Virus record (IMG/VR): IMGVR_UViG_3300032245_001105
Span: 1 to 57,704 of that record
Origin: a virus
Taxonomy: Duplodnaviria > Caudoviricetes
Strand: one strand, 5' to 3'
DNA length: 57,704 nucleotides
The position numbers and the translations under genes were made by a program. Below are positions 1-57,704 of the stretch, piece after piece. Numbering within the stretch: position 1 is the first letter of the stretch; every line of letters starts with the position of its first letter. The notes below the pieces were generated by a model. It ran no database searches. It was given only the letters and a program-made list of their open reading frames with translations, and was not told where the DNA came from.

Positions 1-1316
1 CCGGCTTCCATGCCTTGTTGGTCAATGGTGCGCGAAGCTTTCATTACGATGCCGGCTTGATCAGCCCAGAACTGACCATCATCGCCTTGGTGGGCTTTTT
101 GTGCAAACTTTTGTGCAATGCCTCTCAGCACATCAGCCATGTGCATGTTGCCATCATCGTCGTCGGATTCGTCAACTTCGTGCTTGCCGCCCATGGCATC
201 TTTGCCCAAACGACCTGCTATGACATCACCTTGTGTTACTGCATCATATGGTTTGGCATTGTTGGCCAAGTTGCCGTCGTTGCCTTCTTTAACTGTTAGG
301 CCTGCTAGACGAGCCAGTTCGTTTAGTTCAGCGGCTTCCTGCATACCCATCTTGCGGCGCAGGTCTGCTTTCATATCTTCATCGCTGCCGTGTCCTAACT
401 TGTTCAATACATGTCCGCCCATACGCTTGGCACGATCCATCATACTGGGTGCCTGAGCAGGTGCCAATGGCATGGGAAAATTATCATTGTCCATTGGATT
501 TTCTGTAGCATCATTCAACTGTGACTTGCCGTAGCTGTGTACTTCCATACAGTCACGCAGGAGTTCACTGCAATGGCCGGTTTCTTTAAATGCCTGGATG
601 TCCGATTGTAGTTCAGCCAACATCTCTTGTAGTGTCATGTCTTTCTTCTTGATCATCTCAGTGAAGTTAACACCTTCAATCAACAACTTGGCCATGCGAA
701 GACTACTTTCATTGGCCTTGATGGTTTTGCCAATGTGATGGGCACGTTTAATTGTGCTCTTAGGCAAGTTCTTGGCAGTGGCTTGACCCAGTCCAGTTTC
801 TTTCTTGGCCTGTGCCATGCCAATGGCGTAAGGATTCTTTGCAGTTTCGTTGGTGTCTTGTGTTGCTTTGCCTTTGATCACTGTGCCTTTGGCGCCCTTG
901 GGCGCTTTGTCAGGAACACGACCAAATGGATCATTTCCAATCTTGGCAGGAGCACTGGCCGCTGGATCTTTCTTGGGACGACCTTTAGGACCTTTAACAC
1001 GAACAACTTTTTCTTTCTTGGCTGTGCCTTTGGCAGGACGGCCACGCTTGGGAGCCGCTTCGTCATCCGGATCACCTTGGTATTCGGTGCCGTATGTACC
1101 TTTATGTTTAGTGACACCGTTTTTATATTCAGTGTCACCTTCATTGAATTCAGCAAATTGCTCTTTGAGTTTTTGTTCGACTTTAGCCACACCCTCAAGA
1201 ATTGACCCTTTGGCTTCTACACTTTCGTAGATGACCTGGGATTTCTTATTCTCTTGCGGCTCTTGTTGTGGTGCTACTTTTTTGAGACTGTCTAAAATTG
1301 TGTACATGTTGCTCAT
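1..1316 (-). CDS. Partial (runs off window start) >438-aa probable head/internal protein with AT-hook-like motifs; missed by the ORF track
   Basis: Manual translation from ATG at 1316 (MSNMYTILDSLKKVAPQQEPQENKKSQVIYESVEAKGSILEG...) stays open to position 1. Contains PKRGRPAK, KGRPKK and ELARLAGL. Starts 2 nt after the stop of the upstream gene. Confidence 0.85.
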   Translation of the reverse strand, partial: MSNMYTILDSLKKVAPQQEPQENKKSQVIYESVEAKGSILEGVAKVEQKLKEQFAEFNEGDTEYKNGVTKHKGTYGTEYQGDPDDEAAPKRGRPAKGTAKKEKVVRVKGPKGRPKKDPAASAPAKIGNDPFGRVPDKAPKGAKGTVIKGKATQDTNETAKNPYAIGMAQAKKETGLGQATAKNLPKSTIKRAHHIGKTIKANESSLRMAKLLIEGVNFTEMIKKKDMTLQEMLAELQSDIQAFKETGHCSELLRDCMEVHSYGKSQLNDATENPMDNDNFPMPLAPAQAPSMMDRAKRMGGHVLNKLGHGSDEDMKADLRRKMGMQEAAELNELARLAGLTVKEGNDGNLANNAKPYDAVTQGDVIAGRLGKDAMGGKHEVDESDDDDGNMHMADVLRGIAQKFAQKAHQGDDGQFWADQAGIVMKASRTIDQQGMEA

Positions 1317-1318
1317 GA

Positions 1319-1918
1319 TTATTTTCCTCGGGGACGTTGTAATGTGTTTTTAGTACTGCCAATGGGGCTATTGTTTTGTTGCGGAGCATCATTGGTGGTT
1401 TTACCCGTAGCATACTCTGTATCAGTACCTTGTATTTCTTGTTTGCGTGTGTTGGCACTTAGTTCTTTGATCAAACTGGACAAACGCTTTTCGCCAACAG
1501 CTTCTTGTGCGCCTGGTCCACCCAAATCTTCTTTGGTCAGCAACGGACTTTCGCTTTCGTTGCTGTCAACATGTCCCCACACCAATTGTTCATTCAATGC
1601 ATCAGCCATGGTTTTAACATCAACCCAACTGGCATTAACACCAGCACGTTCACCGATCAACTGGCGAATCTGACCAGGAATGGTTGGATACTTTAGGCCA
1701 ACATCTAACATGTAGCAATCACATGCACCTTCTTTGGCAAATTCCCAATGCTCAGTCACCGGTAATCTTTTTACAGCACTGATAGTTTCAACTTGGAAAC
1801 AGTCTAATGCGTTTTTAATGCGGTCAAGCACTTCGCCCTTGGGCTCTACGTGTGCCATTTTGATACGAAACTCGTAAACTTTGTGAGTTTCGTGAAAATA
1901 TGCTGATAAATTTTTCAT
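1319..1918 (-). CDS. Hypothetical phage protein (late, probably virion-associated)
   Basis: 199-aa ORF on the gene-dense strand, AGGA RBS, TAAATA motif at 1941-1946. Confidence 0.75.
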   Translation of the reverse strand: MKNLSAYFHETHKVYEFRIKMAHVEPKGEVLDRIKNALDCFQVETISAVKRLPVTEHWEFAKEGACDCYMLDVGLKYPTIPGQIRQLIGERAGVNASWVDVKTMADALNEQLVWGHVDSNESESPLLTKEDLGGPGAQEAVGEKRLSSLIKELSANTRKQEIQGTDTEYATGKTTNDAPQQNNSPIGSTKNTLQRPRGK

Positions 1919-1953
1919 GTGGGATTAATCCTATATTCTATATTTATGTCCGA

Positions 1954-2472
1954 TTACTTCTTTTCTTCTGAGCGATTCTTGCCCAGGATCTGATCTAACA
2001 GCGCATTACGATCCAATACCATGCCCTTGCCATCCACAGGCTCATCTTCTTCTCGGTTGTTGTCTTTGGCTATCTGATGATCCAACTTGGCTTTGTTCAA
2101 CTGTAACTGAATCATCTTGAGCTTTTTGTCCATCTTTGCTGTTTTAGCAGTGATGCTATGCCCCAACAGGGTACCTGCTGTTTGTAGTATAACACCGGCA
2201 AAGCGTGGATCAACATTCATGCCCAAATCAATTAAGTCTTCTGCTTTGCTCTTGGCCAAAAATGCCAATTCATCCAGCTCACTGTCGGCAGTATCTAGAT
2301 CCCTAACATAGGGCAGGGCCGCATCAATTTTGTCAATGGCCGCATCAACATCAGTTATCATGTCTCTGTTTTGTGCTATCACAGTTCTAATGTCTTCAGT
2401 GGTGGTACCACCTGCATCATCATTTGCAGTAGAGGATGGCAAGTTAAAAGTTTCTTCAAGTTTTTTAGTCAT
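1954..2472 (-). CDS. Putative terminase small subunit (gp16-like)
   Basis: Helical 172-aa protein. DLIDLGMNVDPRFAGVILQTAGTLL resembles the helical core of T4-superfamily small terminases. Position in the morphogenesis cluster fits. Confidence 0.5.
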   Translation of the reverse strand: MTKKLEETFNLPSSTANDDAGGTTTEDIRTVIAQNRDMITDVDAAIDKIDAALPYVRDLDTADSELDELAFLAKSKAEDLIDLGMNVDPRFAGVILQTAGTLLGHSITAKTAKMDKKLKMIQLQLNKAKLDHQIAKDNNREEDEPVDGKGMVLDRNALLDQILGKNRSEEKK

Positions 2473-3299
2473 GGTATTATTTTAGGTATGGGTTTATCTC
2501 TGTACCAATCACACATGGCAGCTACTACATCATTTTGTCGGCATCTAAAAAAATGCCCATCATCTGCACTGACATCGTTGGTTACCAATATAGATTCTGT
2601 TTTGGTCATTTGATCACGTGCATGGTCAAATACTTCTTTTTCGTGCATCACAACTAACACTGGGGTTTTTGCAGAGGTAACATCGTACCAATCTAATCGC
2701 CCGCCCTGATGGTGTTTGTCTCGGTCCGGAAGCACATGCCAGGTGCCCGATGCCGAAACGATTTTATATAACTTGGTTTCTTCTAAACTTATCATGGCGG
2801 CATCCAGTGCTCCATAGCTGATACCAAACCAGGTGATTTTTGATTCGGGAAATTGATCAGACAGCAAATCTATTACTTGTTTTGCTTCCCGTTTTCGATC
2901 ATCAGACATGCGATAAAAACTACCCACCCAGCCCATACCATTGACTGTGGCAATAAAATAATCCGGTACGTCAAATATAGCAATGGCTACATTTTGATTC
3001 AACCAATGTTCTATCCACTCCCACGTAAATTGTGGAGCTTCGTGTGTTTTGTCTGATATCTTACCTGCGGGAGTATAATGAAAATGGTGGGGTATCAACC
3101 CACCATAAGTGTATATCACCACAACGTCCGGGTTGGGCACTTTACTTAAAATACAAATTGCTGTTTTATGATGCGGATATTCTAAAAACTCAAGTCTTGC
3201 CAACGGCAGACTGTTGATGAGTTTATCCCTGTGGCGCTCAACTATTTTATTAATAACTCGTTGTCTATCAGGAAAGTCGCTGTACTTTAAATAGGTCAT
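2469..3299 (-). CDS. Alpha/beta-hydrolase-fold protein
   Basis: Nucleophile elbow WFGISYGA (G-x-S-x-G) and late DGHFF histidine motif. Likely start MTYLKY at 3299, just downstream of TAAATA (3305-3310). Confidence 0.65.
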   Translation of the reverse strand: MTYLKYSDFPDRQRVINKIVERHRDKLINSLPLARLEFLEYPHHKTAICILSKVPNPDVVVIYTYGGLIPHHFHYTPAGKISDKTHEAPQFTWEWIEHWLNQNVAIAIFDVPDYFIATVNGMGWVGSFYRMSDDRKREAKQVIDLLSDQFPESKITWFGISYGALDAAMISLEETKLYKIVSASGTWHVLPDRDKHHQGGRLDWYDVTSAKTPVLVVMHEKEVFDHARDQMTKTESILVTNDVSADDGHFFRCRQNDVVAAMCDWYRDKPIPKIIP

Positions 3300-3315
3300 A
3301 CAAGTATTTAACATT

Positions 3316-3339
3316 AAAAAAGGACCTTGCGGTCCTTTT
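3316..3339 (-). terminator. Intrinsic terminator after the Bug/TctC gene
   Basis: GGACC-GCAA-GGTCC stem-loop followed by a U-tract on the minus strand. Confidence 0.8.
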
Positions 3340-3340
3340 A

Positions 3341-4249
3341 TTAGTTAAGTTTAACGCCTGTGGTCAACCGTTTCCACTTTTGATGTTGATCGTTGTACCA
3401 AGGGTCTAGTTCCGTGTCTTTTAGTACCAAGGGCTCGCACATGTCTGCTTTGTAACTGTCTAGTACAGTTTTGGCCTGTACTGCCTGTGTTAGTATAGCT
3501 CGCCATTCTTTAAATTTGGCATCGGGTGTTGTTGTGGGAACAACCATGTGATGCGGAATGTTTAACGATTTGACCACTGGATTGAATCCCATTCCGGCTA
3601 TGGGTTTGTATCCCAACATTGATTTAGCTCCGGTGATGCCCAGGACATGTGTTTGCACTTTTCTAGCTGGGTCGCTGGCCCAGGCGTGGTGGTCTGTTAA
3701 GAATCCAAGACTAAAATCCAACGATCCGCTGATCAGGCCCAAGAATGCTTCTGAAGTACTTTTGAAAGGCACTGCTTGTGCATTTGGATATTTGTCAACA
3801 ATCTGTAGACTGATCAAGTGTGTAGTAACACCTAGGCCGCTGACGCCAATATTCAGGGGTTTGTCCTTGGGTACTTCGTCCCAGGACTTGTACTTGACTG
3901 AACTGATGGCAACAGGGCTGGTACAGAATGGCATGAACTCACGGAAGTCTCGCACATCATAACTTTCAGTTGGATAAAACTCTGGGCGAATAAAGAATGC
4001 ACTACTGGTAAACAAGATAGTGTTGGGGGTTGCTTTTACAAAGTTTGCCGCAATGGCATTGCCTGCACCGGGTTTGGTGTCAAACATAAAATTGTATTTG
4101 GTTTGGATACGATTTGCTTCCTGTACCAAGGTACGGCCATAATTGGCAATACTGTCAGCAGGACTAAATGCGTAATAAATGGTTACATTTTCTTGGGCCG
4201 TTGCTGTAAAAGACAAGGCCATAGCGATGATGGCTAGTAGCTTTTTCAT
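3341..4249 (-). CDS. Tripartite tricarboxylate transporter substrate-binding protein (Bug/TctC family) with signal peptide
   Basis: MKKLLAIIAMALSFTATAQ signal peptide; KPGAGNAIAANFV and GVSGLGVTTHL motifs, VPFKS; about 300 aa. Start corrected to 4249 (AGAGG RBS). Confidence 0.85.
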   Translation of the reverse strand: MKKLLAIIAMALSFTATAQENVTIYYAFSPADSIANYGRTLVQEANRIQTKYNFMFDTKPGAGNAIAANFVKATPNTILFTSSAFFIRPEFYPTESYDVRDFREFMPFCTSPVAISSVKYKSWDEVPKDKPLNIGVSGLGVTTHLISLQIVDKYPNAQAVPFKSTSEAFLGLISGSLDFSLGFLTDHHAWASDPARKVQTHVLGITGAKSMLGYKPIAGMGFNPVVKSLNIPHHMVVPTTTPDAKFKEWRAILTQAVQAKTVLDSYKADMCEPLVLKDTELDPWYNDQHQKWKRLTTGVKLN

Positions 4250-4309
4250 AATTTCCTCTGTGTGATTGTGTCCGCTCAAGGGACTAGTGGTTGGTACTAA
4301 TAGTATTTA

Positions 4310-4744
4310 TTATCTCTTCTTGCCTTGGTGAAATATTTGATCTTCTGTTATTACACGAAATGCCAGGCCTTGATTTTTACACCAGGCGCGGGCCGCTTCC
4401 CATTTGGCCATGTTGAGTATGGCGGCTGCCTGTGATCTGGCATTGGTATTGCCTTCCAATGTGGTTTCTTTTTTTGGTTTGACTTCGATCACTTCGGCAT
4501 GTTGTCGGCCCTGTGCATCGTTGTATACAATTAGGAAGTCGGGCACATAAATGGTATTCTTACCTGTCAAGGGATTACGATAGTTCACATGTATGGCTTC
4601 GCTGGCCCATTGCAAGATGTTGGGATTGAGGTCACAAAACTGCATGAAGGTCCACTCCCATCCCGATCTATAAGTTGGCGTTTTGTTGCCTACATACTTG
4701 GTGGGGTTTTGCAATTGATATTTGCCTTGTGCATACTTGCTCAT
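4310..4744 (-). CDS. gp4: Head completion nuclease, T4 gp4-like (TnsA N-terminal PD-(D/E)xK fold)
   Basis: YRSGWE...FCD...WASE...YVPDF...IEVKP...KWEAA...FRVITE signature. Confidence 0.9.
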   Translation of the reverse strand: MSKYAQGKYQLQNPTKYVGNKTPTYRSGWEWTFMQFCDLNPNILQWASEAIHVNYRNPLTGKNTIYVPDFLIVYNDAQGRQHAEVIEVKPKKETTLEGNTNARSQAAAILNMAKWEAARAWCKNQGLAFRVITEDQIFHQGKKR

Positions 4745-5145
4745 GCTATTATTCTTCGCGTGACATATTTGTTTCGCACCGGTTGTTGCTGTATTCCTAT
4801 TAGGCTTGTTCCCACTCTATTGAGATTTAAAAACGTAGCAATGTATGCTCCAATATCTTCATTGGATAGTTTCTTAAACTCATCTAAAATTGCCATTGCA
4901 TCAATTCCCTGGGCAGTGCTTGTATAAATCACTGCGCTGGACAAGGCCAGGGCACTTTCTTTGTTGTCGGTTATCTTTTCAAAATAACTCACTATGGCAT
5001 CTTCTTTGGCTGTGCTGATAATAATTGTTTTATCAAAATAATTGTTAAAAAACTTGTTACCATCACCTGTCAGGTTGTTTAGATTGACGGCACTCAGGTT
5101 GCTTGGATTCTTTTTCAGCTGATCAAATGTGTTAACTACTGCCAT
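4741..5145 (-). CDS. Hypothetical protein
   Basis: 134-aa ORF translationally coupled to gp4, AAGGAA RBS. Confidence 0.7.
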   Translation of the reverse strand: MAVVNTFDQLKKNPSNLSAVNLNNLTGDGNKFFNNYFDKTIIISTAKEDAIVSYFEKITDNKESALALSSAVIYTSTAQGIDAMAILDEFKKLSNEDIGAYIATFLNLNRVGTSLIGIQQQPVRNKYVTRRIIA

Positions 5146-5154
5146 TGTTGTTCC

Positions 5155-6717
5155 TTAAGGATCTGGGTACGGATTTGATTGGTTGCTTGATGCGTTGGCA
5201 TTATTCACAGCATTTTGTTGTGGGTTTGTGTATATAGAACCGTCTGCACTAACAATAGTCTGACTACCATCAGGGTTGGTTGTGATTGTGTCGCCAGACT
5301 CTGGATCATGTATGGTTTGACTGTCTGGGCCTGGGCCGCCTTCGTCTGCGCTATTGCCACTGGGGTTTTGTGCAGTCAATAGTTCATCTAGTTTTGCACG
5401 GCCATCAAGCACCGCTGTAGTTAATCCATCAATATTATCTTGTATAGATGCATTGTTGTCAATAACATTGACCAATTTGGCTTTATTATCTGTAATTATT
5501 TGCTCAAGTGCCGCAATATCTTCATCACTCAAGTTGGGGTCGTATTCTAATGTGTATGTGTCTGATTCAATTTGAGCTTCAATTTGAGCTTGTTCTGCTT
5601 GGCCTGCTTCTAGATCGGCACGGGCCTGATCAATTGCTTCCTCATCAGCTGCCAATTGTGCGGACACCTGGTCAATTTGTGCTTGTGGATCAGTAGAGTC
5701 ACCATCGTTGTCCGACGGTAGGCCGTTACCAAGACCTTGTAGAGCACCATCAACTTTCTCACCGTTGCTGAAAACTTTACCAAGCCCGGCTTTTGCCTTA
5801 CCTAATAGACTTGATGCTCCACCGGCCAACGCAGTAATCCCGCCGCCTGTTAGTCCTTGGGTCAATAGAGCTCCGCCCGCGGCACTAAGTGCTCCGCCCA
5901 ACAATGCCGCACCATTTAAATTTTTCAAATTATTCAAAATACCGCCTATGCCGGTTAATCCTTCAGCCATGTCATGTACTGTTCTATCACCAACTGCTGT
6001 GGTTCCCATTGAACTTGGACGGCTATCATAATTTAATGTAGCGAACCCCGACACTGTGTCTTCGCTAACTGTGCCATAATGATATTTTACAGCCTGATAT
6101 GATACTGTCATTGAGTTTTCCAGTGTACCTGCATCGCCGCCTTGAGCGTGTTCGCCGTGTTGAAATTGTGTAATGGTGGGATTAATCAACGTGTATTCTG
6201 TAAATTTTTTATTGTGTAAACTATAGATACGAATAGCAGTTAAAAATTGCTGAGTATTTGATGAGCTTGCGGGATATTGCCTTGGGGTGTAGCCCCAGAC
6301 TTGATTTTGTCTTTCGCTGTATTTACTGGCAGCTCTGTAGATGTTTTCATTCCAGTCGCTGTCTCTATAATAGTAACTGTAGTAGTCATACCAAAATTTT
6401 CTAATTATATCCAAGTTGTCGTCGTGAAACTTAATTGTGGTACTGTCATATTTTACTTTGGTTTGCACAATATCTATGCGATTGTATGCATTGAGATTTT
6501 TTGTTTCCACTGTGAACTTGGGAAGGCTAGCACTTTTAACAACAAATCCCATCTTAAGTATTTCGTCATTGGACATTCTGGCGATTTCTGGATTCAAATC
6601 AAATGCTACATGGAAAAGCCAACCATATTTAGGACTTAGACTAAAATTATTGGGTATGAATATTTTGGCCGCATGGTTGCGATCAAATAATGTTACAGGA
6701 GACACGGTGTTAGGCAT
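5155..6717 (-). CDS. Tail-tube-fold protein (gp19 paralogue / gp54-like tube initiator) with a long acidic coiled-coil C-terminal extension
   Basis: N-terminal VKSASLPKFTVET...KVKYDSTTIKFHDD...YTLINPTIT...MTVSYQ resembles the gp19 family. Adjacent to the tube gene. Confidence 0.65.
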   Translation of the reverse strand: MPNTVSPVTLFDRNHAAKIFIPNNFSLSPKYGWLFHVAFDLNPEIARMSNDEILKMGFVVKSASLPKFTVETKNLNAYNRIDIVQTKVKYDSTTIKFHDDNLDIIRKFWYDYYSYYYRDSDWNENIYRAASKYSERQNQVWGYTPRQYPASSSNTQQFLTAIRIYSLHNKKFTEYTLINPTITQFQHGEHAQGGDAGTLENSMTVSYQAVKYHYGTVSEDTVSGFATLNYDSRPSSMGTTAVGDRTVHDMAEGLTGIGGILNNLKNLNGAALLGGALSAAGGALLTQGLTGGGITALAGGASSLLGKAKAGLGKVFSNGEKVDGALQGLGNGLPSDNDGDSTDPQAQIDQVSAQLAADEEAIDQARADLEAGQAEQAQIEAQIESDTYTLEYDPNLSDEDIAALEQIITDNKAKLVNVIDNNASIQDNIDGLTTAVLDGRAKLDELLTAQNPSGNSADEGGPGPDSQTIHDPESGDTITTNPDGSQTIVSADGSIYTNPQQNAVNNANASSNQSNPYPDP

Positions 6718-6734
6718 ATAAAGTATTTATGGCC

Positions 6735-6761
6735 AAAAAAAAGCCTGGTTTCCCAGGCTTT
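6735..6761 (-). terminator. Intrinsic terminator after the tail tube gene
   Basis: GCCTGG-GAAA-CCAGGC followed by an 8-U tract on the minus strand. Confidence 0.85.
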
Positions 6762-6783
6762 AATTTTGTGTTATATAAAACGG

Positions 6784-7410
6784 TTAAGTGGCTGTACTTG
6801 TTGGTATCACCCCAGTAGTGCCGCTACCAAACGGAATATGTGTCATATTTTGTCCTGGGGTTAACGGAGTCAAGTATGCATTATCAAACCTAACAGTCAA
6901 CGCAATTTGTGCGGCTTCGTTTGATCCATAATTCATGTCGCCCCAATCGGCTTGACTAATTTGGCAACCTTCCATGTCCCAAGTTTCTAGTATAACTGGA
7001 TTTTGACCATTACCACCATCAAGAACTTCGTAACGCATGGCAAACTTGTAGTCACCAGCACTGGCTGCGCTAGATTGTTCTAAAAAGTCAAATTGCTTCT
7101 GGATTTGCTCACTCACTAATCTTGCAACGAGTCCTGTGGCATCATCTCGCAAGTTAATTGAAGTTTCTTGCCATTCTGGTTTTCCCTGCATATAAACTTT
7201 ACTGTTGTAAATGTCCAACGCAAACGGACTAAAATTAACACTTGGTCGTTTAATATCGGCCACTTGACGTGTTAATTCAACCACATCCTTACCAGAACCA
7301 AAGTTTATAAAAGTAGCGCGAAAGCGATACTTTAACTTCGGCATTAAAAGGCCGCCACCTGTACCGTCAGTTGGCACCGTAAAATTCTTTAGACTTGCTG
7401 TAATAGCCAT
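6784..7410 (-). CDS. gp19: Tail tube protein
   Basis: PKLKYRFR...RPSVNF...GKPEWQETSINLRDD...ETWDMEGC...LTVRFDNA; directly downstream of the sheath gene. Confidence 0.9.
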   Translation of the reverse strand: MAITASLKNFTVPTDGTGGGLLMPKLKYRFRATFINFGSGKDVVELTRQVADIKRPSVNFSPFALDIYNSKVYMQGKPEWQETSINLRDDATGLVARLVSEQIQKQFDFLEQSSAASAGDYKFAMRYEVLDGGNGQNPVILETWDMEGCQISQADWGDMNYGSNEAAQIALTVRFDNAYLTPLTPGQNMTHIPFGSGTTGVIPTSTAT

Positions 7411-7452
7411 ATCATTCTCCTATACACTTATTTACCGTTTTTGCTGTTTGTA

Positions 7453-7476
7453 AATGCTAGGGTTGCCCCTAGCATT
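7453..7476. terminator. 10-bp stem-loop between sheath and tube genes (terminator or mRNA stabiliser)
   Basis: AATGCTAGGG-TTGC-CCCTAGCATT perfect inverted repeat; only a short U-tract. Confidence 0.6.
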
Positions 7477-7490
7477 ATCTACTTAGTTAA

Positions 7491-10400
7491 TTATGCTCCA
7501 AGTTGTCCTGCGGCAATTGAGCCTGGGTTCAACAATCGAATTGGAATGTAGATAAACTCAACATCTTTCATCGGCTCAATAGCAATATCAACCCATAATT
7601 CATTATTAGCAATACGGTTTGGTGTATTATTTGTTGTGTCACATACCACTAGATAGTCGTATATTCCTCGTTTTGCAACAAGATCATTCATTGCGCCTTC
7701 AATTGATCGTTTGATTTGATCACGAGTGATCTTATCGTTTGGTTCAAACAAATACGCATTACCGACCTTGGCCAAAATTGTACGTATGTAGTTGACCAGA
7801 CGTGCAACGTTTATGCGATCCAGGCTACTTGTAACTGGGTTGCGTGTTTTTTGTCCCCAAACTACCATGCCAACTCCTGGAAGAATTGTGATTGGATTAA
7901 CATTAGTTTGGTACATAGAATCACGTAGACCTTGGCTAATACCATTACGAGTAAACTCGCCTGTATCTTGATTAATATAACCAACATCAGTTGCATTGTC
8001 TACTAGCCCGCGACGTACACCCGCTGGAGCGAACCATGGATAACTTACGCTGTCATTGCGAATAAATGTACGCAACATAACATGGCTTGGTGGTACAACC
8101 ACTGTATTTCCACGAACGTCAGTAGAAACAGCACTTGGATAATAAACACCCAAATATGGATCTGCTGTGCTTAATCCTGTGCCATCGCTGTTGTTGCTCC
8201 AATTGACAATGTTAACTGCATTTGGGGCCAGTGTCATTGGTGTGTCACCAATGATAAATGCTGTGTTGGCACGATCGTTGTTTAAACCCACCATGTCATC
8301 AATCAACTCCTGGTAACCAGGGGCACAAATGATATTGTACGCAAACTGGTCTTCACGAATTTCAGCACTGGCTGCAATAGCTGACTGCATGGCTTTAACA
8401 ACCATGTTACGCTGTGCGGCTGGGCCAGCATACATGCTACCATTAAATTTCAATCCACTGACTGTTTGCCAAGTTGCAGCCACATCAGGTAACGAGCTAC
8501 CTGCATTTGGAACAGCTGGTGTGTCAGGGAAGCTGGTAGCATTAAAATAGTTGCTTATATATTGCTTGACGTTAAATCCACTACGACGTGTATTAAACAA
8601 CAATGTACCGCGTGGGTATAATCTATGATCTGGAGCATCTTGATCAATATAATCACTATACAACAAATCTGTAATCAATGGGTATGATCCAGTAACAACA
8701 TCAGTGGTGCCATCTGTGTCCCATCGCGCATCAGCAAACACAATACCGTTTTGACCAGTTTGATCTGTGATGTCGATGGACACAAATTTTGCGCCATTGT
8801 AACGATACAGGGCTGGATAATTCACCAAGTCGCCACTATCTAACCATAGGTCGCCGGCAACCAATGCTGTGTTATCAGTCTGTGTTGTTGGCTCGCTAGC
8901 ACTAACAATAACACCAGCTGGATCTGTATTGGTTAAGTTGTATCCACGTGCATCACTAGACACATTGCGATAACCTTTCCAGCCCGAGTTGTTGATCATG
9001 ATGTCAACGTCGGCAGCGTCGCCATAATACCATAAAGTACCATCAGCCGGTGCTTGGTATGGTGTGTAGAAGCTGTAAGTATATGTTTGATATCCTGTGC
9101 CTGTGCCGCCAGGTACCCAGTTACTCAATACTAATCCAGGAGTAGCTGGATCTGTAGTAACTCCAGTAGTACTTGTGGTAAAGCCAGCAACAGTCAATGG
9201 TGAATTAGAAACATTGTTTAGAATAATTTCACCGCCGTACAGGTGTGTAAATGTAATCAACCCGTTAGTCACCGATGCCGTTACATAATCAATTCCGGCT
9301 GCGCCAAGTGCGGCCAATGTATCAGACACAAAACTTGCAGTTGTTGTTCCCGACAAGCTGACTGTGACCTCTGATGATAACGATTCATATCCCAAACGAG
9401 ACACCTGAATCTTAAAGCTATGACCAACTGTGAAATTACCAGTAGGTGTTGTGCCTGTTACCACAGTCTTTGGCCCGGCTTTACGGAACATCAAACGGAA
9501 CCCCACCTGGCTACGGTTGCTGTTGATATAGTGACGTGCATACACCGACCCTTCGGCAATACCATTACCGCCGCCAGATACATCTAAATTGTAAATTGCT
9601 GTAGCACTGGAATTATACACTGGCACAGCCATTGTGGTCCAAGTACCGGCTAGAGCATTGTATTGCTTGACAGCAAGACTCATGCCGTTGCCCTGCACAC
9701 TGGTTTTTATAAAAACTGACCCACTCGGTGCTGGCGTATTATCTGTGGCTCTCCAATTTGGAATTCCAACATAAGTAGCATGAGACACTTGCGGGCTATA
9801 GTATAGCCCCTCGTCTATTCCAGCTGTGGCAAATAATGTCCCGGATGTGTCAGACAATTGAACTTTGCCATCTGCTGTACCATTTACGGTTCCTTGGGCA
9901 GAGCTGGTGGCAAAAATGTTTAATTTATTGTTGTCTGCGGAAGCAGTAACACCCGGAATAGCGGCATCATTGATTTTACCAACAACTGCACTGAGAGTAG
10001 TAGCAGTAGTCATCGAGACGGTTGAACGATTGATTGTTATTACGCAGTTAGCGGCAAATGTTGGTGATATTTCAGTACCAGTAACTGTTGCGTGGCTATT
10101 TTGCCAAGCTGTTGTACCAACTTGTACCCAAGTATTGGTTGAATTTTTGTAGAATACTCCATTGTCAGTGCTGGCAACAACCACAGCATAACTGCCTATT
10201 GTACCAATTGATGTCAATGGTGTTCCACTTGATAAGTCATCACTAGAAGTAATAACGGTTGGGGTAACAGTAGAGAAAGTTTCTGTTGAAGCGTCCCATG
10301 TATTGATGCCCCAGGTGGTATTGGTTAGATCTAACCAATAAGTGCCATTGACAGGGGGACTGTCTGGGCGATTGCTTGTTGCTTCAAGCTGTGCCAGATC

Positions 10401-10742
10401 AATATCTGCACGTATAGCATACAAACTGTTGGCTGCACCCAATGCGCTGTGGGCTGCCAGCAATCCGTATTCATTTTGTTCGTTACCATTTAACGGAGTT
10501 CCTGAACTGCTTTGCTTAAAAATAGCATAGCCCATTGCGGCAGCAAGCTCACGCTGACTTGTAAATGATTGTAATTTTCCTGCGTTGCTTTTTATTGTAC
10601 CGTATGCAATTGTGCCATCGGGTGCTGTTTTATCTTGTTCTGTTGCTAAAATGACTAGAGGTACTGTACTGGCGGCATTTGACACGTATGCGCTCATATC
10701 TGTTACTGTAATACTCTGTCCTGGTGAAACTAAAATAGCCAT
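7491..10742 (-). CDS. gp18: Tail sheath protein with large internal insertion
   Basis: N-terminal LVSPGQSITVTD. C-terminal sheath domain PPSHVMLR...PWFAPAGVRRG...VNPI...WGQKT...DRINVARL...FEPND...EFIYIPI. Confidence 0.95.
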   Translation of the reverse strand: MAILVSPGQSITVTDMSAYVSNAASTVPLVILATEQDKTAPDGTIAYGTIKSNAGKLQSFTSQRELAAAMGYAIFKQSSSGTPLNGNEQNEYGLLAAHSALGAANSLYAIRADIDLAQLEATSNRPDSPPVNGTYWLDLTNTTWGINTWDASTETFSTVTPTVITSSDDLSSGTPLTSIGTIGSYAVVVASTDNGVFYKNSTNTWVQVGTTAWQNSHATVTGTEISPTFAANCVITINRSTVSMTTATTLSAVVGKINDAAIPGVTASADNNKLNIFATSSAQGTVNGTADGKVQLSDTSGTLFATAGIDEGLYYSPQVSHATYVGIPNWRATDNTPAPSGSVFIKTSVQGNGMSLAVKQYNALAGTWTTMAVPVYNSSATAIYNLDVSGGGNGIAEGSVYARHYINSNRSQVGFRLMFRKAGPKTVVTGTTPTGNFTVGHSFKIQVSRLGYESLSSEVTVSLSGTTTASFVSDTLAALGAAGIDYVTASVTNGLITFTHLYGGEIILNNVSNSPLTVAGFTTSTTGVTTDPATPGLVLSNWVPGGTGTGYQTYTYSFYTPYQAPADGTLWYYGDAADVDIMINNSGWKGYRNVSSDARGYNLTNTDPAGVIVSASEPTTQTDNTALVAGDLWLDSGDLVNYPALYRYNGAKFVSIDITDQTGQNGIVFADARWDTDGTTDVVTGSYPLITDLLYSDYIDQDAPDHRLYPRGTLLFNTRRSGFNVKQYISNYFNATSFPDTPAVPNAGSSLPDVAATWQTVSGLKFNGSMYAGPAAQRNMVVKAMQSAIAASAEIREDQFAYNIICAPGYQELIDDMVGLNNDRANTAFIIGDTPMTLAPNAVNIVNWSNNSDGTGLSTADPYLGVYYPSAVSTDVRGNTVVVPPSHVMLRTFIRNDSVSYPWFAPAGVRRGLVDNATDVGYINQDTGEFTRNGISQGLRDSMYQTNVNPITILPGVGMVVWGQKTRNPVTSSLDRINVARLVNYIRTILAKVGNAYLFEPNDKITRDQIKRSIEGAMNDLVAKRGIYDYLVVCDTTNNTPNRIANNELWVDIAIEPMKDVEFIYIPIRLLNPGSIAAGQLGA

Positions 10743-10859
10743 GTTATTCTTCCTTTACATAATAGGTTATGTTATTGATATTTATTCATATAGACTAATT
10801 TTGGGCGGTTAGCTTGCCCTTTGCAAAGGTTTATGTATTAGAAAAATACTAAATACTGC

Positions 10860-11210
10860 ATGTCTGAACGCCCATTATGCCCCACTTGCTTTGAAAGGCC
10901 TGTGGCCATTAATTATCTAATAGAAAATATTGTACACTACCGGAGTATGTGCGATATTTGTGCTCGAAAAAAGAAAAAAATAAAGCCATTACCACCACAG
11001 TGGTTCAAACGTGGCTATAGAAAAAAGCCACAATGCGAATCATGTGGCTTTACATTCAAGTTTCCAGATCAAAGTTTAGTGTATCACGTTGACGGGAATT
11101 TGAATAACTGTGATCACAACAACTTAAAAACTGTTTGCTTGAACTGTAGGGTAGCCATTAATAAAGGCCGGCTGGGATGGAAACCTGCGAAGGCTGTACA
11201 AGATTTTTAA
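10860..11210 (+). CDS. Zinc-binding HNH-like protein (degenerate)
   Basis: CPTC, CDIC and CESC pairs, then YHVDGNLNNCDHNNLKTVCLNC. Confidence 0.7.
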   Translation: MSERPLCPTCFERPVAINYLIENIVHYRSMCDICARKKKKIKPLPPQWFKRGYRKKPQCESCGFTFKFPDQSLVYHVDGNLNNCDHNNLKTVCLNCRVAINKGRLGWKPAKAVQDF

Positions 11211-11805
11211 GCTGAGTATACAAGTGCTCAATGCTGTGATTGTTGTCGATTATGACATCAAAATCAGTACCGGCCCACGAGTATTCGCTGGCATGAACGC
11301 CGTTAAGTCCTAGCCACTCACGAGCTTTGTTATCGCCTCGGTTGGCCTGTTCAGCAATGCTATACCAGTGAGGGGTCGTACCACGTTGGATCCATACTAT
11401 CTTAGCACCTTGATCTTTTAGTCCCCGGATTTCGTTGGGGAAGCGACAATCGCTGATCACCACATTGTCTCGTGCTGTTCTCAATTTGTTTTCTAGGCTG
11501 GCAATCCAAATGTCATCGTGAAAGTGTCGGCGCAATACTTCGGTTCCCCAGTGTTGTAACACCCATCTAGGAGTAAGTTCACGGATGCCCAGGCGTTCAC
11601 TCCACCACAAGTCCAGTTGTTCACGCCACTCGCGGCTTTGTTTGGTGCGGCCTTCCAGCATTTCCCGGTCCCAACCAAACACTGCCGAAGCCGCATCTTT
11701 AAGGGTGGCTGCAAAGCTCTCACGTCGAAACTCATGAAAGTTAACCAAATAGTCGGCCGCAGTATCTTTGCCCGATCCAATAAATCCGCAAATACCAATG
11801 ATCAT
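11158..11805 (-). CDS. gp1: Deoxynucleoside monophosphate kinase (T4 gp1-like)
   Basis: IIGICGFIGSGKDT P-loop; FAATLKD, TPRWVLQHWGTE, VISDCRFPNE and HASE motifs. Confidence 0.92.
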   Translation of the reverse strand: MIIGICGFIGSGKDTAADYLVNFHEFRRESFAATLKDAASAVFGWDREMLEGRTKQSREWREQLDLWWSERLGIRELTPRWVLQHWGTEVLRRHFHDDIWIASLENKLRTARDNVVISDCRFPNEIRGLKDQGAKIVWIQRGTTPHWYSIAEQANRGDNKAREWLGLNGVHASEYSWAGTDFDVIIDNNHSIEHLYTQLKNLVQPSQVSIPAGLY

Positions 11806-11807
11806 AA

Positions 11808-11857
11808 AAAATGCTCCTGTTACAGAGCATTTTAACTTATTTGCGATACAAGGTCAA
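11808..11857 (-). promoter_or_regulatory. Sigma70-like promoter overlapping an RBS-sequestering / terminator hairpin upstream of the dNMP kinase
   Basis: TTGACC (11857-11852), 17 nt, TAAAAT (11834-11829). Inverted repeat AAAATGCTC-N8-GAGCATTTT at 11808-11833. Confidence 0.7.
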
Positions 11858-11859
11858 CT

Positions 11860-12573
11860 TTAGCAATTCCATTTACGCAGTGCTAAGGCTTTGCGAGTGG
11901 GTTTGCCATTGGGTTTCTTCATTGGACCTTTTACACCCGACATTCTAGCGCAGAATGATTTACGGCGTTTGGCTGCTTTCGAACCTTTTTTAAGTTTACT
12001 GGGTTTGGTTGTTACTGCTGTTTGTAGTTTGCTACCTGGGTGTTCACGACGATAGCTGGCAACACCTTTGGCATTGAGTCCACCGTTCTTGTTCTTGCCG
12101 GCTTTGCGATGCCAGGCCGCTGATTCATCTAGTAGCTCGTGATCATCTACCGATTCAAACTCTTCCCAAATCTGTTCAGCATCTACCCCGTGGTGTTGGG
12201 CCCAGGCTTCTACCATGGCTTCGATCTGATCAAACTGCTCTTCCACACTTTCGTTAGGTACATTAGGTACACACCTACGAACTTGTCCACCATTCTTGCC
12301 CTTCTTGGTGCCTTCGGCGTGTTTGCCTGGCCAGCAACGAGTGTAGCCATTGGCGTCTTTAGCACCTTTACGAATTTCATTGATATTGCCGTGTGTTTGG
12401 CACATGCCACAGTCTTCACACACCATTTCCATCACTGCGTCTTCAACACCTTCATTGTGCTTTTTCTTGCCGGCGCAGTGAGCTCGCTGACTGAAGCCTT
12501 TGGGGTGCGAACAGTTGATACTGTTCTTGTACTTTTGGCTCCATGCTTCTGTTAAAATTTCGTTAATTTTCAT
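11860..12573 (-). CDS. Modular basic protein, probable capsid-internal protein (C-terminus resembles the DUF6321-type domain of T4-like phages)
   Basis: MKINEILTEA start. Short Cys/Lys-rich modules. C-terminal AAWHRKAGKNKNGGLNAKG...RRKSFCARMSG...LRKWNC. Confidence 0.6.
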   Translation of the reverse strand: MKINEILTEAWSQKYKNSINCSHPKGFSQRAHCAGKKKHNEGVEDAVMEMVCEDCGMCQTHGNINEIRKGAKDANGYTRCWPGKHAEGTKKGKNGGQVRRCVPNVPNESVEEQFDQIEAMVEAWAQHHGVDAEQIWEEFESVDDHELLDESAAWHRKAGKNKNGGLNAKGVASYRREHPGSKLQTAVTTKPSKLKKGSKAAKRRKSFCARMSGVKGPMKKPNGKPTRKALALRKWNC

Positions 12574-12576
12574 ACG

Positions 12577-13710
12577 TTATCCTGTTACCCATGTCATTGG
12601 CATATTGCCTTCGATGTTGTTTATGAGTTGTTTTTCCAAATCTTCCATTTCGGCCTGTGCTTCAGTTTTCAGCGCATCGCCATTCAGGCTCGCGCCGCCC
12701 TGTGGTCCGGCAATTTGATTAAACTTGCTACGAGCTTCGCCCAATATGCGTTTGGCAAAACTGTAGGCATATTCTTGTAACCAAGGAAATGCGTAAACAT
12801 CATTCAACAACATTTGGTCTGGTTTTTTGTTGTATACCCAAAGCAAACAACTTTCAGCAAATTGATCTATTACATTGCTGTAAATTTTTGTTTTGTTTAA
12901 ATCAAAGCCGATAATCTCTGTACTAGTTAATGTGCGCCCAGCCGCTATAGTAAATGAAGTATGATCATCATTGCGTGTTAGTACTGGATACATGCCGTTA
13001 TAGCCTGGGTCGGGACAGTTGCTGATAATAACAGTATCACCCACACTTACCATGTAAGACTGGGCTGTTGTAAAAGTGATTGTGCTACCCACTGCTGTAC
13101 CACTGGCTGTTAATGTCGATACTCTAGCATTGGTATGCCCGGCATTGGGTATTTTGCGTACTATCGTTAGTTTTCTAGTCACTGGATTGAATGTGTAATT
13201 GATATGTCCGCCAAACATGGTCATGGCCAACTTTTGGTAACTGGCAAATAATTCATAGTTAACAAGACCACCAACACGACCCGCAACCAACATGTATGTG
13301 TTCAAGTAGCCGCTAGCAAATGGTTCAAATTGGCTGGCTGTAGTACCTGTAACTGATCCAATACCTCTGCGGAACACTTGCCGTACAGACTGTATTTCCG
13401 CCGGTAGTATATATTCTTGCGTTTCAGGTAACAAGTCCAAGAACGCATAACTTTCTTCAACAGCATTGGCACTACGCTGGCGATATTTGATCAGGGCCTG
13501 TTTAATGGCCATTTCGTAATGTTCAAGTTCTAGCTCAACATCCACAATGCCATCGCCCAGCCGCATACGAATATAGTCAACTACTTCGGCCCGTTTGGCA
13601 TTTGAACTGTCGTAAAGTGTTTCATCGTATGCTATCGGGCCCGGACCTGCCAAACTATCGGTAGTTAAACTACCTTGTGCGCTGAGCCCGGTTTTAATTG
13701 TTACACTCAT
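12577..13710 (-). CDS. gp13: Neck protein (gp13-like) with inserted beta-rich domain
   Basis: YIRMRLGDGIVDVELE...WLQEYAYSFAKRILGEARSKF...GPQGGASLNGDALKTEA. Confidence 0.88.
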   Translation of the reverse strand: MSVTIKTGLSAQGSLTTDSLAGPGPIAYDETLYDSSNAKRAEVVDYIRMRLGDGIVDVELELEHYEMAIKQALIKYRQRSANAVEESYAFLDLLPETQEYILPAEIQSVRQVFRRGIGSVTGTTASQFEPFASGYLNTYMLVAGRVGGLVNYELFASYQKLAMTMFGGHINYTFNPVTRKLTIVRKIPNAGHTNARVSTLTASGTAVGSTITFTTAQSYMVSVGDTVIISNCPDPGYNGMYPVLTRNDDHTSFTIAAGRTLTSTEIIGFDLNKTKIYSNVIDQFAESCLLWVYNKKPDQMLLNDVYAFPWLQEYAYSFAKRILGEARSKFNQIAGPQGGASLNGDALKTEAQAEMEDLEKQLINNIEGNMPMTWVTG

Positions 13711-13754
13711 AGGAAATCCTGTTTACAGTATTTATTACCGAAACAGGATTCCTA
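13708..13754 (-). promoter_or_regulatory. Hairpin sequestering the gp13 RBS/AUG, with a late promoter (TAAATA 13729-13734) in its loop
   Basis: ATAGGAATCCTGTTT...AAACAGGATTTCCTAT(G) inverted repeat on the minus strand. Confidence 0.75.
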
Positions 13755-13755
13755 T

Positions 13756-14925
13756 TTATTGCACTCGGAGCAACACTATGTCTGCGTTGATACGCCCAGT
13801 TAGTAGTGTTTCTGTGGCACGAACATCGTCTAAGAACTTGCGTAACTGCACTTTACCTGCTTTGGCAAACTCTTTGAGCTTTTCCTCAGGCTTGCGTAGT
13901 GTTTTACTGGTGCTCTTTTGTTCATCAAAGTTGATGATTGTGGTACCCTTGACACTGAGTGTTTGATATGCGGCCGCTATGTACTTGCCCAATTTGCGTG
14001 TCTTTGTGTTATACACCCACAACTCGCTGGCACCCAATATATCTGCAGGATTAATGGACACAATCTTTAGTGCTGTATCAGTTTTTGCATACTTGAGCTT
14101 GGCAATTAGTTTTTCCTTGCTGGGTGCTTTCTTGACACGGGCTTTCTTGGTGGCTTTCTTGACTCCGCGATACTGTTCCACTGCCGCCAGCAAGTTGTCA
14201 ATCCATCCAATCATGCGTCGGAAGTCAGCGGCTTTATAGTGACTGTAGCCTTCTCGTACTTGCTCGTCGGTTCGACTCTGTGCAAGTTCCAATTCTGCTC
14301 GGCGTTTGCTGTACAGAGTTTCATATTTGCCCAATTGGCTTTGCACCACATTGTTGGCAACTAAAAAGTCGTATGGCTTAAAGTCAACTTTGTTGTTTAG
14401 GTGTACTTCGTCGTATATGCCCTCCAGTTCACCAATGATTTCACTAGTACGTTCGTTTAAACGGTCTTGGATCGTGGGTCGATACACTTCCACTTTGTCT
14501 ACTGCAACTTCAACAGCTTCGGGTTCTGCCAACTCAATGCTTTTTGCAATGGCTTCCTTTAAGAAGTCAGTGTGGCGGGCTTTTAACGGCATACCTTGGC
14601 GGTGTGCCATGACCAAACTACATGCTGTCATTGACATGCTACGATCTGAGCTACGGATAAAAGCACTAACATCTCGTTTAGTAAATGTTTTTTCTTGCTT
14701 TTGCATCCACTCGATTACGTATTTTTTACAATCTTTTTGATTGTAGTGATAATTGTAGTAGTAAAAACTACCACGCAGGTAATGGTCAAAATCAGAGTCT
14801 GAGAACGCCAGTGCTTGTTCGGTGTCCCAAATCGGTTCTGGGCCAGTGTATTTCTCATCAGCAAACTTGGTTCGCTGAACCCTGGGTGCCTTGTTTTTAA
14901 TCTTGATGCCTGCTACTGTAGCCAT
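13756..14925 (-). CDS. Hypothetical phage protein (389 aa, Lys-rich C-terminal domain)
   Basis: Long ORF, AGGAG RBS, coupled to the upstream small ORF. No function recognised. Confidence 0.8.
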   Translation of the reverse strand: MATVAGIKIKNKAPRVQRTKFADEKYTGPEPIWDTEQALAFSDSDFDHYLRGSFYYYNYHYNQKDCKKYVIEWMQKQEKTFTKRDVSAFIRSSDRSMSMTACSLVMAHRQGMPLKARHTDFLKEAIAKSIELAEPEAVEVAVDKVEVYRPTIQDRLNERTSEIIGELEGIYDEVHLNNKVDFKPYDFLVANNVVQSQLGKYETLYSKRRAELELAQSRTDEQVREGYSHYKAADFRRMIGWIDNLLAAVEQYRGVKKATKKARVKKAPSKEKLIAKLKYAKTDTALKIVSINPADILGASELWVYNTKTRKLGKYIAAAYQTLSVKGTTIINFDEQKSTSKTLRKPEEKLKEFAKAGKVQLRKFLDDVRATETLLTGRINADIVLLRVQ

Positions 14926-15155
14926 TACTTTCGCTCCTTTTTAACACGACCGATACGGCCTGCTTTGTTCCAATCATATGCAATTCCGTCGGGACACTTG
15001 CCGTCCCGAACAGAATCCACCCCAAACCGTCCTACAATTTCAAATCCGTTGCCCACAATGGTAACAAACTCGTTTAACGCTTTGGCCTGGTCCATTGCTA
15101 AATCCAGATTATCAAATTCTTGTTCTTGGGTTTTTGTTATTAATTTATACATCAT
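14925..15155 (-). CDS. Small hypothetical early protein (76 aa; start corrected to MMYKL)
   Basis: ATG lies about 7 nt downstream of a sigma70 -10 box. The annotated upstream extension overlaps the promoter. Confidence 0.7.
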   Translation of the reverse strand: MMYKLITKTQEQEFDNLDLAMDQAKALNEFVTIVGNGFEIVGRFGVDSVRDGKCPDGIAYDWNKAGRIGRVKKERK

Positions 15156-15161
15156 ACCCGT

Positions 15162-15190
15162 ATTGTAGCAAATCAACCATTTTGTGTCAA
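15162..15190 (-). promoter_or_regulatory. Sigma70-type early promoter
   Basis: TTGACA-17 nt-TACAAT. Confidence 0.8.
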
Positions 15191-15454
15191 CTAGTACATC
15201 AGTGCGGCCATTACAGCCCACTGCTCAAATGTGTTAATGGCCTCTGTGTATTCGGCTTGTAATTCTGTATACTTTTGTGTTAATTTATTCCTGCGCCTGC
15301 ACGACACCATTTCTTTGTCCATTTTGGTGTAAATTTCACGGCAGTTTTTGTAAAACTTATACAAAGTGCTACGGGCACGAATGTCCTTGGTGTGGGAAAC
15401 TGACGCTAGAAGCTCCTCTAGTTTGGCAATATGGGCTTCGTGTTGTGATTGCAT
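15191..15454 (-). CDS. Small helical hypothetical early protein
   Basis: 87-aa ORF immediately downstream of a consensus sigma70 promoter. Confidence 0.7.
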   Translation of the reverse strand: MQSQHEAHIAKLEELLASVSHTKDIRARSTLYKFYKNCREIYTKMDKEMVSCRRRNKLTQKYTELQAEYTEAINTFEQWAVMAALMY

Positions 15455-15462
15455 AAGTGCGT

Positions 15463-15491
15463 ATTATACGATAAAAGTCAATACATGTCAA
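15463..15491 (-). promoter_or_regulatory. Perfect-consensus sigma70 promoter
   Basis: TTGACA (15491-15486), 17 nt, TATAAT (15468-15463). Confidence 0.9.
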
Positions 15492-15520
15492 ACCCATAAA
15501 TACTACAATAAGGAATAACT

Positions 15521-16666
15521 ATGGCTCGCCTATCACTATGGAAAGACGGTAAACACTCAAATGATTACAAGTTCTTTGATCGCAGAATTAGCGAAATGTT
15601 TACCATGGGTGGAACCGGTATTATCATACACAAATACCTAGGCACAAATCAACAAACAGACAGCACGGACCTAACTCAGCCCAACTACACAAATCAAAGC
15701 GAAAAGAACATACAAGATTTGTTGTTTGTAGAAAACCGTGACCGCAAATACGATCGAGATGTTTACAAGATGCGTGGCATTTATACTCGTGCTGATCAAG
15801 ATTTTGATTTAAGCCAATTTGGCCTGTTCTTGCAAACAGGCACCTTGTTCATGACCTTTCATATCAACGACATGATGGACACCATTGGTCGTAAGTTAAT
15901 GGCTGGCGATGTACTAGAATTAGAGCATTTAAAAGATTACAATGCATTGGATCAAGATGTTCCTGCGGCATTGAAGCGTTACTATGTCATTGCCGATGCT
16001 AGTTTGGCCGCAGAAGGATTTACACCAACTTGGTGGCCGCACTTATGGCGTGTCAAAATCAATCCCTTGGTAGACAGCCAAGAGTACAAAGACATTCTCA
16101 GTACCATTGTGGAAGGCACTGCCAGTACCACCACTGCTGATATTATGAGCAACTACGGTGTTTACATGAACATCAATGCGGCTGTAGTGGCACAGGCCGA
16201 AGTAGATGTACCATTGAGTGGATATGATACCAGCAAAATGTATTTGTCTCCAGAGTATGGCGGAATTTATGCCAACAGTAGTGCAGTCACCGCAGACAGT
16301 GTATCCACCACTGCTGATGAGACTACCATTAGTCCGGCAGATAAACTAAAAGGTTACTTGGTAGGAGATGGATTAGCTCCGGATGGTTTGCCTTGCGGAA
16401 CTGGCATAGAGTTCCCAACCAATCCCAGCAAAGGGGATTATTTCTTACGTACAGATTATTTGCCCAACCGGCTATTCCGGTTTAGTGGAGCTCGATGGGC
16501 AACAATTGAAGAAAAACTACGTGCCAACTTGACATTGGGAGCCGAGTCTGGAACATTACGTAATAGTTTTGTCAACAACACAAATACTTCTACCAACATA
16601 GAAGGCGAAACTGTTCCCGAACGACAGAGTCTAAGCAAAGCATTTAAATTAAGAGCGGACAACTAA
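15521..16666 (+). CDS. gp14: Neck / head-closure protein (gp14-like)
   Basis: DLLFVENRDRKYD...FDLSQFGLFL...MTFHINDM...GRKLMAGDVLEL. Directly precedes the gp15-like gene. TAAATA at 15497-15502. Confidence 0.7.
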   Translation: MARLSLWKDGKHSNDYKFFDRRISEMFTMGGTGIIIHKYLGTNQQTDSTDLTQPNYTNQSEKNIQDLLFVENRDRKYDRDVYKMRGIYTRADQDFDLSQFGLFLQTGTLFMTFHINDMMDTIGRKLMAGDVLELEHLKDYNALDQDVPAALKRYYVIADASLAAEGFTPTWWPHLWRVKINPLVDSQEYKDILSTIVEGTASTTTADIMSNYGVYMNINAAVVAQAEVDVPLSGYDTSKMYLSPEYGGIYANSSAVTADSVSTTADETTISPADKLKGYLVGDGLAPDGLPCGTGIEFPTNPSKGDYFLRTDYLPNRLFRFSGARWATIEEKLRANLTLGAESGTLRNSFVNNTNTSTNIEGETVPERQSLSKAFKLRADN

Positions 16667-18046
16667 ATGGCACAGCAATTTTTTTACGATAGTCAAATTC
16701 GGCGTTTCTTAACGCAGTTTATCAGAGTTGTATCCGGCTTTCAAGTTGAGTTTGGGCAGGGCACTAATGGACAGAGGTCTTTGCAACAGGTTCCTGTACT
16801 GTATGGAGATCCCAGTAGACAAGCGGCGCAAATACTTAAACAAAACAGCGAAAACTTACTAAGTAGTGTTCCTGCAATGAGTGTGTATATCAGTGCATTG
16901 GACTACAACCGAGAGGCCATGGCTGACCCCACATTCATTAGTAAAATCAATGTCAGACAGAGGGAGTACGATCCAACCACCGGCGACTATTTACACGGCC
17001 CCGGAGATTCGTACACAGTAGAAAGATTAATGCCAGTCCCATATAAACTAACACTAAAATTGGATATTTGGACTAGCAACACCGAACAGAAATTACAATT
17101 AATTGAACAATTGGCTCAACTTTTTAATCCCAGTTTAGAACTACAGAGCACTGACAATTATATTGACTGGGGCAGTTTAACTGTGGTAGAACTAAAAAGC
17201 ACAGTATGGGATTCAAGATCAGTCCCAGCCGGTGCAGATGAATCTATTAGTGTTGCCACACTGCAATTTGAAATGCCAATTTGGATTTCTAGTCCGGCCA
17301 AAGTTAAACGGCTTGGTGTTGTCACAAACATGATCAATAATGTATTTGATTCCAATGGAAACATCAGCGAAGATGTTTTCACCAGCGCGGATTTAATGAC
17401 CCGCCGTGTTGTGTCATTAAGGGACTATCATTTGTTGTATATTGGTAATACCCTAAAACTTATCAAGAACACCGAACTTGGAGCGAACCCATCGCTGGCC
17501 AATGCCGAATTTGACAGTTGGGTGCAACTTATGGGCAAGATTGGTAAAGTTAGAAATGGTGTTAGTCAAGTAAGACTGCGCCACCCAAACGGCATTAGTG
17601 AGGTGGTCGGCACAATTGCCAATCATCCAACAGACGGAACATCCATGCTGTACACCCCCAATGTGGATACCTTGCCTGGAAACACTTTGTCGCCAGTAAC
17701 AGCAATTATTGACCCTGCCACAGTGGATGTTGAAGATTATTCATTGATGGCTCCTGTTTCGGGCACAAGATATTTGATTTTAAACCCCATTGGCCGTTAT
17801 ACTAATACGGAAGCTGCCGAGGCCTGGGATAAAACAAATCCACTGTTTGTTGCCAATGCCGGAGACATCATCGAATACAGAAATGGACAATGGACTGTGT
17901 CATTTGACAGTGAAAATAGTGACGACTATCAGTATGTCACAAACCTAACTACCACTGTGCAATACAAGTACGACTTCGATACACGTGAGTGGGCAAAAAG
18001 TGTTGAGGGTGTGTATAATTTTAACAACTGGAGTATTGTAATTTAA
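16667..18046 (+). CDS. gp15: Tail sheath stabiliser / tail terminator (gp15-like) with C-terminal extension
   Basis: FFYDSQIRRFLTQF...VPVLYG...MPVPYKLTLKLDIWT...QLIEQLAQLFNP. Confidence 0.85.
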   Translation: MAQQFFYDSQIRRFLTQFIRVVSGFQVEFGQGTNGQRSLQQVPVLYGDPSRQAAQILKQNSENLLSSVPAMSVYISALDYNREAMADPTFISKINVRQREYDPTTGDYLHGPGDSYTVERLMPVPYKLTLKLDIWTSNTEQKLQLIEQLAQLFNPSLELQSTDNYIDWGSLTVVELKSTVWDSRSVPAGADESISVATLQFEMPIWISSPAKVKRLGVVTNMINNVFDSNGNISEDVFTSADLMTRRVVSLRDYHLLYIGNTLKLIKNTELGANPSLANAEFDSWVQLMGKIGKVRNGVSQVRLRHPNGISEVVGTIANHPTDGTSMLYTPNVDTLPGNTLSPVTAIIDPATVDVEDYSLMAPVSGTRYLILNPIGRYTNTEAAEAWDKTNPLFVANAGDIIEYRNGQWTVSFDSENSDDYQYVTNLTTTVQYKYDFDTREWAKSVEGVYNFNNWSIVI

Positions 18047-18508
18047 ATGTTATCAAGTACAGGTGCATTGATATATTGCATCCAAACACATCGATATTTG
18101 TTTTTACTTAGAAACAGCAACCGACACTCAGGTAATTGGGGAATTGTGGGCGGCAAAGTAGAAGAGGGTGAGTCAGTTATACAAGGATTGCATCGCGAAA
18201 TACGAGAAGAACTTGGTGGAGAAATTACAGGTGCTAAAATTATCCCTATCGAACAATATACTAGCGACAATGATAAGTTTGTGTTTCACACTTACTTGAT
18301 TAGTGTAGACGAAGAGTTTGTACCTGTATTAAATCACGAGCACCGAGGATACTGTTGGGTTCCCTTAGACGGTTATCCTAAACCATTGCATCCAGGTGTG
18401 TGGCGCAGTTTTAAGTTTACTGCTATTATAGATAAATTACGAACTATGGAGACTGTGTTATCCGATGTCGGCTTCAAGGACAAACTCTCTAAAAGTAATC
18501 TGTCTTAA
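18047..18508 (+). CDS. Nudix hydrolase
   Basis: Nudix box GGKVEEGESVIQGLHREIREELG. Confidence 0.92.
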   Translation: MLSSTGALIYCIQTHRYLFLLRNSNRHSGNWGIVGGKVEEGESVIQGLHREIREELGGEITGAKIIPIEQYTSDNDKFVFHTYLISVDEEFVPVLNHEHRGYCWVPLDGYPKPLHPGVWRSFKFTAIIDKLRTMETVLSDVGFKDKLSKSNLS

Positions 18509-19150
18509 ATTGACTTGGTACTTCCAACTCTCGGGCATGTAGTACTCAGAAGTTGGTGTTACTCGAACGAAATCTACTTCGGGATATAGTTCAAAGATCA
18601 GTTTTAAAGTTTTTTCGTAAAATACGTCGTCACCCTGGCGCCCATCAAATCCCATTAAAAATATTTTTGTGTGTCCATCAAAGCAGGCCAGGTATACAGC
18701 AATACTACCTGCATTCCAACTGGGATCTTGCGGAATTAGATAAAATTTACCAGGATGCTCCAAGATTGGGTTGGCATGTGCATAAACAATATTGTCGTTG
18801 CAGTAACCAGATTCTATTATTCCATCAACTTCTTTGTTGTCAATGATTAGAAAATCTGGTGTAATTTCTTTATACAGTTGGTTGGTTCCGTATGTCTGCA
18901 ATTTATTGGATCCAAAGAGACCACCTTTGTGACTAGATAACAAACCAATGTCAAATCCTTGATAATCATGGCGCCAACTGGCTCGTGATCCACCGCCAAT
19001 TACTATGGCCTGTGTAGTGGTATAGATGTTGGTGATGGCATTGGGGATCCATTCGTACTCAGGTGTCCACTGGGCATTTTTGTAGGTCAATGTAGTGACT
19101 ACATCTTCACCTGTATATGATTCGCGATATAACTGTTTAATGGTTTGCAT
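18458..19150 (-). CDS. Maf/MptE/GT29-like Rossmann protein (possible glycosyltransferase)
   Basis: AIVIGGG, YGTNQLY...PDFLII and NAGSIAVYLACFDGHTKIFLMGFDG motifs. TAAATA at 19171-19176. Confidence 0.55.
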   Translation of the reverse strand: MQTIKQLYRESYTGEDVVTTLTYKNAQWTPEYEWIPNAITNIYTTTQAIVIGGGSRASWRHDYQGFDIGLLSSHKGGLFGSNKLQTYGTNQLYKEITPDFLIIDNKEVDGIIESGYCNDNIVYAHANPILEHPGKFYLIPQDPSWNAGSIAVYLACFDGHTKIFLMGFDGRQGDDVFYEKTLKLIFELYPEVDFVRVTPTSEYYMPESWKYQVNLRQITFREFVLEADIG

Positions 19151-19181
19151 GGTGTTGGGTCCTTATACTGTATTTATTGCG

Positions 19182-19697
19182 TTACACTGGTATTAGTGTT
19201 CTAACCAGCTTAACTGTGTTGTTTGCACTGACTCCTGTACCCCATAGGATGACATTACCCGACACAATGTTTGATGAAAATGTCATACGAGCGTTGGCTG
19301 TGCTGGAAACTAGGCCATAAGTTGAAATAGTGCTGGTTGTTCCGTCCTGTACTGAGATAATTTCTATAGATTGATACCAAGAATTGGTGACATCTGTGGT
19401 ACTAACCACATACTTGGCTGTGCGATATGCTGTGCTGGCGAACCAATCAATGGCCACTGGAGCTGTGCCAATGCCGGTAACTGTTCTGCTACTTTCAAGT
19501 ATGGGCACTGTGCCGTAGGTCAGGTTGGCGCCGATGTTGACATCGCCCGCAATGCCCGCACCACCTGCAACAACAAGTGCGCCTGTTGTGGTACTGGTAC
19601 TGGTAGTAGTACCCGATATGTTGGCCGAGGCCGCATTGGCCCAAGTATCTACTACAAGATTACCATAAATTCGTGTGCCTGATAAGAGTTTAGCCAT
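19182..19697 (-). CDS. Virion fibre/appendage-associated protein
   Basis: One TSTTTGALVVAGGAGIAG repeat. C-terminal IDWFASTAYRTAKYVV domain shared with the 2202-aa protein. Confidence 0.7.
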   Translation of the reverse strand: MAKLLSGTRIYGNLVVDTWANAASANISGTTTSTSTTTGALVVAGGAGIAGDVNIGANLTYGTVPILESSRTVTGIGTAPVAIDWFASTAYRTAKYVVSTTDVTNSWYQSIEIISVQDGTTSTISTYGLVSSTANARMTFSSNIVSGNVILWGTGVSANNTVKLVRTLIPV

Positions 19698-19715
19698 AGT
19701 AGTATTTATTGTGCG

Positions 19716-21824
19716 TTATATGTTGTACCTGCGGCGTAGGGCGTTGAAATTTTGTGCCACTTCGTCTGCGGAAAGTGCTCGGGTATAGAGTTTTACTCCA
19801 GAGATGTTACCCTCAAATACTGACCCAGAAGCTCCGCTAATGCCGTTGGTTCCGCCAATTAACCAATAAGCAAGTTCTATAGGGTCGTCTTGTGTTGTTG
19901 TGCCAGATTGTGTTAAAGTTCCATTGACATAACATTGCAAATTGCCGCCTGCTCCTCCGGTCCATACACCAACAACTTGGTTCCATTGATTTCTTACGGT
20001 TGTTCCGTAACGTTCTGCTTGCGTGGTAGCATTTCCACGCAACACGATACCGACTTGATTATCATTTGTGGTTCTCATAAGCCCGTGTACACCTGCGTAA
20101 CTGCCCCGAAGATATAGAGCTCCTTTGTTAACTCCATTTGACCAAGTGGCTCCAGTTGGTACAAATATCCAGGCCTCAGCAGTCCACGGATCGTTGAATG
20201 ATGTAGGATAACCAACATTACCTGCTGTGATGGAATTGGTTGTATCTAGATAGTTGTTAAAAACAAATTGACCACCTGCATTTGAACGGTATGTGACATT
20301 ACCATACATTGTGCCAGTTTGTGCAGTATTAGACAAGTTTCTAATTTGTGCGCCCGAACCTGAATAACTGGTAGTTTGTCCACCATCAAACCACCACTGT
20401 AAACTGCTGTCTACAACAGGTGCACCGGTATATTCATCGTAACTGTTGGTGACATACATGTTGCCAGTCTGGTCCTCACGGCGAGCAAAGTTTGGTGTCA
20501 GTATGGTACTTGCACCTTTACCTTGGTAAATAGTGGGACTAGAGCCCTGTTCAATTTGCATACCCCACGCATAGTTATAGTCGCCGACTATATTATTGTT
20601 ATACACACTACGCACCCATATTCTACCAACTACGCCCACAGCCGAATAATTGTTGGTAGCACTACACCACAATCGATACCAACCCAACCCAGTATCAATT
20701 ACTCCATAGTTTACTGTACCAGTATTAGAGCCGCCAGCAGTTGATATAGACAAGTTTGCCCAAGTTAGTGTAAGTATGGCATCTTGGTATGTGTTACCAT
20801 TGTAAAAGGCTAGATTCACGCCAATTGTAGGGCAGTTGCCTTGTTTGACATACACGCTGAGGCAGTAGGGCAAGGCCGCAGTAGAGATGCCAGTTGGATT
20901 CCATTTTTGTATCAGCGCATCATTGCTATACCCGCCCACTGTGGTGGTTATAGTTGATCCAGTTTGTGTGCCGTCTGGCGCTAGTATGCTGTTGGCAGTC
21001 ACTGACACATTGGCTGAACTTTGAATATTGGCTGTCCAGTTCTGTGTTTGCCATAATAGATTCTTAATCACCGGTGCAGTTGAATTGTAAGTGACCTCGT
21101 CAAACTGTCCAGTAGCATAGACTGTATCAGGTACAGTTCGTGTAGTAAAGGTCGGAGTTAGTAATATGTTAGAGCTCGCTATAGGTTGATACGTTGATAC
21201 GTTTGCATTTTTTTCTAGCTGGGCTCCCCACACATAGACTACGTTACCTGCATAATTTGTACCATCATATTGCCCCATTCTATAGATCTGAGGATTCCAA
21301 CCTGTTACTCCTGCAGGAATTGTATAAGTGGAATACATTCTCCACCAATTATTACCAACCGAAATCATTCCAGCGGCTGTAACATTTGCTCCTTTAGTTA
21401 CTGTGCCATTAATTAAATCATATCGGCTACTAGTACCGCCAGTATACCATCCTGTTCCAGATACATATTCATTGACTATGTTCATGTACTGTAAATTACC
21501 ATATTTGACATATCCCGATACTGTCCAAACGTCGCCGCCATTGACCGTAAACTTTGGATTCCCCCTTGCACCATCAGTTAGTGTTGGATATGCATTTAAT
21601 GCCATTAGCATGGTTGCAGTATTGGACCCGTCTGGTGCTATAGCAACGTTTGGGGTGATAGACGTAGAGCTCAATACCCAATTGGTACCGCCATATATTT
21701 GAGAATTTGAGAACTGGTTATAGATTGCGGCGTTGCCAGCAGTTGTATTAAAAGTAACCTCGTCAATGGTGCCATTGACCAACAAGGTTCCGGCGTTGGT
21801 TAATCTAGTAGATATTGTGGCCAC
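19716..21824 (-). CDS. Lectin-like virion protein: two related beta-sandwich domains plus a C-terminal LamG/ConA-like domain
   Basis: Duplicated block (DEVT.N...APDG..T...YVK.G...W.R...WG.Q.E). C-terminal WTAEAWI...WNQVVGVW...YVNG...FEGNISGVKLYTRALSADEV. Confidence 0.8.
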   Translation of the reverse strand: MATISTRLTNAGTLLVNGTIDEVTFNTTAGNAAIYNQFSNSQIYGGTNWVLSSTSITPNVAIAPDGSNTATMLMALNAYPTLTDGARGNPKFTVNGGDVWTVSGYVKYGNLQYMNIVNEYVSGTGWYTGGTSSRYDLINGTVTKGANVTAAGMISVGNNWWRMYSTYTIPAGVTGWNPQIYRMGQYDGTNYAGNVVYVWGAQLEKNANVSTYQPIASSNILLTPTFTTRTVPDTVYATGQFDEVTYNSTAPVIKNLLWQTQNWTANIQSSANVSVTANSILAPDGTQTGSTITTTVGGYSNDALIQKWNPTGISTAALPYCLSVYVKQGNCPTIGVNLAFYNGNTYQDAILTLTWANLSISTAGGSNTGTVNYGVIDTGLGWYRLWCSATNNYSAVGVVGRIWVRSVYNNNIVGDYNYAWGMQIEQGSSPTIYQGKGASTILTPNFARREDQTGNMYVTNSYDEYTGAPVVDSSLQWWFDGGQTTSYSGSGAQIRNLSNTAQTGTMYGNVTYRSNAGGQFVFNNYLDTTNSITAGNVGYPTSFNDPWTAEAWIFVPTGATWSNGVNKGALYLRGSYAGVHGLMRTTNDNQVGIVLRGNATTQAERYGTTVRNQWNQVVGVWTGGAGGNLQCYVNGTLTQSGTTTQDDPIELAYWLIGGTNGISGASGSVFEGNISGVKLYTRALSADEVAQNFNALRRRYNI

Positions 21825-21827
21825 GGC

Positions 21828-22904
21828 TTATCCAAACACAGTGTCAATACTGTTTGTTGCTGAATTAAAAACTGTATAGGCACTGCTTACTGAGTTGGCC
21901 CAGGTGTAGCCGTGTTTACTATTAGTACCAATGGCGTAAATGTTACCACTGGCATTGATGTTTCCGCCAACGCCCACGCCGCCTGCTACTTGTAAGGCAC
22001 CTGTCACATTTGATGTTGATGCCTGAGCGTTTGCAACTACCACTGTGTTGGCTGTCGTATTAACTGAGAAAACTGGGTTAGTTGAGAATGGATTTATTAC
22101 ATTAAAATACCCAGTGCCACCAGATCCAGGCCAAATGTTAATGTTGGCATTCAGGGCTGTTGTGGCTGGATGACCAACTATGATGTTGTTTGATGCATCT
22201 TTACCAATTACTTGTCTAAAATAATAAGTTCCAGTTTGACCAATATTGGCGTAGATGCCCCAGTTACTACCTGGAACGGCAATCGCTGTACCATATGTTC
22301 CGCCAGCCACATCAGTGACACTGGTTGGGGTTACATAGTGATAGCCACCGCTAAACACATTACCACTTATACCTGCGCCACCTACAACAACAAGTGCACC
22401 TGTAGTGGTACTGGTACTGGCGGTGCCCGAGTTGGCCACCAAGTTGCCCGACACAATCTCCACACTGGTCACTATTTCTCTGTTCAAGGTGGTGATGTTG
22501 CCCACCACCAGCAAGTTGCCGCCCACATAGGCATCACCAGTGGTGGTCGAAGTAATCGAATATACGCCTGCGTTGGCTGTTAAATTACCAATTTGTAAAT
22601 TACCAACTACTCCAAGCACACTACCTGTGACCAATAATACATTGCCCACTGTGAGGTTGGCATATGATGTGACTGCAATGTTGGAGTTTGTGGCTCCGGT
22701 GTTGGCTGTGTAGGCTGTGACAATGCTCTGTGCGCTTTCGCTCCAGTATAAAGCCACATTACTAACCAGGCCATTGGCACGATTAAATAAAAATCCCACA
22801 TCCACATTGGCCGAGGATGCACCTTGGTTCAGTACCGTGATGGGGTCAGACTGAGCAACTATGCTGGAGTTGAGCTGTCCAAGTCTGGGTCTAGTTAATG
22901 CCAT
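21828..22904 (-). CDS. Fibre-like structural protein (start corrected to MALTRP)
   Basis: GAL(V/Q)V.GG.G..GN repeats and a DPITVLN...DVGFLFNR module. TAAATA at 22928-22933. Confidence 0.75.
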   Translation of the reverse strand: MALTRPRLGQLNSSIVAQSDPITVLNQGASSANVDVGFLFNRANGLVSNVALYWSESAQSIVTAYTANTGATNSNIAVTSYANLTVGNVLLVTGSVLGVVGNLQIGNLTANAGVYSITSTTTGDAYVGGNLLVVGNITTLNREIVTSVEIVSGNLVANSGTASTSTTTGALVVVGGAGISGNVFSGGYHYVTPTSVTDVAGGTYGTAIAVPGSNWGIYANIGQTGTYYFRQVIGKDASNNIIVGHPATTALNANINIWPGSGGTGYFNVINPFSTNPVFSVNTTANTVVVANAQASTSNVTGALQVAGGVGVGGNINASGNIYAIGTNSKHGYTWANSVSSAYTVFNSATNSIDTVFG

Positions 22905-22942
22905 TCTGCTTTGTCCACAATATAGTGTATTTACCTGCAAAC

Positions 22943-22964
22943 AAAAAGGGCCCTCGGGCCCTTT
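22943..22964 (-). terminator. Intrinsic terminator
   Basis: GGGCC-CGAG-GGCCC followed by a U-tract on the minus strand. Confidence 0.8.
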
Positions 22965-22999
22965 ATTTGTATTTTAGGTTAAGCTAGATTTAAACTCGG

Positions 23000-24007
23000 T
23001 TATCCTGCAAAACACTCAAATGTATAAACCACAGCAGTCCATCTAATGTTTGTTGAGGCTTGACCAGTTGCATTTATTTGTAGACATCCATTTGATGTAT
23101 CAGCGGTTGCTGCCACAGTCCAGGCAGAGGCGCCAGCATCTGCGGCATTTGTGATCACAGTAGGCGATCCAATAAGAACTGTTGTACCAGAACCTGCACC
23201 GCGTTTTATTGCCCCAATTACTGTGAAATATTTGCCATTGCCAGCACCTGTTTGAACAGTTGCCATTATCTCTGCCCTAAAGCCAAAAGCCGTGTTGTTA
23301 TCTAAATTTACTTGATTTAGTGTGCCTGCGGCAGCATTATTTACTGTTAAAGCAGTTGAGGTTGCGTTGGCTGTTGTAGCCATCAAAACTACTTTACGTT
23401 CTTGGTTATAACCATAACTTGTACTACCGTAAGCGCCAAAACAAAGTGCCGCACTTAGATTTCTGTCATAGCCATAGTTACCGCCAATAGCGGCTGAATA
23501 TGTACCTATAACATAATTGTTTGATCCGCCCACAACGGCAGTTTGAAGGCCACTTGCTTGATTGGTACTTCCACCTACAACAACTGAATCAGTTGCATCT
23601 GCTTTATTGTTTTTTCCCGCAAATAATCCACTGTCGGTGCCTGAAGCGACTTGAGTAGCGGCAGCTCTTGTTAACTGCAAATCTACTGAATAACTTCCTC
23701 TTACATTACCACCTGCAGAACTACTGTCTGGGATGGAGCCAACTACACCGCCTGTGCCTTTGGGTACCAGGGCTAAGAACTGATTAGTTGTTCCACCACT
23801 GGCTGTTACTCCGCTGACATTGTTGGTGTTGTTGGGGCTGGCTGTGTTCAGCGTCGAAGTTACACTGGGTAAGTTGACACTTTTTGCATAGGCAGCGACA
23901 TTACTTGCAGTGGTATTGTAAGTTGTGCCTGAGTCAACTGCCAAGAATTGCGTGCCGCTTGCGACTGTTACAAGCCCTGGTAATTCTGATACTTTTGATA
24001 CTGCCAT
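23000..24007 (-). CDS. Fibre/spike protein with YadA-head-like (S.V.GG..N.A.G) repeats
   Basis: SGLFAGKNNKA / SVVVGGSTNQASG / TAVVGGSNNYVIG / SAAIGGNYG 14-aa repeats. Confidence 0.65.
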   Translation of the reverse strand: MAVSKVSELPGLVTVASGTQFLAVDSGTTYNTTASNVAAYAKSVNLPSVTSTLNTASPNNTNNVSGVTASGGTTNQFLALVPKGTGGVVGSIPDSSSAGGNVRGSYSVDLQLTRAAATQVASGTDSGLFAGKNNKADATDSVVVGGSTNQASGLQTAVVGGSNNYVIGTYSAAIGGNYGYDRNLSAALCFGAYGSTSYGYNQERKVVLMATTANATSTALTVNNAAAGTLNQVNLDNNTAFGFRAEIMATVQTGAGNGKYFTVIGAIKRGAGSGTTVLIGSPTVITNAADAGASAWTVAATADTSNGCLQINATGQASTNIRWTAVVYTFECFAG

Positions 24008-24014
24008 GTTGTTT

Positions 24015-24176
24015 CTATTGCTCCGTTATGATATAAGTTGCGCCATCTTCTTCTTTTACAATATATAAGAGAGAATTTTCGCTGACAATTTGAGTACCGG
24101 GAATAACTTCGGCCACCAAGTCACCGACCACAATGCCGCCTTGTATTGTTATTCCTGTTCCAATTATGATTGCCAT
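24015..24176 (-). CDS. 53-aa small structural protein (missed by the ORF track)
   Basis: MAIIIGTGITIQGGIVVGDLVAEVIPGTQIVSENSLLYIVKEEDGATYIITEQ fills the gap between two fibre genes. Confidence 0.7.
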   Translation of the reverse strand: MAIIIGTGITIQGGIVVGDLVAEVIPGTQIVSENSLLYIVKEEDGATYIITEQ

Positions 24177-24197
24177 ATTATTTAGTTTTTGTTGTTT

Positions 24198-25040
24198 TTA
24201 CGCTGTAAATGCGCTGGTTGGTGCAGTAAATCCAGTTAACGGGAATGGATTGCCCAATACCAGTCGTGTGTTGTCTAGTCGGAATCCTATCTTAGGATCC
24301 GCAAAAGTAAAGGTTTCGGCCAGGTGTGCAGTAGTTGAAGAACACCAGAAGTCAGCGCCGGTGGGGTTATCTGTGCCGCCAGAGTTTTGTACTACGCCGT
24401 TAACAAAACAATAAACTTTACCAGTTCCGGCGCCGGTACGAGCATATTGTATCACTAGATGTTTCCAGGCACCACCTGTCAGGTTACTACAGGCAACCTG
24501 TAGACCACTAGATGAACCGCTGTCAATGCTGTCAGCAAAATTAACAAATATCCTATATTCAGTTGATGAGTTGTATTTTTGACTAATATTAATTCCACCG
24601 TTGTAGAGATTTAACAGGTTGATATTGGTATTAATATTGTACGATACCACATTTTCGATCCAAATATTGGTTTCAAGGGCCCACGAGGCCTGGGCCACAT
24701 TGGCGTTGTGATAAGTGGCATAGCTGGAGCTGTTTATTGCGGCAATCCATGCATTGTTGTTGGTGCCATCATTTCTATAATAGTATCCACCGTCACTGTA
24801 GGCACCACCCGACGGCTGTGTCAGACTGGCGTATCCACCACTGCCGCCTCCGGACCAGGCATGCGAACTTGTCTCTGCAACTAGATCCGGCGAGGCAGCC
24901 AGGGTGTTGTAGTTGAACTTGAATACTTCGTTGGCTGCCAATATTGTGGGATATGTGCTGGCACCACCTGCGGCAGGTGCACCGGTCGAAAAACCAATGC
25001 CACCACCTATGAATATTCCACCACCGATGTTTATTGGCAT
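24198..25040 (-). CDS. LamG/ConA-like domain virion protein
   Basis: WALETNIW...WKHLVIQY...YCFVNG...LDNTRL...FTAPTSAF. Confidence 0.75.
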   Translation of the reverse strand: MPINIGGGIFIGGGIGFSTGAPAAGGASTYPTILAANEVFKFNYNTLAASPDLVAETSSHAWSGGGSGGYASLTQPSGGAYSDGGYYYRNDGTNNNAWIAAINSSSYATYHNANVAQASWALETNIWIENVVSYNINTNINLLNLYNGGINISQKYNSSTEYRIFVNFADSIDSGSSSGLQVACSNLTGGAWKHLVIQYARTGAGTGKVYCFVNGVVQNSGGTDNPTGADFWCSSTTAHLAETFTFADPKIGFRLDNTRLVLGNPFPLTGFTAPTSAFTA

Positions 25041-25043
25041 TGC

Positions 25044-26969
25044 TTAGACCCTTCCAACAACAACTTCGATCACTCCTTTTGCAGGGCTGGCAAAAGCTTC
25101 AACAGCTTTGCCTATGGCCTGGCCTGGTGCAGGGTTATTGTTGGCTCTAGCATAGCCGTGTCCTGCCGATACCATGATGTCACCTTTGGCCACTGGGCCA
25201 ATGATCATACACGGAACACGACCGGTCAAGGCCAAGGCCACAACATTTGCTCCCGACAATGCACCATTCATCAAGTGAGCTGGGTTTGTACTAACAATAC
25301 CTGCCACTCGTGTGGTATCTGTTTCTGCCACAGTAACTTCATTTACCCCACCAAACTGCAATACTGTGCCTGGCATGTATGGTTTGTCTGCTTGGTAGTT
25401 CTCTGCCAAGTCAGCGTATTTGGCTGTGGTTGATGTTCCAACAAATGTAATACCGTAAATGTTGTTCCAGTAGTTGGTTGTAGTACCCAAATTCTGGCTA
25501 ACGTTGCCGGTTGGTACAACCCAACCTCCGGTAAACACATTGCCGGCAATACCCACACCACCTGCCGCTATAAACGAACCAGTTGTTGCACTGGTACTGA
25601 CTGTTGTTGCACCGGCAACAATGTTACCTGTGGTGACAGCAAATGCTCCACCTGCTGGTGCAGATATTGTGGTACCACCCAAGTCAATGGTTGAACCAGA
25701 TAAGAATAAATCTTTCCAACGAGCTGTTGTTGAACCCAAGTTGTATGTAACGTTGGCACTTGGTAGTATGCTACCTGTGACTGTAACGTTGGCACCAACA
25801 TTCAATCGTCCTGCAATACCAGCACCGCCTGCAACTTGTAGTGCACCAGTTGATGTACTTGTACTAACTGTTGTGTTGGCAATGATGTGATCACCAGTTT
25901 TCATGGCGTCCCATACTAGGTTACCGTCAGACCAGTTGACTGTTGTGGTTGGCTCACTGGCCACGTTGGCAAACAGGCCCCAATAGTTGTTGGCTTGGCT
26001 ACGAACAAATCCAGTGTGCTGATAAGCGTTGGCTACGCCACCAATCCAATGGCTGTACATACCGATATCATAGCTGTAAGGATACGGGTTTGTGGCCAAG
26101 TACAACAACGGAGCATTTACCGACAATTGATTTGTCTGAACTGCCAATACACCGTATGAGTAAACGTTACCTGCTACACGCAAGTCACCGCCTACACCTA
26201 CGCCACCTGTAACAACCACAGCACCAGTACTTGTACTAGAACTGGATGTGGCATCACTGAATGTAACTGTTCCGCCGCCGGTGATGCTGTCGTTGATCTG
26301 AATAATACCAGTACCAGCCGCGCTCAATGCCAAATTGGTATTTGACGACTTGCTGGTAATGCTGTCAACAGCAATTTGATTTGAGAAACCAATTGCATTG
26401 CCATCACTGCTAGTAAAATACTTGCCAGCAGTGACTTTGATTGGGCCTTGCAATGCAATGGCACCTGTGCCCGACGGGTTGACCTGTATGTCGCCAGTAC
26501 CAGCAGTTTGAATTGTCAAGTTTTGATTTGTGTCGGTACTGAATGTAATTGTTCCGCTATTGTCACTAATAACCGACTTACCGTTAACATACAATGATCC
26601 TGGTCCGACATAAATATCTTTCCATTGTCTTGAAGAACTACCCAATGTGTAGGTAATGTTGGCACTGGGGATGATACTACCGTTCATTACCAAGTTGCCA
26701 CCAAATGTGCTACTCAATGTGCTGGGCACAAATGTTGCAACGTTGGCGCCATTGACCCCAACTGATATGTTTGCAGAGTATACTGTTACATTGCTTGTAC
26801 CAGAATAAATTTGATTTGCATTTAATCCCACAAAGCCGCCAGCACCTGTAATGGTACCGCCACCTGTGGTTATGATGTTACCGGTAGTTGTGATGTTACC
26901 GGATACTGCGTCGATTGTGATCGGACCAACTGTTAGTCCGTTTTGTACTATAAAATTACCGTTTGCCAT
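25044..26969 (-). CDS. Tail fibre/spike with C-terminal intramolecular-chaperone (peptidase G2-like) domain
   Basis: Three (I/V)(I/L/V)P..N....LG.....W modules. C-terminal ADLAENY...GTVL...GIVSTNPA...ALTGRVPC...IGKA. Confidence 0.75.
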   Translation of the reverse strand: MANGNFIVQNGLTVGPITIDAVSGNITTTGNIITTGGGTITGAGGFVGLNANQIYSGTSNVTVYSANISVGVNGANVATFVPSTLSSTFGGNLVMNGSIIPSANITYTLGSSSRQWKDIYVGPGSLYVNGKSVISDNSGTITFSTDTNQNLTIQTAGTGDIQVNPSGTGAIALQGPIKVTAGKYFTSSDGNAIGFSNQIAVDSITSKSSNTNLALSAAGTGIIQINDSITGGGTVTFSDATSSSSTSTGAVVVTGGVGVGGDLRVAGNVYSYGVLAVQTNQLSVNAPLLYLATNPYPYSYDIGMYSHWIGGVANAYQHTGFVRSQANNYWGLFANVASEPTTTVNWSDGNLVWDAMKTGDHIIANTTVSTSTSTGALQVAGGAGIAGRLNVGANVTVTGSILPSANVTYNLGSTTARWKDLFLSGSTIDLGGTTISAPAGGAFAVTTGNIVAGATTVSTSATTGSFIAAGGVGIAGNVFTGGWVVPTGNVSQNLGTTTNYWNNIYGITFVGTSTTAKYADLAENYQADKPYMPGTVLQFGGVNEVTVAETDTTRVAGIVSTNPAHLMNGALSGANVVALALTGRVPCMIIGPVAKGDIMVSAGHGYARANNNPAPGQAIGKAVEAFASPAKGVIEVVVGRV

Positions 26970-27006
26970 GGTTCCATATTCCCCAAAATAGCATTTTTAA
27001 ACTTTA

Positions 27007-27033
27007 GAACAGGGTAGAGAATCTACCCTGTTC
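27007..27033. other. 12-bp perfect hairpin between fibre genes
   Basis: GAACAGGGTAGA-GAA-TCTACCCTGTTC; no clear U-tract on the minus strand. Confidence 0.6.
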
Positions 27034-27038
27034 GTTTA

Positions 27039-30000
27039 TTATATCAGCAAGTATTCTTTGCTTATTCTTACATTGGTACTTGCATTCAAAGCCACAAACT
27101 GCAATTGTGCATTTGATCCGCTTTGTGTAGCAGTAACTATACCCAAGTTACCATTGGTCTGTATTGTACCATATGCTGTCACTGTTGCAGTGGTTCCATT
27201 GCTGATCAGCAATGCTTCCATCACTTGGTAGTTGGCACCGTTTGTGGCCTGTACTGTGTACTTAGCACTACGATATGTTCCAGTAGACATTGTATCAATT
27301 GTGGTTGCCACGTTGGCACTAGCAATTGCTGTGTTGGCCAATAATGATACTTGTGCACCATCTGTATTAATTCTGTAACGAGCGTTCTTGGTTGCTGTTC
27401 CAGTACTGATTGTGACACCATCTGTATTGTCAACATCAACTGCATTATATCCAGTTGCATCATTAAGAGCCACAACAGTTTCAGTGGTTGTCAATCTTCT
27501 AACGTCAATGATATCCCCGCTTGCAGGAGCTTCAGTGAAACGCAATGTTGTACTAGAAACAACCGAGTACGCTAGTGTTGGTATTTGAATAACACCGTTA
27601 ATACTAACAATAGTTGCGGCAGTTGTAGTTGTCCCAGCTAATGTAAAGTCTGTTGTTGTGCCATCACCGTTAAACTGTTCATCTGTAATAACAGTAAATG
27701 CCGTTGTGGCTGCCATCCATTGTGTACCTGTATACCACTCAACAGCATTCTGCGTTGTGCTATAACGGAACATACCAGCAACATCAGTTTGACCTTGATT
27801 GCCTGGACGCTGACTGTTTGTACCAACTGGCAACTTAATTGAGTCTGTTGTGTTGATGTTTAGTTTAGCACCCGCAACCACATTGCCTGCCACTGCACTA
27901 TTACCAATGATAACAGTATCGTAACTGGCACTTGGACGAGCCCAAATTAATGTAGCATCATTTTTACCACGAACAATGTAGTCTGATCCAGCAGTTTGGC
28001 TGCTGTTAAATACTGCGGCATTACCAAAATACACATTGCCTGCAATACCCATACCGCCTACAACTTGTAGTGCTCCTGTACCAGTGCTGGTACTGTTGGT
28101 TGTGCTGTTAACAACAACAGCACCGCCAGTATAAACACTACCACTGATACCAACACCGCCAGTAACAATCAATGCACCCGATGTGGTGCTTGTACTAGTT
28201 AATCCGCCGTTGATTGCGGCAGCACTGGCTGTTAATGTGCCAGTACCAGGATTGTAGCTCAATAAGCTACTGGTTCCAGGAATACTGTTGCCACCGTTGA
28301 CATTGGCAAATGTTGGGTAGAATGTATCGTTGGTGTTTAACGAGACTGTTTGTGTGTAGAAAGCAACGTTGGCCGCTGTGGCCACTGCCGCAACTGTGGC
28401 AGTTGAGATTGCTGTAATACGACCATATGCGTCAGTTGTGATTACCGGCACTGCACTGGCACTACCAGTTGTTATGGCACCAGGACCAACAGGTGTTAAA
28501 TTAATATCTGTACCACTTATAGTCAAGTTACCTGCACCTGAACTTGTGCTAACTACACGAGTTCCGTTGTCGTATACACCGCGACCATATAATGTGCTGT
28601 TTACTGCTGTATTGCCACCAATGTTGACACGACCTGCAATACCCGCACCACCCTTGACCAACAACGCACCTTCAGTTGTATTAGATGATGCTGTTGTGGC
28701 ATTGATACATACGTTACCTGAAGTATCAACAAACACAGCCTGTGTTGCAGTGATTGTTCCCGTTGGAACTGTTAATATTTCCAAGTATGTGCCTTGTGCT
28801 GAATCTGTAAAGTTTTCAGCGGCGCCAACTCTAATTCCTGACGCGGCATACGCGGCCCCAGTAAATGTGCTTGATCCAAATCCTTTGAAGTTTAACGCTC
28901 CAATTGTATCCCCTGACAATAATGCAGATGGAGATGCGACTGTTCCTCGTCCTCTTCTAGCATAGAATCCACTAGCAACTCCAGGAGCAAAAGCGCCAAA
29001 GCTGTCCAGGCCATAGAAACCATTTTTACCATCTAGTGTTGTGGTATGTACCACTGCGTTGGCAAACAAGGCTGGTGTAGTTGTGTTTGGATTGATTGTT
29101 AATGGGCTGTCTGCATTGATTGCACTTTGTGTTGGGCCAATCAACAAGTTACCTTGTAAGGCATGTACGCTAGATGTTGCGCCTGCGTAGATATTGCCTG
29201 CGATACCTGCGCCACCTGCTACTACCAATGCACCTGTTGTGGTGCTGGTTGATGGCACTGTGGCTGTAATATTAGCCCAGGTGCTGGCTGTCAGTGTGGT
29301 AAATGCTCCAGTACCGGCTGTGACATTACCAATAGCCAGTGCTTGCAGTCCACTGACATTACCTGTTGTGAATGTATAGGTACCTGGGGTGATGTTACCA
29401 ATTGCTTTGGCTTGTAATCCACCAATGGTGCCTGTTGTCAAGGTTGACTCACCAGTTACACCCAAGTTGCCAGTTATTGCAGTGTTGGTTCCAACATACA
29501 AGTTACCACCAACACCAACACCACCTGTAACAACCACTGCACCAGTTGTTGAACTGATGCTGGTACCTGTACCAAGGAATGTGCCAGTTGTACCGTACAC
29601 ATTGCCCAGCAAGTATGGAGTTGCAATGTTTCCTGTTGCCACCATTACATTAGATGTACTGGATATTGTTACACGGTTACCTGTAGCTGTAGTAAGATTC
29701 AAGTTACCATCAGAGCCTTCGCCAATTACGGATCCGCCTAGGTATTCTGTCTGGCCGCTTAACCAGATATCTTTAAATCTGTTACCGCTTGTACCCAAGC
29801 TGTATGTGATGTTTGCACTTGGTACAATGTTACCTGTAATTGTAATGTTGCCACCAACTGTCAAATTGCCAGTTGTGCTGGCTGTGGTAAATGCGCCTGT
29901 TCCAGGTGTTACATTACCAATTGATCTTGCTTGCAATCCACCAATATTACCTGTTGTCAAGGTTGAGTCACCAGTTACACCCAGTGTGCCTGTTACTACT

Positions 30001-33000
30001 GCATTGACACCAACATTAATATTACCACCAACATAAACGTTACCAGCAACACCAGCTCCGCCTGCTACCTGCAATGCGCCAGTAGTTGTGCTTGTGCTTG
30101 TGGTTGTGTTTGACAACAACAAACTACCCATCTGTGCGTTACCAAATGTACCAGTTACATTACCAGCAACTTCGGTTGCGTTAATCAAGAACTGCAATGA
30201 CTTGGTTGAATTTTCTAAACCAACAAATGCCAATGCATCAGCACCGTTATAATAGTGCATACGCAAGCCAATGTCTTTGCCATCATCAGTAGACCAAGTG
30301 GCCAAGTTGCCGTATGTGTGTAAGTCAATAATGCTGTCATAGTGCGTTACTTGTCCGCCGTCAAATGCCACATTACCTGCATGGTTTGTGATACCACCAA
30401 TCCAAACGTTGCCGGCAATGCCTGCGCCGCCTTTGGCTACAAATGACCCGGTTGTTATGCTTGTGCTTGGTGCTGAACTTGCGGCAACAATGTTACCACC
30501 GGAGATAATTGTGCTGGTTGTGTTTACTAGGCTAAACGAACCAGTCGTACCGCTAAATGTTCCAGCACTCAATGTGTATGTACTAGGATTATAAGCAAGA
30601 CCGCCGTCCCAACCCGATACACCTAAAATAGTATTACCACTTGATGCTGAAGCAGTACCGATATTACTGAATACTAAGGCATAGCTTTGGTTATTGGTCA
30701 AGTAAGTAACATTAGAGTACATGCTCACGTTGGCTGTTGGATATGTTCCGCTGATAGAGCCCAGACTGATATTGGTAATATTACTACCATCACCTTTAAG
30801 GTATGCACCAATGTTACCAATTGTGGCAGAGTTGACACTTGTTGCATTGACAGTTGTAGCAAAGACTGTGTTAACCCCGCTAATGTTTCCACTGGCACCT
30901 GTAGTAACTAAACTACCGCCAATATAGACGTTACCAACAACACCTGCGCCGCCTGCTACTACCAATGCACCTGTTGTGGTGCTGGTTGCGGCTGTTGTAC
31001 TTGTTAGGTTTGCATTACCACCAATCAAATTACCATTCAATGTTGTACTGGCATTGCCAACTGTGGCTGCGTAGACATTTGTGGCATTAGCAGTTGTAAA
31101 GAATGCTGTGGCAGGTGTAGCATTACCGATAATGGTATTTTGTATGCCGCCACCAATGTAAGCAGAACCGATTACGCCAATTCCGCCTGCAACTTGTAGA
31201 GCTCCACTCGAAGTACTGGTTGCGGCTGTGGTGTTGGCCAATATCAATGAACCGGCTTTTACTGTGTCGTAAGCAAGCCCAACATCGTTCCAGTTGATTG
31301 CTGATCCACTTGGTTCACTAAAGACATTACTAAAGAAAATCCAAGTGTTACTAGCAAAGCTTCTTGCTAGACCACTGTGTCTATATTGGTTTGCCGTATA
31401 GTCACTATAGAAACCAATGTCATAATTGTAATAGCTCAAATTGCCCAGGGCTTGTAAGTATAACAAGGGATCCTGAACTGTAAGCATGTTGGTTGTTGTA
31501 GCAATTAGGTTACCGGCATAAATGTTGCCACCAACCCATAAGTTGCCAAGAATACCAGCACCGCCAGTTATCTGCAATGCGCCTGTGTTTGTGCTTGTGG
31601 CATCTGTACTGTTTGTAATTTGTGTAACGCCGCTGGCACTCAATGTTGTAAATGCACCTGTGCCGCCCACGAAACCCAGCGCACTGATGGTGCTGGTACT
31701 TGGATTAACGTTGACACTGGTGGCAACCACTGTGCCCACATTACCCGACGATTTGTCTGCCAACTGTGGGTAGTATGTGGCATTGGTTGTTGATGTTGCA
31801 ACATTGTCATACATGCTGACATTGGCTGTTGTAACTGTGCCTACAACGTTAGCGGCAATGATGTTGCTCAAGAATCCACCGTTACCAACCACGCTTGCAC
31901 CAACATTACCGATTGTAGTTGCATTTACATTGGTGGCGTTAATAGTTGTAATATTGCCATATGAGCCAGTTAAGACTGCGCTTGCATTGCCAATTGTTGC
32001 GGCGTTGACTGTTGCGGCAATTACTGTGCCACTAAATGTGCCAGTTGAACCCACGTGTGCGGCACCAACATTACCAATTGTTGCGGCTTGTACTGTGGTA
32101 GCATTGGCTGTCGTAAAATATCCTAGACCAGGTGTTACATTACCAATTGCTGTAGCTTGTATACTTGTTGCATTGGCTGTGGTGAACACCGCCGAGCCAG
32201 GTGTTACATTACCAATTGCTGTGACTTGTAAACTGGTTAGTGTACCAGCATTACCTGTTATGGCAGCACCAGTATTGCCAATTGTGACTGCGTTGACATT
32301 GGTTGCAATTACATTTGATGTGAATAAGTTGCTAACACCACTGATATTACCATTGGATCCTGTTGTCTGTATGTTGGCCGCAGTTACAGTATAGCCACTG
32401 TATACGTTGCCAGCAACACCAATACCACCTGCAACAATCAATGCACCTGTTGTGGTGCTGGTAGCGGCTGTTGTAGCCGTGATGTTTGCCCAATTTGTGA
32501 TAGTTGCAGTTGAACCATATAGTATGCTAGATGCATTACCAATTGTGGCCGCATACAAGTTGGTGGCATTGGCTGTTGTAAAGAAAGCTGTGGTTGCGGC
32601 TGTGTTGCCAATAATACCTTGCAAACTACCTGCAGTCATTGTGGTAAATGCACCGGTGCCAGGTGTGACATTACCAATTTGTACCGCTTGTAGGCCACCT
32701 GTTGTGGCTGTATTAAATGTACCTGTGGTAAATGCGCCTGTACCAGGTGTGACATTACCAATTTGTACTGCTTGTAGGCCACCAGTTGTGGCTGTTGTAA
32801 ACACGGCTGTACCAGGTGTAACATTACCGATTTGTACCGCTTGTAGGCCACCAGTTGTGGTTGTGGTGAATACTGCTGTGTTGGGTGTTGTAGCACCAAT
32901 TGATCCGTTGTGTGCGGCATTGACAATTGTAGTACTCAATGTACCTGTGCTGGGATTGTATCCTAAAGAACTGTTAACACCCACAATGGTGTTACCGCTG

Positions 33001-33647
33001 GTAGAAATGTTACTGAACTGTGGGTAGAAAATTTGGTTGGTAGTAAATGCAGTTACATTGTCAAAATAACTAACGTTACCGGTATTGGCTGCGCCGGCTG
33101 TTAGAGCCGCTACACCTCTTCCGCCAACATAACGAACACCAACAACCCAAATTTGTGATCCAATTGAGCTAGGAACGTTTGTATCAGCAAAGTTAAGAAC
33201 ACCAGCTTGGTAATCAAAGAACCACGAGTCGTTGTTGCCTGAACCGTCAATGGGCAATGCTGTCAGTGTTTGTGCTGTGCTTGTTGTACCACCTGAACCG
33301 GTGTAAACCTTGACTTGATAGCCGGCGCCAAATTCTGGGCCAATCCAGTCTGTTAAGTTTGTTTTCCAAGTGCGGTTTGTTGCCGCGGTACCGTCGTTGG
33401 TTGCCTGCACCGAACTTGACAGTGTATCTCTGTAAACAGAATACACGCTGGCAACGTTACTGGTTGGCAATGTGGCTGTACTGGTGATTTGGTCAGCCGC
33501 AATGTACATGCTGTCGCCACGGATCAATAGCGGACTGCTTATACTTTCGTTGGCAGGACTCTTGTTGGTGGATGTGTCTGTTTTGGCCACACCAAAGCCA
33601 AGTTTCTTAAAGAGATAGTCTACTTTTTGTGCGTCTGAGATAGCCAT
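27039..33647 (-). CDS. Giant (2202 aa) repeat-rich fibre/appendage protein
   Basis: G/T/N/A-rich. Many STTTGAL(V/Q)VAGG.G..GN and IGNVTPGT..FTT repeats. Confidence 0.85.
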   Translation of the reverse strand: MAISDAQKVDYLFKKLGFGVAKTDTSTNKSPANESISSPLLIRGDSMYIAADQITSTATLPTSNVASVYSVYRDTLSSSVQATNDGTAATNRTWKTNLTDWIGPEFGAGYQVKVYTGSGGTTSTAQTLTALPIDGSGNNDSWFFDYQAGVLNFADTNVPSSIGSQIWVVGVRYVGGRGVAALTAGAANTGNVSYFDNVTAFTTNQIFYPQFSNISTSGNTIVGVNSSLGYNPSTGTLSTTIVNAAHNGSIGATTPNTAVFTTTTTGGLQAVQIGNVTPGTAVFTTATTGGLQAVQIGNVTPGTGAFTTGTFNTATTGGLQAVQIGNVTPGTGAFTTMTAGSLQGIIGNTAATTAFFTTANATNLYAATIGNASSILYGSTATITNWANITATTAATSTTTGALIVAGGIGVAGNVYSGYTVTAANIQTTGSNGNISGVSNLFTSNVIATNVNAVTIGNTGAAITGNAGTLTSLQVTAIGNVTPGSAVFTTANATSIQATAIGNVTPGLGYFTTANATTVQAATIGNVGAAHVGSTGTFSGTVIAATVNAATIGNASAVLTGSYGNITTINATNVNATTIGNVGASVVGNGGFLSNIIAANVVGTVTTANVSMYDNVATSTTNATYYPQLADKSSGNVGTVVATSVNVNPSTSTISALGFVGGTGAFTTLSASGVTQITNSTDATSTNTGALQITGGAGILGNLWVGGNIYAGNLIATTTNMLTVQDPLLYLQALGNLSYYNYDIGFYSDYTANQYRHSGLARSFASNTWIFFSNVFSEPSGSAINWNDVGLAYDTVKAGSLILANTTAATSTSSGALQVAGGIGVIGSAYIGGGIQNTIIGNATPATAFFTTANATNVYAATVGNASTTLNGNLIGGNANLTSTTAATSTTTGALVVAGGAGVVGNVYIGGSLVTTGASGNISGVNTVFATTVNATSVNSATIGNIGAYLKGDGSNITNISLGSISGTYPTANVSMYSNVTYLTNNQSYALVFSNIGTASASSGNTILGVSGWDGGLAYNPSTYTLSAGTFSGTTGSFSLVNTTSTIISGGNIVAASSAPSTSITTGSFVAKGGAGIAGNVWIGGITNHAGNVAFDGGQVTHYDSIIDLHTYGNLATWSTDDGKDIGLRMHYYNGADALAFVGLENSTKSLQFLINATEVAGNVTGTFGNAQMGSLLLSNTTTSTSTTTGALQVAGGAGVAGNVYVGGNINVGVNAVVTGTLGVTGDSTLTTGNIGGLQARSIGNVTPGTGAFTTASTTGNLTVGGNITITGNIVPSANITYSLGTSGNRFKDIWLSGQTEYLGGSVIGEGSDGNLNLTTATGNRVTISSTSNVMVATGNIATPYLLGNVYGTTGTFLGTGTSISSTTGAVVVTGGVGVGGNLYVGTNTAITGNLGVTGESTLTTGTIGGLQAKAIGNITPGTYTFTTGNVSGLQALAIGNVTAGTGAFTTLTASTWANITATVPSTSTTTGALVVAGGAGIAGNIYAGATSSVHALQGNLLIGPTQSAINADSPLTINPNTTTPALFANAVVHTTTLDGKNGFYGLDSFGAFAPGVASGFYARRGRGTVASPSALLSGDTIGALNFKGFGSSTFTGAAYAASGIRVGAAENFTDSAQGTYLEILTVPTGTITATQAVFVDTSGNVCINATTASSNTTEGALLVKGGAGIAGRVNIGGNTAVNSTLYGRGVYDNGTRVVSTSSGAGNLTISGTDINLTPVGPGAITTGSASAVPVITTDAYGRITAISTATVAAVATAANVAFYTQTVSLNTNDTFYPTFANVNGGNSIPGTSSLLSYNPGTGTLTASAAAINGGLTSTSTTSGALIVTGGVGISGSVYTGGAVVVNSTTNSTSTGTGALQVVGGMGIAGNVYFGNAAVFNSSQTAGSDYIVRGKNDATLIWARPSASYDTVIIGNSAVAGNVVAGAKLNINTTDSIKLPVGTNSQRPGNQGQTDVAGMFRYSTTQNAVEWYTGTQWMAATTAFTVITDEQFNGDGTTTDFTLAGTTTTAATIVSINGVIQIPTLAYSVVSSTTLRFTEAPASGDIIDVRRLTTTETVVALNDATGYNAVDVDNTDGVTISTGTATKNARYRINTDGAQVSLLANTAIASANVATTIDTMSTGTYRSAKYTVQATNGANYQVMEALLISNGTTATVTAYGTIQTNGNLGIVTATQSGSNAQLQFVALNASTNVRISKEYLLI
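32640..32880 (-). repeat. Near-tandem 69-84-nt coding repeats (TTGGLQAVQIGNVTPGT..FTT x3)
   Basis: Three near-identical copies of ACATTACC(A/G)ATTTGTAC(C/T)GCTTGTAGGCCACC. Confidence 0.85.
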
Positions 33648-33648
33648 A

Positions 33649-36312
33649 TTAGTGTGTTGCCGTTTCCATAGTTAATGCTGTTAGTGATTGCCCGCTTGTG
33701 AAGGCCACTCGTACCCAAATTTCATTGTTCGTTGAGTTTGTTGAACTCAATGTACCAAATGTTGCTGTTACGCTCTTGTTAGTTTGCGCCGAGTTGAGTA
33801 CTGCTACTCCGCCCACCGCACATCCTGCTGATCCGTTTGCGCCTGTGCCTGTGCCTGGGATACCAGATCCTGCATAAGCAGTACTTAAATCCAACCAACC
33901 GTTTGTTGGGGCCGCATATACGTCAGTGCCGTTAGATGCATTACCTGGTAATGCCACCCATAAACCTGCAATAGTACCTGTGTACTTGACGTCAAACTTA
34001 GATACTGCTGTACGAATGAACTTCATTGTGAAGTATTGTGTTGTAGACTGGCCTGACAAGTTTGGCCCCACTGGCAAATAACCAGTAGAATAGTTTGTCT
34101 GACTCCAGGTCAATATACCTTGTGCGCCAGATCCAATGTTAATACAATCATATGTCTGTAGTGTACTGGTCTGTCCGTTCCAAATTGGCGAGCTGACATT
34201 ACCTGCTGTGTAAGTAGGATTGTTACTGCTACCTTGACTAGCAACACGGAATCCGTTACCAGAACCTGTACCTACCGAGTTAACAGGAATTGAAATTTCT
34301 TCAATATTGGTGGTATAACCGTTTTTGTATAATACAGTTACGCCCAATGCTGTGGTAAATGCCTGTGTAGCCGAACTGTATCCGTTGTAGGCTGTTAGGC
34401 TTGGTCCAGTTGAGCTGGAGCCAAATCCTGTAGTTATCAAGCTACTAGGTGTTTCAAAGTATGCACTGCCTGAGCTGGCATACAAGTTGCGTACCAATGG
34501 TGTAGCCGGTACTGGAGACAATCCGCTGTAAGCGACCGATGTTGGTGCTTGCCAGGCGCCGCCTGCACTACCAGTCATGAATGTGTCGCTGGTATAATAC
34601 ATATCACCGCTCAAGTTGGCAATGTTGCCCTTGAGTCTCAAGACTGATGTGGCTGTCAAGTGTGGTATTGTACTTGAGTACTGTACCACATTGCTGGTCA
34701 ATACAGCATTGGTGCCAGCTGTGGTCACATTACTGTATGTTGGTCCTGCAACTGTTGTGTTGTCATAGTAGAACAAGATTGGGTTTGTATTGGCACCGTT
34801 GTATGTGTCGTTGATCAATACTGTGTTCCATCCTGGCAATGCTGTGCCTGTGGCGTAAGTTGTGAATATTCTCCAGAAGTTGGCATTTACAGCACTGTTC
34901 ACGCTGTTGTAGTCCATGTTACGACCAATGCGTAAGTTACCTGTAGAAACGTTACCGCCTGCAACCAGTGTGTTGGCACCTGCGGCTTGTCCGTTCCAGT
35001 ATACTGTTACTGTGCCCGAATCGCCCAGGCCAACATCAGTGATGTTGCTGGTTTGGTATGTACTGGTTCTAATTGCGGCCACTGTTGTACCTGCGGCAGC
35101 TTGGTATGTGTTGCCCAATGCATTGTCTGTTTGGCTGAAGTTTGTGATTCTAGCAGAAGTTGTGCCGGTGGTTAATGTCAATGCTGTGGCACCAGGGAAA
35201 GCTGGTGGGCTTGGTGGTACCAGTTTGCCCAGGATGTAGTTTAATTGTGATACTGCGTCTGTCACTGTAGTAGATGTTGTTAATGTTACTGCGTTACTGA
35301 CCAAGTAACCAGATGCGTTGGCGCCAAGTTGGATACTGTTACCCAATAGCGAAGTGAAACTTAAATTACCAGCACCGTCGGTTGTAATGGTGTATCCACT
35401 AGTACCGCCTGTGATCTGCACATTGCTGATACTGCCCAGGCCAATTTTACCAGTGTTGCTGGTGATAGCATTGCCAGCAATGGTCAAGCTGGTTGAGCCA
35501 ACATTGGAGATAATGTAACCTGTGGTCAAGTTGCCTGTTACACCAACTGTACTGCTGAATGTACCTGTGGTAAATGCACCAGAACCTGGTGTTACATTAC
35601 CAATGGCTGTGGCCTGTATGCTGGTAGCATTGGCTGTGGTGAATACTGCTGAGCCAGGTGTTACATTGCCAATTGCTGTGACTTGTATACTTGTTGCATT
35701 GGCTGTGGTGAATACAGCCGAGCTGGGTGTTACGTTGCCGATTGGGGTAGCTTGTAATCCACCTGGGAATTGTCCCAATCCAGATGCGTAAACATTACCA
35801 GCAATACCTGCGCCACCTGCTACTACCAATGCACCAGTTGTTGTGCTTGTGCTTGTTGTTGTTCCGTAAATGTTGCTAGAAATACCTGTGATATTGCCAG
35901 CTCTGATGTTGGCCCAACCACTGATGTTGATAGAACCAGTTGTAATACCAGTTTCTGTTGTGGCCACTGCCGCAAATGTAGCGTCTGATTCTCTCCATAC
36001 AAAACCAGTGTTAACCGAGCCGTAACCTGCAAGATTTTGCAGGTTTCTGTTGTTGATCATACCAATATCGTATGTTGGGCTACCAGTATAACCGTTATTA
36101 AAAACAATTAACGGGTCGTTAACATAGGTATTTGTAGAGTTAATTGTACTTGTGTTACCAGTAACGCTTAAATTACCAAGAATGGTAACGTTACTGCTAA
36201 GTGTTAACGAAGGATTGAACAGAGCTCCAGTTAACGTACCTGACGCAATTTTAGCGTAGGTAATTGTTGCATCAGTAATCTGATTATTTTTAATCCGGGT
36301 AATATTGGCCAT
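33649..36312 (-). CDS. Fibre/baseplate-associated structural protein (887 aa)
   Basis: RIKNNQITDATITYAKI start. Shares repeats with the 2202-aa protein. TAAATA at 36343-36348. Confidence 0.8.
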   Translation of the reverse strand: MANITRIKNNQITDATITYAKIASGTLTGALFNPSLTLSSNVTILGNLSVTGNTSTINSTNTYVNDPLIVFNNGYTGSPTYDIGMINNRNLQNLAGYGSVNTGFVWRESDATFAAVATTETGITTGSINISGWANIRAGNITGISSNIYGTTTSTSTTTGALVVAGGAGIAGNVYASGLGQFPGGLQATPIGNVTPSSAVFTTANATSIQVTAIGNVTPGSAVFTTANATSIQATAIGNVTPGSGAFTTGTFSSTVGVTGNLTTGYIISNVGSTSLTIAGNAITSNTGKIGLGSISNVQITGGTSGYTITTDGAGNLSFTSLLGNSIQLGANASGYLVSNAVTLTTSTTVTDAVSQLNYILGKLVPPSPPAFPGATALTLTTGTTSARITNFSQTDNALGNTYQAAAGTTVAAIRTSTYQTSNITDVGLGDSGTVTVYWNGQAAGANTLVAGGNVSTGNLRIGRNMDYNSVNSAVNANFWRIFTTYATGTALPGWNTVLINDTYNGANTNPILFYYDNTTVAGPTYSNVTTAGTNAVLTSNVVQYSSTIPHLTATSVLRLKGNIANLSGDMYYTSDTFMTGSAGGAWQAPTSVAYSGLSPVPATPLVRNLYASSGSAYFETPSSLITTGFGSSSTGPSLTAYNGYSSATQAFTTALGVTVLYKNGYTTNIEEISIPVNSVGTGSGNGFRVASQGSSNNPTYTAGNVSSPIWNGQTSTLQTYDCINIGSGAQGILTWSQTNYSTGYLPVGPNLSGQSTTQYFTMKFIRTAVSKFDVKYTGTIAGLWVALPGNASNGTDVYAAPTNGWLDLSTAYAGSGIPGTGTGANGSAGCAVGGVAVLNSAQTNKSVTATFGTLSSTNSTNNEIWVRVAFTSGQSLTALTMETATH

Positions 36313-36437
36313 GTATGATCATCCTAGCAAGAGTGTTGCTAGTATTTACCAGACGAGAGTTTATTACCCTTGTTATGGGCGGATATCCAAATGTAAGTAT
36401 ATTACCATCGAGTGTTGATTACTGGGTTGTAATACAC

Positions 36438-38573
36438 TTACGACTTCATGATGTAACATAGTGCATAGTACGGTGGCAAGTTTTGCCCAGTACCACTGCT
36501 ACCCGTGCTGGCAATACTAATTCCCGTTGTTTTACTGTCAGTGCCGACAGTAAAAGCACCTGATGTATCGTCGCCATGGGCTTCGGCACCTTTAAGATCT
36601 GCGGGACCTTGATTAAAGTCATTTAAGTCGTAAAGGCTTACCGAGTGAGAGTGTCCAGGGTCAGTAATACTGTGAGTGTGACTTACCACTATAGCATCTG
36701 CTGTACCACCAGTTGCTCCAACTGAATACGTGCTGCCGGCTCCAACTACAAATCGATCTTGTAAGTTGGGTGTGCCATTGGCTCCATTACACAGGTACCA
36801 ACCGTAAGGAATCGATGCACTTGACCCCGACCACATGACAATTATACCAGTTGGTAACATACTGCGTACAAATGCCGTGGTTGCCAATTGTGTGTTGTTT
36901 ACAGAAATATTTGCAGTTGGTGCTGTGACATTCCCAGTCAGTGTAGAATTCCCACTGACTGTCAAGTTACCTGTAACACTTAGGTTACTGGTTGAAATAT
37001 TACCAGTGGTTAAATAAGCAGCCACATTGGTATTGCCGTAGGTTCCTGCTTGAACTGGCAAATTGGTCAATAGGCCACCATTGCCTTTGACATAATTGGC
37101 GGTCAAGTTACCTGCTGTGGTCAAGTTGGCCGCAGTAATGTTGCCAGTTGTGGTAATGGTTGATGTAGTTAGATATGCCGCAACATTGGTGTTGCTGTAG
37201 AGTATTGTGTTCGCATAGGTATAGAAACTGCCAATGTTGGCATTAATGCTGTCAATTGATGCCTGTTGTGTGCCCGCATTTGCTACTGTGCTATATGTTG
37301 TATTAGAATAGGTATAGAAACTGCCAATATTGGCATTAATACTATTAATTGATGAATTCTGTGTGGCAGCGTTGACCCACAATGATCCAATATTGGCACC
37401 AATGTAAGATTGAACATTGGCGTTACTGTATATGCTACCTTGTGGATTGGCCACAAGATATGCGGCCACCTGTGCATTACCGTAGGTATAAAAATTATTA
37501 AGACCATTAACAATATTACCATTGACTGTTAGATTACCAGATATTACCAAGTCATCACTTAATACAGAATTTACGCTTACAGCCGCGCCCAAGAAACGAA
37601 TATCAATGATGTCAGTTGCTTCTGGGATTTCTGTAAAAGTAATTTGATTTGTATTAACAGTATAAGCCACCGTTGGGCGTTGAATAATACCGTTGATGCT
37701 AACAATAACCCCAATAGTTGTTGCTTCTTGCTCTAACGAGTAGATTGCACTGACGCCATCGGGTACAATCTGTTGGTCTGTCACTGTGTTGGTAATTGGA
37801 ATCCAGGCATTACCATCAAAGTATTCTATGGATGGTAATTCAGTATTAAAGCGTACTAGTCCGTTTTGCCCTGGTGGTCGTTGCGCTGTGGTTCCAACAG
37901 GAAAACGCAATGCTCCAGTTCCGCCAATGGTTACCACATTACCAGTATTGCCTGTTATGGTATCTGCATGAATATTTCCATAAAACGTGCTGATTACACT
38001 ACCTGCATTTATATTTCCACTATAAGTTGAAAAATAGCCCGGTAGGTAAGCTGATACATTGGCATTGGCGTACACCAGCGAAAATAATGTAGTTATGTTC
38101 GCTGTTACATTCCCTACATTTTCGTTAATTATCGAAATAGCATCAGTTACTGTGGTAGTTGACGATAATGTAACAGCATTGCTAAAACTACCACTGGTAT
38201 TAGAACCCAATGTGACATTGTTACCAGTAAGTACATCAAGTCCAGCGATCACATTTATGTTGCCAAATGCCAAATTACCTGCACCATCGGTATAGATAAC
38301 ATCATAGCTTGTACCACCACTCAATACAACATTTGATGGTGTGCCTAAATTAATTTTACCAGTATCACTTGTTATGGTATTGCCCAATATGCTCAAATTG
38401 GCTAGATGCACATTGCCCATCACGTCCAAACTCTGTGTTGGGATAACGGTGTTGACACCCAATCTACGATTGGTAACATCAAAATATACCAAATTTGTGT
38501 CGACAGAAAGATCAACCCCTTGACGTGACAAGTCGGTTTGTAGCATTGGTCCTGATATTTTACCAATGGCCAT
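36438..38573 (-). CDS. Tail fibre with C-terminal phage tail-collar domain
   Basis: LPTGIIVMWSG...IPYGWYLCNGANGTPNLQDRFVVGAG...HTHSITDPGHSH...NLPPYYALCYIMK. Confidence 0.85.
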   Translation of the reverse strand: MAIGKISGPMLQTDLSRQGVDLSVDTNLVYFDVTNRRLGVNTVIPTQSLDVMGNVHLANLSILGNTITSDTGKINLGTPSNVVLSGGTSYDVIYTDGAGNLAFGNINVIAGLDVLTGNNVTLGSNTSGSFSNAVTLSSTTTVTDAISIINENVGNVTANITTLFSLVYANANVSAYLPGYFSTYSGNINAGSVISTFYGNIHADTITGNTGNVVTIGGTGALRFPVGTTAQRPPGQNGLVRFNTELPSIEYFDGNAWIPITNTVTDQQIVPDGVSAIYSLEQEATTIGVIVSINGIIQRPTVAYTVNTNQITFTEIPEATDIIDIRFLGAAVSVNSVLSDDLVISGNLTVNGNIVNGLNNFYTYGNAQVAAYLVANPQGSIYSNANVQSYIGANIGSLWVNAATQNSSINSINANIGSFYTYSNTTYSTVANAGTQQASIDSINANIGSFYTYANTILYSNTNVAAYLTTSTITTTGNITAANLTTAGNLTANYVKGNGGLLTNLPVQAGTYGNTNVAAYLTTGNISTSNLSVTGNLTVSGNSTLTGNVTAPTANISVNNTQLATTAFVRSMLPTGIIVMWSGSSASIPYGWYLCNGANGTPNLQDRFVVGAGSTYSVGATGGTADAIVVSHTHSITDPGHSHSVSLYDLNDFNQGPADLKGAEAHGDDTSGAFTVGTDSKTTGISIASTGSSGTGQNLPPYYALCYIMKS

Positions 38574-38582
38574 TATGGATCC

Positions 38583-39005
38583 TTATACTGCGTTGGTACT
38601 GTTTAAATTATGTATAACAGTAATTGTTTGTCCGTATTCACCGTTAGTTGGACTTAGCGATATTGATGATGTGCCGTTAAATGTGTAATTGGTAACAGGT
38701 TGCTGATAAACTCCGCCCACAAACACCACCACATTTGCTTCTTGCCCATAGGCATAAGTGTAAGTCATCGGGCCATACGACGTTGTGGAGTTGGCAGTTG
38801 TAAATGTGTCTTTAACAATGTTAACTGTACCAATTTTGGCAATTTGGTTCCACGAGCCATCATAGTAAAATTCAACTTTACTGTTGGTTGAATTAAATCT
38901 AACAACACCATCAACCGGAGCATCAGATAGACTTTGACTGCCAATTGGCAATCTCACGCCTAACGATCCAGGTGCTATGTCAGGGTTCTTTAGTAGTCTT
39001 GCCAT
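38583..39005 (-). CDS. Small structural protein
   Basis: GVVRFNST...EFY module and VFVGGVYQQP..NYT module, both shared with larger fibre proteins. Confidence 0.75.
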   Translation of the reverse strand: MARLLKNPDIAPGSLGVRLPIGSQSLSDAPVDGVVRFNSTNSKVEFYYDGSWNQIAKIGTVNIVKDTFTTANSTTSYGPMTYTYAYGQEANVVVFVGGVYQQPVTNYTFNGTSSISLSPTNGEYGQTITVIHNLNSTNAV

Positions 39006-39007
39006 TA

Positions 39008-39319
39008 TTATATTCCAATCGAACTTACAGTTGAAGTAACTGTGTTTGCTGCCGAGCAGTTGGCCTTAACTGTGTCGCCATCCGACAAAATAAATTTTTC
39101 AGCATACACAATTAATGTATTGTAGGCTGTGACACTGACATTGGAATAGATAATAGTACCGTTACCGGCTGTGCTACCGTTGGGAACTAAAAATATATTT
39201 GCGTATGCGTTGTTTGCTGTGTAGTTGCACAAGTGAATTGTGGTAATGGCGCTTGAGCCACTGCTGGCATAAATGTTAGCGGCATTGCCTGTGCCAAGTG
39301 CTGTGTTTAGAATAGCCAT
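39008..39319 (-). CDS. Small structural beta-protein
   Basis: 103-aa ORF in the late operon, AGGA RBS. Confidence 0.75.
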   Translation of the reverse strand: MAILNTALGTGNAANIYASSGSSAITTIHLCNYTANNAYANIFLVPNGSTAGNGTIIYSNVSVTAYNTLIVYAEKFILSDGDTVKANCSAANTVTSTVSSIGI

Positions 39320-39333
39320 TTAATTTGTTCCTA

Positions 39334-39963
39334 TCATCCAAAAATAATACTGTATTTAATTGCGGCACTCTTGGTTGCCAATTCGTTTGTTGCCCCAGTG
39401 CTTTGCACGGTGTAAAGTCCTGAACCACCACCGCCGGCACTAGTGGTATATATCACCGTATTGCCTGCCAGTGCAGTTGGTGCAACTGATGTTGTGGCCA
39501 TTGCAACATTATTATTGATTCCAACATAACTTGATGTGCTTGAATAAATTTGATAGTTTTGTACATCCAAGTTGCCGCCCAATACAGGAGCGGTGTCTTG
39601 TGATACTGCTGTCAATGCCGATCCAGCACCGGCGGTAGTGGCAATGTTAGCATAAGTAGATCCGTTTGTGGTAACTTGCCAATTTTTAACCGATTCATTC
39701 CAGCGTAACTGTACATTAGCCAGTGTTCCGCGATCCACTTCGATACCGGCATTTAATGTTGGTGCAATACCGGGACTCAGTCCTGCATTTAATGTAATGA
39801 CATTGTCAAATATTGCAGTATTTGTTGTACTGAGAGAAGCTTGACTACCCAATACTATCAAATTTCCAGTTATAGTGACCAAAGAAGTGTCCATGGTAAC
39901 TGTGTCGCTGATGTTGATTGTTTTCAGCGTGTAACTGGTATTAATTCTTTTGTTCAAGGCCAT
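39334..39963 (-). CDS. Structural protein
   Basis: DNVITLNAG...AGIEVDRG...LRWNES and QDTAPVLGGNLDV modules. TAAATA at 39986-39991. Confidence 0.75.
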   Translation of the reverse strand: MALNKRINTSYTLKTINISDTVTMDTSLVTITGNLIVLGSQASLSTTNTAIFDNVITLNAGLSPGIAPTLNAGIEVDRGTLANVQLRWNESVKNWQVTTNGSTYANIATTAGAGSALTAVSQDTAPVLGGNLDVQNYQIYSSTSSYVGINNNVAMATTSVAPTALAGNTVIYTTSAGGGGSGLYTVQSTGATNELATKSAAIKYSIIFG

Positions 39964-40016
39964 TGTGGTATTTCCGTTATTGTAGTATTTATGCAGTTTA
40001 AAAATATGCAGAATTC

Positions 40017-40046
40017 AAAAAAATAGCACCCGAAGGTGCTATTTTT
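40017..40046 (-). terminator. Intrinsic terminator with C(UUCG)G tetraloop
   Basis: TAGCACC-TTCG-GGTGCTA followed by a U-tract on the minus strand. Confidence 0.9.
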
Positions 40047-40060
40047 GGAGTGCTTGACTA

Positions 40061-40720
40061 TTAAGCTGGGTTTACCTGAACATAAGTTGTGGTTGGTGCA
40101 CCTAGGCGATAGTAGAACTTGTTACCACCAAAGTCATATACCCAACGGTTTGTGATGCGTGTGGCGTATGCGCTGGTTGTGATTGCAGTACCTGTAGATG
40201 CCGCAACGTTACCTGTTGCTAAAACTGTAACATTACCTGTACCGTTTACTGCTGTAACTTGTGCCACAGAAGAAATGTTGGCACTGGGACTGGTCCATCT
40301 GATGTAGTCACCAACACGAGCTGTTGCGATTGGTCCAGTTGCTGGTGTGCGTGTATCGTTGGTTACATAAGCACCAGTTGCACCACCGGCCACGTTGGCT
40401 GCCGCAACGTTGGCTGCACCACCTGCATTCAAGTTGATCAAAATGTTCATTTGACCAGCTGACAAGTTGGGGCTGTTGACCAATGTACAGGTGCCAAAGC
40501 GTGTGCCATCATAAACATAAAACTTATGAGCACCTTTTTGGCGTTGTATATTACCAGCAACAGAGCTGCCACCTGTTACATAAACCTGTGGGCTGATTTG
40601 GTAACCGGTTTGACTTGTGTTACCACCTGTACCACCGATTGGGTTACCACCGATCAAAATAGGACTTACATATTTGTCTGTGGTTGCGTTATTCTTTGTA
40701 ATTTTTAGTTTGTTTGCCAT
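40061..40720 (-). CDS. Structural protein, possibly a capsid decoration protein
   Basis: Own late promoter, strong AAGGAG RBS and own terminator; next minus-strand gene after the major capsid gene. Confidence 0.7.
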   Translation of the reverse strand: MANKLKITKNNATTDKYVSPILIGGNPIGGTGGNTSQTGYQISPQVYVTGGSSVAGNIQRQKGAHKFYVYDGTRFGTCTLVNSPNLSAGQMNILINLNAGGAANVAAANVAGGATGAYVTNDTRTPATGPIATARVGDYIRWTSPSANISSVAQVTAVNGTGNVTVLATGNVAASTGTAITTSAYATRITNRWVYDFGGNKFYYRLGAPTTTYVQVNPA

Positions 40721-40729
40721 TTGTTTTCT

Positions 40730-40794
40730 CCTTGTGTTAGCGTTCTAAGCTACGCGAAGTGGCGCTCCGCGAACTCTCCTTTAAGAGCGAACAT
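40730..40794 (-). ncRNA. Structured 5' leader (three-way junction, possible pseudoknot); candidate cis-regulatory RNA
   Basis: GUUC/GAAC closing stem, GCUCU/AGAGU and CGCGGAG/CUUCGCG hairpins, located between TAAATA (40797-40802) and the RBS. Confidence 0.55.
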
Positions 40795-40811
40795 TATATT
40801 TACCATTTTTG

Positions 40812-40839
40812 TTGACTTTACCACAGTACCGCGTATAAT
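40812..40839 (+). promoter_or_regulatory. Sigma70-type promoter
   Basis: TTGACT-16 nt-TATAAT. Confidence 0.65.
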
Positions 40840-40861
40840 TAAATACGAAAAGGAACATATC

Positions 40862-41101
40862 ATGGATGTAGATTCAGCGGCAACATTTTTATCATGTGCA
40901 ATACTATTTGGAGCAGGCTTTGCCATCCTTGGTATCACAATTATTTTTCTAAACAATATCATTCACAAATATTGGAAACCGGTTCGTATCTTCACTGAAG
41001 ACAGTTGGGTATTCAACATGGGCAATACGCCTCCTGCCAGATTTGCTGAACCACATGAAATAGAACCAAAGATTCCTCCTGTACTGGACAAGAAACAATA
41101 G
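40862..41101 (+). CDS. 79-aa single-pass membrane protein (start corrected to MDVDSAA)
   Basis: AAGGAA RBS; hydrophobic FLSCAILFGAGFAILGITIIFL segment. Confidence 0.65.
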   Translation: MDVDSAATFLSCAILFGAGFAILGITIIFLNNIIHKYWKPVRIFTEDSWVFNMGNTPPARFAEPHEIEPKIPPVLDKKQ

Positions 41102-41106
41102 TCAAC

Positions 41107-41132
41107 AAAAAAGGGCCTTTCGGCCCTTTTTT
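41107..41132. terminator. Bidirectional intrinsic terminator (major capsid / membrane protein)
   Basis: A6-GGGCC-TTTC-GGCCC-T6. Confidence 0.9.
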
Positions 41133-41168
41133 GTTTTTCCTTCCCATCCCTGAGAAAGCTCGTTCCAA

Positions 41169-42338
41169 TTACTGGAATGATAAGTTGCTTACTGCAATGC
41201 TTTCTAGGTAGTCGGCAGCGTTACCCAAAGATGACGCTGTGTTTGTTAACTCAACATATCCGTAACGAGTCATAAAGCCTACGACTGGTTCGAATGTAGC
41301 TGGGTCAAGAACAACACCAGAACTCATTAGAGGAATATATGGGCAATAGAACGCGGCTGCATCAGCCTCGCTAGTACCTTTGTATCCAACTAATACAGAA
41401 GCTGTGTCAGATGCATAGCTATCAACATAGATACGCATTGCACCATTCAATGTACCAACAAACTTGGTGTTTGTAGGAGCTTCGAATGTGCCTTCTGTTG
41501 TGCGAGCAAATGCGCTAGTAGTTGCAGATTGCAATACTGTCAATGCGGCTGGAGATACAACTGCCCAGTTAGCGGCGCCACGACGTGTGCGTTGTGCGAT
41601 CAAGTTAGCGGCACGGTTGATAACAACTGCCAATGCGGCATGCTCGTCACCAACGAATGTAGCTGTACCAGATACTGTAGCTTGGTTGTATGTGTATGTA
41701 GAACCGCTTAGAGCACGTAGGCTACCAAGAATTTCTTGGTCGATTTCAACTGTGATTTCTTGAGCCAAAGCTGCCATGATTTCTGCTTCAACATCCAAAC
41801 CGTGCATAGACTGTGCGTCTTGAGCGGCTTCAAATGTCCAACGAGCAGACAATTTACGTGTTTTAGCTTCAACAACTTGTTTCAAGATCTGAACGTTGAT
41901 ACGACGACCTGGAACTCCTTCAAGAGCCGCAGTAGACTGAGCCTTGTCATCTGCACCACCCGAGTATGCCGAAGCAATCTTGAATGGGCTTAATGCTTCT
42001 TCACCAGCAGTAACATCAGTACCACTTGTGCTGTCAACGCTGTCAGCGTAACGAACACGTAGAGTATGGATTTGACTAACTGGACCTGTCATTGGTTGTA
42101 CACCAACGATTTCGTTAGCAATAACTGTAGGCATAACACGACGGATAACTGGTAAAATCACACGGTTTAATGTGGAGATGTTACCAGCTGATGTTCCGCC
42201 AACTGTTGCGCTCTCAGCTAAATGCTTACGAGTGTTTTCCAAAATGGCTGCCATCGATGTACGACGTGAACCTTGTAGGCCTTCTAACAGGGCTTCTTTG
42301 GTTTCGCCCCAACGGCTTTCTAATAATACTTGTGACAT
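41169..42338 (-). CDS. gp23: Major capsid protein
   Basis: RRVMPTVIANEIVGVQPMTGP...EAKTRKLSARWTFEAAQD...YCPYIPL...GFMTRYG. Confidence 0.97.
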   Translation of the reverse strand: MSQVLLESRWGETKEALLEGLQGSRRTSMAAILENTRKHLAESATVGGTSAGNISTLNRVILPVIRRVMPTVIANEIVGVQPMTGPVSQIHTLRVRYADSVDSTSGTDVTAGEEALSPFKIASAYSGGADDKAQSTAALEGVPGRRINVQILKQVVEAKTRKLSARWTFEAAQDAQSMHGLDVEAEIMAALAQEITVEIDQEILGSLRALSGSTYTYNQATVSGTATFVGDEHAALAVVINRAANLIAQRTRRGAANWAVVSPAALTVLQSATTSAFARTTEGTFEAPTNTKFVGTLNGAMRIYVDSYASDTASVLVGYKGTSEADAAAFYCPYIPLMSSGVVLDPATFEPVVGFMTRYGYVELTNTASSLGNAADYLESIAVSNLSFQ

Positions 42339-42363
42339 AATTTTTCCTTTTTCCTTTTAGGGT

Positions 42364-43464
42364 TTACTTTAGCCCTGCTAAACGCTTTAATGCGATAACA
42401 TTGCTGTCATCTGCTTCGACAACGGTTTTAGCAGTCTTATCTCCAGTTACTTCGCTACGGCTTTCAGCTAATACAGCTTTTGGAGCTGATGTCTTAACTG
42501 TTCCGTTGTTTAGTACGGCTGGAAGATACTTTTCATATGCAGTCTGCAACTTCGCAGTCTGCACAGATTCTAACAAGTCGCTCATAATAGCGGCTTTTTC
42601 CTTATTCAAAGGCTTCAACATAGACTCAAGCATTACCTTGCGCTCTGCAGATTCCTTAATAATACGGATTTCTTTTTCTTTGGATTCTACTAGTACTGAA
42701 TTCTCTTCAGCTTGCTTCTTGGCTTCTGCCAATGCTTGCTGAGTTTGCTTAACAGCATCTTGTAGTTTACGAACTTCTTTGTTCTCATTCAAGTGAGTAA
42801 CAGCAAATTCGCTGGCAAAAGCTTCAAATAAACGACGACCAAACATGTTCTCACGAGCAGTATGGATATCTTCTTTTAGTTGAGTCAATTCCGACTCTAG
42901 CTTGGTAGCTACAGATTCTTTTACAAGTTCACTAGCACGACTAATAAATGCTGTTTGCAGTTTGGCCATTTTGTCTTTGGCTTCTGCTACTAGGCGTACT
43001 TTAGTTTCTACTACTGCTTGTTTGTCTTGTTCAAATTCAGAAATTTCTTCAGCCAAGGCCTTGATAACAAACGATTCAAGTTTAGCAATGCTATTCTCGT
43101 ATTGTTTGCGATCGCTACGAAGTTCTTTGATTTCTTCGGCTAGTTTAGTAACCATGAAATTGTTGAACTTGTCTGCGCTTTCAGTCATGTGCATGTTGAA
43201 ACGCACACGATCTTCAGCTAAGGCTTTCTTTTCTGTATGAAATTCTTCTAATTCGCTAGTAAGACTTTCTGTAACCATCTTGTCTAGAGCTTCAACCATT
43301 ACACTTTTGTCATGTTCGTAGCGACCTGCAAATTCCTCACGTAGCTCTGCGCGAACTTGTTCGCGGGCTTCATTCAGCTTGGCTTCCCAAGCTTCATTAA
43401 GAGCTTGTTGAGTGCTTTCGTTTATAAGGCCACTGTCTAACAATGGTTTGATAGCATCTAACAT
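42364..43464 (-). CDS. gp22: Prohead core scaffold protein
   Basis: Glu/Lys-rich coiled coil between the protease and capsid genes. Confidence 0.88.
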   Translation of the reverse strand: MLDAIKPLLDSGLINESTQQALNEAWEAKLNEAREQVRAELREEFAGRYEHDKSVMVEALDKMVTESLTSELEEFHTEKKALAEDRVRFNMHMTESADKFNNFMVTKLAEEIKELRSDRKQYENSIAKLESFVIKALAEEISEFEQDKQAVVETKVRLVAEAKDKMAKLQTAFISRASELVKESVATKLESELTQLKEDIHTARENMFGRRLFEAFASEFAVTHLNENKEVRKLQDAVKQTQQALAEAKKQAEENSVLVESKEKEIRIIKESAERKVMLESMLKPLNKEKAAIMSDLLESVQTAKLQTAYEKYLPAVLNNGTVKTSAPKAVLAESRSEVTGDKTAKTVVEADDSNVIALKRLAGLK

Positions 43465-43474
43465 TAGGTTTCTC

Positions 43475-44122
43475 CTATTTTAACTTCAAATCTTTGATTA
43501 GGCGCATAACGCCTTCTTGTACATACTTTTGTACTTTTTGATCTTTACTGGCTTCACGTGCCACTTCAAACAACTGAGCACCACCACGCATGTTCATAAG
43601 ACCCTCGTACACAGCTTTTGGATATGCATGAGGTGCGCTGGGTTGTGCCACGATGTCAACGGTAATGATTTCAAAATCACTAACGTGTCCACTGCTTTCA
43701 TTTACCTGACCTGAACCGCGACTGCTAACACCCAGCTTGACGCCACTTGTTAACATTGATTTTACAAGTTCACCCATTGGTGTTGGTAAAAGTTTTAACT
43801 TTCCATGTCCGCAGTTGCCTTCCATCCACATGCGTGTGATCATATGGCTAACACGGTCTAGATTAATTTTCAAATCATCAGGATGATCAACTTCACCTAG
43901 GACAGAGTATCCAGATTTTAATTGATCATTAATAGTTTGCACAGCTTTCTCAATTTCACGAACAGGGTATACTCGCTTGTTGTGGTTTTCAACACCACCT
44001 TCAATGAATACACCTGTCATGCAGAGATCCTTCGACTTGCCGTCTGCACTACCTTCTTCAAGGATAGTTAGTCCGGCTTGATCGAACGATAAATTCTCTC
44101 TAAGATAACGAGCTGTTTGCAT
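43475..44122 (-). CDS. gp21: Prohead protease
   Basis: GVFIEGGVENHNKRVY...LGEVDHP...VSH...GVSSRGSG...DIVAQPSAP. Confidence 0.95.
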   Translation of the reverse strand: MQTARYLRENLSFDQAGLTILEEGSADGKSKDLCMTGVFIEGGVENHNKRVYPVREIEKAVQTINDQLKSGYSVLGEVDHPDDLKINLDRVSHMITRMWMEGNCGHGKLKLLPTPMGELVKSMLTSGVKLGVSSRGSGQVNESSGHVSDFEIITVDIVAQPSAPHAYPKAVYEGLMNMRGGAQLFEVAREASKDQKVQKYVQEGVMRLIKDLKLK

Positions 44123-44127
44123 TCGTA

Positions 44128-45108
44128 TTATTTGCCTGTGTTCTGCTTTAGTACAGATTTGTCAGCAACTGGCACTTTACCGCCTGTTGTTTGGCCTTCT
44201 GGACCATTGGCTGATTCCCAGTTTTTACCTACTGGACTTGTTTTCTTGCTACCGCCAGGTGCGTTTTGAAACTTTTCGTTAGATAGTTTGCCTTCGCCCT
44301 TGCTGTATTCGTTGTTTGGCTTTGGAATGGACTTGCCGTCTGGAGCTTCGTTAGTAGCACCAGTCTTGTTCAAGATGTTCTTGCTTGTACCACCAAAGTC
44401 AGGACCGTTTGTACGGGTAACAGACTTGGTATTTACAGGAACTTTTTTACCGTTGCCAGACTCTGTACCTTCAGCATTGTCACCTTCTCCGCCGTATACT
44501 TGACCAATTTGGTCTACATATTCGCGCATTAGTTGTGCAACACTCTTAGGGCCATTGCTTTTGGCTTCTTTGACTTCGTCTTTTTCTTCGTCTTTGTCTT
44601 CTTCAGTGTCTTCATCAGACTCTTCAGCTTCCATTACGCCTTCGCCAAATGCTGGCTCTTCTTCTGGTGCGCCAACTTCTTCTGACTCATCGTCCATTGG
44701 CTCCATATCTGTGTCGCTGTCGCCACCATCCAATTGTGCTTGGATTTCAGCAAACATGTCTTTTAGCTCGTCGATGTCAGCTTTGGTAGCTGGCTCGTCA
44801 CCGCCCATGTCGTCACCGCCCATGTCTGTGGGTGGCAAATCGCCGCCTAGTTCGTCTTCGTCTTCTTGGTCTTCACCATCAAGACTGAATTCGTCTTCTT
44901 CTTCAGAAATGCCGCCATTCTCGTCAGCTGTTACTTCTTGAGTAAGTTGGTCCACAGGCATGCCGCCTATTTCATTCATTTCGTCTTCGTCCATTAAACT
45001 TTCGTAGATGTCGCGACTTTTTTCTACTACAATCTCATGAAATAATTCACGAGCTTTTTGTTCGTTTTCATTGATGATGTATTCAATCAATTTTTCATAC
45101 TTGTTCAT
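44128..45108 (-). CDS. Acidic prohead core protein (gp67/gp68-like position)
   Basis: Highly D/E-rich; between portal and protease. TAAATA at 45141-45146. Confidence 0.65.
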   Translation of the reverse strand: MNKYEKLIEYIINENEQKARELFHEIVVEKSRDIYESLMDEDEMNEIGGMPVDQLTQEVTADENGGISEEEDEFSLDGEDQEDEDELGGDLPPTDMGGDDMGGDEPATKADIDELKDMFAEIQAQLDGGDSDTDMEPMDDESEEVGAPEEEPAFGEGVMEAEESDEDTEEDKDEEKDEVKEAKSNGPKSVAQLMREYVDQIGQVYGGEGDNAEGTESGNGKKVPVNTKSVTRTNGPDFGGTSKNILNKTGATNEAPDGKSIPKPNNEYSKGEGKLSNEKFQNAPGGSKKTSPVGKNWESANGPEGQTTGGKVPVADKSVLKQNTGK

Positions 45109-45212
45109 AAGAACTCCTTTGTCAAGTGGCTTTGTGTAGTTATTTACATAACTACGTATATTTCTAGGTTAAATGGGGGTTTTTTAAAGGATTTTGACGA
45201 GATAACTAGTTA

Positions 45213-45458
45213 TCACATCGGGGGAGCACCGGCTGCCGCGGCATCAGGCGCCGGTTGATATTGTTTTGCAACAGACTTTAACTTCTTTTCATGTTCAAAT
45301 TTACGCACATCATTGGCTATTCTCAGCTTGTTTAAGTGTGCCAAAGTCAAGCGAGTCTTGCGTAGATCTTTGAGTTTGAGTACAGAATTGTCATCCTTTT
45401 CTGTATTATAACCCGGAAGATTTGGCTTGGCTTCTTGTGAAAATTCGTATAAGTTCAT
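45213..45458 (-). CDS. Small head-cluster protein
   Basis: 81-aa ORF with RKTRLTL..LNKLR motif. TAAATA at 45464-45469. Confidence 0.7.
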   Translation of the reverse strand: MNLYEFSQEAKPNLPGYNTEKDDNSVLKLKDLRKTRLTLAHLNKLRIANDVRKFEHEKKLKSVAKQYQPAPDAAAAGAPPM

Positions 45459-45480
45459 ATGTGTATTTAATCAAATTGGG

Positions 45481-47190
45481 TTAAACTGGTGCCGCAGGGG
45501 CCGCGCCAACACCGGGGGCAGGAGCAGGTGCGCCGGGTTCTACAGGTGCTCCTTCTGCGCCAGCTTCGGGAGTAACTGCACCCAAATCGCTTTCGATGCC
45601 GCCGGGACTAATGCCCATGCTACGCAAGTTTGGTGCATCGGCAGGGGCTTCTTCAACATTGCCACGCTCTTCATTCCAGGCAATTTCGTTTTCGCTGATC
45701 TCCATTTCGCTCATGCCCAAGTAGCGTTTCATTAAGAATCGCTTGGCCAGATATGGATATTGTTCTAGCTGTGTAAATGTGGCAATACGAGCACTATCAA
45801 TGTCTGCTTGGCGATAAGCCGCAAAGTTCTGCGGTTCTTCAAACACCAGATCAAACAGTTGTCCATCAATATTAACGCCTCTCCAGCGCATAAACATCTT
45901 GAACTCTTGATCTAAACGATCAATAATCATGGCTTGCAGACGCTTACAGTACTGTGTAAAGCGCCATTCTTGTATTAATGCTGTGCCCACTTTACCATCG
46001 CTATAACTCTGTGTGCCATCATCTACACCAGACGGCAAATAACTAGCAGGGATACGCAGTCCACGGAATAACTTGTTGGTGAAGAACTTCAAGTCTGTGA
46101 TTTCACCTAGATTTTGTCCACCGGCCAGTGCTTCTACGCTAGATCCACGACCATCTGCACTCACAGGGAAGAAGAAGTCTTCATTTTGGCTCAAGGGATT
46201 GTATGTGGCATCCATCATGTTGACACCACCTCCGGTTTGTGTAGGGATTCTGCGCTGATGAATTTCGTTTTTGATACGTTCAACAAAGGCCATGGCCATG
46301 TGTGGAACCATATTGCCCACATCAATCTTGAAGATTCTACGCTCAGGAGCACGTTGTACACGATAGATAATGATAGCGTCTTCTAGCAGTTCTTTCTGCT
46401 TGAACACTTTGAAAACGTTTTCTAACACGCTGTTACCAAATGGCCAGAATATGTCCAAGCCTTCTGTGAGACTCAGGTGTATGATGTGTTCTGCATTAAC
46501 AACCGCTTCGTTTTGAGCATGTTGAAAACGTCCGCCACCCGAGCTAGGAGCATTGGGCTGTATATAACTGCCCTGTGGTCCACCGATTTGTGGATGGTTA
46601 CTGAATGTATCGCTGGTACTGACTGCCGTAACTGTCAAGTTTTGAAAGTTGGGGTTAATGTCTTTGATCACATACTGTTCAGGTTTTTTGCCTTCACCTT
46701 CGTTTACAATCACTTTGACCACCTTGCTCATTTCGGTCCAAAACAATTTAAATGTTTCTGGATCACGCAAAAATACTTGGTCCCCATATTTGATTGTGTT
46801 ACGCACAATCTTAAAGATACGCTTGTTAAACTCGTTCAAGCTGACCCATTGCTGTAGTTGCTCTTTGATAATTTTAACTTCGTTGTCTGTGGGTTTTTCT
46901 TTAAAGTGTATCGTAAATGCTGTGCCGTTTTCAGCGTTCTTTTGTGTGCAAAACTCAGCCAAAATATCTAGAGCCGCATTAATTTCGCTGTCCATGTCCA
47001 TTTGCTCGTATTGATTATAACGTTCAACACGATTGGGATGGCCAATGTAAACTTCAGGTAGTGAACTTTGATAGTTACGATAACCAGGATCTGCAGGACT
47101 TCCAGATTGTGCAGTTGCACCCGAAATTGGGCTTACAGAGCCACCGTATTGGGTATTGCTGGTTTTAAAATATTTTTTCCATCCGGCCAT
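45481..47190 (-). CDS. gp20: Portal protein
   Basis: LLEDAIIIYRVQRAPERRIFKIDVGNM...EDFFFP...GRGSSVEAL.GGQNLGEI.DL.FF..KL.RGLRIP. Confidence 0.96.
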   Translation of the reverse strand: MAGWKKYFKTSNTQYGGSVSPISGATAQSGSPADPGYRNYQSSLPEVYIGHPNRVERYNQYEQMDMDSEINAALDILAEFCTQKNAENGTAFTIHFKEKPTDNEVKIIKEQLQQWVSLNEFNKRIFKIVRNTIKYGDQVFLRDPETFKLFWTEMSKVVKVIVNEGEGKKPEQYVIKDINPNFQNLTVTAVSTSDTFSNHPQIGGPQGSYIQPNAPSSGGGRFQHAQNEAVVNAEHIIHLSLTEGLDIFWPFGNSVLENVFKVFKQKELLEDAIIIYRVQRAPERRIFKIDVGNMVPHMAMAFVERIKNEIHQRRIPTQTGGGVNMMDATYNPLSQNEDFFFPVSADGRGSSVEALAGGQNLGEITDLKFFTNKLFRGLRIPASYLPSGVDDGTQSYSDGKVGTALIQEWRFTQYCKRLQAMIIDRLDQEFKMFMRWRGVNIDGQLFDLVFEEPQNFAAYRQADIDSARIATFTQLEQYPYLAKRFLMKRYLGMSEMEISENEIAWNEERGNVEEAPADAPNLRSMGISPGGIESDLGAVTPEAGAEGAPVEPGAPAPAPGVGAAPAAPV

Positions 47191-47227
47191 ATATGTTCTC
47201 TAAATGTGTATAGTATATTTACCGCAA

Positions 47228-49582
47228 TTAATAGCTGTTGTTCAATAAACCTTGAGAGATATCTTTCTGGTCGCCCATCAAATCTGCCATGGTCACGTGA
47301 TAGCTCAATTGTTTGCTTGCTGTGTCCTTCATCTCTTCCATGTGCTTGACCAAATCATTCATTGAACTGGTATTCTGTGAGTCTTTATGCACTTGTATTA
47401 GCTCTTGAAATAATTCTTTAATTTCAGATAAAAATTCTTCGTTAGCATCACCGGAATTTGTTACATCTTTAGGAAACAACTCAGCAAGCATACTGCCAAA
47501 GTCAGGTAACTGCATGGCTCCACTGAGAGTAACTGGTATAGTCCTACCATCGGGCAACGGCACAGCGGCTTCAGGACCGGCTTCACCAAATATGGCTTTT
47601 CTGTTGGTTATACCACCAACTGCATACTGTTGCATAGAGGCTTCTATGGCACTGGTATCATTGTCTTTGATCGAAGCTTCATACGCTTCTTTTTTCTTTT
47701 GCTGTTCAGGAGTTAAATTGGCGCCATAATATTTCTGCAGAATAGTACCATCTTTTGTACTTTCATTATATTCTTTACGAAGTTTTTCTTGATCTTCATG
47801 TTTAGCACGTTTACCTTCTATTTCATTGATCTTGCCCTTGACATATCCAGAAAAATCCACAGCAACCTTCAGGGCTTCTTGAAAGTAGGCCATGGTCTCT
47901 GCGGCATTCTTTGCCAAGATGTTGGCATAGGCCGGCAAGTTGTCAGTAGCGAACTTTTCCATTTGATTTTGGAACGTGGTCATTTGACTAGTTAAATCTT
48001 GATAACCTTTGGTCAGACTATCTGTGGCTGTGGCTTGACTTTCTGCCGCGGCCCCCGATTCCTCAACTGCTTCAGCATTATACATTGCAGATGCACTGAT
48101 CTGATTTTGCATGTCGGCAGCGCCTTGCAACGATCCACCAAGACGGTTAGCAACACCAATTGCATTACCATTGGCTTTGTTCAAATCTCTTTGTGCTTGA
48201 CCTGCGGCTGACGCTTGTTTCAATGTTTCTTTTTGTGCAGCCGACGCATCTTTGCCTGAATCTTTAATAGTGTCATATGAACCTTTAATGAGTTTTTCAA
48301 CTTCTTTGTTTTGGCTCATAGCAATGTTGGTTGCCTGATCCGTGATAGCGGTGCCACCCGATGACACATATTCCAAGAAACCTTTCTTGGCATAATCAGG
48401 CATAGCGGCATAGGCCGCCTGGAATTTTTTAGCTTCCTCAGGACTCAGCTGGGCCATGATGTCTGCTTCCATGCCTTTCTTGGCCGCTTCCTCCATGGCC
48501 TTTTTAGCATCCTTGCCGGTAATGTCTGACAACACTTTCAGATCTTTGGCATAAGTTCTAGTTGTTGCGGCCAATTCTGCATCACTCATCCTGCGAGTAT
48601 TGCCTGCAGCCTTGTCCAAGGCATTAACCTGAGCTACCAGTTGGGCTTGCTCTTCGTAACTATAGCCCAAGGCTAACAGCTCATCGCGCACAGTATTACC
48701 GCTGGTACCCATGGTGGTAGCCAAGGTCTTTGCACCCTGTGCCATCATACGAGCGGCTTCGGCGTGTGTTACGCCCATCAACTTGATCTCTTCGCTGGAT
48801 GCCAACACAGCAGATTGCAACTGTTTCATGCCCATGCCTGAATCATGTGCTATGTTACGCATTTCAATCATGCCACCTGCAAAGCTGGCACCTACCTTGG
48901 TATACTCCTTTAATGCATCTGCTGACTTTTGAAATTCTTTGGCAAATATTTCATTGGCCATTTTCAGGATAGTGGTGGCAAAGTCGATCACAGCCTTGGC
49001 TGCCGCACTCATTGCATTTACCAATCCCGTACCAACACTACTAAACGGACCCAATATGCCTGCGGCCGCTGTACCCAATCCTGCGGCCACATCCACTGCG
49101 GCCTTGGCGGCCGCTCCAGCCAAATCAATATTGGTTGACAGCATGGTTGCGGCCGCACCAATGGGATTTTCTGCCATCTGATCATAACTGCTAACAAATG
49201 CCGAAGCCACTGCGGCCGCAGTTTGTGCCAGTGTTGATGTAAAACCCAGCAGTGCATTGCCCACTTGCGAAGCTCCTGTAGACACACTGCTACCCAAGTT
49301 CTTCATGTACTTGCTAGTAGCTTCAGCCTGTTGATTATTCTTTCCAGTTTGTTTGGTTGATTCCTCAGAGGCCTTGGTATTCTTCTTACGAGCTTCTATT
49401 TCTTTTTCTTGTTGTTTTAGTAGATCCTGTGCATTGCCAGCACCGTTGTTACCCACCATGCCACCGCCAGCGCCGCCTTTGCCCTTCATTACATCTAAAA
49501 GTTTTTGTAGTGTTTCTTCAGACGCGGCATTTTCAGCAATGACATTGCCAATTCCAGGTATGTTAATTTGTACGCTAGCCAT
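47228..49582 (-). CDS. Tape-measure-like protein
   Basis: Ala-rich helical protein with C-terminal YAVGGI...FGEAGPEAAVPL motif. Confidence 0.65.
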   Translation of the reverse strand: MASVQINIPGIGNVIAENAASEETLQKLLDVMKGKGGAGGGMVGNNGAGNAQDLLKQQEKEIEARKKNTKASEESTKQTGKNNQQAEATSKYMKNLGSSVSTGASQVGNALLGFTSTLAQTAAAVASAFVSSYDQMAENPIGAAATMLSTNIDLAGAAAKAAVDVAAGLGTAAAGILGPFSSVGTGLVNAMSAAAKAVIDFATTILKMANEIFAKEFQKSADALKEYTKVGASFAGGMIEMRNIAHDSGMGMKQLQSAVLASSEEIKLMGVTHAEAARMMAQGAKTLATTMGTSGNTVRDELLALGYSYEEQAQLVAQVNALDKAAGNTRRMSDAELAATTRTYAKDLKVLSDITGKDAKKAMEEAAKKGMEADIMAQLSPEEAKKFQAAYAAMPDYAKKGFLEYVSSGGTAITDQATNIAMSQNKEVEKLIKGSYDTIKDSGKDASAAQKETLKQASAAGQAQRDLNKANGNAIGVANRLGGSLQGAADMQNQISASAMYNAEAVEESGAAAESQATATDSLTKGYQDLTSQMTTFQNQMEKFATDNLPAYANILAKNAAETMAYFQEALKVAVDFSGYVKGKINEIEGKRAKHEDQEKLRKEYNESTKDGTILQKYYGANLTPEQQKKKEAYEASIKDNDTSAIEASMQQYAVGGITNRKAIFGEAGPEAAVPLPDGRTIPVTLSGAMQLPDFGSMLAELFPKDVTNSGDANEEFLSEIKELFQELIQVHKDSQNTSSMNDLVKHMEEMKDTASKQLSYHVTMADLMGDQKDISQGLLNNSY

Positions 49583-49594
49583 GAATTTCCCAGG

Positions 49595-49618
49595 TAAATA
49601 GAACTATACATCTATTTA
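49595..49618. promoter_or_regulatory. Pair of oppositely oriented TAAATA late promoters driving divergent genes
   Basis: TAAATA on the plus strand at 49595-49600 and on the minus strand at 49613-49618. Confidence 0.65.
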
Positions 49619-49631
49619 TGGAGATCAAAAC

Positions 49632-50486
49632 ATGGTGAATAATGCCGCTAGTAACCCTTTGTTCAAGCACTTTAGACAGCCTGCTGTTTATTTAAAGTTG
49701 CCCAGTGGAGGACAGTTTTACCCTGAAGGTACATTAGATTTCCCACCAACTGGCACAATCCCAATTTACCCAATGACCGTCAAGGATGAACTGACACTAA
49801 AAACACCCGACGCCTTGATGAACGGACAAGGCATGATCGATGTTATACACAGTTGTTGCCCAAACATCAAAGATGCATGGGCCATGCCTGCTGTGGATGT
49901 TGATGCCATACTGATTGCTATTAGATTGGCAAGTTATGGTGCAGAAATGGAAATATCCACCACCTGTAACAAATGTGGGGAGAATAACGAACACAATATT
50001 GCATTAAATCACTTGCTTGATAATTTTAAAATCACAGACTATAGCAAGCCTGCATTTTTCGACGACTTGAAGTTTCAGTTCAAACCACAGAGCTACAAAC
50101 ACATCAATGATTTAAATATAATCACTTACGAAGAACAACGCCTGGTAGACAGTGTTATAAGAAATGAAACATTGAGTGATGGCGAAAAGGCTACTAGATT
50201 CACAGAAAGTTTTAATAAACTCAAACAAATGAATGTGGACTCAATTGCTGTATGTATTGAAAGCATCACCGCCGAAGATCAAGATCCTGTTACAGATAGA
50301 AAGTTTATCACAGAGTATTTAGAAAATTGCAGTAGAGAATCCTACACAGCAATCAAGGAAAAAATTGACATTATCATAAAAGAAAACAAATTAGCCCCAA
50401 TGAAGCTGGCTTGTACTGAATGTGCGGCGGAATACGAATCAGGACTGGAGTTTAACCAATCAAATTTTTTCGGCAAAGGCTTTTGA
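49632..50486 (+). CDS. gp26: Baseplate hub subunit (gp26-like)
   Basis: YLKLPSGG.FY...PMTVKDE...D.DAILIAIR.ASYG...CNKCG...C-terminal CTEC...NFF. Confidence 0.85.
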   Translation: MVNNAASNPLFKHFRQPAVYLKLPSGGQFYPEGTLDFPPTGTIPIYPMTVKDELTLKTPDALMNGQGMIDVIHSCCPNIKDAWAMPAVDVDAILIAIRLASYGAEMEISTTCNKCGENNEHNIALNHLLDNFKITDYSKPAFFDDLKFQFKPQSYKHINDLNIITYEEQRLVDSVIRNETLSDGEKATRFTESFNKLKQMNVDSIAVCIESITAEDQDPVTDRKFITEYLENCSRESYTAIKEKIDIIIKENKLAPMKLACTECAAEYESGLEFNQSNFFGKGF

Positions 50487-50701
50487 TTCTTAGCAATGAA
50501 GAAATTGTCGCTTGGCTAGATAGCCTAGAAAACGATTCAAAAGCCCTAAAGAAAGAAATAATGCAGTTGTGTTGGTATATGAGAGGCAGTGTGTCATATA
50601 CCGAAGCCATGGAAATGAGTCCATCTGAAAGAGAAACCATAGTCAAGTTGGTCAAAGACAATTTGGAAACTGCCAAGAAATCTGGAATGCCATTCTTTTA
50701 A
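50483..50701 (+). CDS. gp51: Baseplate hub assembly protein (gp51-like)
   Basis: SVSYTEAMEMSPSERE motif; follows gp26. Confidence 0.65.
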   Translation: MILSNEEIVAWLDSLENDSKALKKEIMQLCWYMRGSVSYTEAMEMSPSERETIVKLVKDNLETAKKSGMPFF

Positions 50702-50706
50702 TAATC

Positions 50707-51243
50707 ATGAAAACCATTGTACTATTAGCCTTATACGACGAAGCTCCCAAAATGGCCGACTTGCCGTTTGTGTTTTACACCGGAGTAGGCAAAGTAAATG
50801 CGGCCGCAAAAGCCGCAGTATTGATAGAACGACACCGACCCCAACATGTCATCAACTTCGGCACTGCTGGCGGCATAACACAAAGCACCGGCTTTTACCA
50901 AGCCACTAGATTTGTACAACGCGACATGCTGTGTGAGAGCCTGGGATTTGGACCCGGACAAACACCATACGAAACCAATGCTGTTATTGAATTTGCCCCG
51001 GGACTAACTTGCAGTACCGGAGATGACTTTGTTGAAAATCCCTCGCTGGCAATACCTGCAGATCTAGTAGACATGGAAGCATATGCCATAGCCAAAGTAT
51101 GCCAATCAGCCCGTGTTCAATTCAGTTGTTATAAATTTGTAACCGATGCAGCCAACACCACAGCGGCCGATGAGTGGGGCAACCGAGTTGTGCATGGGCA
51201 AACCCATTACCTACTAAAATTAAGAGAATTGGGACTATATTAA
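50707..51243 (+). CDS. mtnN: 5'-methylthioadenosine / S-adenosylhomocysteine nucleosidase (PNP_UDP_1 family)
   Basis: TGVGKVNAA, VINFGTAGG, STGDDFV, VDMEAYAIA and KFVTD motifs. Confidence 0.85.
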   Translation: MKTIVLLALYDEAPKMADLPFVFYTGVGKVNAAAKAAVLIERHRPQHVINFGTAGGITQSTGFYQATRFVQRDMLCESLGFGPGQTPYETNAVIEFAPGLTCSTGDDFVENPSLAIPADLVDMEAYAIAKVCQSARVQFSCYKFVTDAANTTAADEWGNRVVHGQTHYLLKLRELGLY

Positions 51244-51756
51244 ATGAACTTGAAAAGCATAATTACAGAAACGCCCAATTGGCCCACTACAGGTGTTAAC
51301 TTTCTCGACATAACACCCATATTAGAAAACCCCAGTGTATTTGACTGGTGTATAGATCAATTGGTTGCTAGTGCCAAAACAGCAACCAGCATTGTTGCTG
51401 TGGAGAGTAGAGGATTTCCTATTGGAGCAGTACTAGCCAATAGGCTTGGTATCCCGCTGGTCTTGGTACGCAAACCCGGTAAATTACCTGGTGCTGTATA
51501 CTCAGAGAGCTACGCCACGGAATACAGCACAGACACCGTAGAGATCAAGCAGTCAGCTAATTTGGGTACACACCCCATGATCATTGATGATCTATTGGCC
51601 ACTGGTGGTACAGTTCGTGCAGTCGTGACATTACTTAAAAAGAATTTTAATCCAATTCAAGTATCATGTGGGGTACTAATTAATCTTAGTTTCTTGCCAG
51701 GCCAACAACTATTAAGAGATCTTCAAATAGATCTAACAAGTTTAGAAACATATTAA
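51244..51756 (+). CDS. apt: Adenine phosphoribosyltransferase
   Basis: PNWPTTGVNFLDITP, ESRGF, RKPGKLPG and PRPP-binding IIDDLLATGGT motifs. Confidence 0.92.
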   Translation: MNLKSIITETPNWPTTGVNFLDITPILENPSVFDWCIDQLVASAKTATSIVAVESRGFPIGAVLANRLGIPLVLVRKPGKLPGAVYSESYATEYSTDTVEIKQSANLGTHPMIIDDLLATGGTVRAVVTLLKKNFNPIQVSCGVLINLSFLPGQQLLRDLQIDLTSLETY

Positions 51757-52196
51757 GATCTCTAACGAGATCTGTTGTTTCGCTTGCGCTCACAACACTA
51801 TTCTCTGACTTTAGTATCATCCAGATTAATCGGTCACACTTTGCCCGTACAGGGCAAAGATAGCATCATCCGAGTAGCACGATCACTAGTATTAGAACTA
51901 CAAAGGTCTATAATTCACTATAAACTATTTCACAGGCGGTTGTCCGGTACCTGCTCATTCTGTCTTTTCACAACGGCGGATCGACGATAACATACTAGCG
52001 TAATTGTCGACCGTGTACGATCACTCGTACGTCTTTTCAGCCTTAAACATTTTCTTCAAACAATCAAACCGCGGCAATTAGCGATCTTCGTCCTGTCAAG
52101 GATAGTGATTGAGTGCTCTGTACGGCGCAGAGTCTTCCGTCCCAGTGACCCGAGGTCCTGTTTTCTTGGGCACACGTTTTTAGACTTGTGCGAGTC
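51757..52196 (-). ncRNA. Candidate ~440-nt highly structured non-coding RNA downstream of the GIY-YIG gene
   Basis: Longest non-coding gap in the window. More than 10 stems found by eye, a GUGA GNRA tetraloop, G-U pairs favouring the minus strand, a pseudoknot and internal repeats. Confidence 0.7.
51812..51886 (-). repeat. Two 26-nt direct repeats GTGAYC-N9-GGATGATRCTA separated by an 8-bp hairpin
   Basis: Copies at 51861-51886 and 51812-51837; hairpin CTTTGCCC-N5-GGGCAAAG at 51839-51859. Confidence 0.85.
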
Positions 52197-52628
52197 TTAA
52201 CCGTTTAACTTTTTTATGTGGGAGCCATGGACACGAACAGAGATTTGTCCGTTGTAATAATCTTGTGATTCTAGCACTTTGTGTGTGAATTGTTCTCTTG
52301 CTTCGATGTAACTGCATTCAGCTTTGGAGCGACAGTAATACATGATTTCTCGTGTAAACTGATCTGTGCCTAATGCCGCAACGTCTCGATTCAATTCTTC
52401 GTTTGAGCCATAATATGTTTGCCAATCAGAATCAATTTTGCTTCTGATCTTCTTCTTTTTCTTTGTGCCGTTTTTAAGTTTTACTACTTTGTATGTTGTC
52501 TTTGCGAATTTTGATAATTTTTTACCTATGTATTTGCGCCCTGATACACGATTCGTTATGATATAAACGAAGCCCACGCAGTCTTCTGGTAAAGTCTCTA
52601 CTGGGTTTCCTTGATATAGCCATGACAT
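52197..52628 (-). CDS. Stand-alone GIY-YIG (Seg-like) nuclease domain protein
   Basis: GFVYIITN...KYIGKK, YYGS, conserved E (YIEAREQ) and YYN. Lys-rich insert. No C-terminal DNA-binding domain. Confidence 0.85.
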   Translation of the reverse strand: MSWLYQGNPVETLPEDCVGFVYIITNRVSGRKYIGKKLSKFAKTTYKVVKLKNGTKKKKKIRSKIDSDWQTYYGSNEELNRDVAALGTDQFTREIMYYCRSKAECSYIEAREQFTHKVLESQDYYNGQISVRVHGSHIKKLNG

Positions 52629-52647
52629 GTAATATAATTATGACAAG

Positions 52648-53652
52648 TTACCATGATGTTGAATATTCTTGATTTACTATGTTTTTGTTGCATTTTTGTT
52701 GACATTCCTGCCATTTGAAAGCCTTAAAGTCATCGTCCCAAAATGGGTCAGTGACTGCATCTGTTAAGGTCCTATGATGCAGATTGAATTGTTCGGCTAG
52801 AGTCTGCCATTCTGTGTTATGACTGTAGCGATTTGCTACCCAGCAACAGGGAAACAGTCTACCTCTAGCATCAATGTAAAGTCCTTTATTACCAATTTCA
52901 CACAAGGGCTTGACATTGTTTTGTATTATAACATCTTTGTATAATTGTATGTTAGTTTCTGAAATTGTAGTAGTTCTATTGGTAAAATCTGTAACATCTC
53001 GTTCAAATCTATGACTAGAGCTGACAAATCGAACGCTGGGTTGCAATGGATCGTCTATACCGTATGACGGATAAACGCTACCAAACTTGGTACTGCGGGT
53101 AAGTTGGAAACGATCAACGCCCAGTGTCTTGGCCATGGTTTGCATACGATCTAAACGATCTTCGTTAAATCGAAACGCAATAGCGGCCCATACAATAGTA
53201 CAAGGACTTGCGGCCCTTAAGGTCTGTAAACCTGCAACAATACTGTCATAATCGCTGTTTACACGGTATAAGTTGTTGCTTACATCGTCATATCCGTCAA
53301 TGCTAAAATGTACACTGTCTTGTTCTGTTAGTGCTTGACCAAGCTGTTGCCACCATTCGATCTTTTTGTGTGATCCGTTTGTAATGATAACAATCTCAAC
53401 AGGCTTTATACTCTTGATGTATTCTATAACAGGAATCAAATCATGTGCATAAATGGGATCACCATCATCTCCGCAGAACGTGATCTTCTCTACATTTGCT
53501 TTTATAAACTCAGGTGTAAAGTTGCGCTTGAAAAACTCCAAGTCTAATTCGGTGTTGACCAGTGTATCGGGAACTTCTTGACGGGCACAGCGAGGACAGC
53601 GCAAGGTGCACTTACTGCTGATTTCAATGTGAAAGTGCCAAGTTGCTAACAT
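52648..53652 (-). CDS. Radical SAM enzyme with C-terminal SPASM/twitch-like Cys cluster (start MLATWH)
   Basis: CTLRCPRC; FCGDDGDP; TNGS; FSIDG; C...YIDARGRLFPCCW...CQQKC. Confidence 0.9.
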   Translation of the reverse strand: MLATWHFHIEISSKCTLRCPRCARQEVPDTLVNTELDLEFFKRNFTPEFIKANVEKITFCGDDGDPIYAHDLIPVIEYIKSIKPVEIVIITNGSHKKIEWWQQLGQALTEQDSVHFSIDGYDDVSNNLYRVNSDYDSIVAGLQTLRAASPCTIVWAAIAFRFNEDRLDRMQTMAKTLGVDRFQLTRSTKFGSVYPSYGIDDPLQPSVRFVSSSHRFERDVTDFTNRTTTISETNIQLYKDVIIQNNVKPLCEIGNKGLYIDARGRLFPCCWVANRYSHNTEWQTLAEQFNLHHRTLTDAVTDPFWDDDFKAFKWQECQQKCNKNIVNQEYSTSW

Positions 53653-54521
53653 AGTGGTACATCTCGTTGCCATTGCCCTGTGAAGTTGGACTGGTTATTG
53701 ACGGTGCTACAGGTTTCTCGACAAATGGGATTACAGTCGTTGGTGTTCCAAGATGCTGTTATAGCATCAAAGTCATTGACAGTATTTTCGCCATACCCCA
53801 GCCAACAGCAGGGATGAAATATACCCTTTGCACTAAGATACAAGCTCTGATCCCGATTTCTAAAACAATCAATTGGACCTTGTTCTACAACAGGACGAGT
53901 CCAACCTCGGGGCGGCTTGAGCCAGTTGACAGTGGGCTCGCGTTTGCTGACTTTGGCACGGAACCAACCAAAGCCCATGTCCTTTGCCAACTGCTCGCAG
54001 GCAGCGACTTGGTGTTCGTTGTGTTCGTAAACCAACATATCCCATTGAGCATTACCTCCAGCACGAATAAATGTTTCTGCATTACGCATCACTCGGTCCC
54101 AACTAACATTCTTACGATAGATATGATTGGTGTCTTCTAAGCCGTCGATGCTAAACACCACATAGTCAGTGGGCTTGTGCAGTACATTGGCTAAATCGGC
54201 CCACCAATGCGTTGCTTGTAGTCCGCCGTTGGTATTCATGCCCAACACAATGCTACTGTTTACTTCTCTAACATACGACAGGATAGACTTGGATGTTTCA
54301 TTCGCAGCCGGGTCTCCGTAGTTACCGCACATAAACAGTTTGTCTAGTCTGTAAATGATTTTCTCAGGCACCGTGTTCTTAAACTCTTGTAGACTTAATT
54401 TGTGCTGAACATGTTTATTAAACGCGGGATCTGTTTCGCGGGCACAGCTAGGGCAGGCCGCTTGACATACATCAGTCGGCTCTACATGCAGTACTCTAAC
54501 AGTTTCAAACAATTTCGACAT
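53646..54521 (-). CDS. Radical SAM enzyme with SPASM/twitch-like Cys cluster (start MSKLFE)
   Basis: CQAACPSC; MCGNYGDP; TNGG; FSIDGL; C...GIFHPCCW...CRETC. Confidence 0.9.
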   Translation of the reverse strand: MSKLFETVRVLHVEPTDVCQAACPSCARETDPAFNKHVQHKLSLQEFKNTVPEKIIYRLDKLFMCGNYGDPAANETSKSILSYVREVNSSIVLGMNTNGGLQATHWWADLANVLHKPTDYVVFSIDGLEDTNHIYRKNVSWDRVMRNAETFIRAGGNAQWDMLVYEHNEHQVAACEQLAKDMGFGWFRAKVSKREPTVNWLKPPRGWTRPVVEQGPIDCFRNRDQSLYLSAKGIFHPCCWLGYGENTVNDFDAITASWNTNDCNPICRETCSTVNNQSNFTGQWQRDVPLC

Positions 54522-56274
54522 CAGTATTGTAAGTGGTAAATCCGTTTTCTTTAACCACATGGAGTGTGTTGTTCACCCGTCCTGACAATTCATCTTTGTG
54601 ACTTACTAGCCAAATTGATTTGTTGCTGTCACGGCTCATTTTCTTTAGAATAGCAAGACTGTTTTCGACACCCGAACTATCCATGCCTGAATCAACAAGT
54701 TCATCGATGAACAACAAGTTAATGGGTTGATATAGACTTTCCCATACATCACGGAATGCCCATGATAAACTCAATATAAGTCTATTGCGTTCACCACGCG
54801 ATAAATTGTCAAAGTCCAAATCTCTACCTAGTTCACTGATTGCTACAGTTAAATCGTTGTTGAACTTGACAGTATGCGGCAAGCCGATACGATCCAAGTA
54901 CTGTCCCAGGCGAGCATTCAAATAACTTAGGTTCTGATCAATAATACGCTTACGGATAAAACTGTCTTTGTTGGTCAATAATTTAAGCAAGAACTCTTGG
55001 TGATCCTTTAAACTTGCCAACTCGTTCATGGTACTGAAATCAATTTCTTCTAGGGCTTGTTCACTCATGTCGGTAATTTGATCAGCGTATGGATCTGCTT
55101 CTGCTTCTTTGGCAGTTAGTTGTGCCAACACACTGGCCATGCTACTACGATGTTCAAATGCATCACTTTCTCGATCGTAAAATACTTCGGGTCTTGAACC
55201 TAAAGCACCCAAGGCCTTTAGTGAGTCGGTATGTTCTATCCATTGTGTATTTGTTGCCAAGGACTGTAGTGCGGCTTCTTGTAAATCTTTTTTCTTTTGT
55301 GCCAGCACAGCTTCTTGTTTAGAATCATGAAATCCTTGACCACACGCATGACATGTATGATTTTCTAAACTTTCAATTTCTACTTTGAGTGTTTCAATTA
55401 GTTTTTGTTCACGACGCTCATCTAGCTCACAGCGTTTGATCCACGAGTTTAAATCATTAATTTTTTTACTTTTTTCATTATAAGCAGACAATGCAAGATG
55501 CGCCGCCAGCTCTGCTTCGATGTCGATTCGACTTAGTTCATCAAACGCCGATTGGAACCGAGCAACATCTTCGTTGTGCTTGGCTTGCCACATGCGCTGA
55601 CGCTTACGCAAGTTTTCAATCTGTTCTTCAATGCGTTTATTTGCATCGCCTACAGCCTTGATGCGGAATTCCTCGGCAGTAATGGCATCCTTGGTGGCCT
55701 TGCCTAGTTCTTTAAGACGTTCGGCTTTTTCACTTAGTAGGGTAATACCCAATAACTGCTCAATGATGGTTCGTTGATCATTGGCTTTTAAACTTAGAAA
55801 AGGCTCGGTATAGGTATTGAGCGCCACAATGTGCTTGAACATGTCATGACTCATGCCCAACATGCGCTCAATTTCGGCTTGGGTTTCTCTTGAATCGCCT
55901 TGACTATCGTCGGTGATTTCTTTTTCGTTGCCGCTGATCCAGAATTTCATAATGCCGGGTTTGCGACCACGCTCGATACGATAGTCAACACCCCCAACTT
56001 CAAAATCAATACAAACCAACATGCCTTTGCTGTTGGTCTTGTTGATCAGATTGTCTTTTTTAATGTTGGTTAGGGCGTTGCCGTAAAGGGCATAGGACAG
56101 CGCATTTATAATTGTTGTCTTCCCGGTCCCGTTACGAGCTCCTGAGTCATCGCCCCCTAGGTCTAGGTTTTCACCCAACACCAAGGTCAAGTCTCTGCGA
56201 TCAAAGTTAACCGCTTGTGTGGTATTGCCCACACTCATGAAGTTTTTTACAGTTAAGTCTTTTATTTTAAACAT
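54505..56274 (-). CDS. gp46: Recombination endonuclease ATPase subunit (SbcC/Rad50-like)
   Basis: NGTGKTT Walker A, CHAC zinc hook, LSRGE signature, LLFIDE Walker B, VSH. Confidence 0.95.
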   Translation of the reverse strand: MFKIKDLTVKNFMSVGNTTQAVNFDRRDLTLVLGENLDLGGDDSGARNGTGKTTIINALSYALYGNALTNIKKDNLINKTNSKGMLVCIDFEVGGVDYRIERGRKPGIMKFWISGNEKEITDDSQGDSRETQAEIERMLGMSHDMFKHIVALNTYTEPFLSLKANDQRTIIEQLLGITLLSEKAERLKELGKATKDAITAEEFRIKAVGDANKRIEEQIENLRKRQRMWQAKHNEDVARFQSAFDELSRIDIEAELAAHLALSAYNEKSKKINDLNSWIKRCELDERREQKLIETLKVEIESLENHTCHACGQGFHDSKQEAVLAQKKKDLQEAALQSLATNTQWIEHTDSLKALGALGSRPEVFYDRESDAFEHRSSMASVLAQLTAKEAEADPYADQITDMSEQALEEIDFSTMNELASLKDHQEFLLKLLTNKDSFIRKRIIDQNLSYLNARLGQYLDRIGLPHTVKFNNDLTVAISELGRDLDFDNLSRGERNRLILSLSWAFRDVWESLYQPINLLFIDELVDSGMDSSGVENSLAILKKMSRDSNKSIWLVSHKDELSGRVNNTLHVVKENGFTTYNTDVEIV

Positions 56275-56277
56275 ATA

Positions 56278-57120
56278 TTATTTGCCACAATGGTAAAGAC
56301 ATTGTCGTCTGGGATTGGGTAATTCACTCGCAATGTCTGGTAATTGGTTCAACGCATCAAAACTTAAACTGGTGTTAAAAAAGCAACAGGTGCTTAACTT
56401 ACCGTTGGCATTCAAGTATACACTAGGCTGTGACAAATGTCGACAATCTTGGGCAGTTACAGTTAAATTAGTTTTTTCATACTTGCTAAATTTTTGATTC
56501 TCTTCCCACGGATCTATCACATAAGGTTCACCAGTGCGCCAATTGCGAGCATTGAAATCTCTACGAACATTTCGCACAAACTCAAAACGACTAAACCCCA
56601 GGTCTTGACTCATTTTGATACATTTTAGTATTTGATGTTGATTGTGCTTCCATGGAATGAACTGCCAAACAGCAACACCGCCTTGATTTATAAAAACTGT
56701 TGCGTTGTTGATTATGGTATCAAAATCTGTACCTTGTCTATAAATAGCATGAGTGTCGGCTAGGCCATCTAAGCAGAACCATACTTCATGATCATGCCCT
56801 TTGAGAATATTGGCAAATTGTGCCCACCACACATCATTTCTTAGACTACCGTTGGTTCTTAATATGACTTTTGGCACATGTCGTTTTGCAATTTCTACCA
56901 AGGTTTTTATATTGTGTGCGGCAACAGCATCGCCGTAGGTGCCGCAAAAATCAACAACTTCCAAATGGGGCATTGATTTTACATGCTGTTCAAAAATGTT
57001 TTCATCTAGATCTTCGAGCACCAAGCCATCGGCCAATTCATACCCGCCCTTGCTTCTTCCACATCCAGGACACCAAGCATTACATTTGGTTGTGGCTTCT
57101 ACCTGTAACCACTTGTGCAT
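56278..57120 (-). CDS. Radical SAM enzyme with SPASM/twitch-like Cys cluster
   Basis: CNAWCPGC; FCGTYGD; TNGS; FCLDGL; C...YLNANGKLSTCCF...CLYHC. Confidence 0.9.
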   Translation of the reverse strand: MHKWLQVEATTKCNAWCPGCGRSKGGYELADGLVLEDLDENIFEQHVKSMPHLEVVDFCGTYGDAVAAHNIKTLVEIAKRHVPKVILRTNGSLRNDVWWAQFANILKGHDHEVWFCLDGLADTHAIYRQGTDFDTIINNATVFINQGGVAVWQFIPWKHNQHQILKCIKMSQDLGFSRFEFVRNVRRDFNARNWRTGEPYVIDPWEENQKFSKYEKTNLTVTAQDCRHLSQPSVYLNANGKLSTCCFFNTSLSFDALNQLPDIASELPNPRRQCLYHCGK

Positions 57121-57704
57121 TACAGATTCCTGTATATGTCTAGTAGCAAGTTCTTGTTAAACTTGTCGCTTTCGATGTTGCTGAGTTGCCCTGTGACAAT
57201 TTGATCCACACTTTCAAACGCAATATTGCCCTGTATTTCGTATTCGGTCAAGTCTGTGACTTTGGCCGGAATCAGTGTAATTTCTCTGAGTTTGTATTGA
57301 TCGATGAAAGTTTCTTTAATAAAGGTTGCTTCTTCGTAACTGATATCCACATCCAAGTTGACACGACAATGCATTCCGGGTTGTAGCATTGCTTCAGTGT
57401 GTTGTAGCACATCACTGAGTTGAAACACACGATACCTGGGTTGATCAGGCCACGCATGGTGCACCGGCTCTTTGCCCCATTCTAATATCATTAAGCCACG
57501 ATCATCGTCGCCGGCATCGGCATAGTTGTGTGGGAAACAGTTGCCAATGTAGGTGATATTCTTTTGTGTTTGTCGTTTGTGAAAATGTCCAGTAAACACA
57601 TGATCAAATCCGCCAAAGTGTTCTCTACGTACATCGCCATGCTCGGGCATGGCCACCATGGCATTCATCAAGTAGCCTGGCAACTCAAAGTGCCCAAACA
57701 TGTA
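57120..57704 (-). CDS. gp47: Recombination endonuclease nuclease subunit (SbcD/Mre11-like), N-terminus outside the window
   Basis: FGHFEL, VFTGHFHKRQ and YIGN metallophosphoesterase motifs; upstream of gp46. Confidence 0.92.
   Translation of the reverse strand, partial: YMFGHFELPGYLMNAMVAMPEHGDVRREHFGGFDHVFTGHFHKRQTQKNITYIGNCFPHNYADAGDDDRGLMILEWGKEPVHHAWPDQPRYRVFQLSDVLQHTEAMLQPGMHCRVNLDVDISYEEATFIKETFIDQYKLREITLIPAKVTDLTEYEIQGNIAFESVDQIVTGQLSNIESDKFNKNLLLDIYRNL

Follow-up and report, generated by a model that had tools for sequence, protein, structure and literature searches.

The question raised by this locus is what two short, similarly built boxes are for on the minus strand of a phage contig. 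The initial annotation of the window (i.e., the whole 57,704-base stretch of DNA that was analyzed) described, at 51812-51886, a twin repeat resembling box C/D or K-turn elements, each unit enclosing a different 9-nt core (N9) between constant flanks, and offered programmable guides or paired protein-binding sites as explanations. Unit 1 was GUGAUC-GUGCUACUC-GGAUGAUGCUA (minus strand 51886-51861) and unit 2 was GUGACC-GAUUAAUCU-GGAUGAUACUA (minus strand 51837-51812); an 8-bp hairpin (CUUUGCCC/GGGCAAAG, minus strand 51859-51839) lay between them. The pattern TGAYC-N9-GGATGATRCTA matched twice in the 57,704-base window and 0 times in 100 dinucleotide-preserving shuffles. A strict pattern recovered the twin-unit architecture in 10 viral contigs, and nhmmer recovered it in 121 viral loci and one MAG contig. 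Given its recovery in relatives and the shuffle result, the twin repeat is real and conserved and is not a chance repeat. Its presence in related phages, which had been proposed as a check, was thus borne out, and the caution that there were only two units held generally, as every parsed relative contained exactly two. The description of the units themselves stood in part: the cores did vary among relatives (8–13 nt in length), but the flanks were not constant, because the 7-mer GGAUGAU changed, and did so in both copies together.

The twin boxes are one seven-letter word displayed twice in a large folded RNA of lake phages, not the kinks of a guide RNA. The whole structured RNA, an extended form of the Polynucleobacter-1 RNA, occupied 51757..52196 of the minus strand, beginning at the stop codon of a GIY-YIG gene and ending with a terminator-like hairpin, and nhmmer found its full length conserved in the 121 viral loci. 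Its minimum free energy was -125.4 kcal/mol (z = -2.02). The 5′ domain (52058..52196) matched Rfam RF01718 (Polynucleobacter-1) at 107.6 bits against a gathering score of 37, and all of the first 10 related loci matched the same model (92.9–121.1 bits). The RF01718 model ended at 52058, and the twin boxes (51886-51812) lay outside it, some 170 nt beyond its 3′ end. Catalogued coverage stops with the first third of the RNA, an orphan motif known since 2010, and searches of the literature turned up no later study of Polynucleobacter-1. It is well supported that the 3′ domain of this ~440-nt structured non-coding RNA contains an ancient internal duplication, the twin boxes being its two halves.

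Downstream of the catalogued domain, a hairpin at 51933..51953 (CAGG, a 13-nt loop UACCGGACAACCG, CCUG) had a co-varying stem, with a closing pair that was AU in 56, GU in 13, and UA in nine sequences. Its loop contained ACAAC (51943-51939), which can pair with GUUGU (51974-51970) in a possible pseudoknot; this pair became GUCGU/ACGAC in relatives and GUUUC/GAAAC in bacterial forms (judged by eye). In both units of the twin domain, NUGAC was followed by a short core that varied, then by A, a YYY triplet (unit 1, CUC; unit 2, UCU), the 7-nt word, and R. Unit 1 comprised the D-like box GUGAUC (51881..51886; NUGAC in most relatives, where it was part of the unit-1 hairpin stem), core 1 GUGCUACUC (51872..51880), whose last three bases CUC (51874-51872) were invariant in 110/110 RNAs, and word copy 1, GGAUGAU, followed by G (51865..51871). 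The central 8-bp hairpin CUUUGCCC-UGUAC-GGGCAAAG (51839..51859) was paired in 93.3% of cells, with both-side changes in four of its eight pairs, and was replaced by GUUCACCG/CGGUGAAC in RNA class B. Unit 2 comprised the D-like box GUGACC (51832..51837), core 2 GAUUAAUCU (51823..51831), whose last three bases UCU (51825-51823) were likewise invariant (110/110), and word copy 2, GGAUGAU, followed by A (51816..51822).

Two hairpins closed the 3′ end. Hairpin H1 (51774..51796) consisted of stem, GA, GC, a GNRA tetraloop, GC, GAA, and stem; its stem and inner GC/GC pairs co-varied among relatives, e.g., GAGUGGUAACGAA and GAACGAAGUGAA (also judged by eye). A hammerhead reading of H1 (UGAUGA...GAAA) was rejected, the supposed core letters being stem letters that co-vary. 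Hairpin H2 (AGAUCUC-GUUA-GAGAUCU, 51756..51773) was terminator-like, formed the 3′ end of the conserved module, and overlapped the stop codon of a convergent PRTase gene; conservation stopped here in all genomic contexts. RNAalifold on a MAFFT alignment returned only two obvious hairpins.

Within the twin domain the two words were placed differently. The 5′ half of core 1 paired with the linker after box 1 in a cognate-specific manner (cognate against non-cognate duplex energies, p = 5e-8). Across the family it is well supported that copy 1 lies in the loop of a hairpin in which D1 and the 5′ half of core 1 pair with this linker, and equally that copy 2 lies in the strand linking the central hairpin to the closing helix. 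Core 2 had no cognate-specific pairing partner. A unit-2 hairpin like that of unit 1 was unsupported (p = 0.52 in phages, p = 0.58 in the bacterial type). A switch based on alternate pairing of the linker with D1 and D2 was weakly supported in the bacterial type (p = 0.025 and 0.14) and unsupported in phages.

This architecture bears directly on the proposal that box C/D K-turns, or loops like those of TIGR or bridge RNAs, frame 9-nt guides. In its favor, GAUGA and UGA resemble the cores of box C and box D, and the proposed flank pairs (GU/RC and YC/GG) were sequence-compatible in 81–93% of cells. The K-turn boxes nevertheless failed, the flank pairs lacking compensatory support and the GA not being invariant. 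The pairs changed on one side only, and C.A mismatches (21/78) were as frequent as expected for independent columns. Kink-turns contain tandem sheared G.A pairs in which G and A are essentially invariant, with C and NC stems and a 3-nt bulge. Here word position 7 was A in 48 of 110 RNAs, position 4 was C or A in some, and the D-box GA was replaced by GG in a number of phage RNAs and by UAG or UGG in bacterial forms. Only 2-bp flanks could be drawn as kink-turn stems and, with both GG paired, the bulge would be 2 nt rather than three. Bacterial words (RGCGAAA) had no likeness to a C box.

The cores fared no better as guides. In C/D RNAs the segment between the D and C boxes is a loop and the guide (10–21 nt, complementary to rRNA or tRNA) lies 5′ of box D/D′, so the variable N9 between D-like and C-like boxes occupies the loop position and not that of a guide. 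The 5′ half of core 1 was moreover engaged in the co-varying stem described above. Aligning homologs, the check proposed to separate guides from structure, returned a divided answer: a variable N9 is what guides predict, but the flanks were not constant and half of core 1 was in a stem. TIGR spacers are hypervariable and match foreign DNA on both strands; the cores here tracked phylogeny as they varied, and the search for adjacent matches to both 9-mers, confined to the window, returned none. A crosswise fold with two 9-nt strands facing each other did not hold, as pairing between core 1 and core 2 was not cognate-specific (p = 0.49); some lineages did show core 1/core 2 complementarity (UUCC/GGAA, AUUGU/ACAAU). 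Kissing through the self-complementary GAUUAAUC was lineage-specific, other core 2 sequences (GAACAA, AUAGAA) not being palindromic, and a palindromic or kissing AUCURGAU was confined to unit 2 and failed for the words GCAU, GAAU, and ACAU.

Box C/D guide RNAs work with the partner proteins L7Ae, Nop5, and fibrillarin, and the initial annotation had noted that no Nop-domain protein was recognized in the window. Neither Nop (PF01798) nor L7Ae (PF01248) was found in the record, estimated to be 16% complete, and neither domain was found in representatives of the 10 commonest neighbor-gene clusters. The likeness to TIGR dissolved on two points, i.e., two units only and no Nop domain. IS110 bridge RNAs lie beside a DEDD/Tnp recombinase at an IS end and have two loops that pair with target and donor; here the neighbor was a GIY-YIG protein, no IS ends were seen, and the words were identical rather than target- or donor-specific. 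The missing compensatory K-turn support, the core 1 stem, and the absence of Nop and L7Ae matches together leave membership among box C/D, TIGR, or bridge RNAs unsupported. The boxes do not form K-turns, nor do the cores act as guides; with only two units inside a large conserved RNA, framed guides of any of these kinds are an extremely unlikely account of the locus. Of the two explanations first offered, guides thus failed their tests, and paired sites remain compatible with the data and are strengthened by the strict identity of the 7-mers.

Two other known classes were also considered. A group I intron with a homing endonuclease should match the intron models and lie between exons of one gene on one strand; no Intron_gpI match was obtained even at E <= 10, and the genes downstream were variable and mostly on the opposite strand. 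A small ORF or a ribosomal bypass, with matched GGA and UGA about 50 nt apart as in T4 gene 60, was rejected because core lengths (8–13 nt) were not multiples of three, an upstream frame was missing, and the landing site would meet a stop.

What set the twin domain apart was the identity of its two words. The 7-mer after CUC equaled the 7-mer after UCU in 110/110 parsed phage RNAs, under a parsing pattern that allowed only [AG][GC]AT[AG]A[N] and left 5/115 sequences unparsed (three truncated, one with a deletion, and one with GAAUGAU in both copies). Mutual information between copy 1 and copy 2 equaled the column entropy at positions 3, 7, and 9 (102/102), whereas the next best column in the RNA reached at most 0.53 bits. 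None of 117 loci had differing copies. A mismatch was seen at locus L314 (GGAUGAU in copy 1, AGAUGAU in copy 2), which has the appearance of a recombinant or of a chimera assembled from two types that co-occur. Certain letters were kept throughout: the A before YYY, A5 and U6 in phages, and A8 everywhere.

A tree based on the remainder of the RNA required at least 18 changes at position 3, two at position 4, nine at position 7, and 10 at position 9. Together these made up at least 31 word-type switches, every one of them mirrored in both copies, a count that phage recombination may inflate. Eight of 33 sister pairs differed in their word. RNA classes B and C had other 5′ domains without an Rfam match and kept the twin words; seven distinct sequences among them carried a new one, ACAUGAA. 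Bacterial and metagenomic forms carried unrelated words, again twice (AGCGAAA, GACAAAA, AUCGAAA, GGUGAAA, and others; the RGCGAAA type). In this bacterial-type set the copies were identical in 49 of 62 cases, with pairs chosen by least distance and hence biased toward identity, and 12 of the 13 mismatched pairs differed only at the first or last letter.

Identity would be needed if the words were short direct repeats acting at the DNA level or during copying, in slipped pairing, template realignment, or recombination by which the ~50-nt segment between them is lost or duplicated. The spacing of 47–61 nt, the strong hairpin between the words, and one natural deletion variant (L013) are in keeping with such repeats, as is the fact that within the module the sole always-matching complement of one copy was the opposite strand of the other. 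The deletion in L013, however, did not end at the words, and single-word junctions of two common word types were found in an RNA context in 0/184 of the matches listed. An RNA-library contig crossed both words without a joint, a result that, like the stretches lacking cover, says nothing on rare forms, which contigs cannot exclude. In all 110 parsed RNAs the differences beside the words were fixed (CUC/UCU before, G/A after), which argues against copying between units. A role as direct repeats is regarded as a very unlikely explanation of the words.

A partner for the words was sought in cis and in the neighboring protein. A reverse-complement copy of the word at a consistent place was not found within about 1 kb. 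Complementary 5–7-nt sub-windows in cis occurred in at best 24/102 cases against 13 in permuted controls (G.U allowed), and the bacterial type was likewise without a cis partner. No GIY-YIG protein column tracked word position 3 (maximum mutual information 0.28 against an entropy of 1.0). Over about 1.07 Mb of flanking DNA, complements of a locus's own word were only mildly over-represented, numbering 83 where other word types gave 54 in a control that was not matched for base composition. The word as a tRNA anticodon-loop complement or as a codon was considered in several registers, by reasoning only, and none fitted both phage and bacterial words; by the same reasoning the anticodon-loop repertoire was a poor fit, as it would require a purine opposite position 37.

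The reading that we prefer, at somewhat less than even confidence, is that a single sequence-reading partner, acting in trans, recognizes the two words as equivalent display sites. Both would be single-stranded and obliged to carry the same sequence, and one kind of partner outside the RNA would read each of them base by base. The simplest such partner would be a complementary nucleic acid in trans, present in two copies or as one copy engaged alternately. As no partner was found, a nucleic acid in trans is reached by elimination, and we infer that the reader acts in trans by base pairing. A trans partner that co-mutated 31 times is implausible, which adds an assumption: since the word often switched without a matching change in cis or in the neighbor protein, the partner is probably drawn from a ready-made repertoire and does not co-evolve with the RNA.

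Direct contact between the words would dispense with a third party. The two copies would then lie letter against same letter in parallel non-Watson-Crick homo-pairs, pairing would itself follow a rule of identity, and any change in one copy would call for the same compensating change in the other. The concerted changes (31 mirrored switches, mutual information equal to entropy) resemble the compensation seen in stems, no cis or protein partner was found, and the end letters of the bacterial-type set tolerated mismatch as helix ends do. The 47–61-nt connector with its hairpin would also permit a parallel arrangement. A hairpin loop holds copy 1 and a junction strand holds copy 2, however, so that the words need not adjoin, and we know of no natural RNA with 5–7 consecutive parallel homo-pairs of mixed sequence. 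Homo-pairing is considered unlikely.

A protein reader would account for two equivalent sites 47–61 nt apart with conserved letters (the A before YYY, A5/U6 in phages, A8 everywhere), if each word were bound by one half of an RNA-binding protein, dimeric or two-domain, from phage or host. Such a protein would not enforce identity if it ignored the variable letters, and would need at least 31 changes of specificity if it read them. The GIY-YIG protein, the one constant neighbor, had no tracking column and was absent from bacterial loci, and no RNA-binding domain was present among representatives of the 10 commonest neighbor clusters. A protein of this kind is distinctly unlikely to explain the words, and the trans-acting partner that pairs with them is retained as the preferred reading.

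The genomic setting was dominated by the upstream gene. A 143-aa GIY-YIG protein (Pfam SegE_GIY-YIG, E = 2e-33) was encoded on the minus strand at 52197..52628, and in more than 100 uncultured T4-like phage contigs the RNA followed this gene. The gene was upstream of the RNA in 106/123 loci, 16 of the other 17 being cut short there, and in 79/79 loci of one genomic context. In one lineage, every phage contig with enough sequence downstream of the gene contained the RNA. RNA-library contigs from three studies covered both the ORF and the RNA, bridging the two, and the gene is probably co-transcribed with the RNA. Genes downstream of the RNA were mostly on the other strand and variable.

The RNA could accordingly be a guide or dedicated partner of this nuclease in a form of RNA-guided homing, with the cores or words doing the targeting. 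The protein was a catalytic domain alone, its stop codon abutted the RNA, and the constancy of the pairing (106/123; 79/79) and the bridging contigs point the same way. The nuclease family, however, was very large and mostly without the RNA: the protein search scored at least 8000 matches, the protein occurred in 496 cultured-phage records, and the five neighborhoods inspected had no space for the RNA. Word types varied within a single insertion context, no protein column tracked the word, and the 9-mers had no adjacent targets in the window. Bacterial RNA loci were without the nuclease. A dedicated guide of the nuclease is thus held to be highly unlikely. A PDB sequence search with the nuclease returned nothing related.

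Beyond the phage contigs the RNA was sparse. A cultured-phage search with the RNA gave no match. The RNA without the nuclease was found in a few small Burkholderiales-order genomes (3/151 genomes), and samples of the genus and family around the bacterial matches (four and seven genomes) were not large enough to yield further variants. A 17-mer scan of genome contigs returned nearly all chance matches in GC-rich genomes, with one MAG contig that was true.

Two sites that change identically at least 31 times are a signal to which standard covariation tools, which seek complementary changes, are blind. This concerted identity points to a partner or a pairing rule not yet described. Identifying what reads these words would assign a function to an orphan RNA, and could reveal a compact natural device that matches two sites to one sequence. 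More broadly, it is possible, if rather unlikely, that identity covariation is an RNA constraint in its own right, as either a like-with-like zipper or twin re-programmable reading heads. In the first form the copies would pair, letter against same letter, in a parallel non-Watson-Crick zipper. In the second, both copies would pick one partner from the cellular repertoire (e.g., a tRNA or a DNA/RNA site), and a phage or island could retarget its RNA by changing both heads. If true, each would be a mechanism for which no precedent has been described, belonging to an RNA that is abundant in freshwater T4-like phages and also carried by mobile elements of their probable hosts.

Several known systems resemble parts of this RNA. 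Box C/D K-turns and K-loops have the same UGA and GAUGA near each other, twice and with pseudo-symmetry, but here C and NC stems were unsupported, no fibrillarin, Nop5, or L7Ae was found, and the setting was bacterial and phage. TIGR-Tas, also in phages, has short repeats that frame two variable segments, its units reportedly standing in tandem arrays beside a Nop-domain tas gene; the present RNA has two units inside a 440-nt scaffold, with core variation that is slow and partly structural. The guanidine-II (mini-ykkC) riboswitch likewise has two similar hairpin loops per RNA, and these twin loops (ACGR) owe their match to self-complementarity and kissing, whereas the words here are not self-complementary and vary widely. 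The CsrB/RsmZ decoy RNAs repeat a short motif (GGA) in single-stranded loops of a structured RNA for a dimeric reader, and that GGA is invariant because the reader is invariant; the word described here changed at least 31 times, in both copies. The HEARO or omega-RNAs of IscB and TnpB are large structured RNAs from the 3′ end of a small nuclease gene in a mobile element, with RNA and nuclease obligately linked throughout the protein family. They differ in that the nuclease family here was mostly without the RNA, the RNA also occurred without the nuclease, and no hypervariable 3′ guide tied to flanking DNA was seen. With Polynucleobacter-1 the RNA shared its 5′ 139 nt (107.6 bits) and its habitat, i.e., lake phage contigs and Burkholderiales-order genomes. 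The habitat entry for that motif reads “Burkholderiales, fresh water/estuary” (Weinberg et al., 2010; PMC2864571). The catalogued motif has 141 positions and the conserved RNA is about 440 nt long, adding a pseudoknotted middle, the twin-word domain, and two 3′ hairpins, none of them in Rfam.

The twin boxes described in the initial annotation proved to be a real repeat: on the minus strand at 51886–51812, the unit pattern TGAYC-N9-GGATGATRCTA occurred twice in the 57,704 bases of the window and in none of 100 shuffles. Unit 1 (GUGAUC-GUGCUACUC-GGAUGAUGCUA, 51886–51861) and unit 2 (GUGACC-GAUUAAUCU-GGAUGAUACUA, 51837–51812) flanked a central 8-bp hairpin (CUUUGCCC-UGUAC-GGGCAAAG, 51859–51839), all on the minus strand. 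Each unit consisted of a D-like box (D1 or D2), a 9-nt core whose last three bases are a pyrimidine triplet, and a word of seven letters, GGAUGAU in the window.

Both boxes lay in a gene-free stretch of 440 nt (51757–52196), the fold of which had a z of −2.02. The orphan Rfam family RF01718 (Polynucleobacter-1) scored 107.6 bits at 52058–52196 (minus), placing the boxes approximately 170 nt 3′ of the motif on the same strand; the rest of the gap had no further significant Rfam match, even at E ≤ 10. Upstream of the RNA on the same strand were a 143-aa ORF (52197–52628, minus; Pfam SegE_GIY-YIG, E = 2e-33) and, upstream of that, two adjacent radical-SAM genes of 341 and 304 aa (52648–54560, minus). 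Downstream, two genes converged on the RNA (50707–51756, plus): one of 178 aa resembling PNP/UDP phosphorylases and the other, phosphoribosyltransferase-like, of 170 aa (end at 51756). The window, a viral contig from IMG/VR thought by estimate to make up 16% of a genome, has T4-type baseplate, radical-SAM and nucleotide-salvage genes; no tRNA genes were found in the record. Two ORFs, of 2202 aa (27039–33647) and 784 aa (47228–49582), also lay on its minus strand; the latter matched nothing in Pfam.

The strict twin-box pattern retrieved 10 viral contigs, with RF01718 upstream of the boxes in all 10. A 17-mer of the conserved hairpin loop retrieved at least 119 viral stretches, and nhmmer with the window RNA gave matches along most of the RNA at no fewer than 121 viral loci and on one small MAG contig. 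Across relatives the whole RNA was approximately 420–480 nt and contained, from 5′ to 3′: the RF01718 domain; a middle section with the hairpin CAGG-UACCGGACAACCG-CCUG at its end; the twin-box domain; hairpin H1 (stem-GA-GC-GNRA-GC-GAA-stem); and a terminator-like hairpin, H2. Judged by eye, the loop of the CAGG/CCUG hairpin can pair with an upstream GUUGU, a pairing that became GUCGU/ACGAC in relatives and GUUUC/GAAAC in bacterial forms. Conservation stopped after H2 in every genomic context. H2 overlapped the stop codon of the phosphoribosyltransferase-like gene and could act as a transcription terminator for both directions. Some 10–25 nt past word copy 2, many phage RNAs (e.g., loci L046, L065, and L092) carried AUCGCUUCGCUCU, which differs little from the reverse complement of the loop region of H1, GAGCGNNAGCGAA; an alternative pairing between the two may therefore open H1. 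At this site other lineages formed a local CUUCG-loop hairpin, and the window had neither.

Loci fetched via the upstream radical-SAM gene included two further RNA classes, B (L268, L270, L276, and L297) and C (L302, L310, and L326). Both kept the loop hairpin, the twin boxes, H1 and H2; their 5′ domains, each approximately 250–300 nt, differed, replaced Polynucleobacter-1 and had no match in Rfam. In three loci (L284, L313, and L316), an extra small ORF separated the RNA from the nuclease gene. RNA-library contigs from three studies, belonging to relatives 85–95% alike, covered the ORF and the RNA; two linked the ORF to the 5′ domain, and one crossed both boxes without a joint. Ends and rare forms are invisible in such contigs, and DNA is possibly present in the libraries. 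The GIY-YIG gene is probably co-transcribed with the RNA.

Alignment of the units was anchored on the pyrimidine triplet, invariably CUC in unit 1 and UCU in unit 2. In all 110 parsed RNAs, copy 1 and copy 2 of the seven-letter word after the triplet were identical, with three word positions highly polymorphic (G/A, G/A, and U/A/G). Phage words were GGAUGAU, AGAUGAU, GGAUAAU, AGAUAAU, GGAUGAA, AGAUGAA, GGAUGAG, AGAUGAG, GCAUAAU, and GAAUGAU, with ACAUGAA in class C. The triplets and the letter after the word (G in unit 1, A in unit 2) were fixed differences between the units. Partial co-variation was seen for the three letters preceding the triplet and for the second letter beyond the word. 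Among 103 full-length RNAs aligned with MAFFT, the mutual information shared by the two copies equaled the column entropy (102/102), and the best other column of the RNA reached 0.26–0.53 bits with the word.

Word switches were counted by parsimony on a tree that FastTree produced from the remainder of the RNA, the words being masked. Minimum changes at word positions 3, 4, 7, and 9 were 18, 2, 9, and 10, respectively. The word type changed at least 31 times, each change being mirrored in the other copy, and 8 of 33 sister pairs differed in word; recombination may inflate these numbers. At one locus, L314, the copies differed (G in copy 1, A in copy 2); its halves matched two co-occurring types, so recombination or a chimeric assembly may explain it. 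The natural variant L013 retained a single word, having lost unit 1, the central hairpin and the first part of unit 2; the deletion end points did not coincide with the words. Short direct repeats that realign at the DNA level or during copying would also keep two words alike, but single-word junctions in the RNA context were found at none of 184 loci among the matches listed, and we regard this explanation as very improbable.

Duplex energies of cognate segments were compared with those of segments crossed between different RNAs. The sole lineage-specific pairing (p = 5e-8) had D1 and the 5′ half of core 1 on one side and, on the other, the 3′ end of box 1 and the linker that follows it. Pairing was not lineage-specific between core 1 and core 2 (p = 0.49) or between unit 2 and its 3′ flank (p = 0.52). 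The stretch just 5′ of D1 was complementary to that just 3′ of word 2, and this was conserved (UAAGU/ACUUA). These cognate-specific and conserved pairings place word copy 1 in a predicted hairpin loop and copy 2 in the strand that joins the central hairpin to the closing helix, family-wide; the unit-1 stem is marginal in the window phage because its linker is only 5 nt. The central hairpin was well supported, with both-sided changes in four of eight pairs. The last pyrimidine before the word can pair with the letter after it, as C-G in unit 1 (105/110) and as U-A or U.G in unit 2 (99/110), which suggests that one pair closes the word into a 7-nt loop; a single pair is no evidence of a helix. 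Direct contact of the two copies, like with like, would account for their identity and is considered unlikely.

No complement of the word was located in cis. Its exact reverse complement had no consistent place within approximately 1 kb at 117 loci, and no alignment position consistently offered a cognate complement to any 5–7-nt sub-window; the best case was 24/102 with G.U allowed, vs. 13 in permuted controls. The same search with the bacterial type likewise gave nothing. Among 82 distinct aligned GIY-YIG proteins, no column tracked word position 3 (MI ≤ 0.28). A dimeric protein bound at both words is ranked just below direct contact. From an identity held at least 31 times, no complement in cis and no tracking protein, we infer a short list of readings, and tentatively place first a single sequence-reading partner in trans that serves both copies. 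This trans partner would probably be picked from a ready-made repertoire and would thus not need to co-mutate with the word. The anatomy of the RNA and the identity rule are demonstrated, and the way the words are read is inferred.

The GIY-YIG gene (140–147 aa) was directly upstream of the RNA in 106 of 123 loci; of the other 17, 16 broke off within 300 nt of it, and the last had an unclustered 175-aa ORF. A radical-SAM gene preceded the GIY-YIG gene in 79/79 related loci. A homolog of the first radical-SAM gene had weak SPASM and Fer4_12 matches. The GIY-YIG family is very large (at least 8000 matches) and occurred in 496 cultured-phage records, mostly cyanophages and often labeled “NAD synthetase”; it mostly occurs without the RNA, the next gene following closely in Melnitz-3, P-HM1, phiM12, BUCT-ZZ01, and phi4:1. 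Because of this, and because bacterial RNA loci lack the nuclease, the protein is a constant neighbor in one phage lineage and not a demonstrated partner. The 143-aa protein consisted of the catalytic domain only plus a Lys-rich insert, KNGTKKKKKIRSK, and belongs to PHROG 447, whose “NAD synthetase” label looks like a propagated mis-annotation. Cultured-phage relatives sat among DNA- and nucleotide-metabolism genes (RNR, thymidylate synthase, RecA, and denV) in five of five neighborhoods. A conserved (C/G)ATAA(C/T)TA lay 5–7 nt before the GIY-YIG ATG in most phage loci (window 52629–52647, minus), and a similar TAAATAACT approximately 60–70 nt before the RNA in bacterial loci; this may be a shared promoter, in which case the phage mRNA would be nearly leaderless.

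RF01718 was present in 4 of 151 Burkholderiales genomes sampled, three above the cut-off, in genomes of 1.7–1.9 Mb. The three loci adjoined a DUF6641 gene, with an integrase fragment in one case, and tblastn detected no GIY-YIG gene at them. Their twin units carried AGCGAAA or GGCGAAA, after CUC and UCU as in phages. Scanning metagenomes for a bacterial-type loop motif yielded 62 distinct RNAs, with words including AGCGAAA, GACAAAA, AUCGAAA, AUCAAAA, GGUGAAA, ACCAAAA, and AGAGAAA. The copies were identical in 49 of 62, the pairs having been picked by least distance, which biases towards identity; 12 of the 13 non-identical pairs were mismatched at the first or last letter only. Phage and bacterial-type words had almost nothing in common but the A at position 8, and since identity was kept twice in words sharing so little, the constraint is old. 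The commonest bacterial-type RNA (L333 and the bacterial-type metagenome loci) contained AGCGAA(A) five times: in the conserved hairpin loop, in both words and twice in H1. Phage H1 likewise retained its two AGCGA copies.

One of the proposals had been that the boxes are K-turn-like and enclose guide segments. The proposed 2-bp flanks were compatible in 81–93% of cells for local and crosswise versions alike, which are indistinguishable because the word copies are identical, yet changes were one-sided. C.A made up 21/78 of the flank pair with many types, as expected for independent columns, and the G and A required by a K-turn were not invariant. Nop and L7Ae domains were absent from the record (an estimated 16% of the genome) and from representatives of the 10 commonest neighbor clusters, and the window held no adjacent matches to both 9-mers. 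With uncompensated flanks, variable G and A, no such domains and no such matches, the element is not assigned to the box C/D, TIGR, or bridge RNAs. A full-text literature search joining GIY-YIG, structured RNA, bacteriophage, and covariation found nothing. For “Polynucleobacter-1” or “RF01718” it returned, beyond the 2010 discovery paper in which the motif was first described, two genome papers merely listing the accession. Given the extent of the nhmmer matches between the window RNA and its relatives, the RF01718 motif is just the first third of the RNA.
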